NCBI GenBank assembly: GCA_955652835.1
Contig: CATPBO010000139.1
Location: 1-57,290, forward strand
DNA: 57,290 nt
Direction: 5' to 3'
DNA from: Candidatus Dormiibacterota bacterium
GTDB lineage: Bacteria; Chloroflexota; Dormibacteria; Dormibacterales; Dormibacteraceae
In this document: piece after piece, positions 1 through 57,290 of the stretch
How positions within the stretch are numbered: position 1 is the first letter of the stretch
How the letters are laid out: each line of letters begins with the position of its first letter
The notes under the pieces: generated by a model
What the model was told of the DNA's origin: nothing
Databases searched by the model: none
Seen by the model: the letters and a program-made list of their open reading frames with translations, nothing else
Made by a program: the position numbers and the translations under genes

Positions 1-114
1 AACCTCTATGCAGCCGGCGCGGTCCTGGGCGGATATGACTACAGCGGGCCTTGCGGCTTCGGCGTGCCGATTCTCACCGGCTGGCTGGCCGGCCGCTGGG
101 CAGCGAAATCATGA
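1..114 (+). CDS. 3' end of a gene entering from upstream: C-terminus of an FAD-dependent oxidoreductase (GlpB-like tail)
   Basis: Frame 1 is open from base 1 to TGA 112-114. It is absent from the ORF track because it has no start in the window. It translates to NLYAAGAVLGGYDYSGPCGFGVPILTGWLAGRWAAKS*. The 'NLYAAG..LGG' tail resembles FAD-dependent oxidoreductases such as anaerobic G3P dehydrogenase subunit B. Its stop overlaps the next start as ATGA. Confidence 0.4.
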   Translation, partial: NLYAAGAVLGGYDYSGPCGFGVPILTGWLAGRWAAKS

Positions 115-1481
115 GGGCCGAGCTCGAGAAGATCGTCGGTTCCGCCGCTGTCGACGAGCGGGCGGTGCGCGACCTGTGGCCGCTCGGAATCATGGACGAG
201 CGCGCGGGCAAGCCCAGCACACCCGTCCTGGTCGCGCGCCCGACTGGGCGCGAGCAGGTTGCTGCAATCCTCGTCTGGGCCGGCGCGAATGGCGTATCCG
301 TCACGCCCATGGGTGGAGGCAGCGGTGTTTGCGGCGCTCTCTCGCCCGAAGCCGGGGACCTAGTGCTCGACATGAGTGCGTTCGACCGCATCCTCGAGGT
401 CGACGAGGCTAACCTGACGTGCAAGTGCGAATCGGGCGTCAACGGCCTGCGCCTCGAGGAGCACTTGAATGAGCGCGGGTTGACGCTTGGTCACTTCCCA
501 ACCTCGCTGCCCGGAACCACCCTCGGTGGTCTCATCGCCACGCGATCGTCGGGGCAGGAGTCGAGCCGGTACGGCAGCATCGAGGACATGGTGCTCGGAC
601 TGGCAGTCGTGCTGCCCGATGGAACATTCGCTGCGCCCAGGCCAGGACCTCGGTCTGCGGTCGGCCCAGCTTTGCATCAGCTCTGGCTCGGCTCGGAAGG
701 CGCACTGGGCGTGGTCACCGGCGCTGTGCTGCGTGTGCACCGCCTGCCCGAATCGGTCATCGGGGGCGGCTACGGCTTTCCCGACCTCGCAACCGGGCTC
801 GAGTCGATGCGGGCGATCATGCAGTCGGGAATCAGGCCGCTGGTCATGCGCCTCTATGACCCCGAAGACACGGCGTTCAACGGCTACGACCTACCTGACG
901 GTGGATGCTTGCTCGTGGTCGCCAACGCCGGACTTTCGGGTGTCGCGAGGGCCGAGGCCGACGCTGTGAAGAGCTTCGCCGCCGCCGCGGCGGCGGCGGA
1001 CCTCGGCGAGGATCCATGGCTGCGCTGGCAGAAGCATCGCTTCGATCTTTCGGCGGACCGCTTGAAAACCTTTCTCGCGCCACCGGGTGCGTACCTGGAC
1101 ACGATCGAGCTGGCAGCACCCTGGACTGTGCTGCACGACCTTCATGCGAGGGTCAAACCCGCAATAGCTGTCGGCGGATTGGCGTTATGCCACTTCAGTC
1201 ATGCCTATGAGCAGGGCTGCTGCGCGTACTTCACGTTCGGGGGGTCGGGAGATACCGAGCCGGACGCCCGATCGGCATACATCCGGGCGTGGGAGGGCGC
1301 GATGAGCATCGCCCTCGAGCTTGGCGCGACCATCAGCCACCACCACGGGGTGGGGCGAGCGCGAGTGCGTTGGGTCGCCGATGAGATGGGAGGTTGGATG
1401 CGAGTGTGGCGATCGATCAAGGAAAGTGTTGACCCTAAAGGGGTGATGAACCCGCGCGCCGTGGGAGGCGGTAAGCCATAG
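111..1481 (+). CDS. FAD-linked oxidase, PCMH-type FAD-binding domain (GlcD / alkyl-DHAP-synthase-like)
   Basis: ORF 51..1481. ATG 111 is preferred because of the ATGA overlap with the upstream stop. It carries the 'VTPMGGGSGVCGA' FAD loop and the C-terminal 'SHHHGVGRAR' motif of FAD-linked oxidases. Confidence 0.8.
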   Translation: MRAELEKIVGSAAVDERAVRDLWPLGIMDERAGKPSTPVLVARPTGREQVAAILVWAGANGVSVTPMGGGSGVCGALSPEAGDLVLDMSAFDRILEVDEANLTCKCESGVNGLRLEEHLNERGLTLGHFPTSLPGTTLGGLIATRSSGQESSRYGSIEDMVLGLAVVLPDGTFAAPRPGPRSAVGPALHQLWLGSEGALGVVTGAVLRVHRLPESVIGGGYGFPDLATGLESMRAIMQSGIRPLVMRLYDPEDTAFNGYDLPDGGCLLVVANAGLSGVARAEADAVKSFAAAAAAADLGEDPWLRWQKHRFDLSADRLKTFLAPPGAYLDTIELAAPWTVLHDLHARVKPAIAVGGLALCHFSHAYEQGCCAYFTFGGSGDTEPDARSAYIRAWEGAMSIALELGATISHHHGVGRARVRWVADEMGGWMRVWRSIKESVDPKGVMNPRAVGGGKP

Positions 1482-1600
1482 GCGCCCGGTCCGGCGCCCC
1501 GGTCCTGTTCATCGTCAATCCAGCGTCGGGGGCCGGCAAGGCTGCTCGCGAGTGGTCGGCGATCGAGACCTGGCTGCCCGGAGCCGGCCTGCCATACGAG

Positions 1601-2419
1601 GTGGCCCTCACGACGCGCCCGCTCGACGCGACGGAGATTGCACAGCGGGCGGTGAAGGAATCGCGGCCGGTGGTGGTCGCGGTCGGCGGTGACGGCACCT
1701 TGAATGAGGTCGTCAACGGTTTCTTCCACAACGGGGCACCGATCCCAACGACGAGCAAGCTGGCCATGGTGCCCCTTGGAACGGGCGGGGACTTTCGCCG
1801 GACGATGCGCATCCCGCTCGACAGCAAGGCGGCCATCCAGGTCATCAGCACCGGGCTGGTCAGGCGACTCGACGCGGGCTGCGTCACGTATCAGGACCAC
1901 GATGGCAGCACTGGCGTCAGGCATTTCATCAACATCGCGGACGCCGGCTATGGCGGCGAAGTCGTCCATCGTGTCAACAGGGGCAGCAAGCGGCTGGGCC
2001 CGGCGACGTTCACGCTGACGGCGTTCCTCACGTTGATGGCATGGAAGAACAAACCCATGACCGTGGCCATCGACGGCGTCAGCCATGACCTGGTCGCGCA
2101 GCAGGTCGTGGTCGCGAACTGCCAGTACTTCGGCGGCGGGATGCGGATGGCGCCGGCGGCCTCGCCGACCGATGGGGTTTTCGACGTCATTCTGATCGGT
2201 AACGCCGGCAAGCTCGAGACCATCCGAGGCATGGGCGACATCAGGAACGGCAAGCACCTGGACCAGAGCAACCCGAAGATCCAGCTCGTGTACGGCAAGC
2301 GGATCTCGATCGCGTCGCCCGAGAAGGTGCGCATCGACCTCGACGGCGAGCAGCCAGGTTTCCTGCCGGCGCTCTTTGAAATTCAGCCAGGAGCGATCGA
2401 GTTCATCACGCCTCGGTAA
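1601..2419 (+). CDS. Diacylglycerol-kinase-family lipid kinase (YegS/BmrU-like). The true N-terminus probably lies upstream, near 1478-1505.
   Basis: 'VAVGGDGTLNEVVNG' and 'PLGTGGDF' DAGK catalytic motifs. GTG 1601 is the first canonical start, but the same frame upstream encodes 'VLFIVNPASGAGKA', which is the conserved N-terminal motif (see finding). Confidence 0.8.
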   Translation: MALTTRPLDATEIAQRAVKESRPVVVAVGGDGTLNEVVNGFFHNGAPIPTTSKLAMVPLGTGGDFRRTMRIPLDSKAAIQVISTGLVRRLDAGCVTYQDHDGSTGVRHFINIADAGYGGEVVHRVNRGSKRLGPATFTLTAFLTLMAWKNKPMTVAIDGVSHDLVAQQVVVANCQYFGGGMRMAPAASPTDGVFDVILIGNAGKLETIRGMGDIRNGKHLDQSNPKIQLVYGKRISIASPEKVRIDLDGEQPGFLPALFEIQPGAIEFITPR

Positions 2420-2539
2420 GCGGCTCGAATGCCGCGCGTGCCGGCCGCCGCGGGATTGGCGATGGACCCAAACCCGCCGTAGTCGGCACTGCCAGGAAAA
2501 AAACCTGTCTGTAATCCGGACCCATAGATAATTCGGCCC

Positions 2540-4045
2540 GTGACCAAAGGAGTCATCGCCACACCACACCAGCTTGCATCTGAGGTCGGAGCGCAGGTGC
2601 TTCGCGATGGCGGCAATGCCATTGACGCTGCGATCGCGGCGAATGCGGTCCTATGCGTCGTGTACCCACACATGACTTCTGTCGGCGGCGACTTGATGGC
2701 GATCGTCTGGCCGGCGGGCGCCTCAGGCCCGTTGGGGCTGATCGGGGCCGGACGTTCGGGCGAGCTCGCGACGATCGAGGCCGTTCGATCGCGGGGGCAC
2801 GACGAGATGCCTGAGCGGGGAATCCTCACGGTCACGGTGCCCGGCACCGTCGAAGCATGGGGGCGCCTGCTCGAGCGCTTTGGAACTCTCGGACTCGGCG
2901 CCGTTCTCGAGCCTGCGGCGGCGCTGGCGGGGGACGGCTTTGTCATCACCCCTCAGCTTTCCGACTTCCTAAAGGCGGCCGCGGACGTGCTGGGGCGCGA
3001 GCCCGCCGCGCAGAAGCTGTATCCGCCGATGGAGGCCGGAATGCTCTTGCGAAACCCGGACCTTGCATCTGTTCTGAAGGACATCGGCCGTGGTGGAATC
3101 AGCGGCTTCTATCGAGGCGAGATCGCGTCTGCCATCGCCTCGGCGATCAAGCGGCGTGACGGCCTGGTGACGGCCCGCGACCTGGCCGCTCACCGCTCTC
3201 ACTGGGTGGATCCCATCACAGTCGAATATCGGGACGTCACCGTGTACGAGCTCCCGCCCCCAACCCAGGGCCTCACGGCGCTCGCGATGCTGGCGAGGTT
3301 GAACGAGCTGCCGCACGAAGAGCTGCAGCCCGGCCCTGGATTCGTCGTCCATTTCAAACGGATTCGGGACGCGTGCTATCCGCTGCGCGACCGGTACATA
3401 ACGGACCCGGACTTCGCCGTCGCCCCACTGCAGCCGTTCCTCGATCCGGCCCAGGCGGCGGCGGGCGGTGCTGCTTCGCTACGCGAAGGCGGGGACACCG
3501 TCTATCTGTGCGCCGCCGACGAGCACGGCAACCTGGTTTCGCTGATCCAGAGCGTAGCTTTCGACTTCGGGTCTGGCATCGTCGCCGAGGGAACAGGGAT
3601 GCTGCTGCAGAACCGCGGTGCGTACTTCAGCCTGGCTCCCGACCACGTAAACCGGTTGGAACCTCGCAAGCGGACCATGCACACGCTGATCCCGGCGATG
3701 GCGACCCGCGATGGCCGGCCCTGGAGCATCTTCGGCACCATGGGCGGCGACGGGCAGCCGCAGCTGCAAGCCCAGGTGCTGATCAACCTGGTCGATCACG
3801 CTCTGGATCCGCCCGAGGCTGTGTGGCGGCCGCGGATCAGAGTGCAGGCCGGGGGTGCGCGAACCTCGCTCGAAGCCGACTATCCGCACGCCGCAGAGCT
3901 GGCTCGGTCGGATCGGGGTTTTGAGCTGATGCCGTCGAGACACCACTCGTTCGGCCACGCCCACGCGATAGTCATCGACGGTCCCACAGCATGGCGTGCC
4001 GGCGCAGATCCGCGCTCCGACGGCACCGCGGTATTTGCCCTCTGA
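2540..4045 (+). CDS. ggt: Gamma-glutamyltranspeptidase family protein with no obvious signal peptide
   Basis: N-terminal 'ATPHQLASEVGAQVLRDGGNAIDAAIAA'. Autoprocessing/nucleophile region 'GGDTVYLCAADEHGNLVSLIQSVAFDFGSGIVAEGTGMLLQNRG'. 'FGTMGGDGQPQ' lies near the C-terminus. Confidence 0.85.
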   Translation: MTKGVIATPHQLASEVGAQVLRDGGNAIDAAIAANAVLCVVYPHMTSVGGDLMAIVWPAGASGPLGLIGAGRSGELATIEAVRSRGHDEMPERGILTVTVPGTVEAWGRLLERFGTLGLGAVLEPAAALAGDGFVITPQLSDFLKAAADVLGREPAAQKLYPPMEAGMLLRNPDLASVLKDIGRGGISGFYRGEIASAIASAIKRRDGLVTARDLAAHRSHWVDPITVEYRDVTVYELPPPTQGLTALAMLARLNELPHEELQPGPGFVVHFKRIRDACYPLRDRYITDPDFAVAPLQPFLDPAQAAAGGAASLREGGDTVYLCAADEHGNLVSLIQSVAFDFGSGIVAEGTGMLLQNRGAYFSLAPDHVNRLEPRKRTMHTLIPAMATRDGRPWSIFGTMGGDGQPQLQAQVLINLVDHALDPPEAVWRPRIRVQAGGARTSLEADYPHAAELARSDRGFELMPSRHHSFGHAHAIVIDGPTAWRAGADPRSDGTAVFAL

Positions 4046-4073
4046 CGGCTGAAACTGCCCCGCCCGTATACTT

Positions 4074-4418
4074 TTGCCCAGTTTGGCAGCAGGAACGGAA
4101 GTCAAAGGCAAGCTGATCGCGGAGTACAAACGCGCTGAGAACGACACGGGTTCCCCCGAGGTCCAGATCGCGCTTTCGAACACCCGCATCCGGGAGCTCA
4201 CCGAGCACCTGAAGACGCATGCCAAGGACCATCACTCGCGCCGCGGCCTCCTTCTCCTGGTGGGCAAGCAACGGCGCCTGCTGAACTACCTGAAGGACAC
4301 CGACATCGAGCGGTATCGGGCTCTTGTCGGCAAGCTCGGAATCAGGGTAGCCGGGCGCACCAAGCTAACGGGGCGCGCGCAGGCCGCCCCAACTGGACCG
4401 GAAGCGCCGGTCACGTAA
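4074..4418 (+). CDS. rpsO: 30S ribosomal protein S15 with a ~25-aa C-terminal extension
   Basis: '[68 protein letters not shown]'. TTG 4083 would give a more typical N-terminal length than TTG 4074. Confidence 0.9.
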
Positions 4419-4425
4419 GTCAATC

Positions 4426-4578
4426 GGGAGGACCCCACGCTGGTTAGCGCGGGTCAGCTCTTAGAAGCTCTCACTCAGGCCCAGTGCGCGCCGCGCACGT
4501 ACCGCAAAACCTAAGCGACAGCTGCTAGGAACCTGACCAGGTCGCACCTCCGGGGGCCGTCCTCCCAGAACATGGAGG
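4426..4578 (+). promoter_or_regulatory. pnp leader with an SD-mimic / anti-SD / SD arrangement
   Basis: GGGAGGAC (4426-4433) is the exact reverse complement of GTCCTCCC (4559-4566). The CCTCC within that second segment (4561-4565) can alternatively pair with the pnp Shine-Dalgarno GGAGG (4574-4578), which lies 7 nt before GTG 4586. There is also a GC palindrome GTGCGCGCCGCGCAC at 4484-4498. Confidence 0.35.
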
Positions 4579-4585
4579 TATTGCT

Positions 4586-6820
<2,235 letters not shown>

Positions 6821-6827
6821 ATAGGTA

Positions 6828-7580
6828 ATGGCCGAGCCGATTCGAGTCGCGGTCGCCGGATACCGCGGCAAGGTCGGCTCGGTGCTCGCCGCGGCCCTTC
6901 AATCCGAGCCGGGGATCGAGTACGTCGGCGGAGTCGAGCTGGGCGATGACCTGGCAGCCTTCCTCCACGAGAAAAGGCCACGCGCGCTCGTCGACTTCAC
7001 ACAGCCCTCGGAAGCTCTTCACAACGCGCTTGCTGCTGTCGCGTCTGGCGCTTCGCCCGTCGTAGGTACGACAGGCATGAGCGCGGACGCGGTCGACAAG
7101 CTGGATACAGCGTGCAAGAGCAAGGGTCTGGGCGGGATCGTTGCTCCGAACTTCGCCGTCGGCGCGGTGCTGATGATGCACCTGGCCGATATCGCCGCCC
7201 CGCATTTCGACGCCGTCGAGGTCATCGAGATGCACCACGCGACCAAGCTGGACGCGCCGTCGGGAACGGCGCTCTCCACAGCGAGACGCCTTGCCGCGAA
7301 GCGGCGTGACAAACCATTCAGCCACAAGAAAGCTGAGAAAGAGACCCTGCCCGGGACGCGCGGTGGGGAGGAGGGGAACGTCGCCGTGCACAGCGTGCGC
7401 CTGCCCGGCTTCGTCGCCGACCAGGAGGTCATCTTCGGGCTGCCGGGACAGACGCTGACGATCGTGCACCGGACGACGAGCCGTGAGGCTTACATCCCGG
7501 GCGTGGTGCTCGCAATCCATAAGGTGACGGCAGAACCGCGCTTTTATCGCGGCCTCGACGAACTCTTGGGCCTTCGGTAA
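6828..7580 (+). CDS. dapB: 4-hydroxy-tetrahydrodipicolinate reductase
   Basis: 'VAVAGYRGKVG' NAD(P) loop, 'VVGTTG', and 'EMHHATKLDAPSGTA'. Confidence 0.9.
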   Translation: MAEPIRVAVAGYRGKVGSVLAAALQSEPGIEYVGGVELGDDLAAFLHEKRPRALVDFTQPSEALHNALAAVASGASPVVGTTGMSADAVDKLDTACKSKGLGGIVAPNFAVGAVLMMHLADIAAPHFDAVEVIEMHHATKLDAPSGTALSTARRLAAKRRDKPFSHKKAEKETLPGTRGGEEGNVAVHSVRLPGFVADQEVIFGLPGQTLTIVHRTTSREAYIPGVVLAIHKVTAEPRFYRGLDELLGLR

Positions 7581-7589
7581 ACTGACTTA

Positions 7590-8654
7590 ATGGCCACCTC
7601 CGAGCGACTAAACGTTGCTGTTGTTGGCGCGACTGGAATGGTCGGGAACGAGATACTGCGCGTGCTCGCCCAGCGAAAGTTCCGGAGCGAGCGGATCATC
7701 GCGCTCGCGTCGGAACGTTCCAAGGGATTGATGGTCGCTTACAACGGGAGCTCGATCAAGGTCGAGCCGCTGGACGAGAAGGCGTTCAAGGGCATCGACA
7801 TCGCCCTCTTCGCTGCAAGCAGCGATATCGGATTGATGTACGGACCTATCGCGGCCGAGGCCGGCGCGCTGGTGATCGACAACAGCTCAGCTTGGCGCAT
7901 GAAGGAAAACGTTCCGTTGGTCGTGCCCGAGGTCAACAGCGACGACATCCGGGCCAATGAGGGCATCATCGCCAACCCCAACTGCTGCACGATCCCGCTC
8001 ACGGTCATCCTCAACCCTCTGAAGAATGCAGTGGGCCTGGAGCGCGTTCTGGTCTCGACGTATCAATCTGCTTCGGGTGCCGGTCGCGCGCTTGTCGATG
8101 AACTCGAGGACCAGACCAAAGCGATCGCTGCCGGCACCGAGCCGCAGGCGGTCGCCTATCCGTACCAGCTGGCTTACAACGTCGTGCCAGGTGGATGGAG
8201 GCCCGAGGCCGAGGGCTACAACGAGGAAGAGGTCAAGATCGTCAACGAGACTCGGAAGATCCTCCATATGCCGGACCTGCGCATCACCGCCACGTGTGTG
8301 CGTGTGCCCGTGCCGGTTGGACACGGAGAGTCCGTGTTCCTGGAAACCACCGACAAGATCACGGCCTATGAGGCACGCACGCTTTTCGGCACCGCGCCCG
8401 GGGTGATAGTCGAGGACGACCCGCACGCCAAGCTGTATCCGACACCGCACAACGTAGCGGGCAAAGACGAGGTGTATGTTGGCCGCATCCGAAACGACGC
8501 CTCGACCAAGAACGGCCTGGCGCTCTGGCTCGTGTCTGACAATCTGCGCAAGGGGGCCGCGTTGAACGCGGTCCAGATCGCCGAGCGAGCTGTAGAAATG
8601 GGGGTGATAACGGCCGGCGCCACCCGTCATCGCGCATCTGACGGTCAAACATGA
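7590..8654 (+). CDS. asd: Aspartate-semialdehyde dehydrogenase
   Basis: 'VAVVGATGMVG', active-site 'IANPNCCTIPL', and 'YQSASGAG'. Confidence 0.9.
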   Translation: MATSERLNVAVVGATGMVGNEILRVLAQRKFRSERIIALASERSKGLMVAYNGSSIKVEPLDEKAFKGIDIALFAASSDIGLMYGPIAAEAGALVIDNSSAWRMKENVPLVVPEVNSDDIRANEGIIANPNCCTIPLTVILNPLKNAVGLERVLVSTYQSASGAGRALVDELEDQTKAIAAGTEPQAVAYPYQLAYNVVPGGWRPEAEGYNEEEVKIVNETRKILHMPDLRITATCVRVPVPVGHGESVFLETTDKITAYEARTLFGTAPGVIVEDDPHAKLYPTPHNVAGKDEVYVGRIRNDASTKNGLALWLVSDNLRKGAALNAVQIAERAVEMGVITAGATRHRASDGQT

Positions 8655-8685
8655 GATGCCAATGTGCTTCATTGCCAGCGGCTGT

Positions 8686-8710
8686 GATGGCCTGGGGAAC
8701 CCAGGCCATC
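8686..8710 (+). promoter_or_regulatory. Perfect 11-bp hairpin in the asd-dapA spacer
   Basis: GATGGCCTGGG-GAA-CCCAGGCCATC. No downstream T-tract. Confidence 0.4.
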
Positions 8711-8726
8711 AGGTGGCACGGGCCAT

Positions 8727-8765
8727 CGCCCGAAAATCCGCACCCGTCACCGCGATTTTCGGGCG
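8727..8765 (+). promoter_or_regulatory. Perfect 12-bp stem with a 15-nt loop, directly upstream of the dapA RBS
   Basis: CGCCCGAAAATC (8727-8738) pairs with GATTTCGGGCG (8754-8765). It is followed by the 'GGAAAGGAAGGGGA' RBS region and ATG 8789. Confidence 0.4.
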
Positions 8766-8788
8766 GGAAAGGAAGGGGACATTAACCG

Positions 8789-9697
8789 ATGACGACTGAA
8801 GTCGGACGCCTGCTGACCGCGATGATCACCCCGTTCAAAGCGGACGGGTCGGTGGATTACGAAGCCGCCGAAAAAATGGCGGTCCTACTCGTCGCCGACG
8901 GGTCGGACGGAGTGGTGATCGCCGGCACCACCGGCGAAGCGCCTGCCTTGAGTGACGACGAGAAGATCGAGCTGCTCAAGGCGGTCAAGAAAGCCATCCC
9001 CGGTAAGAGTGTCGTCGCCGGCACGGGCAGCAACGACACGCATCACTCGGTGAAGCTCTCCGGGCGCGCAATGCAGGCAGGGGCCGATGCGCTGCTCGCC
9101 GTCGTGCCTTACTACAACAAACCTCCGCAAGAGGGCATGTACCAGCACTTCAAGGCGATCTCAGAGGTGGGGCCGACCATCATGTACAACATCCAGGGCC
9201 GCACCGCCGTCAACATGACGGCGGCGACCACTCTGCGGTGCGCAGAGCTGCCGGGGATCATCGGCGTCAAAGAGGCGAGCGGGGACCTGGACCAGATCGG
9301 ATTCGTCTGCGCCGGCAAGCCGGGGAGCTTCAAGGTATGGAGCGGCGACGACAGCTGGTCCCTTGCGGTCCTCGCCACTGGCGGCTATGGCGTGATCTGC
9401 GTCGTGTCGCACATCGCCGGTCGCTCGATGAAGAAGTTGATCGATGCGTACTCGAAGGGCGACAACGACGGCGCACGGAGGATCCACCTCGGACTGCTGC
9501 CTGTGATCAAGACTCTCATGACGACCGCCGCCAACCCGGTGCCGATCAAGTCGGTCCTGAACGCCATGGGCTTCCCGGCGGGGCCGTTCCGGCTCCCGCT
9601 CGTGCCGTTGACCGACGAACAGCTGCAGTCGGTCATGAAGACGGTGCGCGATGCCGCTGATCTGATCACATTCAAGGCGGGAGTAAAAGTCGCTTAG
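8789..9697 (+). CDS. dapA: 4-hydroxy-tetrahydrodipicolinate synthase
   Basis: 'AMITPF', 'GVVIAGTTGEAPALS', 'VPYYNKP', 'IIGVKEASGD'. Confidence 0.9.
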   Translation: MTTEVGRLLTAMITPFKADGSVDYEAAEKMAVLLVADGSDGVVIAGTTGEAPALSDDEKIELLKAVKKAIPGKSVVAGTGSNDTHHSVKLSGRAMQAGADALLAVVPYYNKPPQEGMYQHFKAISEVGPTIMYNIQGRTAVNMTAATTLRCAELPGIIGVKEASGDLDQIGFVCAGKPGSFKVWSGDDSWSLAVLATGGYGVICVVSHIAGRSMKKLIDAYSKGDNDGARRIHLGLLPVIKTLMTTAANPVPIKSVLNAMGFPAGPFRLPLVPLTDEQLQSVMKTVRDAADLITFKAGVKVA

Positions 9698-9710
9698 TTC
9701 TCCGGAGCTG

Positions 9711-10319
9711 ATGAGGCTCCACGACGAGATCCGCTCGTGCAAGAACTGCGGCCTGCATGCGACTCGCACCCAGGCGGTTCCAGGCGTCGGCCCGTCTCCG
9801 GCCGACATCATGATCGTCGGCGAGGCCCCCGGATTCAACGAGGACCGGCAGGGCGAGCCCTTCGTCGGCGCCGCGGGCAAGCTGCTCGACACTCTTCTCG
9901 CCCGGATCGGGCTCAGCCGGGCGGACGTGTACATCACCAATGTGCTGAAGTGCCGCCCGCCGATGAACCGCGACCCGATGCCCAACGAAGCCGAGTCATG
10001 CTCGCCATATCTCAAGCGCCAGCTGGACTTGGTGCAGCCCAAGGTTGTCCTCATCCTGGGCCGACACGCGCTCGAGCGCCTGATGCCGGGCCAGGGCTCC
10101 ATTTCGCGCGTCCATGGGAGCCTGGTGAGGCGAGGTGACGTCGCCTACGTGCCGCTTTACCACCCTGCCGCCGCGCTGCACAACGGCGCGCTGGTGGCTG
10201 ATCTCGAGCACGACTTCGACCGCGTGAAGGCGTATCTGGAGAAGCTGCTGGCTCCGCCTCCGCCACCCGTTCCGGTCGCACCACCGAAGCAGGAGACGGA
10301 ACAGCTGCGCCTGTTGTGA
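9711..10319 (+). CDS. Family-4 uracil-DNA glycosylase (Fe-S type)
   Basis: 'CKNCGL' followed by 'IMIVGEAPGFNEDRQGEPFVGAAGKLL', 'NVLKCRPP' and 'HPAA'. Confidence 0.85.
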   Translation: MRLHDEIRSCKNCGLHATRTQAVPGVGPSPADIMIVGEAPGFNEDRQGEPFVGAAGKLLDTLLARIGLSRADVYITNVLKCRPPMNRDPMPNEAESCSPYLKRQLDLVQPKVVLILGRHALERLMPGQGSISRVHGSLVRRGDVAYVPLYHPAAALHNGALVADLEHDFDRVKAYLEKLLAPPPPPVPVAPPKQETEQLRLL

Positions 10320-11977
10320 GCTCATCGCGACTCCGGTATATCCCGCTGGGCGGCCTCGGCGAGGTCGGCATCAACATGTGGGCGCTGGAGTGGGAGGACA
10401 AGATCCTCGCTGTCGATGCAGGCCTCATGTTTCCGCAGGAAGACATGCCCGGCATCGACCTCGTGCTGCCAGACATCTCGTACCTGCTCCGCCAAGATCG
10501 CGAGGTGCTCGGCATCTTCCTCACGCACGGTCATGAGGATCACATCGGGGGCCTCCCGTACGCGCTGAAGAAAATCAACGTTCCGGTCTACGGCACGCGA
10601 CTGACGCTGGGACTGGTCAAGCCGAAGTTGAAGGAACACCGCTTTCTGCGCGAGGCCGATCTCCGCGAGGTGCGAGTTGGTGACACAGTGCAGCTCGGGC
10701 CGTTCAAGGTCGAGACCGTGGCTGTGTGTCACTCCATCCCAGACGCTGTTGCACTAGCCATCGACACCCCGGTTGGAAAGGTCATCTACACGAGTGACTT
10801 CAAGCTCGACCCCTCTCCACCGGACGGCCATCCCACGAACATGGCTCGCTTCAGAAGCCTCGGTGACGAAGGGGTGCTGCTCCTACTGAGTGACTCAACC
10901 AACGCCGAGCGCGCGGGTCGCTCAGGCTCCGAGCGGGACCTGCATGCGCCGCTGGAGCGGATCTTCAGCGAAGCCCCCGGTCGGATCGTGGTCGCCAACT
11001 TCGCCTCAAACATCCACCGCATCCAGCACCTGGTGCGGATGGCAATCCAGTTCGAGCGCCGGCTGGCAGTTGTCGGGCGCAGCCTTGAGACCAACTTCAA
11101 GACTGCGCGGGAGCTCGGCTTTCTCAAGGTTCCAGACGGCCTGACCGTTCCCCTCGACGAAATCGACAAGGTCCCGCCATCCAAGCTCATGCTGCTCACT
11201 GCCGGCAGCCAGGGCGAGCCGATGTCGGCACTGGCTCGCTTCGCCGCCCAACGCCATCCATTTGTGAATGTGGTGAAAGGCGATTGGGTGGTGATCTCCG
11301 CGCGGCCGATCCCCGGCAACGAACGGAGCGTCTACCAGACCGTAAACAACCTCTACCGCCACGGTGCAGCGAGGGTCCTCTACTCCGAGGTTGGCAACGT
11401 ACACGTGACCGGCCACGCACAGCGTGATGAGCTGCGCGAGATGCTCGACGCGGTCCGTCCGCGAAACTTCATCCCGGTGCATGGGGAGTATCGGCAGCTG
11501 CTCCTCCATTCGGAGATCGCTCGCGAGGCGGGTATCGCCGAAGATCGCATCATCGTCGTCGAGGACGGTGAAACCGTTGAGCTCGACGCAAAATCGATCA
11601 AGCGCGGCGAGAAGATCGCCACGGGCCTCATCTATGTCGACGGCCTCGGCGTGGGGGACGTCGAACAGGTCGTGCTGCGCGATCGCCGCCACCTGGCCGA
11701 GGACGGCATCCTGGTCGTGACGCTGACCCTGGACCGCGACGAGGGCACCGTCCGCGCAGGGCCGGACCTCATCTCGCGCGGGGTGATCGAGCCGGAGCTT
11801 TCGGCCAAGCTGATGGCAGATGCGCGAGTCGCGGTGATGCAGAGCATCGGGCGCCTCGCCGAGACGCATGCGGACATCAACTTGCTGAAGGAGGCCATCC
11901 ACGACGCGGTCTCCAAGACCGTTTGGCGTCAGACTCGACGCCGGCCCATGGTGATCCCCGTCGTAACCGAAATATGA
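10316..11977 (+). CDS. rnj: Ribonuclease J (metallo-beta-lactamase / beta-CASP)
   Basis: 'THGHEDHIGGLPY', 'SDSTNAER', 'HVTGHAQRDEL', 'PVHGEYR'. The GTGA start overlaps the UDG stop. Confidence 0.9.
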   Translation: MSSSRLRYIPLGGLGEVGINMWALEWEDKILAVDAGLMFPQEDMPGIDLVLPDISYLLRQDREVLGIFLTHGHEDHIGGLPYALKKINVPVYGTRLTLGLVKPKLKEHRFLREADLREVRVGDTVQLGPFKVETVAVCHSIPDAVALAIDTPVGKVIYTSDFKLDPSPPDGHPTNMARFRSLGDEGVLLLLSDSTNAERAGRSGSERDLHAPLERIFSEAPGRIVVANFASNIHRIQHLVRMAIQFERRLAVVGRSLETNFKTARELGFLKVPDGLTVPLDEIDKVPPSKLMLLTAGSQGEPMSALARFAAQRHPFVNVVKGDWVVISARPIPGNERSVYQTVNNLYRHGAARVLYSEVGNVHVTGHAQRDELREMLDAVRPRNFIPVHGEYRQLLLHSEIAREAGIAEDRIIVVEDGETVELDAKSIKRGEKIATGLIYVDGLGVGDVEQVVLRDRRHLAEDGILVVTLTLDRDEGTVRAGPDLISRGVIEPELSAKLMADARVAVMQSIGRLAETHADINLLKEAIHDAVSKTVWRQTRRRPMVIPVVTEI

Positions 11978-12276
11978 AGCTTCCACCGCTCGCGCTTGTC
12001 GCCCCGAGCCTGTGCCCGCGCTGCGATCAGCCCGCCATGGTGCTGAACCATGCCGAGGAGTCGCGCTGTGCCCACTGCGGCCTGCAGCTCCACCAGTGCG
12101 GCAGCTGCCGGGGCATGGCGGGCCCATTCGACCGGTACTGCGGCTTCTGCGGCCACGAGATGGTGCAGGGGGACAAAAGACCGCTCTGGTGGCGGCTGTG
12201 GTTCCTCGCGGCGCTGATCCCACTGATCGGTGGATTGATCTATGGAATCGCGCAGGCACAGGGGCACCCCCGCTAG
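11974..12276 (+). CDS. Small double zinc-ribbon protein with a C-terminal TM helix (hypothetical)
   Basis: ATG 11974 overlaps the rnj stop (ATGA). It has CPRC...CAHC and CGSC...CGFC pairs, followed by 'LWWRLWFLAALIPLIGGLIYGI'. Confidence 0.55.
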   Translation: MKLPPLALVAPSLCPRCDQPAMVLNHAEESRCAHCGLQLHQCGSCRGMAGPFDRYCGFCGHEMVQGDKRPLWWRLWFLAALIPLIGGLIYGIAQAQGHPR

Positions 12277-12283
12277 AGAGCCC

Positions 12284-12580
12284 TTATCGGTTAAGGCGCT
12301 GTCCGCACTCGACGCAGAAGCTGTGCCGGCCCAGGTTGTGGTGGCCGCAGGACGGGCAGACGAGGCGGCGCGGCGGATCCGCCTGCAGCCAGCGCTCATT
12401 TTCGCGGCGGTACCAGATGCCGTCCTCCGGTCCGAGAATCCAGCGGCGCCCCTCGCTGTCGAGGACGGCAAGGTCCCTGACCGCCACCCTGAACGCTCGG
12501 GGCAGGATGCCCCCGGCGTTCCGCTCTTCGACGAGCGATCGATAGCGGATCTCGGCTTCGGAGAACGGATCGACTGCCAC
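12284..12580 (-). CDS. Zinc-ribbon domain protein (hypothetical)
   Basis: 98-aa ORF with strong GC3 bias. The C-terminus reads 'CPSCGHHNLGRHSFCVECGQRL'. It is convergent with the previous gene. Confidence 0.55.
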   Translation of the reverse strand: MAVDPFSEAEIRYRSLVEERNAGGILPRAFRVAVRDLAVLDSEGRRWILGPEDGIWYRRENERWLQADPPRRLVCPSCGHHNLGRHSFCVECGQRLNR

Positions 12581-12665
12581 GCGGAGAGTATCGCTCGCAG
12601 CGCCTGGCGGAATTGGGTTCTGGGAGGGGCGGTGTAGAATCCGCTACGGCTCAAGGGGCCGCAGC

Positions 12666-14954
12666 ATGCGTCGCACCACATCCCGAGGCTCAAGACATTC
12701 AGGTAGCCGCGCCCGCCGCGTTGTGCGCCCTGCGCGCTCGCGCGTTGCGCGGAGCAAACGCGCCGCCCGGCCGCACCTCACTCAGCGCCAGGGCCGCGAG
12801 ATCACCGGTGTTCTGCTGATTCTCGTCGCCCTGTTGGGCCTCCTGGCTCTGGCGAGCAGCGCCGGCTCGATCCTGCTCGGCATCCGCGATTGGCTCGTCT
12901 CGACGTTCGACCGGGCGTGGTTCGTGCCTGTCGGTTCGGCGCTGGGGCTCGGCGCATACCTTCTCTGGCCGAAAGCACCGCCACCGCGACCCGTCGACGT
13001 CGTCTCGGGGGCAGTCGCGGTCATCGCTCTCGTTGGCATATTCGGCCTGGTCGGCCATGGTGGATCGGCGGGCCACGCGATCGACCACTCTGTGATCCAG
13101 GTGGTCGGCACTCCTGGAGCCTGGGTCCTGCTCGTTGCGCTGATGGTGATCGGGCTCATCGTCACTGTTCACTTCAGCCCAGGCGCGCTGCTCGCGACCG
13201 TGGTCGCCGCCGGCCGGACCGCGTACGCGGAGCGCCTGCGGCTCCAGAACCTGGTCTCGCCACCGTTGCCTGTGAAAGGCAAAGCGCCAAAGCCCGCGCC
13301 CGCCACCAACGACGAGCTCGCGAAGTCCGCCGCCAGCTTCGCAACGCCCCCTCCGGCGCTCGGGCCGCCCAGGCCTTGGGAGGTCGAAGAACCGATCGAG
13401 CCGCGCGCCGCGAAAGCGATCAACAAGGGCGAATCCGAGGACCCGGACGAGGAACCCGCGGCGCCGCCTTCGCTGCGCGTGGTCGCCGAGCTCGAGGATG
13501 ACCTGCCCGAGATCGATTGGAAGCTGCCCTCGATCGCGCTGCTGGACACGGTTACCGCTCGGCGCGAGCGGATGGCCGATGAGATCAAGCGCAACGTAAG
13601 GATCATCGAGACCACGCTCGGCACGTTCGGAGTCGAATGCAAGGTGGTGGGTGTTAACCCGGGCCCGGCGGTCACGCAGTACGAGATCCAACCTGGCGCC
13701 GGAGTCCAGGTGAAGCGGATCACGGCCTTGCAGAACGACCTGTCCCTCGCCCTGGCCGCGGCGCCGCTGCGCATCGAAGCCCCCATCCCGGGCAAGTCCG
13801 CGGTCGGCATTGAGGTCCCCAACAAGTCGGCGAGCCTGGTCACCATCCGCGAGGTGCTCGAGACAGCCGCATTCCGCGAAGGCACGCGCACGTTGGCGCT
13901 CGGCCTTGGCAACGACGTCTCGGGTGCGTCGATCGTTGCCGACCTGACGCGCATGCCGCACCTGCTCATTGCCGGCGCGACTGGTCAGGGCAAGAGCGTG
14001 TGCATCAACGCATTGATCACCAGCCTCCTGTTCCAGGTCACCCCAGAGCACATGCGGCTTTTGCTCATCGACCCCAAGCGCGTCGAGCTGACTGGATACA
14101 ACGGGCTGCCGCACCTGGCGCTGCCGGTCCTCGTCGAGTCACATCAGGCGGCCGCGGCGCTGCGCTGGGCGGTTGCCGAGATGGATCGACGGTACAAGAT
14201 GTTCTCCGCAGAGGGCGTGCGCAACATCGCCGCGTACAACGAGAAGGCGACGCTACGCAGCGCGCGGCGGCTGCCATACATCGTGATCGTGATCGACGAG
14301 CTCGCCGACCTGATGATGGTCGCGGCAGGTGAGATAGAAGAGCTCATCTGCCGCATCGCGCAGCTGGCCCGAGCAGTCGGCATACACCTCGTCATCGCGA
14401 CGCAGCGCCCCTCAACCGACATCATCACGGGTCTGATCAAGGCCAACATCCCGTCGCGCATCGCGTTCGCCGTCGGTTCGCAGGTGGACAGTCGCGTGAT
14501 CCTCGACACCGGCGGAGCCGAGAAGCTGCTTGGTCGCGGCGACATGCTCTACCAGCCGGTCGATGCCGGCAAACCGACACGAATCCAGGGCGCGTTCGTC
14601 AGCGATCCGGAGGTTGAGGCAGTCGTCAACTTCTGGAAGTCGCAGGGGAGACCGCGCTACATGGAGGAGATCCTCGAAGAGGGCGCCGGCTCGGAGTGGG
14701 AGAGAGGGGAGATCATCGAGCGCAAGCTCGACCCGCTCTTCGCACGTTCCGCGCGGGCGGTGGCAGCTGAAGGCTCCGCTTCGGTCTCGCTGGTGCAGCG
14801 CAAGTTCAATGTCGGCTACTCGCGGGCGGGCCGCATCGTCGACCAGCTCGCCGAGCACCGTGTCGTCGGCAGCTACCAGGGATCGAAGTCGCGAGAGGTG
14901 CTGATGACCTTGCCTGACGTCGATGAGCTCCTGGAGCGACTGGGCATCGAATGA
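12666..14954 (+). CDS. ftsK: DNA translocase FtsK/SpoIIIE
   Basis: Arg-rich N-terminus, 4 TM helices and a Pro-rich linker. The motor domain has 'HLLIAGATGQGKSV' (Walker A) and 'IVIDELADLMM' (Walker B). The gamma winged-helix domain is 'SASVSLVQRKFNVGYSRAGRIVDQL'. Confidence 0.95.
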   Translation: MRRTTSRGSRHSGSRARRVVRPARSRVARSKRAARPHLTQRQGREITGVLLILVALLGLLALASSAGSILLGIRDWLVSTFDRAWFVPVGSALGLGAYLLWPKAPPPRPVDVVSGAVAVIALVGIFGLVGHGGSAGHAIDHSVIQVVGTPGAWVLLVALMVIGLIVTVHFSPGALLATVVAAGRTAYAERLRLQNLVSPPLPVKGKAPKPAPATNDELAKSAASFATPPPALGPPRPWEVEEPIEPRAAKAINKGESEDPDEEPAAPPSLRVVAELEDDLPEIDWKLPSIALLDTVTARRERMADEIKRNVRIIETTLGTFGVECKVVGVNPGPAVTQYEIQPGAGVQVKRITALQNDLSLALAAAPLRIEAPIPGKSAVGIEVPNKSASLVTIREVLETAAFREGTRTLALGLGNDVSGASIVADLTRMPHLLIAGATGQGKSVCINALITSLLFQVTPEHMRLLLIDPKRVELTGYNGLPHLALPVLVESHQAAAALRWAVAEMDRRYKMFSAEGVRNIAAYNEKATLRSARRLPYIVIVIDELADLMMVAAGEIEELICRIAQLARAVGIHLVIATQRPSTDIITGLIKANIPSRIAFAVGSQVDSRVILDTGGAEKLLGRGDMLYQPVDAGKPTRIQGAFVSDPEVEAVVNFWKSQGRPRYMEEILEEGAGSEWERGEIIERKLDPLFARSARAVAAEGSASVSLVQRKFNVGYSRAGRIVDQLAEHRVVGSYQGSKSREVLMTLPDVDELLERLGIE

Positions 14955-15170
14955 GGAGTCAGTCGCGGCGATGACGCTCGGGTCGCGGCCGGGGATCCCC
15001 GACGGATCTTCGGCGCCCAGGCGTCCCATCTCCGGGTTCAGCTCCTGTGCTGCTCGCTCACGAATCGAGATGCGCTCGCTCCGCTGCTCGTCGCCACCAC
15101 TGGGGTCCCCGCGGCGCAGCCGCGGGAGGGCGCCCCTGGATCACCGAATCTCTCGCCGGGGCTCCCGGCC

Positions 15171-15869
15171 GTGACCCTCGGTGAGGTCCTTGCTGCCAAG
15201 CGCGGCGAGCGTGGCCTCACCATCGAGCAGGCGGCGACTGCGACCCGGATTCGCGCGCATTACCTGAGCGCCCTCGAATCCGACGAGCTGGAACGCCTGG
15301 TCGCGCCGGTCTACGCGAAGGGCCACCTCAGGACGTACGCGCGGTACCTCGGCCTCGACCCTGAACCGCTGCTCGAGCTGATGAAGACGGAGTCGCGAGA
15401 TCCGCGTCGCCAGCTCAGCATCGGGAAGCTCGTCACCAGACCTCGCATGGTCATCACCGCACCCGCGATCGCCGCCGCGGGACTGGTGATGCTCGCTGGA
15501 GCTTTCACAGGTTATGCATGGCGGCAGATCCAGTCAGACCAAAGGTCGCCTGCCACCACGCCTTCAGCGCAGCTGGCCGCGATCACACCACGCGGGACGC
15601 CGCTACCGTCGCCGACACCCCAGCTGCGCCCTATTGTCGTCGGCGTCAGGGTGACCGAAGAGGTTTGGATCAATGCATTCGTCGACGGCAGGCCGGCGTA
15701 CGCCGACGCCGGGAAGACACTCCCCGCCGGCTCGGTCGTGTACTTCAGTGGAGTCGACATCAAGATCACCAGCGGCAAAGCGTCGTCGACGTTCATCACC
15801 GTCGACGGGCGTGCGGTCGGAGCCCTGGGCATCGGAGTGGCAACGCGGGACTTCTCGTCGCAAACTTGA
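15171..15869 (+). CDS. rodZ: RodZ-like cytoskeleton protein (HTH, TM helix, DUF4115-like C-terminus)
   Basis: N-terminal XRE-type HTH 'LAAKRGERGLTIEQAATATRIRAHYLSALE', a single TM helix, a Pro/Thr linker and a beta-rich C-terminal domain. It occupies the position of B. subtilis ymfM, before pgsA. Confidence 0.65.
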   Translation: MTLGEVLAAKRGERGLTIEQAATATRIRAHYLSALESDELERLVAPVYAKGHLRTYARYLGLDPEPLLELMKTESRDPRRQLSIGKLVTRPRMVITAPAIAAAGLVMLAGAFTGYAWRQIQSDQRSPATTPSAQLAAITPRGTPLPSPTPQLRPIVVGVRVTEEVWINAFVDGRPAYADAGKTLPAGSVVYFSGVDIKITSGKASSTFITVDGRAVGALGIGVATRDFSSQT

Positions 15870-15882
15870 CGGTAGGTAGGCG

Positions 15883-17028
15883 ATGAACATCCCCAACGCC
15901 CTGACGCTGAGCCGGCTCGTGGCGATCCCGCCGCTGATGGTGCTTCTAATGGTGCGGTTCCCGGGTCACGACCAGCTGGCCGCGGCAATCTTCATCGTTT
16001 TCTCGCTCTCCGACAGCCTCGACGGGGAGATCGCGCGCCGGCGCGGCACGGTGAGCGACTTCGGAAAGTTCCTGGACCCGCTGGCGGACAAGCTATTCGT
16101 GCTGTCGGTGCTGATCGTGTTGGTTCAAGAAGGCCTTGTTGCGGCCTGGGTCGTGGTCGTCATCTTCTCGCGCGAGCTCATCATCACGATCCTGCGTTCG
16201 GTGGCCGCGGCACAAGGTCGGGTGATCCCGGCCGCTCCGCTGGGCAAGACCAAGACCGTCATGCAGATGAGCGCCGTCACGCTTCTCATCCTGCAGCGCC
16301 CATATCCGATCGCGGTTCCGTTTGCCGATCTCGTCGTCGGCTTGGCGATCGTCTTCACGATCTGGAGCGGCTTCGACTATCTCTGGCGCTTCCGCTACCT
16401 GATCAGCTCACGCTCTCCCAGTCGTGTCGCGCCGAGTGGGGGAGCGCCGGCGACAGACGAGGCCGGTTATGGGCTATCACGAGAGCTGGGCGACTTGTTG
16501 CGAAAAGGTGGGCTGACGGTCTCGGTCGCGGAGTCGTGCACAGGTGGCTTGGTCGGGAAGCTGATCACCGACCAGCCCGGAAGCTCCGCCTATTTTCTGG
16601 GTGGCGTGATCGCCTACTCGGACGAGGTGAAGCGCGAGCTGCTGGGCGTCGCGGCCGCAGTGCTCAAAAGAGCGGGCGCCGTCAGCAGTGAGGTTGCCCA
16701 GGCGATGGCGGACGGCGCCCGCTCGCGCTTTGCGACCGACCTGGCGGCAGGAGTGACGGGGATCGCCGGGCCCGACTCCGATGGGTCCGGCAAGCCGGTG
16801 GGCCTCACCTACGTCGCTGTCGCCTCGGCCCGCGGCACCGCGTCTCACGAATTCCGGTTCAGAGGCGATCGCTCGTCCAACCGCCGGCAGGCGGCGGAGG
16901 AGACGCTCCGACTGCTCGCGGAAGAAGCGCGCTTACTGGGAGCAATTACCTCCCCGCTCGCCGGGGAGGTCGGCGCGAAGCGCCGGGTGGGGGGACCCCC
17001 TTACGCAAAAGACGCGGAGACCGCTTGA
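15883..17028 (+). CDS. pgsA: Fusion of CDP-diacylglycerol--glycerol-3-phosphate 3-phosphatidyltransferase (PgsA) with the CinA C-terminal (PncC-type nicotinamide-nucleotide amidohydrolase) domain
   Basis: The N-terminal ~185 aa carry the CDP-alcohol phosphatidyltransferase motif 'DSLDGEIARRRGTVSDFGKFLDPLADK'. The C-terminal ~160 aa carry 'LTVSVAESCTGGLVGKLITDQPGSSAYFLGGVIAYS' and 'GVTGIAGP'. It is a single uninterrupted ORF. Confidence 0.85.
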   Translation: MNIPNALTLSRLVAIPPLMVLLMVRFPGHDQLAAAIFIVFSLSDSLDGEIARRRGTVSDFGKFLDPLADKLFVLSVLIVLVQEGLVAAWVVVVIFSRELIITILRSVAAAQGRVIPAAPLGKTKTVMQMSAVTLLILQRPYPIAVPFADLVVGLAIVFTIWSGFDYLWRFRYLISSRSPSRVAPSGGAPATDEAGYGLSRELGDLLRKGGLTVSVAESCTGGLVGKLITDQPGSSAYFLGGVIAYSDEVKRELLGVAAAVLKRAGAVSSEVAQAMADGARSRFATDLAAGVTGIAGPDSDGSGKPVGLTYVAVASARGTASHEFRFRGDRSSNRRQAAEETLRLLAEEARLLGAITSPLAGEVGAKRRVGGPPYAKDAETA

Positions 17029-17053
17029 CCGACGAACACTTGTTCGCTACACT
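17025..17053 (+). promoter_or_regulatory. recA promoter with a LexA (Cheo-type) box in the spacer
   Basis: TTGACC (17025-17030), then a 17-nt spacer, then TACACT (17048-17053). The spacer contains the perfect palindrome CGAACACTTGTTCG (17033-17046). Confidence 0.75.
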
Positions 17054-17138
17054 CACCAGCCACGGCCTGTTAACGACGTTGATTTCAGCTCCACGACGTA
17101 GAACACTCGCCGCAACCACCTAGGAGGCATGCACCACA

Positions 17139-18200
17139 TTGGAAAAGGAAAAAGAGAAGTCCCTCGACTCAGCGATGGCCCAGATCGTGAAGAGCTACGG
17201 CAAGGGTTCGATCATGAAGTTGGGTGAGCAGGCCGCCCTTCGCGGCGAGATCACGGTCATCCCGACCGGCGCCCTGCTGCTCGACCTCGCGCTCGGCGTA
17301 GGGGGGATCCCGCGCGGCCGCGTGACCGAGCTCTATGGCCCTGAGTCGGCGGGCAAGACCACGCTCGCCCTTCATGTGATCGCCGAAGCGCAAAAGCAGG
17401 GTGGGGTGGCCGCGTTTGTGGACGCGGAGCACGCCCTGGATCCCCTTTACGCCTCGCGCATCGGTGTGAAGATCGACGACCTGCTGATCAGCCAGCCTGA
17501 CACCGGCGAGCAGGCGCTCGAGATCGTCGAGGTCCTGGTTCGCTCAGGGGCGGTCGACGTCATCGTCATCGACTCGGTCGCCGCGCTGGTGCCGAAAGCG
17601 GAGATCGAAGGCGAGATGGGGGACGCACACGTGGGGCTGCAGGCCCGACTGATGTCGCAGGCGCTGCGCAAGCTGACCGCCGCGATCTCGAAGTCGAACT
17701 GCTCGGTCATCTTCCTCAACCAGCTGCGGGAGAAGGTTGGGATCATGTTCGGCAACCCCGAGACGCAGCCCGGAGGCCGTGCTCTCAAGTTCTACTCGTC
17801 GGTGCGGCTCGACATCCGCAAGGTCGAGGTCATCAAAGCGGGTCTCGACTCGGTCGGAGCTCGTGTCAAGGTCAAGGTCGTGAAGAACAAGGTCGCGCCA
17901 CCGTTCCGATCGGCCGAGTTCGACATTCTCTTCAACGAAGGCATCTCGCGTGAGGGGTCGCTGATCGACGCCGCGATCGAGTACGGGATCTTCGAGAAGA
18001 GCGGCACCTGGATGTCCTATGGAGACCAGCGCCTCGGCCAGGGTCGTGAAAACGTGCGCAACTACCTGCGCGAGAACCCCACTCTTGCCGGGGAGATCGA
18101 GGCCAAGGTCAGGGAGAAGGCTGCCGGCGGGACGGCGTCTGCGGTGATGAAGGCGGCCGGTGTCATGAGGGCTCCCACGGGTGCCGCGGAGGAGTTCTAG
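17139..18200 (+). CDS. recA: Recombinase RecA
   Basis: '[12 protein letters not shown]' (Walker A), '[10 protein letters not shown]', '[34 protein letters not shown]'. TTG is the first in-frame start after stop 17121-17123, and GGAGG lies at 17123-17127. Confidence 0.95.
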
Positions 18201-18690
18201 AGGCTCAGGCCCGACCAAGCCCACCGTCGGCGCCCTCGACGCCGGATTGCGCCTTCTCGCTAGGAGAGCGCACTCTCGGACCGAGCTGCGCCGCAAGCTT
18301 GGCCGGCGGGGTTACTCCTCCGGCGAAACCGAGGCGGCGATGGCCCGGCTTGATGAGCTCGGCTACCTGGATGACAGGTCGTTTGCGGAAGGCCTGGTCA
18401 GGCGCCGCGCCGCACTACGCGGGCCAATGGCGCTCTCCGCGGAGCTCGCCGCACGCGGCGTCGGCCGGGCGCAGGCGGACGCCGCGCTCGCCGGCTTCGA
18501 CCACGACGCCCAGCTCGCGTCCGCCACCCGGCTGGCCGAACGCCTGTACGCGAGGCAGCCAGGCCTGGCCTATCGGGAGATGCTTAACGGGATCGGCTCC
18601 AAGCTGATGCGCCGCGGTTTCTCAAGCACGATCGTTCGCGCAGCGTGCTGGTCGGTGCTAACCGGAACGCAGGAGCACACCGAAGCCTAG
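18181..18690 (+). CDS. recX: RecA regulator RecX
   Basis: It sits directly after and overlaps recA. It has repeated three-helix modules ('[18 protein letters not shown]', '[20 protein letters not shown]'). The start is uncertain. Confidence 0.75.
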
Positions 18691-18803
18691 AATTTGACAT
18701 CACACGGGCCTGCGAATTTCGCGCCCGTAAGTCATTGAGCAAACCCGACGCGGGGCCTCGAACGCCCTGCATTGGATCCGCACTTTGACAATCGAATAAC
18801 GAG

Positions 18804-20351
18804 GTGCATGTCATGCCTACGTACGTCTATGTCTTGTTAGCAGTATTCGTGGTGGTGGCACTCCTCATCGGTTTTGGAGTGGCTTACCTGCTGCTCCGGA
18901 GCCGGCAGGGCGAAGGGACCAGCGCTCTGGAGCTCAAAGCCCAGCAGACGGTTTCCGAGGCCGAAACCCAGGCCAAGGAGAAGCTGCTCGAAGCCAAAGA
19001 GGAAGCGGTCAAGATCCGCACCACCGCCGAACAGGAAGCCCGCGAGTATCGGGCACAGTCTCAGCAGATCGAAAAGCGCCTTCTTCAAAAGGAGGAGAAC
19101 CTCGACCGCAAGGGCGAGGATCTCAACCGGCGCGAGCGCGAGCTCGGCGGCAAGGAGAAGTCGCTGGACGAAGTCCGAGCGCAGCTGGAGGACACCTACC
19201 GCCAGCAGGAAAAGGAGCTGCAGCGGGTCGCCAACATGACCCGTCAGGAAGCTCAGGGGATCCTGATGGGACAGGTGGAACAGGACCTGCGCAACGAAGT
19301 GGCCCGCAAGGTACGCGAAGCGGAGCTAGCAGCTCGCGACGAAAGCGAGCGCCGCGCCAGGGAGATCGTCACGGAGTCGATCCAGCGCATCGCCGCCGAC
19401 CAGACCGCCGAGGTCTCGGTTTCGGTGCTGCCGCTGCCGACGGACGAGCTCAAGGGCCGCATCATCGGCAAGGAAGGGCGCAACATCCGTGCCCTCCAGC
19501 AGGCGACCGGGATCGACCTCATCGTTGACGACACCCCGGAAGCCGTCATCATCAGCGGCTTCGACCCCGTCCGCCGGGAGGTGGCGCGGGTCGCGCTGAA
19601 CAAGCTCATCGTGGACGGCCGGATCCATCCGGCCCGCATCGAAGAGATCGTCGCCAAGTCCCGGACGGAAGTCCTCCAACGGGTTAAGGAAGAGGGAGAG
19701 GCGGCGGTCCTGGAGGTCGGCCTGCAGGGACTCCATCCCGAGGTCGTCCGCCATCTGGGCATCCTGCGTTTCCGTACCAGCTACGGGCAGCAGGTGCTGA
19801 ATCACTCGAAAGAGGTCGCTTATCTCGCCGCCATGATGGCGTCGGAGATCGGCGCCGACGTCCGCATCGCCAAGCTGTCGGGTCTTCTGCACGACATCGG
19901 CAAGGCCATCGACCACGAGGTTGAGGGCTCGCACGCCGTGATCGGTGCGGACCTGCTGCAGCGACATGGGGTACCCGCCCCGGTCGTGCACGCGGTGCGG
20001 GCTCATCACTACGACGAGGAGCCGCACAGCATTGAGGCGCTCTTGCTGATCGCGGCCGACGCCATCTCCGCTGCCCGCCCGGGGGCGCGCAGGGAGTCGC
20101 TGGAGGCCTACGTCAAGCGGTTGGAAAAGCTGGAGGAGATCGCGAATTCCTTCCAGGGCGTCCAGCAGTCCTACGCCATCCAGGCCGGCCGCGAGGTCCG
20201 GATCCTGGTCAAACCGGAGCAGATCGACGACACCGCCGCTCAGCTCATGGCTCGGGACATCGCAAAGCGCATTGAAAGCGAGCTCAGTTTCCCAGGCCAG
20301 ATCCGCGTCACCGTGGTGCGCGAGACGAGGGCCATCGAATACGCGAAATAG
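18804..20351 (+). CDS. rny: Ribonuclease Y
   Basis: N-terminal TM helix, a long coiled coil, KH ('[26 protein letters not shown]') and HD domain ('[12 protein letters not shown]'). ATG 18813 is an alternative start. Confidence 0.95.
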
Positions 20352-20356
20352 CCTTC

Positions 20357-20392
20357 AAAGGGAGTCCCGACTCGGGACTCCCTTTTCTGTTT
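20357..20392 (+). terminator. Rho-independent terminator after rny
   Basis: AAAGGGAGTCCCGA-C-TCGGGACTCCCTTT, an 11-bp GC stem flanked by A/T runs, followed by TTTTCTGTTT. Confidence 0.7.
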
Positions 20393-20445
20393 CCCGCTAG
20401 CCTTGATGCCAGCGTGGCTGACGAGTTCCGAATCCTATTTCCACA

Positions 20446-20475
20446 CCACGAAATCTTCGATTTCGCGGGGACCCC
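20446..20475 (+). repeat. Short, loop-deleted copy of the dispersed palindromic intergenic repeat
   Basis: CCACGAAATC-TTC-GATTTCGCGGGGACCCC. The arms and the GGGGnCCCC tail are shared with the copies at 22863, 29124 and 51538-51639. Confidence 0.6.
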
Positions 20476-20502
20476 GGAGTACCGTCCCGGCAGGAGAACC
20501 TG

Positions 20503-21294
20503 ATGTCGGACGACTTTCGCATCCTGTTCGTCGCCGACGTTGTCGGCCACCCGGGTCGGGATACGGTCAAGGCGCTCCTGCCTGGACTCAAAAATGAGGT
20601 CCGAGCCGACCTCACGATCGTCAACGGCGAGAACGCTGCGGGCGGTTTCGGCCTGACCGCAAAGATTGCCGCGGAGCTCAAGGCAGCCGGCGCCGACGTG
20701 ATCACGACCGGCAACCACGTCTTCGCACAGAAGGAATTCGTGCCCGAGCTGCCGGGCCTCCAGAATGTGCTGCGGCCGGCCAACTACCCACCGGCGGCGC
20801 CCGGCCAGGGCTCATGCCTCGTCGAGGCTGCCGGCCGGCAGGTGCTGGTCATGAACCTGATGGGCCGGATCTTCACGGCCGACAACCTGGATGACCCATT
20901 TCGTGCCGCGGACGCCATCCTGGCCGCCCACCCAGACGCCGGGATTGTGTTTTGCGACATGCACGCGGAGGCCACCTCGGAGAAGACGGCCATGGGCTGG
21001 TACCTCGACGGGCGGGCCAGCGCGGTGGTGGGCACGCACACCCACATCCCGACAGCGGACGCCCGGGTGCTCCCAAAAGGCACGGCCTACGTGACGGACG
21101 TCGGCATGGTGGGCCCCCGGGACGGGTGCATCGGGATGGACAAGGACATCGTTCTCCAGCGCTTCCTGACGGCCGTGCCCAACCGGTTCGTCGTGGCGTC
21201 AGGACCCGTGACATTCAATTCAGTACTGGTTACCATTAGTGGTTCCACCGGACGGGCAACGTCTATCCAGCGAGTCGATCGTGAACATGTTTGA
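20503..21294 (+). CDS. ymdB: YmdB-family metallophosphoesterase (2',3'-cyclic-nucleotide phosphodiesterase type, TIGR00282)
   Basis: 'ILFVADVVGHPGR', 'IVNGENAAGGFG', 'ITTGNH', 'DMHAEATSEK', 'GTHTHIPTAD'. AGGAG lies 6 nt upstream of the ATG. Confidence 0.9.
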   Translation: MSDDFRILFVADVVGHPGRDTVKALLPGLKNEVRADLTIVNGENAAGGFGLTAKIAAELKAAGADVITTGNHVFAQKEFVPELPGLQNVLRPANYPPAAPGQGSCLVEAAGRQVLVMNLMGRIFTADNLDDPFRAADAILAAHPDAGIVFCDMHAEATSEKTAMGWYLDGRASAVVGTHTHIPTADARVLPKGTAYVTDVGMVGPRDGCIGMDKDIVLQRFLTAVPNRFVVASGPVTFNSVLVTISGSTGRATSIQRVDREHV

Positions 21295-21310
21295 AGGGGT
21301 TCCAGCAACA

Positions 21311-21592
21311 ATGACCACGGAGCGCGCTCCAGTAGAGGTGCTGAAAGTTTCGGCTACCTCCAAGCCGGTGGCGGTCGCTGGAGCCATCGCCGGCGTGATC
21401 CGCAGCAAAGGTCGGGTGGAAGTCCAGGCGATCGGCGCAGGCGCCATCAACCAGGCGGTCAAGGCGATCGCCATCTCGCGTGGATACGTCGCACCGGGCG
21501 GTCTCGACCTGGTCTGCATCCCGGCATTCATCGACATCTCGATCGACGGCGAGGAGCGCACCGGAATCCGCTTGCTGGTGGAGAGCAGATAA
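21311..21592 (+). CDS. spoVS: SpoVS-family protein
   Basis: 'VLKVSATSKPVAVAGAIAGVIRSKGRVEVQAIGAGAINQAVKAIAISRGYVAPGGLDLVCIPAFIDISIDGEERTGIRLLVE'. ATG 21311 gives the typical ~90-aa length. Confidence 0.9.
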   Translation: MTTERAPVEVLKVSATSKPVAVAGAIAGVIRSKGRVEVQAIGAGAINQAVKAIAISRGYVAPGGLDLVCIPAFIDISIDGEERTGIRLLVESR

Positions 21593-21639
21593 CGCAAGGG
21601 CGATCGCGCTCATTCAACATCTGGACGATCGGCTGCCAG

Positions 21640-22890
21640 ATGAACGCAGCAGACTCGGAGAGCCTGGCGCGAAGACTCCTTGCCGCCGGCTACGTCGAGG
21701 ACTCGCTCGAAAGGGCTGACGTCGCCATCCTCAACACATGCGTCGTGCGCCAGGCTTCAGAGGACCGCGTGTATTCCAGGCTGCACGAGCTCAAGGCCTG
21801 GAAGACGCCTGAGCGAACGATCGCGGTCACCGGCTGCATCGTCGCCAAGGAAGGCGATGAGCTCCGGCGGAGATTCCCGCAGCTTGACGCGGTGGTCCCT
21901 ATCGGAGAGTACGAGGATTTCCTCGCCGGTCTGGAGGCGCGCTACGACTACTCGCAGGGCGAAGCGCTGCCGCAGGCAGGGCGCACCGGGATCAGCCACT
22001 TCGTTCGCGTTATCCAGGGCTGCGATCACAACTGCACGTTCTGCATCGTCCCGAAGGTGCGCGGCCGCGAGCGCCATGTGCCGATGGACGATGTGGTGCG
22101 GGAGTGCCGGCGAGCGGTACGCGAAGGCGCCAGCGAAGTTGTGCTGCTGGGTCAGAATGTGGACGACTACAGCGATCCCAGCGGGCGAGGCGGCCTCGCC
22201 CGGCTGGTGCGTGAAGTCGAGAAGATTCCGGGTCTGAGGCGGCTTCGATTCCTCACCTCGCACCCTCAAGACCTGGAGCCAGAGCTGCTCGAGGTGATGG
22301 CGGCGAGCAGTGTTGTGTGCCGCGAGCTTCAGCTGCCGGTGCAGTCGGGTGACGACACAGTCCTCAAGCGCATGGCGCGCGGATACCAGATGCGGCACTA
22401 CCGCGCGATCGTCAAGCGGGCTCGAGCCCTCATGCCGGATATTGGGCTGGCGACCGATGTGATCGTCGGATTTCCGGGCGAGTCGGAGGCTGCGTTTTTG
22501 AACACACGGGCCCTGCTCGAAGAGATCGAGTTCGACGTCGTTCACCTGGCGATGTACTCGCCGCGCCCCGGCACGTTTGCCGCGAGCCGCATGGAGGATG
22601 ACGTCCCCCAGGATGAGAAGCTGCGGCGCCTCAACGACCTGCTGGCGCTGCAGCGAAGCATCGCGGCGCGAAAGACCGCCCGCTGGATCGGCCGCGACGT
22701 GGAGGTCTTGATCGAAGGGAGAGATGAGCTCAACCGGCCGTACGGACGGATCCGGCAGGGCAAGCGGGCCATCGTCCTGCGCGCCGGCGACATCGCGCCG
22801 GGTCGGCTGGTCACCCTCCGCGTCATGCAGGCCACCGCCGGCCAGTTGTTAGGACTCCTTAACCCCACGAAATCAGAGGCTGCGCCGTGA
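21640..22890 (+). CDS. miaB: tRNA-i6A37 methylthiotransferase MiaB. The N-terminus almost certainly starts upstream of 21640.
   Basis: 'NTCVVRQ' and 'VTGCIV' (MTTase N-domain Cys 2 and 3), the radical-SAM 'CDHNCTFCIVP', and a TRAM domain at the C-terminus. The codons just upstream encode 'FNIWTIGCQ', which contains the first cluster Cys (see finding). Confidence 0.9.
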   Translation: MNAADSESLARRLLAAGYVEDSLERADVAILNTCVVRQASEDRVYSRLHELKAWKTPERTIAVTGCIVAKEGDELRRRFPQLDAVVPIGEYEDFLAGLEARYDYSQGEALPQAGRTGISHFVRVIQGCDHNCTFCIVPKVRGRERHVPMDDVVRECRRAVREGASEVVLLGQNVDDYSDPSGRGGLARLVREVEKIPGLRRLRFLTSHPQDLEPELLEVMAASSVVCRELQLPVQSGDDTVLKRMARGYQMRHYRAIVKRARALMPDIGLATDVIVGFPGESEAAFLNTRALLEEIEFDVVHLAMYSPRPGTFAASRMEDDVPQDEKLRRLNDLLALQRSIAARKTARWIGRDVEVLIEGRDELNRPYGRIRQGKRAIVLRAGDIAPGRLVTLRVMQATAGQLLGLLNPTKSEAAP

Positions 22891-22905
22891 TTTCGCGGGG
22901 ACCCC
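22863..22905 (+). repeat. Dispersed palindromic intergenic repeat, copy B; it overlaps the miaB 3' end
   Basis: CCCCACGAAATC-AGAGGCTGCGCCGT-GATTTCGCGGGG-ACCCC. Confidence 0.7.
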
Positions 22906-22915
22906 TAAGGGCGGC

Positions 22916-25395
22916 TTGACTGACTCTCCTCTGACCCCGGTCATGCGTCAGTACCGGGAGGCGAAGGAGCAGCATCCCGAGGGAATCCTCCTCTTCAGGC
23001 TCGGCGACTTCTACGAGATCTTTTTCGAGGACGCCGAGGTCGCGGCTCCGGTGATGGGGGTGACGCTCACCTCGCGGCCTCTCGGCAAGAGCGGACGCGC
23101 GCCGATGTGCGGCGTGCCGCACCACGCCTGGCAGGCATACGTGGGCAAGCTGCTGCGCGCGGGCCACAAGGTCGTGATCTGCGACCAGACGGAAGCCGCC
23201 GGCAAGCACAAAGTGGTGCGTCGCGATGTCACGCGCGTGCTGACGCCCGGGACTGTGGTCGAAGATGCCTACCTCGACCCGTCGCGCGCCAACTACCTCG
23301 TGGCGGCGTGGACGCGTGGGGAGGAGGCCGGCCTGGCCGCCTGCGAGGTGTCGACCGGTGAGCTGCTTCTGTGCCAGCTGCCTCGTGAGCGCTTGAGCGC
23401 CGAGCTGCAGCGGCTTGCGCCCGCGGAGCTGCTCACACCTCCGGAGGTCGAGGAGTACCGCTTCGACCCCGTACGCGGGCAGCAGCGTCTTCGCGACCTG
23501 CTCGGCATATCGTTCGCAGCCTCGGTCGGTGCGGCCGACGCTCCGCTCGCCGTCGGCGCCGCCGGCGTGGTGCTCGACTACCTGAAGCAGAACCAGGCCC
23601 ACATCGCCCCAGGCTCCTTTAGTGTTCGCACCTACTCTCCAGACTCGACCATGGCCCTGGATGCGGCGACGGTGCGAAACCTTGAGCTCCCCGCGCTCGT
23701 CGAGCTGGTCGACCGGACGCGAACACCGATTGGAGCGAGGCGGCTGCGCGCATGGCTGGGGACGCCGATGCGGGACGCGGAGTCGATCGAGCTGCGCCTC
23801 GCCGGAGTCGCCGAGCTCCTCTCCTCTGCTGATTCGCGCGAGGCGCTTGCGACCGCGCTGAAACCGGTTGGCGACCTCGAGCGCCTCGCATCGAGGGCAG
23901 CCCAGGGTCACGCGAGCGCGCGCGAGCTGGTAGCGCTTCGCCGCTCGCTTGAGGCCATCCCGCTGCTCCAAGCCACGCTGGCAGCATGCGAGGCGCTGGT
24001 CATCCGGGAGCTGGCGGGACAGATCAGCGAGGCGCCGGAGCTGGCTGTGAAGCTCTCGCTCGCCCTGGTCGAGGACCCACCTGCACTCACGCGCGAGGGA
24101 GGCGCGATCCGGGCGGGCTTCGACACCGAGCTCGACGGCATATCAGAGGCTTCGCGCAGCGCACGCGAGTGGATCGGAGGGCTCGAGGCCGCTGAGCGGC
24201 GCCGGACCGGGATCCGCTCCCTGAAGGTGGGGTTCAACAAAGTCTTCGGTTACTACATCGAGGTCAGCAACGCCAACGCGGTCCCGCTGCCGGACGACTA
24301 CGTGCGCAAGCAAACGCTGACGGGTGCGGAGCGCTACCTCACTCCCGAGCTGAAGGAAAAGGAAGCAATCGTGCTTACGGCGCAAGAGCGCATCGCACAG
24401 CGAGAGCTCGAGATCCTGCACGAGCTCGGCGCTGCCGTGGCGGAGTCCGCTTCGATCCTGCGGTCGAGCGCACACGCGATCGGAATGATCGACGCCATCC
24501 TCAGCCTTGCCATGACCGCGTCAGCGCATGGTTGGCGAAGGCCGGAGGTCAACGCAGGTCTGAGGCTGAGCATCAAGGGCGGCCGGCATCCGCTGGTCGA
24601 ACGCGGCTTGCCTGCGGGGGTCTTCGTTCCCAACGACCTGGACCTGGATCCGGAGCAGGACCAGGTCATCATCCTCACCGGTCCCAACATGGCGGGCAAG
24701 TCGACCTACCTTCGGCAGGCAGCGGTGATCGTTCTTCTCGCGCAGTGTGGAAGCTTTGTTCCCGCGGAGAGTGCAGTTGTGGGGCTCGCCGACCGCATCT
24801 TCACAAGGGTCGGCGCGCACGACGACATCACAGCGGGCATGTCGACCTTCATGGTGGAGATGACCGAAACCGCGAACATCCTCAACCACGCGACGCGATC
24901 CTCGCTCGTCATCCTCGACGAGGTGGGGAGGGGGACCTCGACCTACGACGGCGTGTCGATTGCTCAAGCGGTGGTCGAGCATCTGCACGACTCACCGAAG
25001 CTCGGGTGCCGCACATTGTTCGCCACTCACTACCACGAGCTGACTGCGCTCGCGGAAAGACTCGAACGCGTGAGCAACCAACGAGTCGAGGTGCTCGAAG
25101 ACGGCGAGACTGTCCGCTTCCTTCACCGCGTGGTTCCAGGCGGTGCCGACCGCTCCTATGGAATACATGTCGCGGCGCTTGCCGGCCTTCCGTCAAGCGT
25201 CATCGCGCGGGCGCGCCAGGTACTCGCGGAGCTGGAGCGCCAGCGACCGCTCGAACCGCCGGAGCTGCAGCTCGGCCTGCCGATCGAGCTTGCTCCCGAC
25301 CCGCTGCGCAAGGAGCTCGAGGAGCTGCGGCCTGACTCGCTGAGCCCACTCGAAGCGCTGCAGAAGCTCTACGAGCTCCGCGCGAGGCTTGCCGA

Positions 25396-25399
<4 letters not shown>
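22916..25399 (+). CDS. mutS: DNA mismatch repair protein MutS
   Basis: 'TPVMRQYREAKEQHPEGILLFRLGDFYEIFFEDA' and the ATPase region 'ILTGPNMAGKSTYLRQ', 'DEVGRGTSTYDG', 'TLFATHYHEL'. Confidence 0.95.
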
Positions 25400-27060
<1,661 letters not shown>

Positions 27061-27948
27061 TTGCGGGTTCCCGTCGTCGTCGGCCCGACCGGCATCGGCA
27101 AGTCTCAGCTGGCCTTTGAGCTTGCTCTCGAGCTCGGCGCCGAGATCGTCGTCGCGGACTCGAAACAGGTGTACCGGCGATTGGACATCGCCACTAACAA
27201 GCCAAGTCCGGAACACCTAAACCGAGTGCCGTATCACATGATCGACTTCGTCGATCCCGCGGCGAACTTCAACGCGGCACAGTACGTGCACGGTGCGCGT
27301 GAAGCCATCGCAGACATCGCAGGTCGCGGACGCGTACCAGTCATCGAAGGCGGCACGATGCTCTACGTGGATGCGCTTTGCGATGGATTCAGCCTCACCG
27401 GCGTGCCGCCCGATGCAGAGCTGCGAGCCGAGCTCGAGGCTCTCGACGCAACTGCGTTGCAGGAGCGGCTGCTGGCGCTTGATGCCGATCCAGGCGTCGA
27501 CCTGCAGAACCCGGTTCGCATGATCCGCGCCATCGAGGTGCTACAGGCCGCGGGCCCTCCGCTGCGTCGACTTCGCACGCGCACGCCGCCGCCCTGGGAA
27601 GCTGTGCGCATGGGGCTGACCGCACCCCTGGATGTGATCGATCGCAGGCTCGATGAGCGCAGCCGGCAGCAGGTCGGGCGCGGGCTGGTCGCCGAAACGC
27701 AAGCTGCCCTCGACGCCGGCGTTCCCGAAAGCGCAGCTGTGTTGACGGGCATTGGATATGCCGAAGCCCTGGCGCATATAAGAGGTGACCTGACGCTCGA
27801 GAATCTGCCTCAGACGATGGCCCGGTCCAACCGCCGCTACGCGCGTCGCCAGCTGCGCTGGTGGCGCCGGGACTCACGGGTCAAGTGGTTCGAGATCGAG
27901 CCCGATCCCTTGCCCGCTATCCTCAATTACGTGAGGGCTGCAGCATGA
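27061..27948 (+). CDS. miaA: tRNA dimethylallyltransferase MiaA
   Basis: 'VVVGPTGIGKSQLAFELA', 'DSKQVYRRLDIATNKPS', 'PYHMIDF', 'RRYARRQLRWWR'. Confidence 0.9.
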   Translation: MRVPVVVGPTGIGKSQLAFELALELGAEIVVADSKQVYRRLDIATNKPSPEHLNRVPYHMIDFVDPAANFNAAQYVHGAREAIADIAGRGRVPVIEGGTMLYVDALCDGFSLTGVPPDAELRAELEALDATALQERLLALDADPGVDLQNPVRMIRAIEVLQAAGPPLRRLRTRTPPPWEAVRMGLTAPLDVIDRRLDERSRQQVGRGLVAETQAALDAGVPESAAVLTGIGYAEALAHIRGDLTLENLPQTMARSNRRYARRQLRWWRRDSRVKWFEIEPDPLPAILNYVRAAA

Positions 27949-29120
27949 GCAAGGCGGTACACCCAGGCGCGAGCCGCCTCGGAAGGATTCCGCCTTACCT
28001 CTTCGCCGAGATCGATCGCAAGGTCCAGGAGAAGAAGAGGGCAGGCGTCGACGTGATCTCGCTCGGCATCGGCGACCCTGACCTGCCGACGCCGCGGCGG
28101 ATAGTCAACGTCCTGCAAGAGGCCGCCGCCGACCCCGCCAACCATCGCTATCCGTCTTATTTCGGCCTGGCCGAGCTGCGTGAGGCCATCGCGGGCTGGT
28201 ACGGCCAGCGCTCTGGCGTGACGCTCGACCCGAGCACCGAGATTCTTCCCACGCTTGGATCCAAGGACGGAATCGCGCACGTGCCTCTCGCCCTGGTCGA
28301 TCCGGGCGACATCGTGCTGGCGCCGGACCCCGGCTACACCGTTTACGCGACCGGAGCGTTGATGGCCGGCGCCGAACCTTACGTCATGCCACTCACGGCG
28401 GCGAATCACTGGCTGCCCGACCTCGATGCAATCCCGCAAGACATCGCGCAGCGCTCCACGCTCATGTGGCTGAACTACCCCAACAACCCGACGGCAGCGG
28501 TCGCCGACCGCGAGTTCCTCGAACGCGCGGTTGCGTTCTGCCGGCGCCACGAGATCATCCTCTGCCACGACGCGCCTTACTCGGAGATTGCCTTCGACGG
28601 CTACCGCCCGCTCACCCTGTTCGAGATCCCGGGCGCGAAAGAGATCGGCCTCGAATTCCACTCGCTCTCCAAGACTTTCAACATGACCGGATGGCGGATC
28701 GGGTGGGTGTGCGGCCGCGCGGACCTGGTCGGCCTGATCGGCCAGCTGAAAACCAACATCGACTCGGGCATCTTCCAGGCCGTCCAGTGGGCCGCGATCG
28801 AAGCGCTGAATGGGGGAGACCACGAGACTCGCGCGGCGTGTGAGGTGTACGCGAGGCGTCACCGCCTCGTCGCCGACACGCTCAACGACCTCGGCTGGAA
28901 CATCAAACCTCCGCGCGCCACCTTTTATGTGTGGGCGCCGGTGCCCGCCGGGTATGACTCGATTGGGTTTGCGAGTCATGTCCTCGATGCAGTCGGTGTC
29001 AACATCACACCGGGTGTTGGTTTCGGCCCGCACGGAGAGGGCTACTTCAGGCTTTCCGTCACAGCCCCGGACGCTCGCCTCGAAGAGGCGATGGCGCGGA
29101 TGAGGAAGCTCAAGCTCTGA
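27945..29120 (+). CDS. dapL: LL-diaminopimelate aminotransferase-type class-I aminotransferase
   Basis: ATG 27945 forms an ATGA overlap with the miaA stop. 'IPPYLFAEIDRKV...GVDVISLGIGDPDLPTP', 'YPNNPT', and the PLP lysine context 'FHSLSKTFNMTGWRIGW'. Confidence 0.8.
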   Translation: MSKAVHPGASRLGRIPPYLFAEIDRKVQEKKRAGVDVISLGIGDPDLPTPRRIVNVLQEAAADPANHRYPSYFGLAELREAIAGWYGQRSGVTLDPSTEILPTLGSKDGIAHVPLALVDPGDIVLAPDPGYTVYATGALMAGAEPYVMPLTAANHWLPDLDAIPQDIAQRSTLMWLNYPNNPTAAVADREFLERAVAFCRRHEIILCHDAPYSEIAFDGYRPLTLFEIPGAKEIGLEFHSLSKTFNMTGWRIGWVCGRADLVGLIGQLKTNIDSGIFQAVQWAAIEALNGGDHETRAACEVYARRHRLVADTLNDLGWNIKPPRATFYVWAPVPAGYDSIGFASHVLDAVGVNITPGVGFGPHGEGYFRLSVTAPDARLEEAMARMRKLKL

Positions 29121-29123
29121 AAT

Positions 29124-29166
29124 CCCCACGAAATCCGAGGCTGCGCCGCGATTTCGTGGGGGCCCC
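29124..29166 (+). repeat. Dispersed palindromic intergenic repeat, copy C (perfect 12-bp arms)
   Basis: CCCCACGAAATC (29124-29135), CGAGGCTGCGCCGC, GATTTCGTGGGG (29150-29161), GCCCC. Confidence 0.75.
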
Positions 29167-29172
29167 TTTCAA

Positions 29173-30468
29173 ATGATCACGACCAGGTCGCCGCGAGAGC
29201 GGGTATATCTCGTAGGCGTTTTGCTTCCAGGCTCCACCGAGGACCTGGTGCACGAGCAGATGGTCGAGCTGGCCGATCTGGCCCGCACTGCAGGCGCGGA
29301 AGTCGTGGGTTCGGACGTGCAGCGGCGCAGCCAGGTGGATGCCAGGCACTTCATCGGCATGGGCAAGGTCGAGGAGCTGCGCGAGATGAAGCTCGAAGGC
29401 GCCTTCGACGTGATCATGTGCAACGAGGACCTCAGTCCTCGGCAGCAGAGAAACCTCGAGCTCGAATTGAAAACCAGGGTGCTCGATCGCACCGAGGTGA
29501 TCCTCGAGATCTTCGCCCAGCACGCGCGCACTCACGAAGGGCGACTGCAGGTTGAGTCGGCACGGCTTCATCACCTGCTGCCACGCCTGATCGGCGCGTA
29601 CGCCTATGACCGCCAGGTCGGTGGGCGCCGCGGCGGTGTGGGAGCCCGCGGTGGCTTCGGCGAGCAGCAGATCGAGGTCGAGCGACGGCGAATCCGCCGG
29701 CGGATGCGTGACCTCGAGCGCGAGATCGAGCAGGTGCGAACCCAGCGCCACCAGCAGCGCACTGGGCGGCGTCGCGCTGCCCTGGAGACCGCCGCGATCG
29801 TCGGCTATACCAACGCCGGCAAGTCGACGCTGCTGAACGCACTGACCGGGGCCGGTGTGCGCGCTGAGCAACGGCTTTTCGCCACGCTCGATCCGACGAC
29901 GAGGAAGGTCGAGCTGCCGGCCGGTCGCGAGCTGCTCATCACCGACACGGTCGGTTTTATCCAGAAGCTGCCCACCGACCTCGTGGCAGCCTTCAGGGCA
30001 ACGCTGGAAGAGGTGACTGAGGCCGACCTCATCGTCCAGGTGCTGGATGCCAGCTCGCCGGCCGTTGAGGAGCAGGCAGCGACGGTGGAGAAGATCCTGG
30101 GCGACCTCGGTGCCGCCGACAAGCCGCGCGTGGTTGCGCTCAACAAGGTGGACCTCCTGGGGCCTGCGTCCCGCCGCCGGGCCGTCGGCGCTCTGTCGAG
30201 TCTTTACCCAGGCGCGATTCCGATCTCCGCGACTAATCGCACCGGATTGATCGACCTCCTGGGCGCCGTGGACCAGGCGAGCCGCGCCGACATCGTCGAC
30301 CTCGAGATCCTGGTGCCGTACGGAAGCGAGAAGGTGCTCGCCGCCTTGCGCAAGGTCGGTGGGGTGGAACGCACCGAATATGTGGAAGGCGGCACCAGGG
30401 CCTGGGGCTGGGTGCCCCGGCACGAGGCGCGACGCTTCGAGGCTTTTGCGGCTAGCGGAACATCCTGA
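29173..30468 (+). CDS. hflX: GTPase HflX
   Basis: HflX N-domain 'RQQRNLELELKTRVLDRTEVILEIFAQHARTHEGRLQVE'. G-domain 'VGYTNAGKSTLLNALT', 'DTVGFI', 'LNKVD'. Confidence 0.9.
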   Translation: MITTRSPRERVYLVGVLLPGSTEDLVHEQMVELADLARTAGAEVVGSDVQRRSQVDARHFIGMGKVEELREMKLEGAFDVIMCNEDLSPRQQRNLELELKTRVLDRTEVILEIFAQHARTHEGRLQVESARLHHLLPRLIGAYAYDRQVGGRRGGVGARGGFGEQQIEVERRRIRRRMRDLEREIEQVRTQRHQQRTGRRRAALETAAIVGYTNAGKSTLLNALTGAGVRAEQRLFATLDPTTRKVELPAGRELLITDTVGFIQKLPTDLVAAFRATLEEVTEADLIVQVLDASSPAVEEQAATVEKILGDLGAADKPRVVALNKVDLLGPASRRRAVGALSSLYPGAIPISATNRTGLIDLLGAVDQASRADIVDLEILVPYGSEKVLAALRKVGGVERTEYVEGGTRAWGWVPRHEARRFEAFAASGTS

Positions 30469-31066
30469 TCACGCCGCGGACCACGCCGACCAGGCTCACG
30501 TTGGTCGTCACGATCGGCTCGTAGGCCGGGTTCTCGGCAATCAACTTGACATGGCCGTTGCCGCGCTCGAACCGCTTGACGGTCGCGTCTCCGTCGACCA
30601 GGGCGACGACGATCGTGCCGTTCGCGGCCTCCTGCTGAGGACGCACCAGGACGAGGTCGCCGTCCAGGATGCAGGCGTTGATCATGCTGTCCCCACGCAC
30701 GCGGAGCAGGAAAAAGCCTTCCTGCGCCAGCTCGGGCGAAAGCAAAAGGTGGTCCTCGATGTTCTGCTCGGCCAGGATCGGGGCGCCGGCGGCGACGTTA
30801 CCGACGATCGGGACCGAGATGGCATTGCGCCTCTGCGTGTCGACGCCTGCGTCCTGGACCAGCTGCACGGTGCGGGACTTGCTGGGGTCGCGCTTGATCA
30901 GGCCGCGCCGCTCCAGCTGGTTGAGGTGGTTGTGGACGGTTGAGCTCGAGCTCAGGCCGACCGCTTCTCCGATTTCGCGCACGCTCGGCGGATAGCTGCG
31001 GGCCCGGGTTACATACCTGATGTAGTCGAGGATCTTGGTCTGCCGTTCAGTCAGCTGTTCGTTCAA
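30452..31066 (-). CDS. lexA: SOS repressor LexA
   Basis: Winged-helix N-domain 'PPSVREIGEAVGLSSSSTVHNHLNQLERRGLI', cleavage site 'VAAGAP', and S24 peptidase 'VRGDSMI' / 'ATVKRF'. TTG start. Confidence 0.95.
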   Translation of the reverse strand: MNEQLTERQTKILDYIRYVTRARSYPPSVREIGEAVGLSSSSTVHNHLNQLERRGLIKRDPSKSRTVQLVQDAGVDTQRRNAISVPIVGNVAAGAPILAEQNIEDHLLLSPELAQEGFFLLRVRGDSMINACILDGDLVLVRPQQEAANGTIVVALVDGDATVKRFERGNGHVKLIAENPAYEPIVTTNVSLVGVVRGVIRMFR

Positions 31067-31108
31067 TTCGTATTCATCTCCAGCGCGTGGTGGGGTCGTT
31101 TCGCGGCC

Positions 31109-31148
31109 ATGCTAGCAAACTTGCTCTTTCAGTGCAAACCTTTGTTCG
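31109..31148 (-). promoter_or_regulatory. Putative lexA promoter with an imperfect LexA box
   Basis: On the minus strand: TTGCAC (31137-31132), a 17-nt spacer, TAGCAT (31114-31109). The box CGAACAAAGGTTTG (31148-31135) has one half-site degenerate and overlaps the -35. Confidence 0.45.
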
Positions 31149-31155
31149 GTTAAGT

Positions 31156-31184
31156 TTGACATTCGAACGCCCGTTCGGTATGGT
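31156..31184 (+). promoter_or_regulatory. SOS promoter of the LysM gene, with a LexA box in the spacer
   Basis: TTGACA (31156-31161), a 17-nt spacer, TATGGT (31179-31184). The spacer carries the perfect box CGAACGCCCGTTCG (31164-31177). Confidence 0.75.
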
Positions 31185-31197
31185 CAGCGGCGAACAG

Positions 31198-31503
31198 ATG
31201 TACGCCACAGGTTACGGGATCCGCCCGCTCCGCTCCGCCCGCCAGATCCGGCCTCTGGGCCGCCTGGTGGCTGTGATGGTGCTGGCGCTCTCCGTCAGCC
31301 TTGGGCTGGCTGTGGTGGCGCATGGCGGCACTGCGGCGGTGGAGACGACCGTCGTGGTTCAGCCAGGCGACACGATCTGGTCGATTGCCGCACAGCGCTA
31401 CCCGTCGGACGACACTCGGGCTCGAGTTGAAGACATCGAGCGGGCCAACGGCCTGAGCAGCCCGATGATCGAGGCGGGGGAGACTCTGCGCCTGCCGTCT
31501 TGA
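31198..31503 (+). CDS. YneA/ChiZ-like SOS-induced LysM protein (TM helix plus LysM)
   Basis: TM helix 'LVAVMVLALSVSLGLAVVA' followed by LysM 'VVQPGDTIWSIAAQRY...IERANGLSSPMIEAGETLRLP'. The gene is divergent from lexA. ATG 31180 lies inside the predicted -10, so ATG 31198 is preferred (the ORF track begins at 31087). Confidence 0.75.
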   Translation: MYATGYGIRPLRSARQIRPLGRLVAVMVLALSVSLGLAVVAHGGTAAVETTVVVQPGDTIWSIAAQRYPSDDTRARVEDIERANGLSSPMIEAGETLRLPS

Positions 31504-31521
31504 CCGGGTAGCCTCGGCAGT

Positions 31522-31749
31522 GTGGCCGTGGTCCTGATCACCCGCCAGGGCTGTCATCTATGCGACGAGGCGCTGACGGCGCTGCGCTCGCTTGGCGTCG
31601 AGCCTGAGCTGCAGGACGTCGACGCCGACGATCGCCTGCACGATCTGTACGACTTCCGGGTTCCGGTGGTGCTGCTGGACGGGCGGATCGTCGGGGAGGG
31701 CCGAGTCGGCCGTGACGAGCTCCGACGCGCCTTAGACCTCGGCTTCTGA
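31522..31749 (+). CDS. Glutaredoxin-like protein (DUF836 type)
   Basis: 75 aa, with the 'CHLCDEA' redox motif and 'VPVVLLDG'. Confidence 0.7.
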   Translation: MAVVLITRQGCHLCDEALTALRSLGVEPELQDVDADDRLHDLYDFRVPVVLLDGRIVGEGRVGRDELRRALDLGF

Positions 31750-32277
31750 GACGGTGATCACGCATTCAGGGTCTCCCCGATGCATGCAGCGCTCCTCTGA
31801 GATCGTGACCCCGACCCCGTAGTGTGTGGCGGCACCCCTGATGATGCCCTTGGCGAGCGCGCACATCGCACGCTTGGACCTGTACGTGATCGCGACTGAG
31901 TCTGAGCCCGCCCGCTCGGCCTGCAGGGCAGGCGGCTGGGCATTCAGCGAGTTGAGCCTGACCCCGCGATGCACGACGTCTTCTGTATGGAGTAGGAAAT
32001 CCATGAAGCTCCACCGTGGGTTGATCAGGAACCCGTACACCTCGAGCAAGCCCGGCACGAGGGCTTCGCCAAATTCCTCGACGATCACCTGTGGCTGGCG
32101 GCCGGTTTCTGCGACCACGACCCCCACGATCGTCGAGAGCTCGTTGTCCGGGTAGGTGGCGCCCAACTCGTAGCCGCGGTCATCGCGCCCAGTCACGCTG
32201 CGAATGCGAGTCAGGGCGGTCGGGCCCAGCTCCTTTGCTATGTACTTTTCCAGCTCGTCGAAGATGACGCCTTGCAT
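31732..32277 (-). CDS. Stand-alone H-NOX (heme NO/O2-binding) domain protein, copy 2
   Basis: ATG 32277 sits within the longer ORF 31732..32679. 'MQGVIFDELEKYI', 'RWSFMDFLLHTEDVVHRGV' (candidate proximal His), 'ITYRSKRAMC' (YxSxR), and C-terminal 'CMHRGDPEC'. Confidence 0.6.
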   Translation of the reverse strand: MQGVIFDELEKYIAKELGPTALTRIRSVTGRDDRGYELGATYPDNELSTIVGVVVAETGRQPQVIVEEFGEALVPGLLEVYGFLINPRWSFMDFLLHTEDVVHRGVRLNSLNAQPPALQAERAGSDSVAITYRSKRAMCALAKGIIRGAATHYGVGVTISEERCMHRGDPECVITVSEAEV

Positions 32278-32290
32278 CGTGCGCTTCCGG

Positions 32291-32839
32291 CTAGTCGAGA
32301 CCGGCTTCGACCACGAGGACGCAGGCAGGATCGCCTCGAAGCACGCACGCCTCCTCCGTGATGGTGAACTCAACGGCATAGTGCTCGGCCGCACCGAGGA
32401 TGACTCCGCGGACCTCGGAGCATGCGCGGAGTGGAGATTCGTACACGATCCTGACCGTCTGCGGCCCGACGCGCGTCGCGTGAACCTTTGTCGGCTGCGC
32501 GCCCGGCGCGTGCAGGCGGAGGGCTGAGTGCAGCACCGGCTCCATTCCAAGCAGGAAGTCGATAAAGCTCCAGCGCGGATTGACGAGGATGTTGTAGAGC
32601 TTGAACATGTCCGGGACCATCGCCTTGCCGAAACCTTCGAGCACGTCGGCCACCGGCTTGCCGGTGACCTCGGAGGCACGCAGAGCGAGCACCCCGAGCT
32701 CCGCGTCCGGATAGGCTAGGTCGAGGGCGTACTGGTGGGTCGCCGGCCGCCCCGACCCTGTCAGCACCTGAACCCAGGCCGGCTGACCGTACGCGTCGAC
32801 GACGTACATCCGCAGCTCATCCAGAATCACACCCTGCAT
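32291..32839 (-). CDS. Stand-alone H-NOX domain protein, copy 1
   Basis: Paralogous to copy 2 along its whole length. 'MQGVILDELRMYV', 'RWSFIDFLLGMEPVLHSAL', 'IVYESPLRAC' (a variant of YxSxR), 'CVLRGDPAC'. Confidence 0.6.
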   Translation of the reverse strand: MQGVILDELRMYVVDAYGQPAWVQVLTGSGRPATHQYALDLAYPDAELGVLALRASEVTGKPVADVLEGFGKAMVPDMFKLYNILVNPRWSFIDFLLGMEPVLHSALRLHAPGAQPTKVHATRVGPQTVRIVYESPLRACSEVRGVILGAAEHYAVEFTITEEACVLRGDPACVLVVEAGLD

Positions 32840-33022
32840 CTGAGCTGATCGTAGGTACCGACCGGACCGTTGTCGCCCTAAGAACTCCCGGTTCTTTGCC
32901 CCGGGGCCCAGGGTCAGTTGAGCTAGCCCTCCTAGTTGGGGAAGGGCTACTTAAGGTTGTACCAGCCTCACTTAATGGTGACGATAATTGACCTTATTCA
33001 GTCCATAAGCGCCCCTCGTCGC

Positions 33023-33083
33023 GCTCGTTTGGCGCCAAAAGCGCCTATTCATGAGTGCGATTCGGCTCGTTTGGCGCTAAAAG
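33023..33083. repeat. Two 19-nt direct repeats, each centred on a TTTGGCGC(C/T)AAA palindrome
   Basis: GCTCGTTTGGCGCCAAAAG (33023-33041) and GCTCGTTTGGCGCTAAAAG (33065-33083), with a 42-nt period. They lie immediately 3' of the stop of the minus-strand orphan gene. Confidence 0.55.
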
Positions 33084-33089
33084 AGCGGA

Positions 33090-33455
33090 TTAGGCGGAGC
33101 GCTGCAGGGCCGGCTCGCTGTCCAGGCCGCGCATGAAGATCTCCAGCGGCAGCGCCGCTCCCTCGAAGTCCTGGCGCAGCAGCTCCAGGTCGGCGCCTGC
33201 CTGCTGGACGCCTGCGATCGCCAGCTCGATCGTGCGTAAAGCGTCGCGCACGTAGCGCTCCAGCGAGCCGGGAAGCGGACTGGACGCGTTTTCGCGCCTC
33301 CAGGCCTCGCGCACCTGGGCGGCAAGCTCCAGTAGCCTGGCAACCGTCGACCCGGCCATCTGGCGCTCCTGAGGGTCCGACACAAGGCGATTCAGCGCCT
33401 CGTCGAAGAGGCGGATCAGCCGCCGAAGCCGGACCTGGGTGCTCAAAGTACGCAT
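33090..33455 (-). CDS. LexA-box-controlled orphan protein; 121 aa, predicted all-helical, no recognisable domain
   Basis: ORF 33090..33467. The GTG at 33467 abuts the predicted -10, so ATG 33455 is preferred. Strong GC3 bias. I recognise no motif. Confidence 0.6.
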   Translation of the reverse strand: MRTLSTQVRLRRLIRLFDEALNRLVSDPQERQMAGSTVARLLELAAQVREAWRRENASSPLPGSLERYVRDALRTIELAIAGVQQAGADLELLRQDFEGAALPLEIFMRGLDSEPALQRSA

Positions 33456-33467
33456 GTTCGCAATCAC

Positions 33468-33496
33468 AGCATAGCGAACAGGTGTTCGGATTGCAA
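33468..33496 (-). promoter_or_regulatory. SOS-type promoter of the orphan gene, with a LexA box in the spacer
   Basis: On the minus strand: TTGCAA (33496-33491), a 17-nt spacer, TATGCT (33473-33468). The spacer carries the perfect box CGAACACCTGTTCG (33488-33475). The ATG lies 12 nt after the -10, so the mRNA would be near-leaderless. Confidence 0.7.
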
Positions 33497-33510
33497 CTGT
33501 TCAGGCGTCC

Positions 33511-33528
33511 TTGGCGTGTTAACGCCAA
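33511..33528. other. Perfect hairpin/palindrome TTGGCGT-GTTA-ACGCCAA in the mntP / orphan-gene intergenic region
   Basis: 7-bp arms. It shares TTGGCG/CGCCAA half-sites with the palindromes at 33028-33039 and 33070-33081. Confidence 0.4.
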
Positions 33529-33589
33529 ACGGCCCCTGAGCACTCGCGGGTGATCTTCCCCACCTCGAGTTGCAACAATCCGCACCGGA

Positions 33590-34159
33590 TTGAGACAGCT
33601 CCTCATCACCGCCGGGCTCTTGCTGCCGCTCGCCCTGGACACCTTCGCGCTGGCGGCGGCGCTGGGAATGGCGGGCCTCGAAGCCCGCGATCGACTTCGG
33701 GTGACGCTGGTTTTCACCGCCTTCGAAGCCGGCATGCCGATCGTCGGGCTGCTGATCGGCCGCGCCGCCGGCAGCTTCCTGGGCGTCTGGGCGGGATATG
33801 GCGGAATCGCATTCATTTTCCTGGCAGGCGTGCTTCTCCTGCGACCGGGCCAGGACGAAAAGGACGAGACGCGGAGGCTGAAGCTGCTGGCGCACGCCCG
33901 CGGCCTGGCCATCCTCGACCTAGGGCTCAGCATCAGCGTCGACGAGCTGACGATCGGACTCAGCGCCGGGCTGCTCGGCCTTTCAATCCTGCTGACGGTG
34001 GTCTGGATCGGTGTCCAGGCATTCGTGGCGGCTCAGATCGGACTCAGGCTGGGCAACCGCGTGGCCAAAGAGTTTCGCGAGCGGGCGGAGTGGGTGGCTG
34101 GGGTGGCCCTGATCTTTGTCGCGGTCGCTCTACTGGCACTCAGGCTCGCGAAGCTCTGA
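33590..34159 (+). CDS. mntP: Manganese efflux pump MntP (two DUF204 repeats)
   Basis: 189 aa with 6 TM helices. Repeated motifs 'LALDTFALAAALG' and 'ISVDELTIGLSAG'. Confidence 0.8.
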   Translation: MRQLLITAGLLLPLALDTFALAAALGMAGLEARDRLRVTLVFTAFEAGMPIVGLLIGRAAGSFLGVWAGYGGIAFIFLAGVLLLRPGQDEKDETRRLKLLAHARGLAILDLGLSISVDELTIGLSAGLLGLSILLTVVWIGVQAFVAAQIGLRLGNRVAKEFRERAEWVAGVALIFVAVALLALRLAKL

Positions 34160-35392
34160 CGAGCTGCACCTCTCGAGCACGGCCTCGTAATCGGCCGGAC
34201 CGCGGCGATAGGCGTGGTACGCGCTGACCAACGGGACATAACCCACGCTCACAAGCCGGTCGTACGAAACCTCTTTGAAGTTGCGCCGGCTGTGGACCCC
34301 CGCCACGGCAAAACGCAGCTGCTCCTGGATCAATCCATCCATCCGGCGCAGCGTCGCGTCACTGCTGAGCAGCGGGAAGAACCAGCTCGCCCACGTGAAA
34401 TCGGAGGGCCGGCCGCCGACGCCGAAGAGGCGCCGATTGAGCCTGCGTACGGCGTGCAGCGCGGGATCCTGCCGACGCCGCGCGCGCCTGGCGATGCGCC
34501 GAACACGGCGGCGCAGCTTGCCGACCGTGTTGGTGGCCAGGTCGAGGGCTCCCCGTTCGTATCTCAAGCCGAGGAACTCCCACGGCACGCCCGGAGGGCT
34601 GAGCCTGGTCTTTCGCGCGTTGAGGGCGAGGCCCAGATCCGCCAGGCGCCGCTCGATGTCAGCGCCGTAGCGCGTGATCTCCTGTTCGGTCCCAAAAACA
34701 ACCATGTCGTCCGCGTAGCGCACGAATGGAATCCGCGCCTCCTCGAACGCTGCATCGAGTGGGCGAAGGTAAAGATTGGAAAGGAGCGGCGCGATCGGCG
34801 TGCCGGCCATCACACCTTTATGAGAGTCGCTGATCTGTTCGTCTCCGCTGAGGACGTGTTGATCGCGCAGCGTCTTTGCCAGCAGTTGATGGAGCGGCTC
34901 ATCGTCAGTGATCGTCTGCGGGAGTGACGCGAGCAGCGGCTCCACTGGAATGCTGTTGAAGTAGTCGCGGACATCGAGGTGCAGGCAGTGCAGCTTCTGC
35001 AGTCCACGAATCCCGCGAATTTCCCGGTACGCCGTGCGCGGTCCCCGGCCCGGCTGAAACGAATGGCAGACACGCGAGTGGTCCCGTGCGGTGGTGGATT
35101 GCAAGACCCTGTTGAGACCTTTGAGCAGGAGCTCGTCAGCCAGGGCGAACGTGAAGACGACCTTCTTGCGGCCGTCCGACTTGTTCAGCAGCCGGCGGGT
35201 GGGGGGCCCAAGTGAAAGCACGCCGGCCCCATATTCGTCGACCATCCTCCCCACCTCGCCACCGGCAAGGAGCTCGCGATAAGCAGCGAGCTTGCGGCGA
35301 CCCCAGCGACCGTAGCCGTCGCTTTGAGCCAGCAGGTCATCCCAAAACTCCGCCGAGCTGAGCCGATCGACGGTCGGCGATTCAGTGAGCAA
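34130..35392 (-). CDS. Stand-alone reverse transcriptase (YADD); class not assignable by eye
   Basis: RT motifs in order: 'VVFTFALADELLLKGLNRVL' (1), 'CHSFQPGRGPRTA' (2), 'LHLDVRDYFNSIP' (3), 'GVMAGTPIAPLLSNLYLRPLD' (4), 'FVRYADDMVVFG' (5), 'LALNARKTRL' (6), 'WEFLGLRY' (7). These are followed by a ~130-aa Arg-rich C-terminal region. TTG start with no SD. Confidence 0.85.
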   Translation of the reverse strand: MLTESPTVDRLSSAEFWDDLLAQSDGYGRWGRRKLAAYRELLAGGEVGRMVDEYGAGVLSLGPPTRRLLNKSDGRKKVVFTFALADELLLKGLNRVLQSTTARDHSRVCHSFQPGRGPRTAYREIRGIRGLQKLHCLHLDVRDYFNSIPVEPLLASLPQTITDDEPLHQLLAKTLRDQHVLSGDEQISDSHKGVMAGTPIAPLLSNLYLRPLDAAFEEARIPFVRYADDMVVFGTEQEITRYGADIERRLADLGLALNARKTRLSPPGVPWEFLGLRYERGALDLATNTVGKLRRRVRRIARRARRRQDPALHAVRRLNRRLFGVGGRPSDFTWASWFFPLLSSDATLRRMDGLIQEQLRFAVAGVHSRRNFKEVSYDRLVSVGYVPLVSAYHAYRRGPADYEAVLERCSSSELREPECQ

Positions 35393-35524
35393 GGGAGAGG
35401 TCTTTTTGAAAGACGGTGTAGCCGTCTACACGAACGTACATCGGGCGCCCGCCCTCACAGGTTGTCAAGGCCCGCGGCTGGTCCGCATCGAGGACACCCC
35501 CGAAGGGGTATCTCCCTTGCTCGC
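35385..35524 (-). ncRNA. Candidate structured RNA upstream of and overlapping the RT start codon
   Basis: On the minus strand, GAGCAAGGGAGA (35522-35511) pairs perfectly with TCTCCCTTGCTC (35398-35387) and encloses 112 nt. Inside are a CCCC-UUCG-GGGG hairpin (35509-35496), AGACGG-CUACA-CCGUCU (35427-35411) and GCGG-ACCAG-CCGC (35486-35474). A GATAAT -10-like hexamer (35535-35530) would place the TSS at the base of the stem. Confidence 0.45.
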
Positions 35525-35553
35525 GGATTATTATCCGGGTCAGGAGCACAAGC

Positions 35554-36015
35554 ATGGCATCACAGCAACCGCGACGGAAGAAGGCCGACCTCCTCAATGA
35601 AGGGCTCGCCAGCAGCAGCGGAACGATGGCCGAGCTGAAGAGCCTCGCGTCCTCTCTGAACCTGATGGAGGATCGCTACATGGCGAGGCCGGCCGCCGAG
35701 CTGTTGGTCGAACGCGGAGATCCAGACGCGCCCCAGATCGCACAGGGCCTTGCCGCGACACCAGTGCTTGGACGAGATCCCAACGGCGACCTGTTGCGTG
35801 CCGCCTTCAAGAAGGCTCTCGCCCACGAAGGGATACCAAGCGACATCGACCAGATGGCACGACGGTTTTACGGAGGGCGCGGGCATGGCGGCGCAAGTAA
35901 GCCGCAACCCAGCGCCGCCTCAAAAGTTGATTCGTTCGGTTGGGAGAACCCTGCAGGCGCCTCGACGTCTGGCGGGCTCATGGGCATGATTCGCCGCCTG
36001 TTTGGCGGTGACTAG
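35554..36015 (+). CDS. Hypothetical 153-aa protein, divergent from the RT
   Basis: AGGAG lies 8 nt upstream of the ATG. The protein has a basic N-terminus, a central helical region, a Gly/Ser-rich segment and a C-terminal amphipathic motif 'GLMGMIRRLFGG'. I recognise no domain. Confidence 0.55.
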   Translation: MASQQPRRKKADLLNEGLASSSGTMAELKSLASSLNLMEDRYMARPAAELLVERGDPDAPQIAQGLAATPVLGRDPNGDLLRAAFKKALAHEGIPSDIDQMARRFYGGRGHGGASKPQPSAASKVDSFGWENPAGASTSGGLMGMIRRLFGGD

Positions 36016-36021
36016 GCGGTC

Positions 36022-36822
36022 TTAGCCGATCAGCTCGATCGACAGCTCGTTCCAGGGGTCAAGGTCAGAAGCAAACCGCCCGTATCGGTTGGGCACGAGC
36101 CATACGTGCAGCATCCACGGCGTGAAGTACGTCGCGGAGCCGGCCGGGCAGCCTGGGGCCGCGCCAACCACCTCGCCTCCCGGTGTGAAGCAGAGGTCGT
36201 CGTGACGGTGCCACGGCATCAGCTCGCCGGCCACATCGGGGGGCGCCGCGTTCGGATCCTCCAGCGAGTACATCGCCGCCACCAGCACCGGTCCGTGCAC
36301 TGTGTTCTCATACACGAGCGACTCGACGTGTTGAGGGTCCAGAACCCGGCCGTCCTGCATGTAGGCCGGCTTGACGTAGTGGACGAGCAGCTGGCCGATC
36401 GGGTTGTACGCGATGTAGCCGTCAGCCCTGGCAGCTGCGAGCGACCTGTAGCGCTCCGTCGCCGATTCCGTCTGCTGCCACAGCTGGTTGGCCGCCGCCC
36501 GCTGCTCCGGCGTGCCGGTTGGGAGCCGTGGGACTGTCAGCATCGCGTCCGCGATCCAGCCCACCGAGGCCAGGATCGGCAGCAGCGCCGCCAGGCCCAG
36601 CCACCTGTTCACGCTGCGCCCGATCACCCACGCCGCCGAGCAAGCAGCGACCAGGACCCCGGCCGCGATCAGGTCGTGGGCGGGGATCAGGACGTCCAGC
36701 GGAGACTCGTGCGCGGCGAGCGCCGGATTGGCGCTGTGTATCGAAATGTCCCAGGCCAGGCCGAGGAGAGCCGCGGCGGCGCCGCCGAAGCAAATCAGCA
36801 ACACGGGATTGGCGCGGCTCAT
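36022..36822 (-). CDS. Hypothetical membrane protein (3 TM helices plus a ~170-aa extracytoplasmic domain)
   Basis: ATG 36822 ('MSRANPVLLICFGGAAAALLGLAW') sits within ORF 36022..37044. I recognise no motif. Confidence 0.55.
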   Translation of the reverse strand: MSRANPVLLICFGGAAAALLGLAWDISIHSANPALAAHESPLDVLIPAHDLIAAGVLVAACSAAWVIGRSVNRWLGLAALLPILASVGWIADAMLTVPRLPTGTPEQRAAANQLWQQTESATERYRSLAAARADGYIAYNPIGQLLVHYVKPAYMQDGRVLDPQHVESLVYENTVHGPVLVAAMYSLEDPNAAPPDVAGELMPWHRHDDLCFTPGGEVVGAAPGCPAGSATYFTPWMLHVWLVPNRYGRFASDLDPWNELSIELIG

Positions 36823-36885
36823 TTCGGGAGGATAGTGCCCGCTGATACTTACGTTGGCCGGCTGCGTTAGGTAACCAGGAATCGA

Positions 36886-37092
36886 ATGCCGAACTGGTTG
36901 ACGCACAAACGGATCGTTTTGCTCGGCGTCGTCGCTGTGGTTGTTCTCCTCTGGGCGATCGCCTTCGTGGCACCGCCCGCACGCGAGGTGCATACCTCCG
37001 GCGCAACAGCGTTGAATTTGTCGCTGGTCTACAGCGACGTCCACCTACCCCCGATGTTGGTCCAGCCCAGCCAGTCAATTTCTGATTCCTGA
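36886..37092 (+). CDS. Hypothetical small membrane-anchored protein
   Basis: 68 aa with the TM helix 'IVLLGVVAVVVLLWAIAFV'. Its stop overlaps the next start (TGATG). Confidence 0.4.
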   Translation: MPNWLTHKRIVLLGVVAVVVLLWAIAFVAPPAREVHTSGATALNLSLVYSDVHLPPMLVQPSQSISDS

Positions 37093-37724
37093 TGGACGCT
37101 CAGCCGCGCCACGTTCAGCAGCTTCGTACCCACACGTGGGTCGTTGTGCTCAGCGCCGCAGTCGCTGTGATCATCGAGCTGGCACAGCTGTTGGTCTTGG
37201 CCGAGCTGTGGGTTGTGCCGCAGGCACACGACGTCTACTCGCCCAACGCCATCCCGATCAAGGTCCGGACCGCTGCATCCCAAACGCCCGCGCTGACGAC
37301 AACGGCGAGCGAATCACTCGCTGAGGTTCGCTGCGAGGTCTGGCACGCTGGAGACTGGACTGGTCAGCAGTTCGCGCCCAAAACTGGTCCTTGCCCTGAC
37401 GATGCGACGCTCGAATTGGCCTACTGGCCTCAGTTTTCCCAGAGCCCGAAGACTCTCTACCTGGCGTGGAGGCGCTGCTCGGTCTTCAACGTCGAGTACA
37501 TCGACGTCAACCGAACCTTGATCATCCACTGCTACTCGGCCGGAACCTTGATCCCACCTCTCAGGCTTCCTGGTGTCGTCGCCCAGTCATTTCTCGACCT
37601 TATGGTGGTGCCAACCGACGCCCTCTCGCCTGGAAGCCTCGGCATCATCGAAGACGACCGCGTCGAGCACTTCATCGGCGATTACAGCAGCGAAGTCCTG
37701 CTCGCGACCGCAACGATCTCCTGA
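37092..37724 (+). CDS. Hypothetical membrane-anchored protein with 4 Cys
   Basis: 210 aa with an N-terminal TM helix followed by a soluble domain. It is translationally coupled to the preceding ORF. The DNA is visibly more A/T-rich than the core genes. Confidence 0.5.
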   Translation: MDAQPRHVQQLRTHTWVVVLSAAVAVIIELAQLLVLAELWVVPQAHDVYSPNAIPIKVRTAASQTPALTTTASESLAEVRCEVWHAGDWTGQQFAPKTGPCPDDATLELAYWPQFSQSPKTLYLAWRRCSVFNVEYIDVNRTLIIHCYSAGTLIPPLRLPGVVAQSFLDLMVVPTDALSPGSLGIIEDDRVEHFIGDYSSEVLLATATIS

Positions 37725-37727
37725 CCT

Positions 37728-38327
37728 CTAAGGGGCGAAGATCCGGCAGAGGCTTTCCGACAGCGACTCCGCATCGGCGCCCGGGTGGGTCAGGTAGTAG
37801 CCCACGGCGTCGCTGACCGCCCCCACGACGGCGCGACCGAAGACCTGCGGATCCTTGTCAGCATAAAAAGGATCGTGAACCGTGGCATGGCGGACCTCCT
37901 CGGCCACCGCGTCCGCGAACTGGCTCTGCAGCTCCTGTCGAACTCTATCGACGCCCGCGCTGAGGCCCACCGACTCCACGATCAGCAGGCGCGCGACCGA
38001 CGACCGGTCGAAGCACGACCGCACGAAAGTGGTGATGCCCAGCCGAAGCCTCTCGTGGTGGTTGCGACCCAGCGCCGCTTCCGCGAGCACGTCATCGATC
38101 AGCGATCCACCTTCATGCGACAGCAGCTCGCGGAAGCAGTCCTCCTTCGACGTGAAGAACTCATAGAACGCAGACTTGGACACCTTGGCCCGCTCCACGA
38201 CCTCTTCGACCGAGGTCGCGTTGTAGCCAAGCGTGGCGAACAGGTCGAGGGCGGCGCTGGCGATCCGCCTCCGGCGCCTCTCCAGCCTTACGTCTTTCCG
38301 CAGCTGGGCGCCGGACGCTGTCGCCAT
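37728..38327 (-). CDS. TetR-family transcriptional regulator
   Basis: ATG 38327 ('MATASGAQL..'). HTH 'ASAALDLFATLGYNATSVEEVVERAKVSKSAFYEFFTSKEDCF'. Confidence 0.85.
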   Translation of the reverse strand: MATASGAQLRKDVRLERRRRRIASAALDLFATLGYNATSVEEVVERAKVSKSAFYEFFTSKEDCFRELLSHEGGSLIDDVLAEAALGRNHHERLRLGITTFVRSCFDRSSVARLLIVESVGLSAGVDRVRQELQSQFADAVAEEVRHATVHDPFYADKDPQVFGRAVVGAVSDAVGYYLTHPGADAESLSESLCRIFAP

Positions 38328-38332
38328 GCTCT

Positions 38333-39535
38333 TTAGCTCTTGGCCAGTGCCCGCGAGATGACGATGCGCTGGATCTCGCTGGTGCCCTCGAACAGGGTGT
38401 AGATCTTGGCGTCCCGGTGCCACTTCTCAACCGGGAAGTCGCGGATGTAGCCGTAGCCGCCGCAGATCTGGATCGCCTGCTCCGTGACCTTGACCGCGAC
38501 CTCGCCGGCCTTGAGCTTGGCCATCGAGCCCTCTGCCTTCTTGAACTCGCCACCGTTGCGGCCTTCCCAAAGCGCACGCCAGATCAGGGCGCGGGTCGCC
38601 TCGATCTCGGTCGCCATGTCCGCGAGCATGAATGCGATCGCCTCGTTCTCGATCAGGGCCCGGCCGAACTGCTTGCGCTCCTTCGCGTACGCGAGCGCGA
38701 ACTCGAACGCCGCGCGGGCGATCCCCAGCGCCTGTGCACCGACGATCGGGCGCGAAAGCTCGAACGTCTTGAGCGCGACCGACGACCGGGAGTGAGTGCC
38801 CTCGCGAGCTCGGGCAAGCTTGGCCTCGAGCTTCTCCACGCCACCCAGCACGTTCTCGGCCGGGATCGTGCAGTCCTCGAGCAGCACCTCGGCGGTGTGC
38901 GAGGCCCGGATGCCCATCTTCTTTTCCTTCTTCCCCATGCGCAGGCCCTTGGTGCCGGGCCCGACGACAAAGCTCGCCTGGCCTCGCGTGCCGAGCTCGG
39001 GCTCGACCGCAGCCACCACGACGTGCACGTCGGCGATGCCTCCGTTGGTGATGAAGATCTTCTGGCCGTTGATCACCCAATCGCCGTTCTTCCGAATGGC
39101 TCGCGTCTTCATCGAGGAGACGTCCGAGCCGGCGTCGGGCTCCGTCACAGCAAAAGCTCCGAGGGCCGGCTTCTCGACGGTGCCGAAGCAAGCCGGGATC
39201 CAGGTTGCGATCTGCTCAGGAGTCCCCTGGGAGAATATCGCGGCGATGGGCAGGCCGGTGCCTTGGATGGCGAGTGCGATGCCGGCGCAGCCCCAGGTCA
39301 GCTCCTCCGCGACCAGCGCGGGCATGATCCCGGTGCTGTCGCCGTAGGTCTGCTGGAGGAACTCGACTCCATAGAGGCCGACCTCGGCCGCCTTCTTGAC
39401 GATCGGCCACGGGAACTCTTCTGCCTCGTCGTACTGGTGAGCCACGGGGCGGATCTCTTTTTCCGCGAAGCTGTGCACCCAGTCCCGGATCTCACGCTGC
39501 TCGTCGCTTAGCTCAAACGAAACCATTTCCGCCAT
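38333..39535 (-). CDS. Acyl-CoA dehydrogenase
   Basis: 'FAVTEPDAGSD', 'ITNGG', 'QICGGYGYIRDFPVEKWHRDAKIYTLFEGTSEIQR'. ATG 39535 has AGGAG upstream (the ORF track starts at TTG 39553). Confidence 0.9.
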   Translation of the reverse strand: MAEMVSFELSDEQREIRDWVHSFAEKEIRPVAHQYDEAEEFPWPIVKKAAEVGLYGVEFLQQTYGDSTGIMPALVAEELTWGCAGIALAIQGTGLPIAAIFSQGTPEQIATWIPACFGTVEKPALGAFAVTEPDAGSDVSSMKTRAIRKNGDWVINGQKIFITNGGIADVHVVVAAVEPELGTRGQASFVVGPGTKGLRMGKKEKKMGIRASHTAEVLLEDCTIPAENVLGGVEKLEAKLARAREGTHSRSSVALKTFELSRPIVGAQALGIARAAFEFALAYAKERKQFGRALIENEAIAFMLADMATEIEATRALIWRALWEGRNGGEFKKAEGSMAKLKAGEVAVKVTEQAIQICGGYGYIRDFPVEKWHRDAKIYTLFEGTSEIQRIVISRALAKS

Positions 39536-39558
39536 GTGCTCCTGTGTTGACAACGTTT

Positions 39559-39576
39559 CAGTACTCGAACGTACTG
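39559..39576. promoter_or_regulatory. Inverted repeat CAGTAC-N6-GTACTG upstream of the acyl-CoA dehydrogenase gene; candidate TetR operator
   Basis: 6-bp perfect arms, 24 nt upstream of ATG 39535. It lies downstream of a possible minus-strand TTGACA / TAGCGT promoter. Confidence 0.3.
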
Positions 39577-39632
39577 GTTTCCGGCCACGACGCTACGCCG
39601 CAATGCGTCATCGTGTCAATAGCCTTACGCGG

Positions 39633-40442
39633 CTATTCGCCGGTCCAATGCGGCTTGCGCTTGGACAGGAAAGCCTCGACGCCTTCCTTGAAGTCCCGGG
39701 ACATGTAGCAGGCGACGATCAGGTCGGAGTCGGCCCCCTCGGGTATCAGCCCATCGCGCACGCGCCGCAGCGCCTCTTTGGTGGCCCACAGCGTGAGCGG
39801 GGCCAGCGATACGAGTTCCTCGGCGAGCGACTGCGCGCGAGCAGCCAGCGACTCCTCGTCCGGCATGACCTCGGAAATTAGCCCGCACGCGAGCATCTCG
39901 CCGGCGTCCATCAGCCGCGCGCGCATGATCAGGTCCTTCAGCCGGGCAAATCCGATCAGGACGGCGAGGCGGGTGTAGTTGGCCATCGACAGGCAGTTGC
40001 CCAGCGTCCGCGCGATCGGAAACCCATACCGCGCGGAGGGCGAGGCGATGCGGAGGTCGCAGCATGCGGCGATCACCGCCCCGGCACCGGTACACGGCCC
40101 CGCGATCGCGGCAATCGTCGGCACGCGCACGGATTCGAGCGTGCCCATGACCGCGTTCCCTCGCGCCTCGTAGTCGAGCGCGTCCTGCTCGGTTTTGAAG
40201 GCTCGAAACTGCGCGATGTCTGTCCCCGCCACAAAGGCACGGCCACCGGCGCCGGTCAACACAACGGCCCGAACGGTGCGATCAGCGTTGACCTCGCGAC
40301 AGGCGGCCTCGAGCCGGTTGTACATGTTCCAGGTCAGCGCATTCCGCGCTTGCGGGCGGTTGAAGGTGATCCAGACGGTGGCGCCCCGCCGCTCGACGAT
40401 CAGCTCGTCCGCCGGTCCGGAAGCGCCCGCGGCTTCGCTCAT
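39633..40442 (-). CDS. Enoyl-CoA hydratase/isomerase (crotonase) family protein
   Basis: 'VWITFNRPQARNAL', 'VVLTGAGGRAFVAGTDI', 'IAAIAGPCTGAGAVIAACCDLRIAS'. Confidence 0.85.
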   Translation of the reverse strand: MSEAAGASGPADELIVERRGATVWITFNRPQARNALTWNMYNRLEAACREVNADRTVRAVVLTGAGGRAFVAGTDIAQFRAFKTEQDALDYEARGNAVMGTLESVRVPTIAAIAGPCTGAGAVIAACCDLRIASPSARYGFPIARTLGNCLSMANYTRLAVLIGFARLKDLIMRARLMDAGEMLACGLISEVMPDEESLAARAQSLAEELVSLAPLTLWATKEALRRVRDGLIPEGADSDLIVACYMSRDFKEGVEAFLSKRKPHWTGE

Positions 40443-41710
40443 TGAGAAACCCCTTCGGCCGCGGTCTTCACCACGCGCGACTCAACCAGGCGGCTTACCT
40501 CAGAGGGTTCATAGCCCAGCTCGGCGAGCAAACCGGCAGAGTCCTCGCCAAGCAGCGGTGCCGCTCTGTCTTGCCGGACTCTGGTCCGAGAGAATCGCAT
40601 CGGCGAACCAAGCTGCCGAACCGTTCCCGCTTTTCGATGCGGCGCATCCCAGAAGTACTTCCTGGCCATGAGGTGCGGGTCCGTGAAGACCTGGCCGAAG
40701 TCCAGGATCGGAGCGCACGGTACGCCGGCTTCCCCAAAGACCTCCAGCCAGTGTGTGGTCGGCCTGGTCAAGGTCACGGACTCGATGGACAAGGCGAGGC
40801 TCTCGCGATTGAGATGACGCCGGCTCGAGTCGGCATAGCGTTTGTCCTGCAGCAGGTTCTCGAGTCCAAGCGTCCGGCACAACGCGGTCCAGTTCGGTTT
40901 GGTCGTGGCGCCGATTGTCAGCCAGCCGTCTGCGGCTCGAAAGGCCTGGTAGGGCGCCGCACTCTGATGAGCGGAGCCCGAAGGCTTCGGTATCTCGCCG
41001 GTGGCGAAAAAGCTGCCCGCCTCCCAGATCGCGAAAGAAACTCCCGCCTCGAGTAGGGACACGTCGATGTACTGTCCCGCGCCGCTCTCGCGGCGCTCGT
41101 ACAGCGCCGCCACCGCGGCGAGAGCGCCATAAAGGGCGCACACGAGGTCGCAGACTGGCACGCCGACCTTGACCGGGTCGCCTCCGGGGGTTCCCGTGAT
41201 GCTCATGAGGCCGGAGCGCGCCTGAGCCATGATGTCCATGCCCGGCTGGTCGCGCAGCGGTCCGTCCTGGCCCCACCCTGAGGCTGCCACGTAGATAAGC
41301 CCTGGGTTGATGGCGCGGAGAATTTCGTAGTTCAGCCCAAGGTCGGTCATGGTCCCGGGGCGGAGGTTCTCGACGACCACGTCGGCGGTGCCCGCGAGCT
41401 TGCGGAAGATCTCCTTGCCCTCGTCGCTTTTGAGGTCCAGCGCAATCGACCGCTTGTTGCGGTTGAGACGCATGAAAGCCGAGCCCTCGCCCTCGATCAG
41501 CGGCGCCGATTGGCGCACCTGGTCGCCACCCTCAGGGTGTTCCACCTTGATCACCTCTGCACCCAGGTCGGCGAGCTGCATGGCGCAGAACGGGGCAGCC
41601 ATGTAGTTGCCGACTTCGACCACACGGATGCCCGACAGCGGAGGCTGCGCCCGCTGCGCCAAACCGTCAACGGGCTTAGCGCTCACCGAGCTCCTTCGCG
41701 TCGTGCCCAA
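40439..41710 (-). CDS. Family-III CoA-transferase (CaiB/BaiF type), copy 2
   Basis: 'LSGIRVVEVGNYMAAPFCAMQLADLGAEVIKVE', 'NRNKRSIALDLK', and the catalytic Asp context 'GQDGPLRDQPGMDIMAQARSGLMSITG'. The start is uncertain. Confidence 0.85.
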   Translation of the reverse strand: MGTTRRSSVSAKPVDGLAQRAQPPLSGIRVVEVGNYMAAPFCAMQLADLGAEVIKVEHPEGGDQVRQSAPLIEGEGSAFMRLNRNKRSIALDLKSDEGKEIFRKLAGTADVVVENLRPGTMTDLGLNYEILRAINPGLIYVAASGWGQDGPLRDQPGMDIMAQARSGLMSITGTPGGDPVKVGVPVCDLVCALYGALAAVAALYERRESGAGQYIDVSLLEAGVSFAIWEAGSFFATGEIPKPSGSAHQSAAPYQAFRAADGWLTIGATTKPNWTALCRTLGLENLLQDKRYADSSRRHLNRESLALSIESVTLTRPTTHWLEVFGEAGVPCAPILDFGQVFTDPHLMARKYFWDAPHRKAGTVRQLGSPMRFSRTRVRQDRAAPLLGEDSAGLLAELGYEPSEVSRLVESRVVKTAAEGVSQ

Positions 41711-42851
41711 GCCAGTCGCGGATCACCTCCACAGTGTGCTGCCCGAGCAGCGGGGGCGGGATCCGGATCGCGCTGGATTCACCATCGATCTTCCACGGCG
41801 CGGCGACCTGGTTGATGTGGCCGGACTTTGGGTGGTCGATCCTCACGCGCATCTGGCGCGACGTCGCGAGGGGACTTGCAAAGGCCTCCTCGATGTCGAG
41901 GATGGGCCCCGCCGGAATTCCAAACTTCTCGAAGCGTTTCAACCAATGCTCACGAGTTTCGTCCCGGAGGTGTGCTTCGATCGCTCGGTTCAACTCCGCG
42001 CGGCCCGCCTGCCGATCGGCGTTGGATGCGAATCTCGGATCGCCGGCAAGCTCTGGTGCGTGGATCGCCTCGCAGAACCGGAGGAACTGGGGATCCGACG
42101 CGACGGCCACATTGATGAAGCCGTCTCTGACCGGATACGTGCCGTAGGGCGCGATGGTGGGGTGGTGGTTGCCCTCCTGGCTCGGGACCTCGCCCGTCGC
42201 GAAGAACCGTCCCGCCTGGTAGGTGAAGAGCGCGAGCAGCGAATCGTTGAGTGCGACGTCAATGTTGCGGCCGGTGCCCGTGCTCGCGCGCTCGACAAGC
42301 GCGGCCAGGATCGCGTGGCACGCAAACATCCCGGCCGCGATGTCGCCAATGGGAACTCCAACCTTGGTCGGCGGGCCCTCGGGCGTCGCGTTCATGCTCA
42401 TCATGCCCGACGTGCCCTGGGCAATCTGGTCGTAGCCCGCCAGCGTCGGCTGGTTCTGGCCGAAGCCGCTGATCGACGCGTACACCAGCGCGGCCTTCAT
42501 GCCCTGGAGCTTCTCTGCGTCCAAGCCGAGTCGGGCCATCGTGCCGGGCTTGAAGTTCTCCACGATCACATCGGACGCCATGGCCAGCTCCGTCGCCACG
42601 GCCACGGCCGCCGGGTTCTTCAGGTCGAGGGCAACGCTCCGCTTGTTCCGGTTCACGGACAGGAAGTAGGACGACTCTCCTTTGATGAATGGCGGTCCCC
42701 ACTCTCGTGAATGGTCTCCGGATGGAGGCTCGACTTTGACGATGTCAGCGCCCAAGTCGCCGAGGAGCATCGTGCAGTAGGGACCGGCGAGTGCCTGGCT
42801 GAAGTCGAGGACGCGGATGCCCGCCAGCGGCAGGGGAGCGGAGGCGGCCAC
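41676..42851 (-). CDS. Family-III CoA-transferase (CaiB/BaiF type), copy 1
   Basis: 'LAGIRVLDFSQALAGPYCTMLLGDLGADIVKVE', 'NRNKRSVALDLK', 'GYDQIAQGTSGMMSMNG'-like segment. Confidence 0.85.
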   Translation of the reverse strand: MAASAPLPLAGIRVLDFSQALAGPYCTMLLGDLGADIVKVEPPSGDHSREWGPPFIKGESSYFLSVNRNKRSVALDLKNPAAVAVATELAMASDVIVENFKPGTMARLGLDAEKLQGMKAALVYASISGFGQNQPTLAGYDQIAQGTSGMMSMNATPEGPPTKVGVPIGDIAAGMFACHAILAALVERASTGTGRNIDVALNDSLLALFTYQAGRFFATGEVPSQEGNHHPTIAPYGTYPVRDGFINVAVASDPQFLRFCEAIHAPELAGDPRFASNADRQAGRAELNRAIEAHLRDETREHWLKRFEKFGIPAGPILDIEEAFASPLATSRQMRVRIDHPKSGHINQVAAPWKIDGESSAIRIPPPLLGQHTVEVIRDWLGHDAKELGER

Positions 42852-42854
42852 GCT

Positions 42855-44543
42855 TCAGGCCCGTCGGGCGTCCTCTTCGCCCACGCCCGCTGACGGCCGC
42901 ATGAACAGCCGGAGACGGCCTCGCAGTCCGGACGCGTGCCTGAACTTGGCTTCCCGGCGCGACAGGATCGTCTTGATGGGCACCTGGTCCAGGCTCGCCA
43001 GCTCTTCGGTCAACGCCTGGCGCAGCATGGTCGCAACGATATCCGGCGCCTCATGCGCGGGCGGTTGCTCGGCCACAACCCGATCGACGAGTCGCAGACC
43101 AAAGAGATCGCGCGCCGTCAGCTTGAGCTGGCCGGCAAGCTCCCGGGCGTGCTCGGCATCGCGGTAGAGAATCGTCGACGCGGCCTCGGGCCCGATGACC
43201 GAAAAGATCGCGTTCTCCAGCATGAGCAGGCGATCACCGACCGATAGGGCAAGCGCTCCGCCGCTGCCGCCTTCGCCGACTACAACGTTGATGACCACGG
43301 TCCGCAGGCGGCTCAGCCGGGCCAGCGACTCCGCGACTGCACCAGTGATGCCGGCCGCTTCTGACTCGGCATCGGTGGCCGCACCCGGTGTATCGACCAG
43401 GGTGATGAGCGGCAGGGAGAAGCGTTCCGCCAGGGTGAATGCGCGCTGGGCCTTGCGATAGCCGCTCGGTCGCGCGCGACCGCCATTTGCCGCGTGACGG
43501 TCCTGCGCAACCACCACGACCGGGCGGCCGTGAAGCGTCCCAAGGCAAGCCATGATGGAAGCGTCGTCTTCCCCACTCCGGTCGCCGTGCAGCTCAAACG
43601 CATCATGGAAGACCCGCTGAGCGAAGTCGCGCCCGGTCGGGCGCGCAGGATGCCTGGCCAGCTCCACCGTTTCCCAAACGGGTCTGCCAGACCCGCTCAG
43701 AGGTGACAGTCGAGGCAGCGCCACTCGTTTGTTATGGCCCGCATCCGGCGAATGAAGAAGGGCCGCGAGGTGGCCGATGACTCGGCGCAGGTTCTCGCGC
43801 TCGACGATGGCATCGATCGTGCCGTGCTGGAGAGCGAACTCCGCTGTTCCCGGCGGAACCGCATCGCCGATCGCTTTCTCGTGGACGCGTGGTCCGACGA
43901 ACGAGATCCGCGCATGCGGCTCGGCCAGGATCACGTCGCCCATGCTGGCAAAGGAGGCGAGCACCCCACCCATTGTCGGGTCGGTCAGCACGGTCAGCAG
44001 TGGAAGTCCTTGCTCGCGCAATCGCGCTGCGCAAAGCGTGGTCTTTGCCATCTGAAACAGGGCCACCATCCCTTCCTGGATACGCGCCCCTCCTGACGAG
44101 CACACGACTATCACCGGCATCCGCGCCCGCCGTGCTGAATCGAGTGCGCGCGCGATCTTTTCGCCGACGACGGCGCCCATGCTGCCGCCGAGAAACCTGA
44201 AGTCAAAAATCGCCACCACGACGCTCATCCCCATGACCTGTGCCCGGCCGGTGACCACCGCATCGAGAAGTCCGGTTTCCGCCTGCGCCCGGACAAGCTG
44301 CTTCTCGTAGCTCGCGGCGCCGGCGGAGAAGTGAATCGGATTCCCGGACCACATGTGCCGGTCGTGTTCCTGGAAGGTTCCGCGGTCGGTGAGCTGATCG
44401 ATCCTCTGCGCCGAAGTCAGCGGTGCGTGGTAGCGGCACTTGGTGCAGACGCGATGCGCGTTCAGCGGCGCCGCGCATCTCGCGCACACGTCCGCCTTGT
44501 TCCCCGACGGCGTTGGTGGAACGCTAGGCGCGGGTGTCGACAT
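42855..44543 (-). CDS. Fused acetyl-CoA carboxylase carboxyltransferase, beta (AccD) then alpha (AccA)
   Basis: ATG 44543 ('MSTPAPS..'). AccD Zn-ribbon 'CARCAAPLNAHRVCTKC' and 'FDFRFLGGSMGAVVGEK'. AccA-type 'ELHGDRSGEDD', 'PSGYRKAQRAF', 'LVDTPGA', 'VGEGGSGGALAL'. Single uninterrupted ORF. Confidence 0.8.
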   Translation of the reverse strand: MSTPAPSVPPTPSGNKADVCARCAAPLNAHRVCTKCRYHAPLTSAQRIDQLTDRGTFQEHDRHMWSGNPIHFSAGAASYEKQLVRAQAETGLLDAVVTGRAQVMGMSVVVAIFDFRFLGGSMGAVVGEKIARALDSARRARMPVIVVCSSGGARIQEGMVALFQMAKTTLCAARLREQGLPLLTVLTDPTMGGVLASFASMGDVILAEPHARISFVGPRVHEKAIGDAVPPGTAEFALQHGTIDAIVERENLRRVIGHLAALLHSPDAGHNKRVALPRLSPLSGSGRPVWETVELARHPARPTGRDFAQRVFHDAFELHGDRSGEDDASIMACLGTLHGRPVVVVAQDRHAANGGRARPSGYRKAQRAFTLAERFSLPLITLVDTPGAATDAESEAAGITGAVAESLARLSRLRTVVINVVVGEGGSGGALALSVGDRLLMLENAIFSVIGPEAASTILYRDAEHARELAGQLKLTARDLFGLRLVDRVVAEQPPAHEAPDIVATMLRQALTEELASLDQVPIKTILSRREAKFRHASGLRGRLRLFMRPSAGVGEEDARRA

Positions 44544-45285
44544 CGTCGGAGGGTTCCGGCTGCCACCTGAGCAGCGAAACGTCCGCCACGACTCGCAGGT
44601 GTAGTCGCATCTCCTCGGCTGCCAGCTGGGTGCTTCCCGACTCAATGGCGGCAAGGATGCGGCGATGAGCTTCGAGCGAGCGGGGCGGCCGCCCGGGTTC
44701 GCTGAGCGATTCGACGCGGCTCTCTTGAATGACCTCAGCCATCGCATCGATCAGATGCAGGAGGATTTCGTTGCGACCGGCGAGCGCGATCGAGTGATGA
44801 AATGCCGCATCGCCTTCGATGCCCAACCCGCCGGCGTTGATCTCCGCCTCCATCTGCGCAAGCGCGGCTTTCATGGATTTGATGTCGTCGTCGCCGCGGT
44901 GACCTGCGGCAAGCTCCGCCAGCTTGACCTCGAGTGCCTCGCGAGCGTCGAGCACGTCGGGCAGGCGGCGGCGCCTCTCGAGAAGCTTCGTCAGGGACTC
45001 GCCGAAGCCACGCGTCCGGCGAAGGAACATGCCCTCGCCGTGGCGGACGTCGACAAAGCCCAGCGCCTGCAGCACGACAAATGACTGGCGCACCGAGGTA
45101 CGGCTCACATGCAGCTTATGTGCAAGCTCGCGCTCGGTTGGAAACTGGTCGCCAGGCGCCATGCGGGCCTCGCCGACGAACTCGGCCAGCCGCTCGCCCA
45201 CATCCTCGTAGATGCGGCTGCGTTCGAGCGGGCGTAGCGCTGCCGTCGATGGCGACCCCATCGGGGCCGAGTTTATCAGGCGCAT
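44524..45285 (-). CDS. GntR-family regulator, FadR subfamily (FCD C-terminal domain)
   Basis: wHTH 'PGDQFPTERELAHKLHVSRTSVRQSFVVLQALGFVDVRHGEGMFL' followed by an all-helical FCD-like domain. Confidence 0.85.
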   Translation of the reverse strand: MRLINSAPMGSPSTAALRPLERSRIYEDVGERLAEFVGEARMAPGDQFPTERELAHKLHVSRTSVRQSFVVLQALGFVDVRHGEGMFLRRTRGFGESLTKLLERRRRLPDVLDAREALEVKLAELAAGHRGDDDIKSMKAALAQMEAEINAGGLGIEGDAAFHHSIALAGRNEILLHLIDAMAEVIQESRVESLSEPGRPPRSLEAHRRILAAIESGSTQLAAEEMRLHLRVVADVSLLRWQPEPSDDVDTRA

Positions 45286-45293
45286 AGGTCCAG

Positions 45294-45333
45294 TGGTCCA
45301 ACCATTGACAACGCCACAAGGCTGGACTAATCT
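45294..45333 (+). promoter_or_regulatory. FadR-type operator TGGTCCAACCA next to the promoter of the ABC-transporter operon
   Basis: TGGT-N3-ACCA (45294-45304) abuts TTGACA (45305-45310), then a 17-nt spacer, then TAATCT (45328-45333). It lies 9 nt upstream of the divergent gntR ATG. Confidence 0.55.
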
Positions 45334-45372
45334 CGGCCCGAACCGGCTGAGCTTTGCCTGGAGGGACGGCTG

Positions 45373-46653
45373 ATGAACCTGGGACGCTCTGATCGACGTG
45401 CAGGTACTTGGCGCATGGTGGCAAGCTCAGTCGGCGCCGTCTTACTGCTCGCGGCGTGCGGCAACAACACCACGACCACCTCTGGCAAGCTCCCCACCGG
45501 ACCCGTGACCATGGGCGTGCTGTCCTGCTTCACCGGCAGCCTCGCGAGCCTCGGCCAAGCCATGCTCCAGGGCTCCCAGGTGGCGCAGAAGGCGATCAAC
45601 GACGCCGGCGGCATCCTCGGCCAGCAGCTGGCGATCACCCACGCTGACACGCAGTGCGATGAGGCCGACTCGGTGCCGGCCGTCCACCAGCTGCTGGCGG
45701 CGAGCAACGTGGTGGGCATCATCGGTCCCGAGACGCAGGAGATCAACGCCGTCGCCCCCATCGTGACGTCGGCCAAGGTCCCGACACAGTTCCAGGGTGG
45801 CAGCACCCTGTTCGACAAGAACACGAACCAGTGGCTGTGGAGAGACAGCCCCTCCGACTCGCAGCTCGGTGTTGCCATGGCGCTGTACGCCTACAAGAAG
45901 GGATACCGAAACGCGGCTCTGATCTTCTACTCGGACATCGCCGCGCAGACGTTTCCCCCGCCAATTACCAGCACGTTCACGAAGCTCGGCGGAAAGATCG
46001 CCACCAGCATCACCATCGCCCCTGCTCAGACGTCCTACCGCACTGAGGTTCAGCAGGTCATCGCCAAGAATCCCGACGTGATCTTCACGCAGACCGACGC
46101 CCCGACGGCGGCGGTGCTGTTCCGCAACTTCAAAGAGCTGGACAACCTGGCGATCCCGTTCGTCGGGACCGACGTGACCGGCGGTGACGACTACCTGAAG
46201 GCCATCACCTACCAGGTCGCGCACGACCACCTCATCTCCGTCTACGGCACATCGGTGACCGGCGCGGCGGCCGACGAGTTCAACAAGGTGTTCACTGCCG
46301 TCGTCGGCGCGAACCAGCAGCCGCTGGCCAACGCCAACTACGCGTACGACTCGGTGATCAGCCAGGCGCTGGCGATCGACAAGGCCAACAGCATCGCGGG
46401 GCCTGACATCAACGCCGCATTGGCCACCGTGAGCAACGCGCCCGGCACGCAGTGCTACACGTACAAGACGTGCCTGGACCTGATCAAGGCCGGCACCAAG
46501 ATCAACTACGAGGGCGCCAGTGGGCCGCTCGACTACAACCAGTACCACAACGTCTTCGGGCCGTATGCCGCGTTCCAGCAGAACCCGGCCACCGGCAACC
46601 AGGACCAGATCCAGGTGCTCTCGGCGGCGGACCTCGCTGCTGCCACGCCGTAA
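45373..46653 (+). CDS. ABC transporter substrate-binding lipoprotein (LivJ / Peripla_BP_6 type)
   Basis: Lipobox 'LLLAACG'. The fold-type motifs of branched-chain amino-acid/amide binding proteins are present, and it is followed by livHMGF-type genes. Confidence 0.8.
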   Translation: MNLGRSDRRAGTWRMVASSVGAVLLLAACGNNTTTTSGKLPTGPVTMGVLSCFTGSLASLGQAMLQGSQVAQKAINDAGGILGQQLAITHADTQCDEADSVPAVHQLLAASNVVGIIGPETQEINAVAPIVTSAKVPTQFQGGSTLFDKNTNQWLWRDSPSDSQLGVAMALYAYKKGYRNAALIFYSDIAAQTFPPPITSTFTKLGGKIATSITIAPAQTSYRTEVQQVIAKNPDVIFTQTDAPTAAVLFRNFKELDNLAIPFVGTDVTGGDDYLKAITYQVAHDHLISVYGTSVTGAAADEFNKVFTAVVGANQQPLANANYAYDSVISQALAIDKANSIAGPDINAALATVSNAPGTQCYTYKTCLDLIKAGTKINYEGASGPLDYNQYHNVFGPYAAFQQNPATGNQDQIQVLSAADLAAATP

Positions 46654-46731
46654 GGCCGAACGGGAGAGCCATCTCGTCGAAAGGGTCTCGTCGAGACGGC
46701 CGATGTGCGCCGTCTAGGAGATAGTTAGGGC

Positions 46732-47634
46732 GTGCACGAAGTGCTGGTGACGCTTGGGTTCGCGCTGGTCACGGCATCCATCCTGGCCCTGTCCGCGGTG
46801 GCCTTCACCCTCGAGTACGCGGTCACGAACGTCGCCAACGTCTCGCACGGCGAGATCCTGACCGCCGGCGCCTACGCGGCTTACCTCGTGCACCAGAGGA
46901 CCGGCAGTCCCCTTGCCGCCGCGGTCGCCGCCGCTCTCGCAGGAGGATTGGTCGCGCTCGCCATGCATTCTGCAGTCATCGGGCCGTTCATCCGCTTCGG
47001 AGCAAGCCCGACGGTCGTATTCATCGCCACGCTCGGGATGTCCTTTGTCATCCAGAACGTGCTCGTCATCTTCTTTGGAGCGGCCAACGTCGCCTACACG
47101 CTCGATCCCGGCGCGCCTCAGCAGATCGGGCCTTTCCTCCTCACGCCGCTCGATGTCGAGATCATCGCGTCGGCGATCGCGATCACGCTGGCGCTCTTTC
47201 TGATCATCTCCCGGACGAAGTTCGGCAAGGCTCTTCGCGCGGTGTCGCAGAACCGCGAGCTCGCACGAGTCACCGGCATCAACGCAACTAGAGTCGCCGC
47301 CTCGACTTTCTTCCTGGCCGGCCTCGTCGCCGGTTATGCGGGATTCGTGCTCGCCGAGAGCGTCGGCTCGTTCAACCCGTACTTCGGCTTCGGCTTCTTC
47401 CTCATCACGCTGACAGCGGCGGTCGCTGGAGGGCTGGGCCGGGCCTTCGGCACGCTTGTAGGCGCCGTGATGGTGGGCCTGGTTCTGGAATTTGCACAGA
47501 CGGTGAGATTGCCTGGCGGCGGCTACGTCAGCGCCAGCTATAACCTCGCCTTCGCTTTCGCGATCCTCGCGATCGTCATCCTCGTACGTCCGCGAGGCCT
47601 CTTCACCAACGCCCGGCGGACGGTCTTCGAATGA
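46732..47634 (+). CDS. livH: Branched-chain amino-acid ABC transporter permease (LivH type)
   Basis: 300 aa and polytopic. 'NVSHGEILTAGAY' and 'RTKFGKALRAVSQNRELARVTGIN' are typical of LivH. Confidence 0.85.
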   Translation: MHEVLVTLGFALVTASILALSAVAFTLEYAVTNVANVSHGEILTAGAYAAYLVHQRTGSPLAAAVAAALAGGLVALAMHSAVIGPFIRFGASPTVVFIATLGMSFVIQNVLVIFFGAANVAYTLDPGAPQQIGPFLLTPLDVEIIASAIAITLALFLIISRTKFGKALRAVSQNRELARVTGINATRVAASTFFLAGLVAGYAGFVLAESVGSFNPYFGFGFFLITLTAAVAGGLGRAFGTLVGAVMVGLVLEFAQTVRLPGGGYVSASYNLAFAFAILAIVILVRPRGLFTNARRTVFE

Positions 47635-48620
47635 GCGCCTACCTCGTCTCCGTGCTCTCGGAAGGGGCCATCTTCGGAATTATGGCGCTGGGCCTCAACG
47701 TCATCTGGGGCTGGTCTGGCGACTTCGATCTGGCCTATTACGGCTATATCGCGGTCGGCGCGTACATGACCCTCGTCCTCACCATCGGACCGGCGGTGGC
47801 GCCCGCCCACTACATCCTCGGGCTGACCCTGCCCTATCCCGTCGCTGTCGTCGTGGCGGTCATCACCGCGATGGCGGTGGGCCTGGTGGTCGGCTCGATC
47901 GCGCTGCGCCACCTGCGCGGCATCTATTTCTCGATCGTCACGCTGGGCGCCGTGTACGTGATGTACGTGCTGGCTGGCCAGTACGTTCCCCTGTTCGATG
48001 GCTATAACGGCCTCTCCGGCTTATTCGACCCGATGGGTGACTGGTTCGGTTTCGACTACCTCTCGTATCAGTACTTCTTCCTCGGCCTGAGCCTGGTTCT
48101 GTTCGCCCTTGTCTTTCTATTCATGTGGCGCATCTCCGGCAGCCGGTTCGGCATGGCGCTGCGGACACTTCGTGAGGACGAACGCGCCGCGGCCGCCTTC
48201 GGGCGCGACATCTACCGCCTGAAGCTGAAGGGTTACGTGCTGGGCGCGGGCCTGGGCGGATTCGCGGGAGCTCTCTTCGCCGCGTACCTCAGCGCCTTCA
48301 ACCCTTCGGCCTGGTCACCGGTGGAAGTGATCGTGCTGTATTCCGCAGTGCTCGTCGGCGGTCGCGGAAACATCTGGGGCGTGGCCCTCGGCGTGCTGAT
48401 CATGGGCGTGCTGGTGCAGGAATCCACGCGTTTCCTGCCCATGGTGCCGGGCCTCGGTCAGCTGAGCACCCTCCACCCGCAGGTCCTGCTTGCGATGCGC
48501 GGAGTGATCATCGGCCTGGTCCTGGTGCTGTTTCTCCGGTTCAGGCCGCAGGGATTGCTTCCCGAACGACGGTATGTCGACCCACAACCGTCGCTCTACA
48601 TCGCCCCGCAAACCGCGTGA
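47631..48620 (+). CDS. livM: Branched-chain amino-acid ABC transporter permease (LivM type)
   Basis: 329 aa and polytopic. 'GSRFGMALRTLREDERAAAAFGRDIYRLKL'. ATGA overlap with livH. Confidence 0.85.
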   Translation: MSAYLVSVLSEGAIFGIMALGLNVIWGWSGDFDLAYYGYIAVGAYMTLVLTIGPAVAPAHYILGLTLPYPVAVVVAVITAMAVGLVVGSIALRHLRGIYFSIVTLGAVYVMYVLAGQYVPLFDGYNGLSGLFDPMGDWFGFDYLSYQYFFLGLSLVLFALVFLFMWRISGSRFGMALRTLREDERAAAAFGRDIYRLKLKGYVLGAGLGGFAGALFAAYLSAFNPSAWSPVEVIVLYSAVLVGGRGNIWGVALGVLIMGVLVQESTRFLPMVPGLGQLSTLHPQVLLAMRGVIIGLVLVLFLRFRPQGLLPERRYVDPQPSLYIAPQTA

Positions 48621-49405
48621 GCGCACCGGCCACCACCCCGGCGCTCGAGGTCCGGGGACTGACGAAACACTTCGGGGGCGTGTACGCGGTCGACGGCTGT
48701 TCGTTTGAGGCTCCTCAGGGAATCGTGACGGGGCTCATCGGGCCAAACGGGGCCGGCAAGAGCACGGCGATCGACCTCATCTCGGGCTTCAAGCTTCCGG
48801 ACAGCGGTACCGTCCTCTTCAAAGGCAGAGCGCTCGAAGGCCTTCCCCCCCACCTCATCTCGCGCCTCGGCCTGATCCGCACCTTCCAGTCACCACGCGA
48901 GTGGCCCGGCCTCACCGTGCTGGAGAACGTGGTCATGGCCCGGTGGGATGCCGGCCGGGAGGGTTTCCTGCGCGGCGTCGTCGGGCTCGGGCGCGCGCAG
49001 CGGGACAAGTCAGAGGACGAGCTGGCTAGAGCTCGCGAGATCCTTGACGAGTTCGGCCTTGTGACCCTTCGCAACGAACGCGCTGGAAATCTGAGCGGCG
49101 GTCAGAAGCGCCTGGTGGAGTTCGCCCGAATCCGCATGGCTCAGCCGCAGCTCGTGATCCTCGACGAGCCCATGGGTGGCGTCAACCCGGTGTTGGGTGA
49201 GCGCATGGCCCTGGCGATCGAGGGCTTCATCGCGTCTGGCACCTCGGTCATCGTCGTCGAGCACAACCTCCCATTCATCGAGCGCGTGACGGAGCACGTC
49301 ATCGTGATGGCGCAGGGCGCGGTGATCGCGGAAGGGCCGTTCGAGATCCTGCGATCAAACCAGGATGTCATCGACGCCTACCTGGGCGAGATGGTGAAAC
49401 AGTGA
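48617..49405 (+). CDS. livG: ABC transporter ATP-binding protein (LivG type)
   Basis: 'GLIGPNGAGKST', 'LSGGQKRLVEFAR', 'LVILDEPMGG'. Confidence 0.9.
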   Translation: MSAPATTPALEVRGLTKHFGGVYAVDGCSFEAPQGIVTGLIGPNGAGKSTAIDLISGFKLPDSGTVLFKGRALEGLPPHLISRLGLIRTFQSPREWPGLTVLENVVMARWDAGREGFLRGVVGLGRAQRDKSEDELARAREILDEFGLVTLRNERAGNLSGGQKRLVEFARIRMAQPQLVILDEPMGGVNPVLGERMALAIEGFIASGTSVIVVEHNLPFIERVTEHVIVMAQGAVIAEGPFEILRSNQDVIDAYLGEMVKQ

Positions 49406-50154
49406 CCGGGAGAATTCCCACACCCATTCGGGGGATCGCGCCTGGTCCTGTCCTCGAGGTCGAGGGGCTCACCGCCGGATACGGCGGGCCGCCAGTCATC
49501 GACAGCGTCAGCATCGCGGCCAAGCCAGGCGCGATCACGGCCATAGTCGGACCAAACGGGGCCGGCAAGTCAACGCTGCTGAAGGCGATCGCCGGGCTCA
49601 TCCGCCCGACCGCCGGCGCCGTGAGGGTTAAGGGCGCGGACGTGACCGGCCTGCCGGCAGAAAAGCTGGTGAGCAAGGGCCTCGCATACGTGCCCCAGGT
49701 GGCGAACGTCTTTCCCGAGCTAACGATCCGCGAGAACCTTGACATGGGCGGCTACAGCCGCAAGGGCGGCGTGCGGGAGAGGATCGACCAGCTTTTCAAG
49801 CTGTTTCCCGACCTGGCGGCCTCGTCCCACCGAAAAGCCCACACCCTGAGCGGTGGCCAGCGGACCATGCTCGCCCTCGCTCGAGGCTTGATGGTCGACC
49901 CAGCAGTGCTCATCCTCGACGAGCCGAGCGCCGGCCTGGCGCCAAAGTTTCAGGGCCTGATCTGGGAGCGCATCGAGGAGATCCGCTCCACCGGCGTCGC
50001 GGTGCTCGTCATCGAGCAGAACACTCGCGAGACGCTCAGGCACGCCCAGTGGGCATACGTCCTTGTGCTGGGGCAGAACCGCCTCGAAGGCCCTGGCCAG
50101 AAGCTGCTGGATGACGAGGAGGTCGTGAACCTCTACGTCGGGCGCCTGTCCTGA
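49402..50154 (+). CDS. livF: ABC transporter ATP-binding protein (LivF type)
   Basis: 'AIVGPNGAGKSTLL', 'LSGGQRTMLALAR', 'LILDEPSAGLAP'. Confidence 0.9.
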   Translation: MTGRIPTPIRGIAPGPVLEVEGLTAGYGGPPVIDSVSIAAKPGAITAIVGPNGAGKSTLLKAIAGLIRPTAGAVRVKGADVTGLPAEKLVSKGLAYVPQVANVFPELTIRENLDMGGYSRKGGVRERIDQLFKLFPDLAASSHRKAHTLSGGQRTMLALARGLMVDPAVLILDEPSAGLAPKFQGLIWERIEEIRSTGVAVLVIEQNTRETLRHAQWAYVLVLGQNRLEGPGQKLLDDEEVVNLYVGRLS

Positions 50155-50167
50155 GCCGCTAGGGGCC

Positions 50168-50308
50168 CTACTCGGCCTTTGCCGGCTGCTCCGGGGTCGT
50201 CACCACGGCGTGGTGGCGGAACTGAACGTCAGCGGCCGGCGGACCCGCCACTTTCGGCTTCTTTTTCTTCTTGGCTTCCCGCCCTTGCTTGTCGCGTCCT
50301 TTACCCAT
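50168..50308 (-). CDS. Possible small Lys-rich protein (46 aa)
   Basis: Not in the ORF track because it is too short. Its ATG sits inside the upstream gene's stop region (cATGGGTAA). It translates to MGKGRDKQGREAKKKKKPKVAGPPAADVQFRHHAVVTTPEQPAKAE*. Confidence 0.3.
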   Translation of the reverse strand: MGKGRDKQGREAKKKKKPKVAGPPAADVQFRHHAVVTTPEQPAKAE

Positions 50309-51557
50309 GTGCACCAGTTTCTATGACTTGGGCCAGTTCGCGCAAGAACGATTCCACGTCGGTCACCAGGCCGATCGACTGCCAGCTGCCGCGATCCGCC
50401 AGCTTCGTGACCACCGCGGGGTTGATGTCTACGCAGACGGTCCGCACTCCGGCGGGCAGCATGTTGCCCGTGGCGATCGAGTGGAGCATCGTGGAAAGCA
50501 TCAAGGCCATGCGCACGCCAGGCAGCGCCGCGCGCATCCGCCGCTGAGCTTCGACCATCTCGGTGATGACATCGGGCAGCGGCCCGTCGTCGCGCACCGA
50601 CCCCGCCAGCACGATCTCGACTCCGTGGTCGATGGCGGACTTCATGACGCCTGATTTCAGCTGGCCGCTGTCCACCATCTCCTTCAGCCCGCCGGCGGCA
50701 CGCACGCGGTTGATCGCCCGCATGTGGTGCTCGTGGCCATGCTCGATCGGTACTCCGCTCTCGATGTTCACGCCCAGCGCGGTTCCGAAAAGCGCTACCT
50801 CGACGTCGTGAACCGCCAGCGCGTTGCCGGCGAACAGCACCTGCACAAAGCCCAGCTCGATGAGTCGCGACAGGTAGACTCCCGCGCCTGTGTGGACCAC
50901 GCCGGGACCGGCGACGACGAGAATGCGTCCGCCCGCGGCGCGGATCTGACGCATCTCGTCCGCGATCGCTGAGATGAGGACCTTCTTTGGTTTCTCCGCC
51001 GAGACCTCGCTGCCCATGAAGCTGAAGATCTCGGTCTGGCGCGAACGCTCCTGGGGCGTCACGCGTACGCCCTGATGCCCGACCACCACCTCCATGCCCG
51101 GTTTGGCGCCCTGAAAGACGATGCACCACGCGCGGCCCGCTTTGCGATCGACGGCGATGGCGCAGTCCATCTCGATGCTGTCGACGCGTACCCATTGACC
51201 GTCGATAAGGACGTCAGTTGGAAGGTTGCTCGTCGAGTAAAAGCCCTCCGGGAAGACCCCTTCCTTGGTGACACGCTCCGAGCGAGCGGGCTCATCTGAC
51301 TCGGTGGTGGCGCCGAGGGCTCGCGCCTGCCTGACGATCCGGTCTAGCTCCTCTGCCGAGCCCGCAACAACCTCCATCCTGCAGATGGACGTGTCGGTCT
51401 TGTGCTGGCCGACCTTGAGCTCCTCGATGGTGAAGTTGCCGCCGAGGTCCATCACCATGTCCATGACCTGCGGCAGGATCATCGAGTCGATGATGTGACC
51501 GGTCAGCACGAGGCGCGCGGTGTACTTGCGCTCTTCAAGGGGCCCCCGCGAACTCAC
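50301..51557 (-). CDS. TIGR00300-family protein (LOR/SDH-like N-domain; ornithine-cyclodeaminase-type family)
   Basis: 'LVLTGHIIDSMILPQVMDMVMDLGGNFTIEELKVG' N-domain followed by a Rossmann-like domain. The GTG start and the first ~7 codons lie inside a repeat copy. Confidence 0.65.
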   Translation of the reverse strand: MSSRGPLEERKYTARLVLTGHIIDSMILPQVMDMVMDLGGNFTIEELKVGQHKTDTSICRMEVVAGSAEELDRIVRQARALGATTESDEPARSERVTKEGVFPEGFYSTSNLPTDVLIDGQWVRVDSIEMDCAIAVDRKAGRAWCIVFQGAKPGMEVVVGHQGVRVTPQERSRQTEIFSFMGSEVSAEKPKKVLISAIADEMRQIRAAGGRILVVAGPGVVHTGAGVYLSRLIELGFVQVLFAGNALAVHDVEVALFGTALGVNIESGVPIEHGHEHHMRAINRVRAAGGLKEMVDSGQLKSGVMKSAIDHGVEIVLAGSVRDDGPLPDVITEMVEAQRRMRAALPGVRMALMLSTMLHSIATGNMLPAGVRTVCVDINPAVVTKLADRGSWQSIGLVTDVESFLRELAQVIETGAHG

Positions 51558-51639
51558 GGCGAAGCCTCTGAGTAGAGGGGCCCCCGCGAACTCACGGCGA
51601 AGCCTCGGAGTTCGTGGGGATTTTTCGTGGGGATTTCGC
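51538..51639 (-). repeat. Compound/tandem locus of the dispersed palindromic repeat (copy D)
   Basis: The plus strand carries a 31-nt direct duplication AGGGGCCCCCGCGAACTCACGGCGAAGCCTC at 51538-51568 and 51576-51606. The second copy is completed by GAGTTCGTGGGG (51608-51619), and there is an extra arm copy at 51620-51633. The repeats fill the whole pyrF-to-next-gene spacer. Confidence 0.75.
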
Positions 51640-52419
51640 TCACTTGAGTGCGCCGGCAGCGGCGTTGATCTGCTGCTTCAAAGCTGCAGCCTCGCGAGCT
51701 GGACTTTTCGCATAGAGGACGCTGCGGCTTGCCGAGATGAGACATGAGGCGCGATCCCCGTTCCACGCCCCGCGCACCGAGCCCTCGACGTCGCCGCCCT
51801 GCGCACCGACACCAGGGATCAAGAACGGGAGCTGCGACGCGCGACGGACCTCGACGATCTCAGCCGGTGCCGTCGCGCCGACGACCAGGCCGACGTTGCC
51901 GGCGGTGTTCAAGCGCTCCGCGAGCTCTGCGACGTGCAAATAGAGGGGCTTGCCGCCGGCGTCCAGGTGCTGCAGGTCGGTCGCCCCGGGGTTGGAGGAC
52001 CTGCAGACGACGTACACCCCGCGATCGCTGTGGCGGGTGAACTGCTCAATGGAGTCTGAGCCGAGGTACGGGTTGACGGTCGCGGCGTCCATTGCCAGCG
52101 TCACGAAGACCGCTCGCGCGTACGCCTCCATCGTGTTCGCCATGTCACCCCGCTTGGCGTCGAAGAGGAAGGGCGTGTCGGGTGCCTCGTCTCGCAGCTC
52201 CATCAACGCCGTCCAGCCGTCCGGCCCGTACTGCTCCCAGAAAGCGCTGTTGGGTTTGAAGCAGCACGCGTGCTCCTCGGTCTGACGGATGACCTCCCGG
52301 CAGTGACGGAGCGCGCCGGCCGCGCCGCCCTCGATGCGCTCAGGGTCGGGGTCGAGGCCGACGCACACCAGCGTGTTGCGATCCGCCGAGAGCGCGCGCA
52401 ATCGATCGAAGTAACTCAA
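51640..52419 (-). CDS. pyrF: Orotidine-5'-phosphate decarboxylase (type 2)
   Basis: 'LVCVGLDPDPERI', 'FKPNSAFWE', 'LFDAKRGDMANTM', 'LIPGVGAQGG'. Confidence 0.9.
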   Translation of the reverse strand: MSYFDRLRALSADRNTLVCVGLDPDPERIEGGAAGALRHCREVIRQTEEHACCFKPNSAFWEQYGPDGWTALMELRDEAPDTPFLFDAKRGDMANTMEAYARAVFVTLAMDAATVNPYLGSDSIEQFTRHSDRGVYVVCRSSNPGATDLQHLDAGGKPLYLHVAELAERLNTAGNVGLVVGATAPAEIVEVRRASQLPFLIPGVGAQGGDVEGSVRGAWNGDRASCLISASRSVLYAKSPAREAAALKQQINAAAGALK

Positions 52420-52441
52420 GCAGCACCAATGCTAACCAGCG

Positions 52442-54229
52442 GTGGAGGTCAAAATTGAATACGTGGGACAACCGCTGAGGATCGCACTGGCCCAGGTGAA
52501 CCCGACCGTCGGCGACCTCGAGGGCAATTCGCGACTGATCATCGACTGGATCGGGCGTGCTCGTGAGCAGGGCGCTCACCTCGTGTGCTTCCCCGAGCTG
52601 GTCCTCACTGGCTACCCGCCGGAGGACCTCGTCCTGAAGCGCTCGTTCGTGCGTGACAACCTGAAGCGGCTCGATGTCGTGACCAGGGCGACGAAGGGAA
52701 TCTCAGTGGTGGTCGGGTTTGTAGATGACGATGGCGCGATCTTCAACGCCGCCGCGTTCATGCACGACGGCGAGCTCAAGGCCGTTTATCACAAGGTCTT
52801 CCTCCCGAACTACGGCGTGTTCGACGAGCAGCGGTATTTCGAACCAGGCCATCGCAGCCCGATCTTCGAGCTCGGCGTCGGGCGAATCGGGGTGTCGGTA
52901 TGCGAGGACGCCTGGTATCCGTCCGGACCGATGGCCTGGGAGGCACACCAAGGCGCCGAGCTGCTGGTCAACATCAACGGCTCGCCGTATCACGCGGGCA
53001 AGCGCGCCCCGCGCGAAGCGATGATCGCCGGTCGTGCAGCGGACTACGGCGCATTCGTCGCATGGGTGAACACCGTGGGAGGCCAGGACGAGCTGGTCTT
53101 CGATGGCAACAGCGCCGTCTTCGGCCCGCGAGGAGAACTGCTCGCGCATGCGGCTTCCTTCGTCGAAGAGCTGCTCGTCTGCGATATCGACCTTGATGTC
53201 GCGAAATCGATCAGGCCGGTCGACAAGATCCGCCACGAGGCAGAGGGCGCAGAGCGCCTTGACCTGGTCGTGAGCGAGGTGCCGCTGGCGGTGCCGAGCG
53301 CGGACGGTGCGAAGCCGCCGATCGCACCGCGCATCGCCGAGCCGCTGGAAGGTGCAGCCGAGATCTACGCGGCGGTGGTGCTCGGCACGCACGACTACAT
53401 CCGCAAGCAGGGTTTCCAGAAAGTCGTCATTGGCCTTTCCGGCGGTGTTGATTCAGCGCTGACCGCCGCCATCGCCTGCGACGCGCTTGGCCCGGAGAAC
53501 GTGATCGGCGTTCGCATGTCATCGCGACACACCTCCGCCGAAAGCCTCGAGGACGCGGGGCTCGTGGCTGAAGCGCTTGGCATGCAGCTCATGGATTTTT
53601 CGATCGAGCCGCCGCATCGAGGCTTCGAAGAGATCCTCGCGCCGGCGTTCAAGGGAACCAGGCCGGGCGTGGCCGAGGAGAACCTGCAGCCACGCATCCG
53701 CGCGACCATCCTGTACGCACTGTCGAACAAATTCGGCTACATCGTGCTCAGCACGGGCAACAAGTCGGAGCTCGCGACCGGGTACGGCACCCTCTACGGC
53801 GACATGGCAGGCGGCTACGCGGTGCTCAAAGACATCACCAAGACCACGGTCTACGAGCTCTGCCGCTACCGCAACTCTTTGAGTCCGGCGATCCCGGAGC
53901 GCGTGCTGACCAAGCCGCCGTCGGCTGAGCTCAAGCCAGGCCAGAAGGACACCGACAGCCTGCCGCCCTACGAAGAGCTCGACCCGATCCTGCGCGGATA
54001 CATTGAAGAAGATCTCGGCCCTGAGGAGCTGGTGGCCGCCGGCCACCTGCCAGAGATAGTCGCCAGGGTGATCCAGCTCGTCGACCGCAGCGAGTACAAG
54101 CGGAGGCAAGCGCCGCCCGGAGTCAAGATCACTCCGAGGGCTTTTGGGCGCGACCGCCGCATGCCGATCATCAATCGCTACAGCCCAAACGGCGCCAATC
54201 GGGCACCGAAGCAGGGCGGGTCGGCATAA
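52442..54229 (+). CDS. nadE: Glutamine-dependent NAD+ synthetase (nitrilase domain plus NAD synthase domain)
   Basis: CN-hydrolase 'RIALAQVNPTVGDL', 'CFPEL', 'GVSVCEDAWYP'. Synthetase 'VVIGLSGGVDSAL', 'LSTGNKSELATGYGTLYGDMAGG'. The start is uncertain (GTG 52442 or a few codons later). Confidence 0.9.
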   Translation: MEVKIEYVGQPLRIALAQVNPTVGDLEGNSRLIIDWIGRAREQGAHLVCFPELVLTGYPPEDLVLKRSFVRDNLKRLDVVTRATKGISVVVGFVDDDGAIFNAAAFMHDGELKAVYHKVFLPNYGVFDEQRYFEPGHRSPIFELGVGRIGVSVCEDAWYPSGPMAWEAHQGAELLVNINGSPYHAGKRAPREAMIAGRAADYGAFVAWVNTVGGQDELVFDGNSAVFGPRGELLAHAASFVEELLVCDIDLDVAKSIRPVDKIRHEAEGAERLDLVVSEVPLAVPSADGAKPPIAPRIAEPLEGAAEIYAAVVLGTHDYIRKQGFQKVVIGLSGGVDSALTAAIACDALGPENVIGVRMSSRHTSAESLEDAGLVAEALGMQLMDFSIEPPHRGFEEILAPAFKGTRPGVAEENLQPRIRATILYALSNKFGYIVLSTGNKSELATGYGTLYGDMAGGYAVLKDITKTTVYELCRYRNSLSPAIPERVLTKPPSAELKPGQKDTDSLPPYEELDPILRGYIEEDLGPEELVAAGHLPEIVARVIQLVDRSEYKRRQAPPGVKITPRAFGRDRRMPIINRYSPNGANRAPKQGGSA

Positions 54230-54262
54230 TTTCTACTGATAGGAGATATAGATAGGAGCTAT

Positions 54263-56800
54263 ATGGCCGGTACTTTTGACGTCGTGGTGATCGGTGGCGG
54301 ACCTGGTGGATACGTGGCCGCGCTACGTGCGGCCCAGCTCGGGGCTAAGACGGCGATCGTCGAGAAGGACCGGTTTGGCGGCACCTGCCTGGTTCGTGGC
54401 TGCATCCCGACCAAGGCCCTGCTGCAGTCCGCCGAGCTCTTGATCCTGGCCAAAGCGGGTGGCCCGTTCGGCGTGGTTTCAGAGCATGTCGGCTTCGACT
54501 GGGGCGCGGCCCAAAAGCGAAAGTCAGGCGTGGTCGATCAGCTGGTCAAGGGCGTCGAAGGCCTGCTCAAGGCTGGCGGCGTGACGCAGGTTCGCGGCCC
54601 GGCGGTGCTGGCCGCGAACGGCGTGGTCGACGTCGCCGGCGATCGCCTCCAGGCGAAAGACATCATCATCGCCACCGGCTCGGCCGTGGCGCGGATTCCA
54701 CTGAAAGGCGCGGAGCACACGATCGACTCCGACCAGATCCTCGAGCTGAAGGAGATTCCGCGCCGCCTGGCCGTCATCGGCGGCGGCGTGGTCGGCATGG
54801 AGTTCGCAGCCATGTTCGCCGCGCTCGGCAGCAAGGTCACGGTGTTCGAGATGCTGCCGCAGGTCCTGCCGATGGTGGACGCCGACCTGGTCGCCGTCTA
54901 CACCAAGCACCTCGCGGGCCTCGGCGGCGAGGTTCACACCAACGCCAAAGTCGAGGAGATCGCCAAGAACAAGGGCGGCCTGCAGGTCCGCTTCTCATCA
55001 GGGGGCGAGGGTGGTTCGTTCGACGCCGATCAGGTGCTGCTTGCCGTCGGCCGCGTGCCCTACACGCAGGGACTGGAGGCAGAGAAGGCCGGCGTCAAGC
55101 TCGAGCGCGGCCGCGTCGTGGTCGACGAGCACCTCCGCACCAGCGCGCAGGGCATCTGGGCGATCGGGGATGTGATCGGCGGCATCATGCTTGCGCACGT
55201 CGCGTCATACGAGGGCGTATGCGCTGTCGAAAACATCGCAGGCCACGGCGACCGAACTCCTGACTATCACGCAGCGCCGAACTGCATCTACACCGACCCG
55301 GAGATCGCACACGTCGGGCTCGGTGAGAAGGACGCGAAGGAGAAAGGGCTCGAGGTCAAGATCGGTCGCTTCCCCTTCGCCGCTTCGGGGCGAGCGCTCA
55401 CGCTGGGACAGTCCGAGGGCTTCGTGAAGGTAATCGCTGACGCGAGCTCGGGGCGGCTGCTCGGCGCGCACATCATCGGACCACGGGCCACCGACCTGAT
55501 CGCCGAGGCGACGCTGGCGGTGCAGAACGGGCTCACCCTCGAGCAGATCGACCTGACGATCCACGCGCACCCGACGCTGCCCGAATCGCTGATGGAAGCG
55601 GCGCTCGCCGCGCAGGGGCGGGCAATCCACATTCCAAACAAGCGCACGACTGCGGCCGCCCCAGCTGCGTCGGTCCACATGACAAATGGGGAAGCGGTGC
55701 AGGCGCAAAATCGAGAGCAGCAGATGACAGCCACCGTCAAGCCACCTGCGACGACTCCCCCACCCCCCACCGCGATCACGCCCAAGTCGCTCGAGCTGAA
55801 CAAGCAAAACCGTGACTTCCTGCTGCGCCTCCACCGCCAGATGCAGCTCATCCGGCGCTTCGAGGAGCGCGCGCAGGAGCAGTACACCAAGGCCAAGATC
55901 GGTGGCTACTGCCACCTGAACATCGGTGAGGAGGCAACCGTCGTCGGCGGAATCGTGCCCCTCAAGCCGAACGACTACATCTTCACGAGCTACCGCGAGC
56001 ACGGCCACGCCATCGCCCGCGGCATCGACCCGAAGGCTGTGATGGCCGAGCTGTTCGGCAAGGAGACCGGCACCTCGCACGGCCGTGGCGGCTCTATGCA
56101 CATGTTTGGCGCCGACCTTCGCTTCATGGGCGGCTACGGAATCGTCGGCGGCCACCTCCCCCTCGCCGTCGGTGGCGGCTGGGCCGTCAAGTACCGCAAA
56201 GAGAAGGACGTCGTCTTCTGTATGTTCGGCGACGGTGCCACCAACATCGGTGCATTCCACGAGTCGCTCAACATGTCCAAGGTCTTCAAGCTCCCAGTGG
56301 TCTGGTTCTGCGTGAACAACCGGTACGGCATGGGCACGCCGGTCGAGGATGCCTCCGCAGTCGCGGACATCTACAAGAAGGCGTGCGCGTACGACATGGA
56401 GTCGATCCAGATCGACGGCATGAACCTGCGCGAGGTGATGCTGCGGACGAGCGAGATCGTTGAGAAGACCCGAGCGGATTCCGAGCCGAGGTTGATCGAA
56501 GCCCTGTGCTACAGGTTCAAGGGACACTCGGTGGTCGACCCCGACAAGTACCGCTCAGCCGAGGACAAGGAGAAGTTCCGCAAGGCCGACCCCATCGTCG
56601 CTTTCGAGCACGAGCTCGAGAAGAGCGGGCTCGCCGACGAGGAGTACTTCAAGAAGGTCCGGCAGGAGATCGACGCCGAGGTGCAGGAGATAATCCGCTT
56701 CGCCGACGAGAGCCCCGAACCCAAACCCGAGGACCTCTACAAGTACGTCTACGCCGCTGAGTGGGAAAACCGGCCCGAGCTCCGCGGAGACCCGCTCTGA
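54263..56800 (+). CDS. Fusion of dihydrolipoyl dehydrogenase (E3) with the 2-oxoacid (pyruvate/acetoin) dehydrogenase E1 alpha subunit
   Basis: Residues 1 to ~461 are E3: 'VVVIGGGPGGYVAALRAAQLG', the redox-active 'GGTCLVRGCIPTK', 'HAHPTLPE', ending 'GRAIHIPNKR'. A Pro/Thr/Ala linker follows. E1-alpha then has 'YREHGHAIARG', 'GRGGSMH' and the TPP motif 'GDGATNIGAFHESLNMSKVFKLPVVWFCVNNRYGMGT'. No stop codon lies between the two halves. Confidence 0.85.
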   Translation: MAGTFDVVVIGGGPGGYVAALRAAQLGAKTAIVEKDRFGGTCLVRGCIPTKALLQSAELLILAKAGGPFGVVSEHVGFDWGAAQKRKSGVVDQLVKGVEGLLKAGGVTQVRGPAVLAANGVVDVAGDRLQAKDIIIATGSAVARIPLKGAEHTIDSDQILELKEIPRRLAVIGGGVVGMEFAAMFAALGSKVTVFEMLPQVLPMVDADLVAVYTKHLAGLGGEVHTNAKVEEIAKNKGGLQVRFSSGGEGGSFDADQVLLAVGRVPYTQGLEAEKAGVKLERGRVVVDEHLRTSAQGIWAIGDVIGGIMLAHVASYEGVCAVENIAGHGDRTPDYHAAPNCIYTDPEIAHVGLGEKDAKEKGLEVKIGRFPFAASGRALTLGQSEGFVKVIADASSGRLLGAHIIGPRATDLIAEATLAVQNGLTLEQIDLTIHAHPTLPESLMEAALAAQGRAIHIPNKRTTAAAPAASVHMTNGEAVQAQNREQQMTATVKPPATTPPPPTAITPKSLELNKQNRDFLLRLHRQMQLIRRFEERAQEQYTKAKIGGYCHLNIGEEATVVGGIVPLKPNDYIFTSYREHGHAIARGIDPKAVMAELFGKETGTSHGRGGSMHMFGADLRFMGGYGIVGGHLPLAVGGGWAVKYRKEKDVVFCMFGDGATNIGAFHESLNMSKVFKLPVVWFCVNNRYGMGTPVEDASAVADIYKKACAYDMESIQIDGMNLREVMLRTSEIVEKTRADSEPRLIEALCYRFKGHSVVDPDKYRSAEDKEKFRKADPIVAFEHELEKSGLADEEYFKKVRQEIDAEVQEIIRFADESPEPKPEDLYKYVYAAEWENRPELRGDPL

Positions 56801-57290
56801 TGGCGACGCGCGTCGCCGCTCCAACCGACGAGAAGCTCTACCGCGTAGCGTTGCGTGAAGCGCTCACCGAGGAAATGGAGCGCGATGAGAACGTTTATCT
56901 CATTGGCGAGGACATAGGAACGTTCGGCGGTGCATACCGCGTCACCGAGGGCCTCCTCGAAAAGTTTGGGCCGCAGCGCGTGGTTGACGCGCCCATCGCC
57001 GAGGAGGGCTTCGTCGGCGCGGCGATCGGCTCCGCGATGCTCGGACTGCGCCCTGTCGTCGAGCTGATGACGATCAACTTCTCGCTGGTCGCGTACGACC
57101 AGATCGTCAACAACGCAGCCAAGATCCGCTACATGTTCGGCGGCGAAGCCAAGGTGCCACTTGTGATCCGCATGCCGGGCGGCGCGGGACATCAGCTCTC
57201 AGCCCAGCACTCACACAGCCTCGAGGTGATCTACGGACTCATCCCAGGACTGCTGGTCGTCGCCCCGACGACACCTGAGGACGCAAAGGG
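56800..57290 (+). CDS. pdhB: 2-oxoacid dehydrogenase E1 beta subunit, 5' part (runs off the window)
   Basis: ATG 56800 overlaps the previous stop (TGATG). The frame is open to the window end and is absent from the ORF track. 'ALREALTEEMERDENVYLIGEDIGTFGGAYRVTEGLLEKFGPQRVVDAPIAEEGFVG'. Confidence 0.85.
   Translation, partial: MATRVAAPTDEKLYRVALREALTEEMERDENVYLIGEDIGTFGGAYRVTEGLLEKFGPQRVVDAPIAEEGFVGAAIGSAMLGLRPVVELMTINFSLVAYDQIVNNAAKIRYMFGGEAKVPLVIRMPGGAGHQLSAQHSHSLEVIYGLIPGLLVVAPTTPEDAK

Follow-up and report, generated by a model that had tools for sequence, protein, structure and literature searches.

A reverse transcriptase (RT) gene, a structured RNA and a divergently transcribed gene for a 153-aa protein (p153) form a module of about 1.9 kb, spanning 34.1-36.0 kb of the stretch of Candidatus Dormiibacterota DNA that was analyzed here (57,290 nucleotides, referred to as the window). 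An earlier note, made from the letters of the DNA only, had pointed to these three parts, and all of them are real, as the open reading frames (ORFs), the covariation and the homologs bear out. The genes and features are listed below.

34130..35392, minus strand: UG26-type reverse transcriptase gene, 420 aa, TTG start (ORF, PADLOC RT_UG26, Pfam RVT_1, AlphaFold)
34706-34717, minus strand: YADD codons of the RT
35383..35526, minus strand: RT-5-like structured non-coding RNA (ncRNA) or 5' leader of the RT transcript, about 146 nt, seven helices (covariance model, covariation)
35554..36015, plus strand: p153, clade-specific partner protein, 153 aa, divergent from the RT (175 homologs, AlphaFold model)
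33090..33467, minus strand: orf125, a LexA-box gene, with the box GAACAGGTGTTC at 33476-33487

The RT contains the motifs LHLDVRDYFNSIP, GTPIAPLLSNLYL, VRYADDMVVFG and WEFLGLRY; the C-terminal region after them is rich in Arg. RVT_1 (E=3.6e-19) is the sole Pfam domain found in the protein, and the absence of any further known domain fused to it, as judged by Pfam, fits the Class 2 definition (PMC9226505). The YADD motif is invariant across an alignment of 16 sequences with 53-87% identity, and among the RT matches listed (n=120) the ORFs are intact and the catalytic residues are invariant. NCBI names the homologs 'reverse transcriptase/maturase family protein'. Although the RT had been described as an unclassifiable orphan, the profile scoring that had been recommended for it, run here with PADLOC, returns a full-length match to RT_UG26 (E=5.6e-88, 293 bits; RT residues 8-396 aligned to positions 4-396 of the 398-position model), and the protein is a member of UG26, a named group of the Class 2 UG/Abi reverse transcriptases (PMC9226505). 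RT_UG26 is the best profile for all clades tested, including that of the window, and the next specific PADLOC group is UG17 (106 bits, E=6.6e-31). The score compares with 483-520 bits in canonical members, which makes the window RT a divergent UG26 subclade. The group itself counts 301 cluster representatives with E<=1e-30, and a search for RT relatives on plasmids, phages and viral contigs (IMG/VR) gave no matches.

UG26 is a group with no published RNA, product or function. Mestre et al. (2022) rated its defence prediction inconclusive, reported no RNA for it, and listed as its only neighbour the Vsr-like YcjD (COG2852) endonuclease, in 9/35 members (PMC9226505). The proposal of a new module was to fall if the RT lay inside a characterised class; in the strict sense it does not, UG26 being a class that has a name but an 'inconclusive' defence prediction. 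The window RT has the common size of the group (about 400-420 aa) and the common layout, in which a helical C-terminal region comes after the RT and further enzymatic domains are absent, but it has the undescribed 153-aa partner instead of a YcjD neighbour. A Vsr-like endonuclease was absent among the neighbours searched with Pfam, NCBIfam and PADLOC (the 210-aa ORF with Pfam), the SLATT family had no match among them in Pfam and PADLOC, and PADLOC detected no known defence genes flanking the module. The locus also lacks Cas1, nitrilase, diversity-generating retroelement (DGR) repeats and group II intron RNA, just as the earlier note had reported for these and for SLATT.

The AlphaFold model of the RT (pLDDT 88) consists of the RT core and a helical C-terminal region. 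Its top structural match is the group II intron GsI-IIC RT (TM 0.75), and the values for the other classes are 0.68 for the G2L4 RT, 0.53-0.58 for DRT9, 0.50 for DRT2 and 0.40-0.45 for retron RTs, the lowest similarity among the RT classes compared. Group II intron RTs are likewise the best PDB sequence match (97 bits), with G2L4 next and DRT9 and DRT2 at 45-48 bits. Both sequence and fold thus place the RT nearer to the group II intron RTs than to either DRT9 or DRT2, a result that counts against the explanation favored below. The window nevertheless differs from a group II intron in having no intron RNA domains and no endonuclease domain, and in occupying a fixed site in single copy rather than being dispersed.

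The partner protein p153 ends in GLMGMIRRLFGGD, with a C-terminal ...IRRLFGG helix. In the AlphaFold model, a confident six-helix domain (residues 10-107) is followed by a disordered linker and the C-terminal helix. The protein has 175 homologs with a conserved Shine-Dalgarno sequence and start, and its gene is adjacent and divergent at every locus that has an RT identity of at least 51% and upstream DNA. The p153 and RT identities move together (85/88, 74/80, 56/59 and 35/54%), and p153 is co-inherited with the RT. It is absent from the more distant UG26 clades, and some homologs are without the tail. No homology was found between p153 and the 187-aa neighbour of the distant clade. The protein had been said to be of no recognisable family, and searches of Pfam, NCBIfam, PADLOC, PDB sequences and Foldseek agree in returning no relatives. 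The terminal (K/R)(K/R)LFGG matches the membrane-targeting tail of MinD, by comparison with the verified E. coli MinD C-terminus (PMC8155659). The tail sequence noted earlier as an amphipathic helix exists, but its amphipathicity is not statistically distinctive, as 20% of shuffles reach the observed hydrophobic moment. This MinD-like C-terminal helix suggests that p153 may be a membrane-directed effector or regulator. A UG26 clade with a third, previously undescribed protein component is thereby identified.

Between the RT and the 153-aa gene lies a non-coding gap of 161 nt (35393..35553), and for the RNA at this place the structure, the strand and the association with the RT are all observed. 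Folded as a single sequence, the window RNA has a z-score of -3.7. The covariance model R1, which was built from the window's clade, scores 155.8 bits at the window in the RT sense and 23 bits on the antisense strand; across loci, the corresponding values are 115-162 bits and at most 34 bits. Covariation is seen in 14/39 pairs with 27 sequences and in 27/39 pairs with 35 sequences. The paired cells reach 97-99%, against 38-56% when the partners are slid, and none of 500 shuffles attained the observed values. The possibility that the element is a plus-strand 5' UTR of p153 was considered and rejected because of an invariant G-U pair, the many pairs that are G-U in some sequences and G-C or A-U in others, and the strand asymmetry of the scores.

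A full-length RNA match adjoins every RT of the family examined with flanking sequence, upstream of the RT in all but one locus (L075, where it lies downstream), and it can be followed under default filters to RTs of 39-44% identity, and to 31-34% once the filters are off. Nine unrelated RT loci gave no covariance-model matches. The RNA is single-copy in the window. Where the RT protein identity is at least 59%, conservation of the RNA core exceeds that of the RT coding DNA by 10-20 percentage points, a margin that is gone in the more divergent clades. The co-conservation check suggested by the earlier note has therewith been run on homologs, and it came out positive for the upstream RNA as well as for the divergent 153-aa gene. 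The elements of the RNA and the box upstream of it are as follows, from 5' to 3'.

35530..35535, minus strand: -10-like box GATAAT, 7 nt upstream of helix 1, invariant in alignment A1
35512..35522, minus strand: helix 1 (basal or closing stem), 5' arm GAGCAAGGGAG, pairing with 35387-35397; 9/11 pairs covary across clades
35495..35510, minus strand: helix 2, hairpin UACCC-loop-GGGUG; 3/5 pairs covary, 100% of cells paired
35430..35486, minus strand: long arm made of helices 3-5; its internal-loop motifs CGGAnCAGC / GUAC are invariant, as is one G-U pair
35412..35426, minus strand: helix 6, hairpin GACGG-CUACA-CCGUC; 5/5 pairs covary (35-sequence alignment)
35400..35414, minus strand: helix 7, hairpin GUCUU-UCAAA-AAGAC, displaying a conserved UUCAAA-type loop (stem-versus-shuffle test, arm pairs across clades)
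35387..35397, minus strand: helix 1, 3' arm CUCCCUUGCUC (sequence read and structure)

The G-U pair of the long arm is found in 35/35 sequences, and in helix 4 of the same arm 5/5 pairs covary. The 5' arm of helix 7 re-uses the 3' arm of helix 6. Across clades, helix 7 is formed by about eight different complementary arm pairs, and its mean best stem is 4.36 bp, compared with 3.15 +/- 0.17 in shuffles. A direct-repeat reading and a hairpin reading both suit the three-segment element of helices 6 and 7, in which segments 1 and 3 are partial direct repeats that flank about 17-24 nt. An A-B-A' direct-repeat template like that of DRT10, whose tandem-repeat cDNA is protein-primed, was tried and set aside, being inseparable from hairpin complementarity, with one locus (L043) slightly favoring pairing. 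The GATAAT box, which reads TATTAT toward the 153-aa gene on the opposite strand, is a candidate promoter element by its sequence; other clades have CATAAT, TAGAAT or TAGCGT at the same distance, and a strict sigma-70 scan gave no matches.

Within the window, no known RNA family reaches its Rfam gathering score. The earlier note had counted the RNA as part of a candidate undescribed retroelement or defence module; a structured RNA is indeed present, but it is a divergent relative of a catalogued motif, RT-5 (RF03026), homologous in structure and in genomic position. The RT-5 model aligns over its whole length (positions 1-104 of 104 nt) in the RT sense with 27.5 bits (E=0.0016). The gathering score is 45.7 bits, so Rfam would not annotate the window RNA. 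Independent confirmation comes from two canonical UG26 loci, L079 and L087, where the homologous RNA is placed as in the window: RT-5 scores 88.9 and 72.5 bits at the places found by R1, and R1 in turn recovers the RT-5 sites of L079 (E=4e-7), L087 (E=6e-4) and, with filters off, L075. The two RNAs share the strand, the placement relative to the RT gene, the long arm with its GGAnCAGC / GUAC loop, helix 6 and the UUnAAA tail, whereas three features that have covariation support here are missing from the Rfam model: helix 1 at the base, the 5' half of helix 2, and helix 7. RT-5 was described by Weinberg et al. (2017) with no assigned function or RT class (PMC5737381), and no paper was found that connects it with UG26. 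UG26 is now tied to a defined RNA, whose structure is extended by a basal stem and a conserved UUCAAA hairpin.

The module is polymorphic in its presence. Four equally related Dormibacterota genomes, which were chosen through the neighbouring gene orf125, have the same site with no module and no remnants of it, so the module is accessory cargo, gained and lost at a single site, and the description of this place as an accessory-looking patch was correct. A vertically inherited 'housekeeping' RT had been raised as a possibility by perfect synteny in 7/7 genomes selected for the RT, and it was rejected on the four RT-less sites. Patchy presence at one chromosomal site suggests a role in conflict or defence rather than in housekeeping.

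On balance, we lean toward the reading that the locus is a three-part accessory module of the UG26 group, in which a complex of the RT and the ncRNA makes RNA-templated cDNA and p153 serves as a membrane-directed partner. Transcription would start from a putative promoter with the GATAAT box, at the base of the RNA, whose basal stem would close a junction of hairpins, and the transcript would continue into the RT gene. The RT would then bind its own leader RNA to form a ribonucleoprotein and copy a short internal segment into cDNA, probably repeatedly, by analogy with DRT2, DRT9 and DRT10. The strongest candidate for the template is the stretch surrounding the conserved UUCAAA loop and the helix 6 / helix 7 element, which follows directly on the 3' side of the long stable arm; in Class 2 UG relatives, the ncRNA templates lie 3' of a stable stem-loop and the basal stems are essential (PMC12632851; 10.64898/2026.04.29.721553). 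In clades of the Dormibacterota type, the divergently transcribed p153 would be the third component. Besides the likeness to group II intron RTs, several results speak against this reading: the 'inconclusive' defence rating of UG26, the lack of PADLOC defence genes at the flanks, the empty searches of plasmids, phages and viral contigs, the lack of a direct-repeat template signature distinct from hairpin complementarity, the undistinctive amphipathicity of the p153 tail, and the missing p153 or tail in other clades and homologs.

Among the described systems, DRT10 (UG17), composed of an RT, an ncRNA and a SLATT protein and performing telomerase-like synthesis of tandem-repeat cDNA (PMC12632851; 10.64898/2026.04.29.721553), resembles the window in combining an RT, a multi-hairpin ncRNA of about 140 nt with a basal stem, and a small, putatively membrane-directed partner, as well as in the conserved unpaired tract 3' of a stable stem-loop. 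However, the window RT belongs to a different group, with the UG17 profile second best only; p153 is no SLATT protein, and instead of transmembrane segments it has just its C-terminal amphipathic helix; and the gene order differs, with a divergent partner and the RNA directly 5' of the RT. DRT9 (UG28) and DRT2 (UG2) share with the window the Class 2 UG lineage and an ncRNA immediately 5' of the RT. The window RNA has neither the poly-U template tract of DRT9 nor the long looped template of DRT2, and both are single-gene systems, whereas the window has an additional conserved protein.

A more specific version of the preferred reading can be advanced tentatively. It holds that the UG26 RT and the RT-5-type RNA may form a ribonucleoprotein that makes a defined, possibly tandemly repeated cDNA from the bistable helix 6 / helix 7 region, and that p153 may be a new kind of effector with a MinD-like membrane-targeting helix, together constituting a new DRT-type system. 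If true, this would be a system with its own product and effector logic, in an uncultured phylum. So far, every Class 2 UG RT that has been studied (DRT2, DRT9, DRT10) turned out to follow an unexpected route from a small RNA to DNA, one of them telomerase-like, and UG26 is a sizeable sister group of those RTs. As a candidate for a new system of RNA-templated DNA synthesis, the module is good, though not revolutionary, and the fragment of about 1.9 kb at 34.1-36.0 kb is compact and offers explicit mutational targets.

The RNA could also be mainly a cis-regulatory leader, the RT binding the stem at its start codon, repressing its own translation and serving a host function such as DNA repair, with no copying of the RNA. 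The RT translation start may be part of the RNA to which the RT binds, in analogy to intron domain IVa. The group II intron protein LtrA represses its own translation at domain IVa, and the G2L4 RT acts in DNA repair. We regard this explanation as unlikely, although group II intron RTs and then G2L4 are the top sequence and structure matches of the RT, and lexA and an SOS-box gene are nearby. In the window, the TTG start (35390-35392) lies inside the 3' arm of helix 1, and in most p153-bearing clades as well the RT start is inside or immediately after the 3' arm of this very stable 11-bp helix. The overlap is not conserved, however: the distant clade has no TTG in the arm, the RNA of L078 stops about 90 nt before the RT start with its TTG out of frame, and that of L075 is downstream, so start-codon sequestration as a universal trait is contradicted. 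The downstream placement and the 90-nt gap indicate that the RNA is a separable partner and not merely a device for hiding the start codon. Furthermore, a seven-helix RNA of 146 nt with invariant internal loops, kept across a family of 301 representatives, far exceeds the needs of an operator; the SOS-box gene is present in RT-less genomes too; and the patchy distribution speaks against a housekeeping repair role.

Less probable still is a retron-like element, in which the closing repeat would correspond to a1/a2 and the internal hairpins to msr/msd, yielding branched multicopy single-stranded DNA primed from an RNA 2'-OH. A closing helix of the a1/a2 type does exist, as an 11-bp inverted repeat with the RT immediately after it, and those who discovered the motifs RT-1 to RT-19 raised the speculation that retrons account for many of them (PMC5737381). 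Against this, the retron family NF038233 scores 41 bits with a cutoff of 235 bits, the PADLOC retron models (E of about 1e-8 to 1e-18) are well behind UG26, the structural similarity to retron RTs is the lowest of all the classes compared, and no known type of retron effector is adjacent. That the locus is what is left of a group II intron or other mobile retroelement, degenerate or domesticated and with no present module function, is very improbable: the GsI-IIC-like fold, the NCBI name of the homologs and the group II RT/maturase family TIGR04416, the top match in the NCBIfam library, are in its favor, but that match stays at 110.9 bits where the cutoff is 300 bits, the window contains no group II intron RNA family at or above its gathering score, no conserved RNA lies 3' of the RT (whose end overlaps MntP), the element is single-copy in the window, and the ORFs and catalytic residues are intact while the RNA is strongly constrained.

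With regard to the neighbourhood, a diversity-generating retroelement was rejected, there being no template/variable repeat pair near the RT; only two weak chance repeats of 32-34 nt occur within 29-41 kb. The 340-aa ORF at 36022..37044 has no match in Pfam, NCBIfam or PADLOC, and the 210-aa ORF at 37092..37724 has none in Pfam. The LexA-box gene that had been listed as context, orf125, is real together with its box, but its presence in RT-less genomes shows that it is unrelated to the module. The module is located near lexA and this SOS-box gene, and the MntP neighbour matches only its own family.

The reverse transcriptase (RT) had been called unclassifiable in the earlier note, whose observation is confirmed here and whose interpretation is only partly supported, the enzyme being a UG26 RT. 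The module consists of three parts, as follows.

34130..35392 (-), ORF of the RT, a 420-aa protein with a TTG start
35383..35526 (-), structured RNA
35554..36015 (+), divergent p153 gene, a 153-aa ORF

All of the RT motifs quoted previously are present in the RT ORF, which ends in an Arg-rich C-terminal third. The protein matches Pfam RVT_1 (E=3.6e-19) and aligns end to end with the PADLOC RT_UG26 profile (E=5.6e-88, 293 bits, residues 8-396 on model positions 4-396 of 398), with the runner-up specific PADLOC group, UG17, at 106 bits. A diversity-generating retroelement (DGR) is rejected because template and variable repeats are absent. UG26 is a Class 2 UG/Abi group, defined in 2022 from 35 members, nine of which adjoin a Vsr-like endonuclease; its defence prediction was graded 'inconclusive' and no RNA was described for the group (PMC9226505). 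Among 1.84 billion cluster representatives searched with a profile, 301 match at E<=1e-30, and a metagenome scan that used an RT alignment as the query contributed 69 further loci, at 31-89% RT identity.

The 161-nt gap between the RT ORF and the divergent ORF is non-coding, and its single-sequence fold beats shuffled controls (z=-3.7). A stretch of ~135 nt bounded by a GATAAT box and the RT start is near-invariant in eight close genomes, while the flanking coding DNA diverges. Among loci with an RT protein identity of at least 59%, conservation of the RNA core exceeds that of the RT coding DNA by 10-20 percentage points (84% versus 67% at L019, for instance), and clades that diverge further (L017, L045, L078) show about equal conservation of both. 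A 39-pair structure is supported by 27 non-redundant elements, 14 of its pairs showing compensatory changes; in this set 99% of cells are paired, versus 38-51% with the partners slid, and no shuffle attains the observed values. In a 35-sequence alignment, 27 of the 39 pairs covary, among them 9 of the 11 that make up the basal helix (GCAAGGGAG/CUCCCUUGC versus GCGGGAGGG/CCCUCCCGC, for instance). The structured segment that had been proposed ahead of the RT thus has both fold and covariation support. The covariance model built from the 27 elements finds one copy in the window and a full-length match directly upstream of every family RT having upstream sequence, and it also matches the distant clade of UG26 RTs at 39-44% identity, outside the model-building set, at E=1e-6 to 1e-10. 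No match was returned on nine unrelated RT loci. The RNA is co-conserved with RT homologs, a point that the note had proposed to test.

Three features together fix the strand of the RNA and exclude a role as p153 leader: a single G-U pair is invariant (35/35), many pairs switch between G-U and G-C or A-U, and the covariance model scores 115-162 bits on the RT-sense strand versus at most 34 bits on the antisense strand. In most clades examined, a -10-like box (GATAAT, CATAAT, TAGAAT or TAGCGT) precedes helix 1, the basal stem, by 7-10 nt, which suggests that the RNA probably forms the 5' end of the RT transcript; a strict sigma-70 promoter scan gave no match. The seventh hairpin exposes a conserved UUCAAA-type loop, at 35405-35409 in the window, and its arms vary yet stay complementary (CCGU/ACGG, CCGG/CCGG, CCAG/CUGG, GGGA/UCCC, GGC/GCC, CGC/GCG), with a mean best stem of 4.36 bp versus 3.15 +/- 0.17 in shuffles. 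The 3' arm of helix 6 doubles as the 5' arm of helix 7, so the three segments are a potentially bistable element.

At gathering thresholds, Rfam has no match anywhere in the window. At a permissive threshold, the whole length of the RT-5 motif (RF03026) aligns to 35398-35499 (-) with 27.5 bits and E=0.0016, against a gathering score of 45.7. On L079 and L087, the loci whose RTs are nearest to the canonical UG26 profile (520 bits for the L079 RT), the RT-5 scores are 88.9 and 72.5 bits, and the hits coincide exactly with the covariance-model positions; the RT-5 motif is therefore the UG26 RNA. RT-5 is one of 19 'RT motifs' published in 2017 with no function assigned (PMC5737381), and our literature search found no paper naming the motif or its accession RF03026, or tying it to UG26. 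The Rfam model has neither the basal helix nor helix 7, and the 5' half of helix 2 is also missing from it, whereas the window RNA has them. The window RNA is a divergent, sub-threshold RT-5 relative with extra helices, and the UG26 system to which it belongs is itself divergent, with an undescribed third component.

That third component, p153, had been said to belong to no recognisable family, and indeed the protein, which has 175 homologs, has no family assignment, nor were relatives found by Foldseek or PDB sequence searches. The gene is co-conserved with the RT, again a point that the note had proposed to test: a p153 profile picks up an adjacent, divergently oriented homolog at all loci (~38) that have upstream DNA and an RT identity of at least 51%, and the p153 and RT identities drop together across loci. 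Neither canonical UG26 loci nor the clade at 39-46% identity gave a match to the same profile. In the AlphaFold model, a confidently predicted six-helix domain (residues 10-107) is followed by a disordered linker and, at the C-terminus, a short helix. The window protein ends in GLMGMIRRLFGGD, and the family in ...G(I/L)(L/M)G-x-IRRLFGG; E. coli MinD ends in ...KKGFLKRLFGG (K-12 record), a segment that is a membrane-targeting amphipathic helix (PMC8155659). A hydrophobic-moment test did not single out the p153 tail, so membrane targeting is put forward as a hypothesis from motif resemblance. The homologs in L022 (ORF start 602), L046 (start 900) and L054 (start 1182) end at ~108-110 aa, just after ...RRFYGGRR, and are missing the linker as well as the RRLFGG-bearing C-terminal helix; either natural variation or frameshifts introduced during assembly could account for this. 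What the distant clade has instead is a conserved ~187-aa ORF (N-terminus MGFLDKAKK...) that converges on the RT 3' end; it matches nothing in Pfam or PADLOC, shows no p153 homology, and may be the partner in that clade.

L060, 4428-4994 (-), ~187-aa ORF, 39-44% identity UG26 clade
L068, 4181-4738 (-), ~187-aa ORF, same clade
L071, 2991-3554 (-), ~187-aa ORF, same clade

All RT homologs with a named source are from Candidatus Dormibacterota, and the homologs listed share 54-88% identity with the window RT; searches of plasmids, phages, and IMG/VR contigs gave no RT relatives. The gene order is the same in seven species-level genomes, namely ECH-ACAD-TetR-(variable genes)-p153 and then divergently RT-(MntP)-orf125-...-Grx-LysM-LexA, which suggested vertical inheritance as a core gene. 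This was rejected using an RT-independent anchor, the neighbour gene orf125, by which four long Dormibacteraceae contigs were picked. These contigs keep the same flanks (ACAD 92-98% and LexA 88-97% identical to the window) and are as near to the window as the RT-bearing genomes by these identities, and gene tables, tblastn, and an unfiltered covariance search (top score 13 bits) found no RT, p153, or RNA remnant in them. The module is therefore cargo of a variable slot, polymorphic for presence and absence. RT homologs at ~54% identity lie in unrelated surroundings (LysR ... glyoxalase, Lhr helicase), yet the RNA is still beside them, as is the small divergent gene, and therefore the three parts are the unit that travels together. 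The slot lies between TetR (37728-38423) and orf125, and in the comparison of window 34160-37727 with L089-L092, its content varies among related genomes: MntP, a SAM methyltransferase, HNOB genes, the 340-aa and 210-aa ORFs, the RT module, or nothing. No integrase or flanking repeats were seen there. The final ~18 residues of MntP (33590-34159, +) do not align with homologs from RT-less genomes, and they share 30 nt (34130-34159) with the 3' end of the RT gene, which suggests an insertion junction inside the MntP 3' end.

The characterised Class 2 UG systems DRT2, DRT9 and DRT10 combine an RT with a structured ncRNA, of which a short template loop, just 3' of a stable stem-loop, is copied repeatedly, and the ncRNA basal stem is essential (PMC12632851; 10.64898/2026.04.29.721553). 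UG26 shares with them its lineage, RNA size, and basal-stem architecture, and its RNA also has conserved unpaired tracts (CCUCG, UUCAAA) and the three-segment element 3' of the long arm. The data themselves establish the module's anatomy and its joint inheritance. From the likeness to these systems we infer RNA binding, a template, and a product: the RT and ncRNA would form a ribonucleoprotein making RNA-templated cDNA, p153 would be a clade-specific, membrane-directed effector or regulator, and the phenotype would be an accessory role in conflict or defence. We lean modestly towards this reading as a whole. That Class 2 UG RTs have ncRNAs is already expected by specialists, and current models are not contradicted; the module offers a well-defined target for experiments, in a family whose biochemistry has repeatedly been surprising.

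An autoregulatory leader, with an RT serving a host function, is unlikely. The window RT start codon (TTG, 35390-35392) does lie within the helix 1 3' arm, but this layout differs elsewhere: at L078 some 90 nt separate the end of the RNA from the RT start, with the arm's TTG out of frame, the distant clade has no TTG in this arm, and at L075 (RT 353-1609; near-canonical UG26) an RT-5-like RNA lies at 1635-1796, 26 nt downstream of the RT stop rather than upstream. By these arrangements, the RNA behaves as a separable partner of the RT, though the RT may regulate itself in some clades. The next gene at L075 encodes an SF1 helicase (AAA_11/AAA_12, UvrD_C_2). A retron-like msDNA element is less probable still; the RT is under the cutoffs of the NCBIfam retron and DRT equivalogs, and its confident AlphaFold model (pLDDT 88.4, pTM 0.82) has a TM of 0.40-0.45 to retron RTs, 0.50 to DRT2, 0.53-0.58 to DRT9, and 0.68 to G2L4, with a similar class order in PDB sequence searches. 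A decayed group II intron is very improbable; although the best full-length structural match is GsI-IIC, a compact group II intron RT (TM 0.75), the RT reaches 110.9 bits on the NCBIfam group II intron RT/maturase model, far under the 300-bit cutoff.

The LexA-box orphan gene that had been noted near the RT is real, as is its box, and only the tie to the module falls away. The gene orf125 (33090-33467, -) is small, with 581 homologs and no family assignment, and directly upstream lies a Cheo-type LexA box (33476-33487; GAACAGGTGTTC in the window, CGAACAGGCGTTCG followed by TACAAT in L090); the gene is probably SOS-regulated. It occurs in RT-less genomes too, so it is independent of the module. 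A second GAACN4GTTC box (31165-31176) lies just inside the 5' end of a called LysM-domain ORF (31087-31503) and ~100 nt from the divergent lexA start, a position that fits lexA autoregulation. Two tandem HNOB (haem-NO-binding)/V4R genes occupy 31732-32839 (-), a pair found in only some related genomes.

Follow-up and report, generated by a model that had tools for sequence, protein, structure and literature searches.

The class 2 UG reverse transcriptases (RTs) characterised so far all take their template from an adjacent non-coding RNA (ncRNA) (10.1101/2025.10.16.682844; 10.64898/2026.04.29.721553; 10.64898/2026.09.22.753630). The DRT10 RNA is 137 nt long and has a central stem, small stem-loops, and a template loop past SL5; both DRT9 and DRT10 are protein-primed (10.1101/2025.10.16.682844). 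Templating by the ncRNAs of DRT2, DRT9, and DRT3 has been summarised, and the same was predicted for further class 2 members (10.64898/2026.04.29.721553). In UG27, each RNA unit measures ~150 nt and combines a basal hairpin with a pseudoknot (10.64898/2026.09.22.753630). The association of UG26 with defence was inconclusive in Mestre et al. 2022 (PMC9226505). RT-5 is an RNA motif described by Weinberg et al. 2017 (PMC5737381) and held in Rfam as RF03026; we found no paper in the literature that connects it with UG26.

Here, we analysed a window, meaning the whole stretch of 57,290 nucleotides, in which an inverted repeat stands directly 5' of an RT gene. We found that this repeat closes a real, conserved, and pseudoknotted ncRNA of ~136 nt, and that the RT belongs to UG26 of class 2 UG/Abi. 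The initial annotation of this DNA had described a multi-hairpin structured RNA with a terminal inverted repeat on the RT strand and had likened it to the RT-adjacent ncRNAs of DRT systems; the former is backed by covariation, and the latter proved to be the right comparison. The source organism of the locus is uncultured. The features are collected in the table below.

Table. Features of the RNA-RT locus (window coordinates) and the basis on which each was called.
Feature	Position	Strand	Basis or remark
c3	33090-33467	-	often overlaps RT stop codon
Reverse transcriptase, 420 aa, YADD active site, UG26 (class 2 UG/Abi)	34130-35392	-	PADLOC, Pfam
P1 3' arm UCUCCCUUGCUC, pyrimidine-rich, with RT TTG start (35392-35390)	35387-35398	-	pairing and covariation
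Single-stranded-looking UUUCAAAAAGACC, conserved U(U/G)CAAA	35399-35411	-	alignment
P5 hairpin GACGG-CUACA-CCGUC	35412-35426	-	98.8% paired, 4/5 pairs with double changes, alignment A2
Helix b 3' strand GUUCG	35431-35435	-	partner of CGGAC
Helix c 3' strand GCCCGAUGU and invariant GUAC (35439-35436)	35436-35446	-	alignment
Helix a 3' strand UGAGGGC, within helix c loop	35451-35457	-	pairs with GUCCUCG
Variable loop CUUGACAACCUG, helix c to a'	35458-35469	-	length and sequence differ by lineage
Helix c 5' strand GCCGCGGGC	35470-35478	-	7/9 pairs with double changes, 90.6% paired
Helix b 5' strand CGGAC	35481-35485	-	5/5 pairs with double changes
Helix a 5' strand GUCCUCG (pseudoknot strand)	35489-35495	-	pairs with 35457-35451
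P2 hairpin A-CCCC-UUCG-GGGG-U	35496-35509	-	5/5 pairs with double changes, 99% paired
P1 5' arm GAGCAAGGGAGA, purine-rich	35511-35522	-	12/12 pairs covary, 98% of cells paired
-10-like hexamer GATAAT	35530-35535	-	7 nt upstream of P1
c2, divergent 153-aa protein	35554-36015	+	ATG 31 nt from P1

The assignment of the RT is based on its best PADLOC match, RT_UG26 (E 5.6e-88), which is full-length, with residues 8-396 aligned to profile positions 4-396 of 398. The next matches were the generic RT model PDLC01136 (2.9e-39) and RT_UG17 (6.6e-31), with RT_UG27 among the lower-ranked ones (E 1.2e-23). RVT_1 was the sole Pfam domain, and the YxDD motif is present as YADD with no additional known domain. 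A conserved tyrosine lies near the C-terminus in the motif GY.PLV..YH. The AF2 model of the protein has a pLDDT of 91, and its best structural matches are the RT of GsI-IIC (TM 0.75) and DRT9. No relatives of this RT were found in phage, plasmid, IMG/VR, and viral collections.

The outer stem P1 was re-checked against the sequence: the 12 bp formed by GAGCAAGGGAGA and TCTCCCTTGCTC contain no mismatch, the coordinates given earlier are correct, and the enclosed length is the 112 nt claimed. The pairing extends imperfectly to 17 positions at 88% complementarity (35527-35511 with 35398-35382). The initial annotation had proposed a look at homologous loci for conservation and covariation, and there P1 is conserved, with double changes at all 12 pairs and 98% of cells paired in the homolog alignment. 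For example, the arms GAGCAAGGGAGA/TCTCCCTTGCTC are replaced among homologs by GAGCAGGGAAGA/TCTTCCCTGCTC, GAGCCGGGGAGA/TCTCCCCGGCTC, GGGCAAGGACGA/TCGTCCTTGCCC, and GAGCGGGAGGGA/TCCCTCCCGCTC. Measured from P1 to P1, the unit is ~136 nt in the window and 135-140 nt in 51 of 58 unique sequences. The predicted fold of the 156-nt RNA reaches -66.1 kcal/mol as compared to a shuffle mean of -50.3 (z = -3.78), and none of 200 shuffles was as stable.

The fold as a whole is marked by covariation. Across five helices, P1 included, 96.2% of cells are paired as compared to 41-56% in slid controls, and compensatory changes occur at 33 of 38 pairs; the observed values were matched by 0 of 500 shuffles, and the fold statistics were also run on an independent MAFFT alignment. 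Two hairpins are present as described earlier and covary, namely the UUCG hairpin (P2) and AGACGG-CUACA-CCGUCU (35427-35411), within which P5 lies. Two other proposed elements, GCGG-ACCAG-CCGC (35486-35474) and the GGGCGCCC palindrome (35450-35443), are there in the sequence, but neither is a conserved pairing; the nucleotides of both take part in the long-range helices b and c, which replace these pairings. The core is a pseudoknot because helix a, whose 3' strand lies in the loop of helix c, crosses helices b and c. Helix a is 98.6% paired with double changes at 4 of 7 pairs, although it lay outside the covariance model used for the alignment. The 5' strand of helix c pairs with 35446-35438 and has a 2x2 internal mismatch in the window lineage, and the GUAC at 35439-35436 is invariant (G92, T93, A94, and C95 of the aligned element, 59 sequences). 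The UUUCAAAAAGACC segment and the 3' strand of P5 could alternatively form a hairpin, P6 (GUCUU/AAGAC).

The window RNA is homologous to the RT-5 motif of Rfam, though divergent from it. RT-5 matches at 27.5 bits (E 0.002-0.03; 35398-35499 on the minus strand, model positions 1-104), which does not reach its gathering threshold of 45.7 bits, whereas canonical UG26 loci score 68.7-88.9 bits with the RNA 5' of the RT. Intermediate scores bridge this gap (39.5 bits in locus L090 and 31.6 bits in L009). Three bona fide RT-5 loci (L027, L029, and L032) were scored against PADLOC, and their RTs match RT_UG26 at E 1e-157 to 1e-167. The consensus architecture of RT-5, an interrupted long hairpin, a short second hairpin, and a U.AAA tail, is found in the window: the b/c hairpin carries GGAC.CAGC and GUAC..UC.G, with helix b as the counterpart of the outer part of the long hairpin, P5 is the second hairpin, and the site is likewise beside an RT of the UG26 family. 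Helices b, c, and P5 are backed by covariation in 59-84 homologs. Unlike RT-5, the window element has the extra hairpin P2, which is present in the Dormibacterota/Acidimicrobiia lineages and missing from canonical RT-5 RNAs, and the window type occurs in high-GC soil phyla, whereas RT-5 is from Bacteroidota/Bacillota. The Rfam model includes neither P1 nor the pseudoknot helix, yet we found both in canonical RT-5 loci, where the outer inverted repeat has a run of 8 bp in L090 and of 12-20 bp in six loci. These results tie RT-5, an orphan Rfam motif since 2017, to a specific RT family, UG26.

The association of the element with the RT is strict. The ~135-140-nt element adjoins RT homologs with upstream sequence, and our covariance model R1 gave 84 matches in 100 loci; the loci without a match that were inspected begin inside the RT gene and lack the upstream region. 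Each locus has a single copy, always on the strand of the RT, and the 57-kb window likewise has one (147 bits). The element occurs in Dormibacterota, Chloroflexota, Acidobacteriota, Acidimicrobiia, Bacillota, and Bacteroidota. In L090 the RNA is positioned 3' of the RT gene, which shows that it is a separable module. The RNA-RT pair reaches poorly known soil phyla (Dormibacterota, Acidimicrobiia, and Chloroflexota), where it has lineage-specific partner genes.

A conserved structured ncRNA beside the RT is the mark of the ncRNA-templated class 2 UG systems, and it is present here. With DRT10 (UG17), the locus shares a class 2 UG RT, an adjacent ncRNA of about 137 nt, one closing stem with small stem-loops, and a single-stranded stretch from the last hairpin to the stem. 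The RNA of DRT10 sits upstream of a SLATT gene; the window locus contains no such gene, and its RNA immediately precedes the RT. The window RNA also differs by its pseudoknotted core, no clear A-B-A' template was found in it, and UG17 is the third-ranked PADLOC match of the RT (second among UG groups, E 6.6e-31). With UG27 it shares a class 2 UG RT and an RNA of the ~150-nt type with basal hairpin and pseudoknot, whereas UG27 has multi-unit arrays and two accessory ORFs and is found in gut phages, and the window has a single chromosomal unit with c2 as neighbour. As in DRT2 (UG2), the ncRNA immediately precedes the RT on its strand, and the ends of the RNA interior are drawn together by a stem. 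Unlike DRT2, the unit length is free modulo 3 (24/18/16 over 58 unique sequences). A Neo-like endless ORF produced by rolling-circle copying was also considered. Both strands of the window unit contain stop codons when it is read circularly with two junction choices (136 or 112 nt). Given these stops and the absence of a frame constraint on length, an endless ORF encoded by a concatemer is unsupported.

Upstream of P1, the GATAAT hexamer pointed out in the initial annotation is present and its position is conserved, as a -10-like hexamer lies 6-8 nt from P1 in all Dormibacterota, Chloroflexota, Acidobacteriota, and Acidimicrobiia loci, reading GATAAT, CATAAT, TAGAAT, TAGCGT, or TATACT depending on the lineage. 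A scan for the full sigma-70 consensus found no -35/-10 promoter pair, and a scan for intrinsic terminators found none between the RNA and the RT ORF. On the plus strand, the same AT patch reads TATTAT and lies upstream of the divergent c2.

The RT reading frame begins within the RNA in the window. The TTG is the first start codon past the upstream in-frame stop, so the RT start falls within the P1 3' arm, and it is the sole canonical start ahead of the conserved residue W17. Since the P1 3' arm covers this TTG, one and the same molecule could not both hold the RNA fold and be translated into the RT. The sequestration of the start codon that had been proposed for this element is seen in the window and its Dormibacterota relatives, but elsewhere the likely start is downstream of P1: it is an ATG at +1, +20, or +23 or a GTG at +8 to +44 relative to P1, and it lies at +94 in L012. 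The overlap is thus at most a lineage-specific add-on and not the purpose of the element, because the start position varies and the RNA of L090 is 3' of the RT.

The neighbouring genes add a lineage-specific component. In this clade, c2 is a constant neighbour of the RNA-RT pair, in 34 loci with RT identities of 51-88%; the c2 family has 221 members, found on contigs that agree in length with those of the RTs, and occurs in two further contexts, again divergent to the RT. c2 has no match in Pfam, PADLOC, or NCBIfam. A bS21-like identity was considered on the basis of a PDB profile match (E 0.014), but Pfam Ribosomal_S21 was touched by 1 of 17 members (E 0.11), and the idea was rejected. c3 was rejected as an obligate partner of the RT, as it is also found at the same syntenic site without RT or c2, and as a MazG-like NTP pyrophosphatase, as AF2 predicts for it a four-helix bundle of generic type, for which the PDB gave no significant match. 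Searches of the neighbouring ORFs against PADLOC and Pfam revealed no SLATT and no other recognisable effector or defence match. The locus is set among housekeeping genes and not in a defence island, so its role may differ from that of the characterised DRTs.

Taken together, we consider it probable (about 0.7) that the element is the cognate ncRNA of the UG26 RT and serves as its scaffold or template. The RNA would have a -10-type promoter of its own, with transcription beginning roughly where P1 does, and would form the 5' end of the RT transcript. It would then fold into the ~136-nt structure, in which P1 is followed by the clade-specific UUCG hairpin P2, the pseudoknotted core with its GUAC, P5, and the U(U/G)CAAA segment, after which the strand returns to P1. 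By analogy with the characterised relatives, we infer that the RT binds this fold and copies a short internal segment into DNA, and that this DNA is probably repetitive, perhaps with protein priming, as in DRT2, DRT9, DRT10, and UG27. In Dormibacterota, the P1 3' arm over the TTG start would add a secondary, lineage-specific coupling.

As to the template, our guess falls on the 3' part of the RNA, from P5 to UUUCAAAAAGACC (35427-35399), because the template loop of DRT10 has the same place, between a stable hairpin on its 5' side and the closing stem on its 3' side. The 5' strand of P5 recurs after UCAAA in the window (AGAC..AGAC, 24 nt apart), and such repeats also read AAACCGG..AAACCGG and, in L071, AAACUGG..AAACUGG. 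The P5/post-CAAA repeat has a mean of 3.97 nt as compared to 3.15 nt in mismatched pairings, a modest excess that the P6 hairpin explains equally well. The flanks of the variable loop (35469-35458), with CCU..CCU, CCUG..CCUG, and CGUG..CGUG, looked promising by eye, but the shuffle test spoke against them: A-B-A' direct repeats flanking the variable loop were not enriched (median p 0.9; p below 0.1 in 2 of 63 cases).

The overlap of P1 with the RT start raises the question of whether the RNA is purely a cis-regulatory leader, a structure in the 5' UTR that occludes the start codon or the ribosome-binding region, possibly for autoregulation of the RT, and is never copied. In agreement with this, the P1 3' arm covers the TTG in the window and its close relatives, this TTG is the sole canonical start before W17, and no terminator separates RNA and ORF. 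However, the start shifts relative to P1 in other lineages (+1 to +94), the RNA is downstream of the RT in L090, an invariant GUAC and a covarying pseudoknot over six phyla exceed the needs of occlusion, and the characterised class 2 relatives all use their RNA as template. We therefore regard a pure leader as unlikely. A terminal inverted repeat that encloses several RNA hairpins and immediately precedes the RT gene on its strand also recalls a retron, in which P1 would be the a1/a2 stem, the 2'-OH of a guanosine at its base would prime, and a branched RNA-DNA msDNA would result; that retron RNAs account for many RT motifs was a speculation of Weinberg et al. 2017 (PMC5737381). The resemblance noted initially holds to the extent that P1 is formally such a closing repeat, a feature that alone is not diagnostic, but the RT falls far below the retron cut-offs: PADLOC retron-type models match at E 1e-11 to 1e-13 as compared to 5.6e-88 for UG26, and NCBIfam retron_St85_RT gives 41.3 bits against a cut-off of 235. 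In addition, conservation centres on a pseudoknot and not on separate msr hairpins with a long msd hairpin, and protein priming is what DRT9 and DRT10, relatives in class 2, use (10.1101/2025.10.16.682844), which together make a retron very unlikely.

A remnant or component of a mobile retroelement, such as a group II intron or a DGR with a decayed ribozyme or a template-repeat element, is so improbable that it can nearly be set aside. It would fit the best solved structural match of the RT, the group II intron RT GsI-IIC, and the top NCBIfam match, group_II_RT_mat (TIGR04416). The latter, however, reaches 110.9 bits against a cut-off of 300, and the Rfam scan of 33000-38000 revealed no intron or other family besides RT-5. 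Intron domains V/VI and a VR/TR pair are absent, the window has one RNA copy and no second repeat, the locus is syntenic among divergent Dormibacterota, and the searches of phage, plasmid, and viral collections found no relatives.

A cognate ncRNA of the UG26 RT thus remains our preferred reading, and it leaves room for a more specific one, possible though on the doubtful side, in which UG26 and its RT-5-type RNA form a distinct DNA-synthesising ribonucleoprotein with a product unlike those of DRT2, DRT9, DRT10, and UG27, and in which the c2-RNA-RT module of Dormibacterota maybe has a non-defence role. The product could then be a hairpin-forming tandem repeat of ~19-24 nt, the complement of AGACGGCUACACCGUCUUUCAAAA, made from P5 and UCAAA. 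In Dormibacterota, c2, the RNA, and the RT would be a chromosomally anchored three-part module outside defence islands, with a role that may not be classical phage defence.

The class 2 UG RTs studied so far (DRT2, DRT9, DRT10, UG27, and DRT3) have each revealed a different and unexpected route from a small RNA to DNA. UG26 now gains an RNA partner with boundaries, a pseudoknotted fold backed by covariation, a promoter, and a candidate template region, and the family is thereby open to tests by heterologous expression and DNA sequencing.

The outer stem P1, which closes the structured RNA directly 5′ of the RT gene, pairs GAGCAAGGGAGA with UCUCCCUUGCUC in perfect complementarity, encloses 112 nt and extends imperfectly to 17 positions. 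The TTG is the first start codon past the upstream in-frame stop, which places the RT start inside the 3′ arm of P1. The initial annotation described this 12-bp stem and its start codon accurately, and its coordinates for four internal features and a GATAAT hexamer are all correct. With a folding energy of −66.1 kcal/mol, the 156-nt RNA stands at z = −3.78 relative to dinucleotide shuffles.

Coordinates of the element, its neighbors and related loci (window positions unless a homologous locus, L, is named)
Feature	Position	Strand	Remark
P1 5′ arm	35522-35511	-	
P1 3′ arm	35398-35387	-	
RT ORF	34130-35392	-	420 aa
RT start (TTG)	35392-35390	-	
Rfam RT-5 match	35398-35499	-	all 104 model positions
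AT patch	35525-35536		
Candidate template region (doubtful)	35427-35399	-	
c2	35554-36015	+	153 aa; ATG 31 nt from P1, divergent from RNA
MntP (manganese efflux)	33590-34159	+	between RT and c3
c3	33090-33467	-	125 aa
H-NOX (HNOB) haem-NO-binding domain	31732-32839	-	two ORF calls that overlap, immediately past c3
LexA	30452-31066		next after H-NOX ORFs
HflX	29173-30468		next after H-NOX ORFs
RT in L090	353-1609		
RT-5-like RNA in L090	1631-1800		
Convergent ORF in L090	1885-4113	-	742 aa, after RNA
Tandem repeat in L016	269-371		18 nt, 5.7 copies
Acidimicrobiia protein in L013	6165-6755	-	190-200 aa
c3 equivalent in L104	6001-6366		

At least 177 RT homologs were found at E <= 1e-10, and among the 120 listed, all named matches were Candidatus Dormibacterota MAGs. 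We retrieved 34 loci from genomes and 69 from metagenomes, and the element was present at every one having sequence upstream of the RT. From a MAFFT alignment of 59 elements, RNAalifold recovered P1, the hairpin P2 and a long-range pairing, helix a (GUCCUCG with UGAGGGC); helices b (CGGAC with GUUCG) and c (GCCGCGGGC with GCCCGAUGU) and hairpin P5 were added by guidance from the RT-5 consensus. With helix a crossing both b and c, the core of the element is a pseudoknot. In this alignment 94.9% of cells were paired (slid controls 44-52%), with compensatory changes in 29 of 43 pairs, and a covariance-model-guided alignment of 84 sequences gave 96.2% (controls 41-56%) and 33 of 38 pairs; none of 500 shuffles equalled the observed pairing in either alignment. 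Helix a was 98.6% paired on the guided alignment though it lies outside the covariance model. The outer stem covaries among RT-homolog loci, as the initial annotation had proposed to check. Searched with the covariance model of the element, the 57-kb window yields a single copy (147 bits, E 3e-30) and each locus likewise one, in every case on the RT strand. Of 58 unique sequences, 51 have a P1-to-P1 span of 135-140 nt. It is also worth recording that L016 carries a perfect tandem repeat of CCTCCCGCTCGCCTCAGG (copies 100% identical), which begins within the P1 3′ arm, separates the RNA from the likely RT start and offers an alternative 3′ arm from each copy; in L013 and L015 a longer unit is repeated twice just 3′ of the RNA.

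Pfam RVT_1 identifies the adjacent ORF as a reverse transcriptase, and among PADLOC profiles RT_UG26 fits it best (E 5.6e-88, full length), followed by generic RT (2.9e-39), UG17/DRT10 (6.6e-31), and then UG4, UG27, and Drt9. UG26 belongs to the class 2 UG/Abi groups. AF2 models the RT with confidence (pLDDT 91), with GsI-IIC group II intron RT as the nearest structure (TM 0.75), then DRT9, G2L4, and DRT2, and a profile search against PDB sequences agrees; NCBIfam group II maturase and retron models scored far below both cut-offs. No ncRNA was reported for UG26 by Mestre et al. 2022, who found its defence association inconclusive (PMC9226505).

The single match of the Rfam scan was RT-5 (RF03026), at 27.5 bits, where the gathering score is 45.7. 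It belongs to the motifs RT-1 to RT-19, found near RT genes, on whose function Weinberg et al. 2017 only speculated, "perhaps retrons" (PMC5737381). We found that bona fide RT-5 RNAs (68.7-88.9 bits) lie directly 5′ of distant RT homologs (32-35% identity to the window RT) in Alistipes, Bacteroidales, Clostridia, and Oscillospiraceae MAGs. Three RTs taken from such loci (L027, L029, L032) reach E 1e-157 to 1e-167 with the UG26 profile, the best among the RTs scored, and an Acidimicrobiia RT reaches 2.6e-77. Intermediate RT-5 scores at L009 (31.6 bits) and L090 (39.5 bits in Rfam RT-5, 34.7 bits with our covariance model) bridge the window element and the bona fide RNAs. RT-5 is thus predicted to be the RNA partner of UG26, because bona fide RT-5 loci encode RTs matching UG26 best, and the window element is a divergent RT-5 member that falls below threshold in the Rfam model. 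In the literature searched, no paper joins UG26 to an ncRNA and none names RF03026.

At canonical RT-5 loci an outer stem, rich in purines on its 5′ side and in pyrimidines on its 3′ side, runs for 12-20 bp (8 bp in L090) and spans 139-146 nt, and 5′ GCGCCUGCG forms a pseudoknot with the UUGCAGGC loop (both seen in L027, L029, L030, L032, and L102); the Rfam model includes neither feature. These loci lack P2, whereas the window element has it. In several of them the pyrimidine-rich side consists of low-complexity CU. The RNA of L090, a distant relative, comes straight after the RT gene on its 3′ side, and the ORF beyond it looks by eye like a superfamily 1 helicase.

A −10-like hexamer stands 6-8 nt upstream of P1 across lineages: Dormibacterota and Chloroflexota have GATAAT or CATAAT, an Acidiferrales locus has TAGAAT, most Acidimicrobiia have TAGCGT, and L017, a Dormibacteraeota-labelled MAG grouping with Acidimicrobiia, has TATACT. 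A generic −35/−10 scan found no promoter, so the promoter call rests on this positional conservation; a terminator scan found none between the RNA and the RT ORF. The AT patch in the window reads as a −10 box both ways (GATAAT on one strand, TATTAT on the other), a pattern suggestive of divergent promoters that overlap, one for the RNA-RT pair and one for the small-protein gene c2.

Sequestration of the start codon, as the initial annotation proposed, is real in the window, but a TTG within the P1 3′ arm is the RT start in the Dormibacterota clade only. Candidate starts elsewhere, relative to P1, are ATG at +1, ATG at +20 or +23 (Bacillota/Bacteroidota), GTG at +8 to +44 (Acidimicrobiia) and +94 in L012. 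Since the start varies and the L090 RNA lies 3′ of its RT, occlusion is not what the family is conserved for. We infer that the element would serve as scaffold and template RNA of the UG26 RT. The class 2 UG RTs characterized so far all copy a short stretch of an ncRNA encoded beside them (10.1101/2025.10.16.682844; 10.64898/2026.04.29.721553; 10.64898/2026.09.22.753630). For example, DRT2 performs rolling circle synthesis over a 120-nt unit and DRT9 makes poly-dA from a U-tract, and further members are predicted to copy adjacent ncRNAs too (10.64898/2026.04.29.721553). DRT10 is protein-primed and makes 7-9-nt tandem repeats from an A-B-A′ loop past a stable hairpin in a 137-nt RNA (10.1101/2025.10.16.682844), and UG27 makes short hairpin cDNAs from ~150-nt pseudoknotted units (10.64898/2026.09.22.753630).

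As to the part that would be copied, the P5 5′ strand recurs after UCAAA (AGAC..AGAC in the window, AAACCGG..AAACCGG elsewhere and a covarying AAACUGG..AAACUGG in L071), but the excess over mismatched pairings is small, and an alternative hairpin, P6 (GUCUU/AAGAC), which uses the P5 3′ strand, explains the repeat equally well. The flanking-repeat signal was absent from the variable loop. The candidate template region that we list is accordingly a doubtful one. A Neo-like ORF was excluded for whole-element units.

The window neighborhood consists of conserved housekeeping genes (HflX, LexA, LysM, H-NOX, MntP, acyl-CoA dehydrogenase, enoyl-CoA hydratase, CoA transferase) and is no defence island, and no RT relatives were found in phage, plasmid and IMG/VR collections. 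c2 occurs in 34 loci, with RT identities of 51-88%, and in this clade is always divergent from the RNA-RT pair, as in two further contexts; the contig sizes of its 221 family members coincide with those of RT contigs. Its core (EDRY.ARPAAELL ... EGIP...AR.FY) and RRLFG tail are conserved, and it matched no family in Pfam, PADLOC, or NCBIfam; a hint of a bS21-like protein was unreliable. The other small protein, c3 (121-125 aa, 581 homologs), is modeled as a generic four-helix bundle. In most relatives c3 directly follows the RT, often overlapping its stop codon (ATGA), and is usually translationally coupled to it; in the window MntP intervenes, convergent with the RT and sharing 30 nt with its 3′ end, and in L106 a methyltransferase takes the place of MntP. 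c3 keeps the same syntenic site in genomes without c2, RNA, and RT, so the RT module, whose unit is c2-RNA-RT, is a presence/absence polymorphism at a fixed chromosomal site near LexA and HflX. Acidimicrobiia loci have different neighbors from the Dormibacterota clade: 24 encode, right after the RT and convergent with it, a conserved protein in which no known domain was recognized, and a DoxX/MauE-like membrane protein lies upstream; these may be functional partners or mere synteny.

The element is real and biologically meaningful, and its identity is largely explained, as a divergent ncRNA of the RT-5 type that partners a UG26 RT. The orphan Rfam motif RT-5 is now tied to its enzyme, UG26, which provides a well-defined way into an uncharacterized class 2 RT system.
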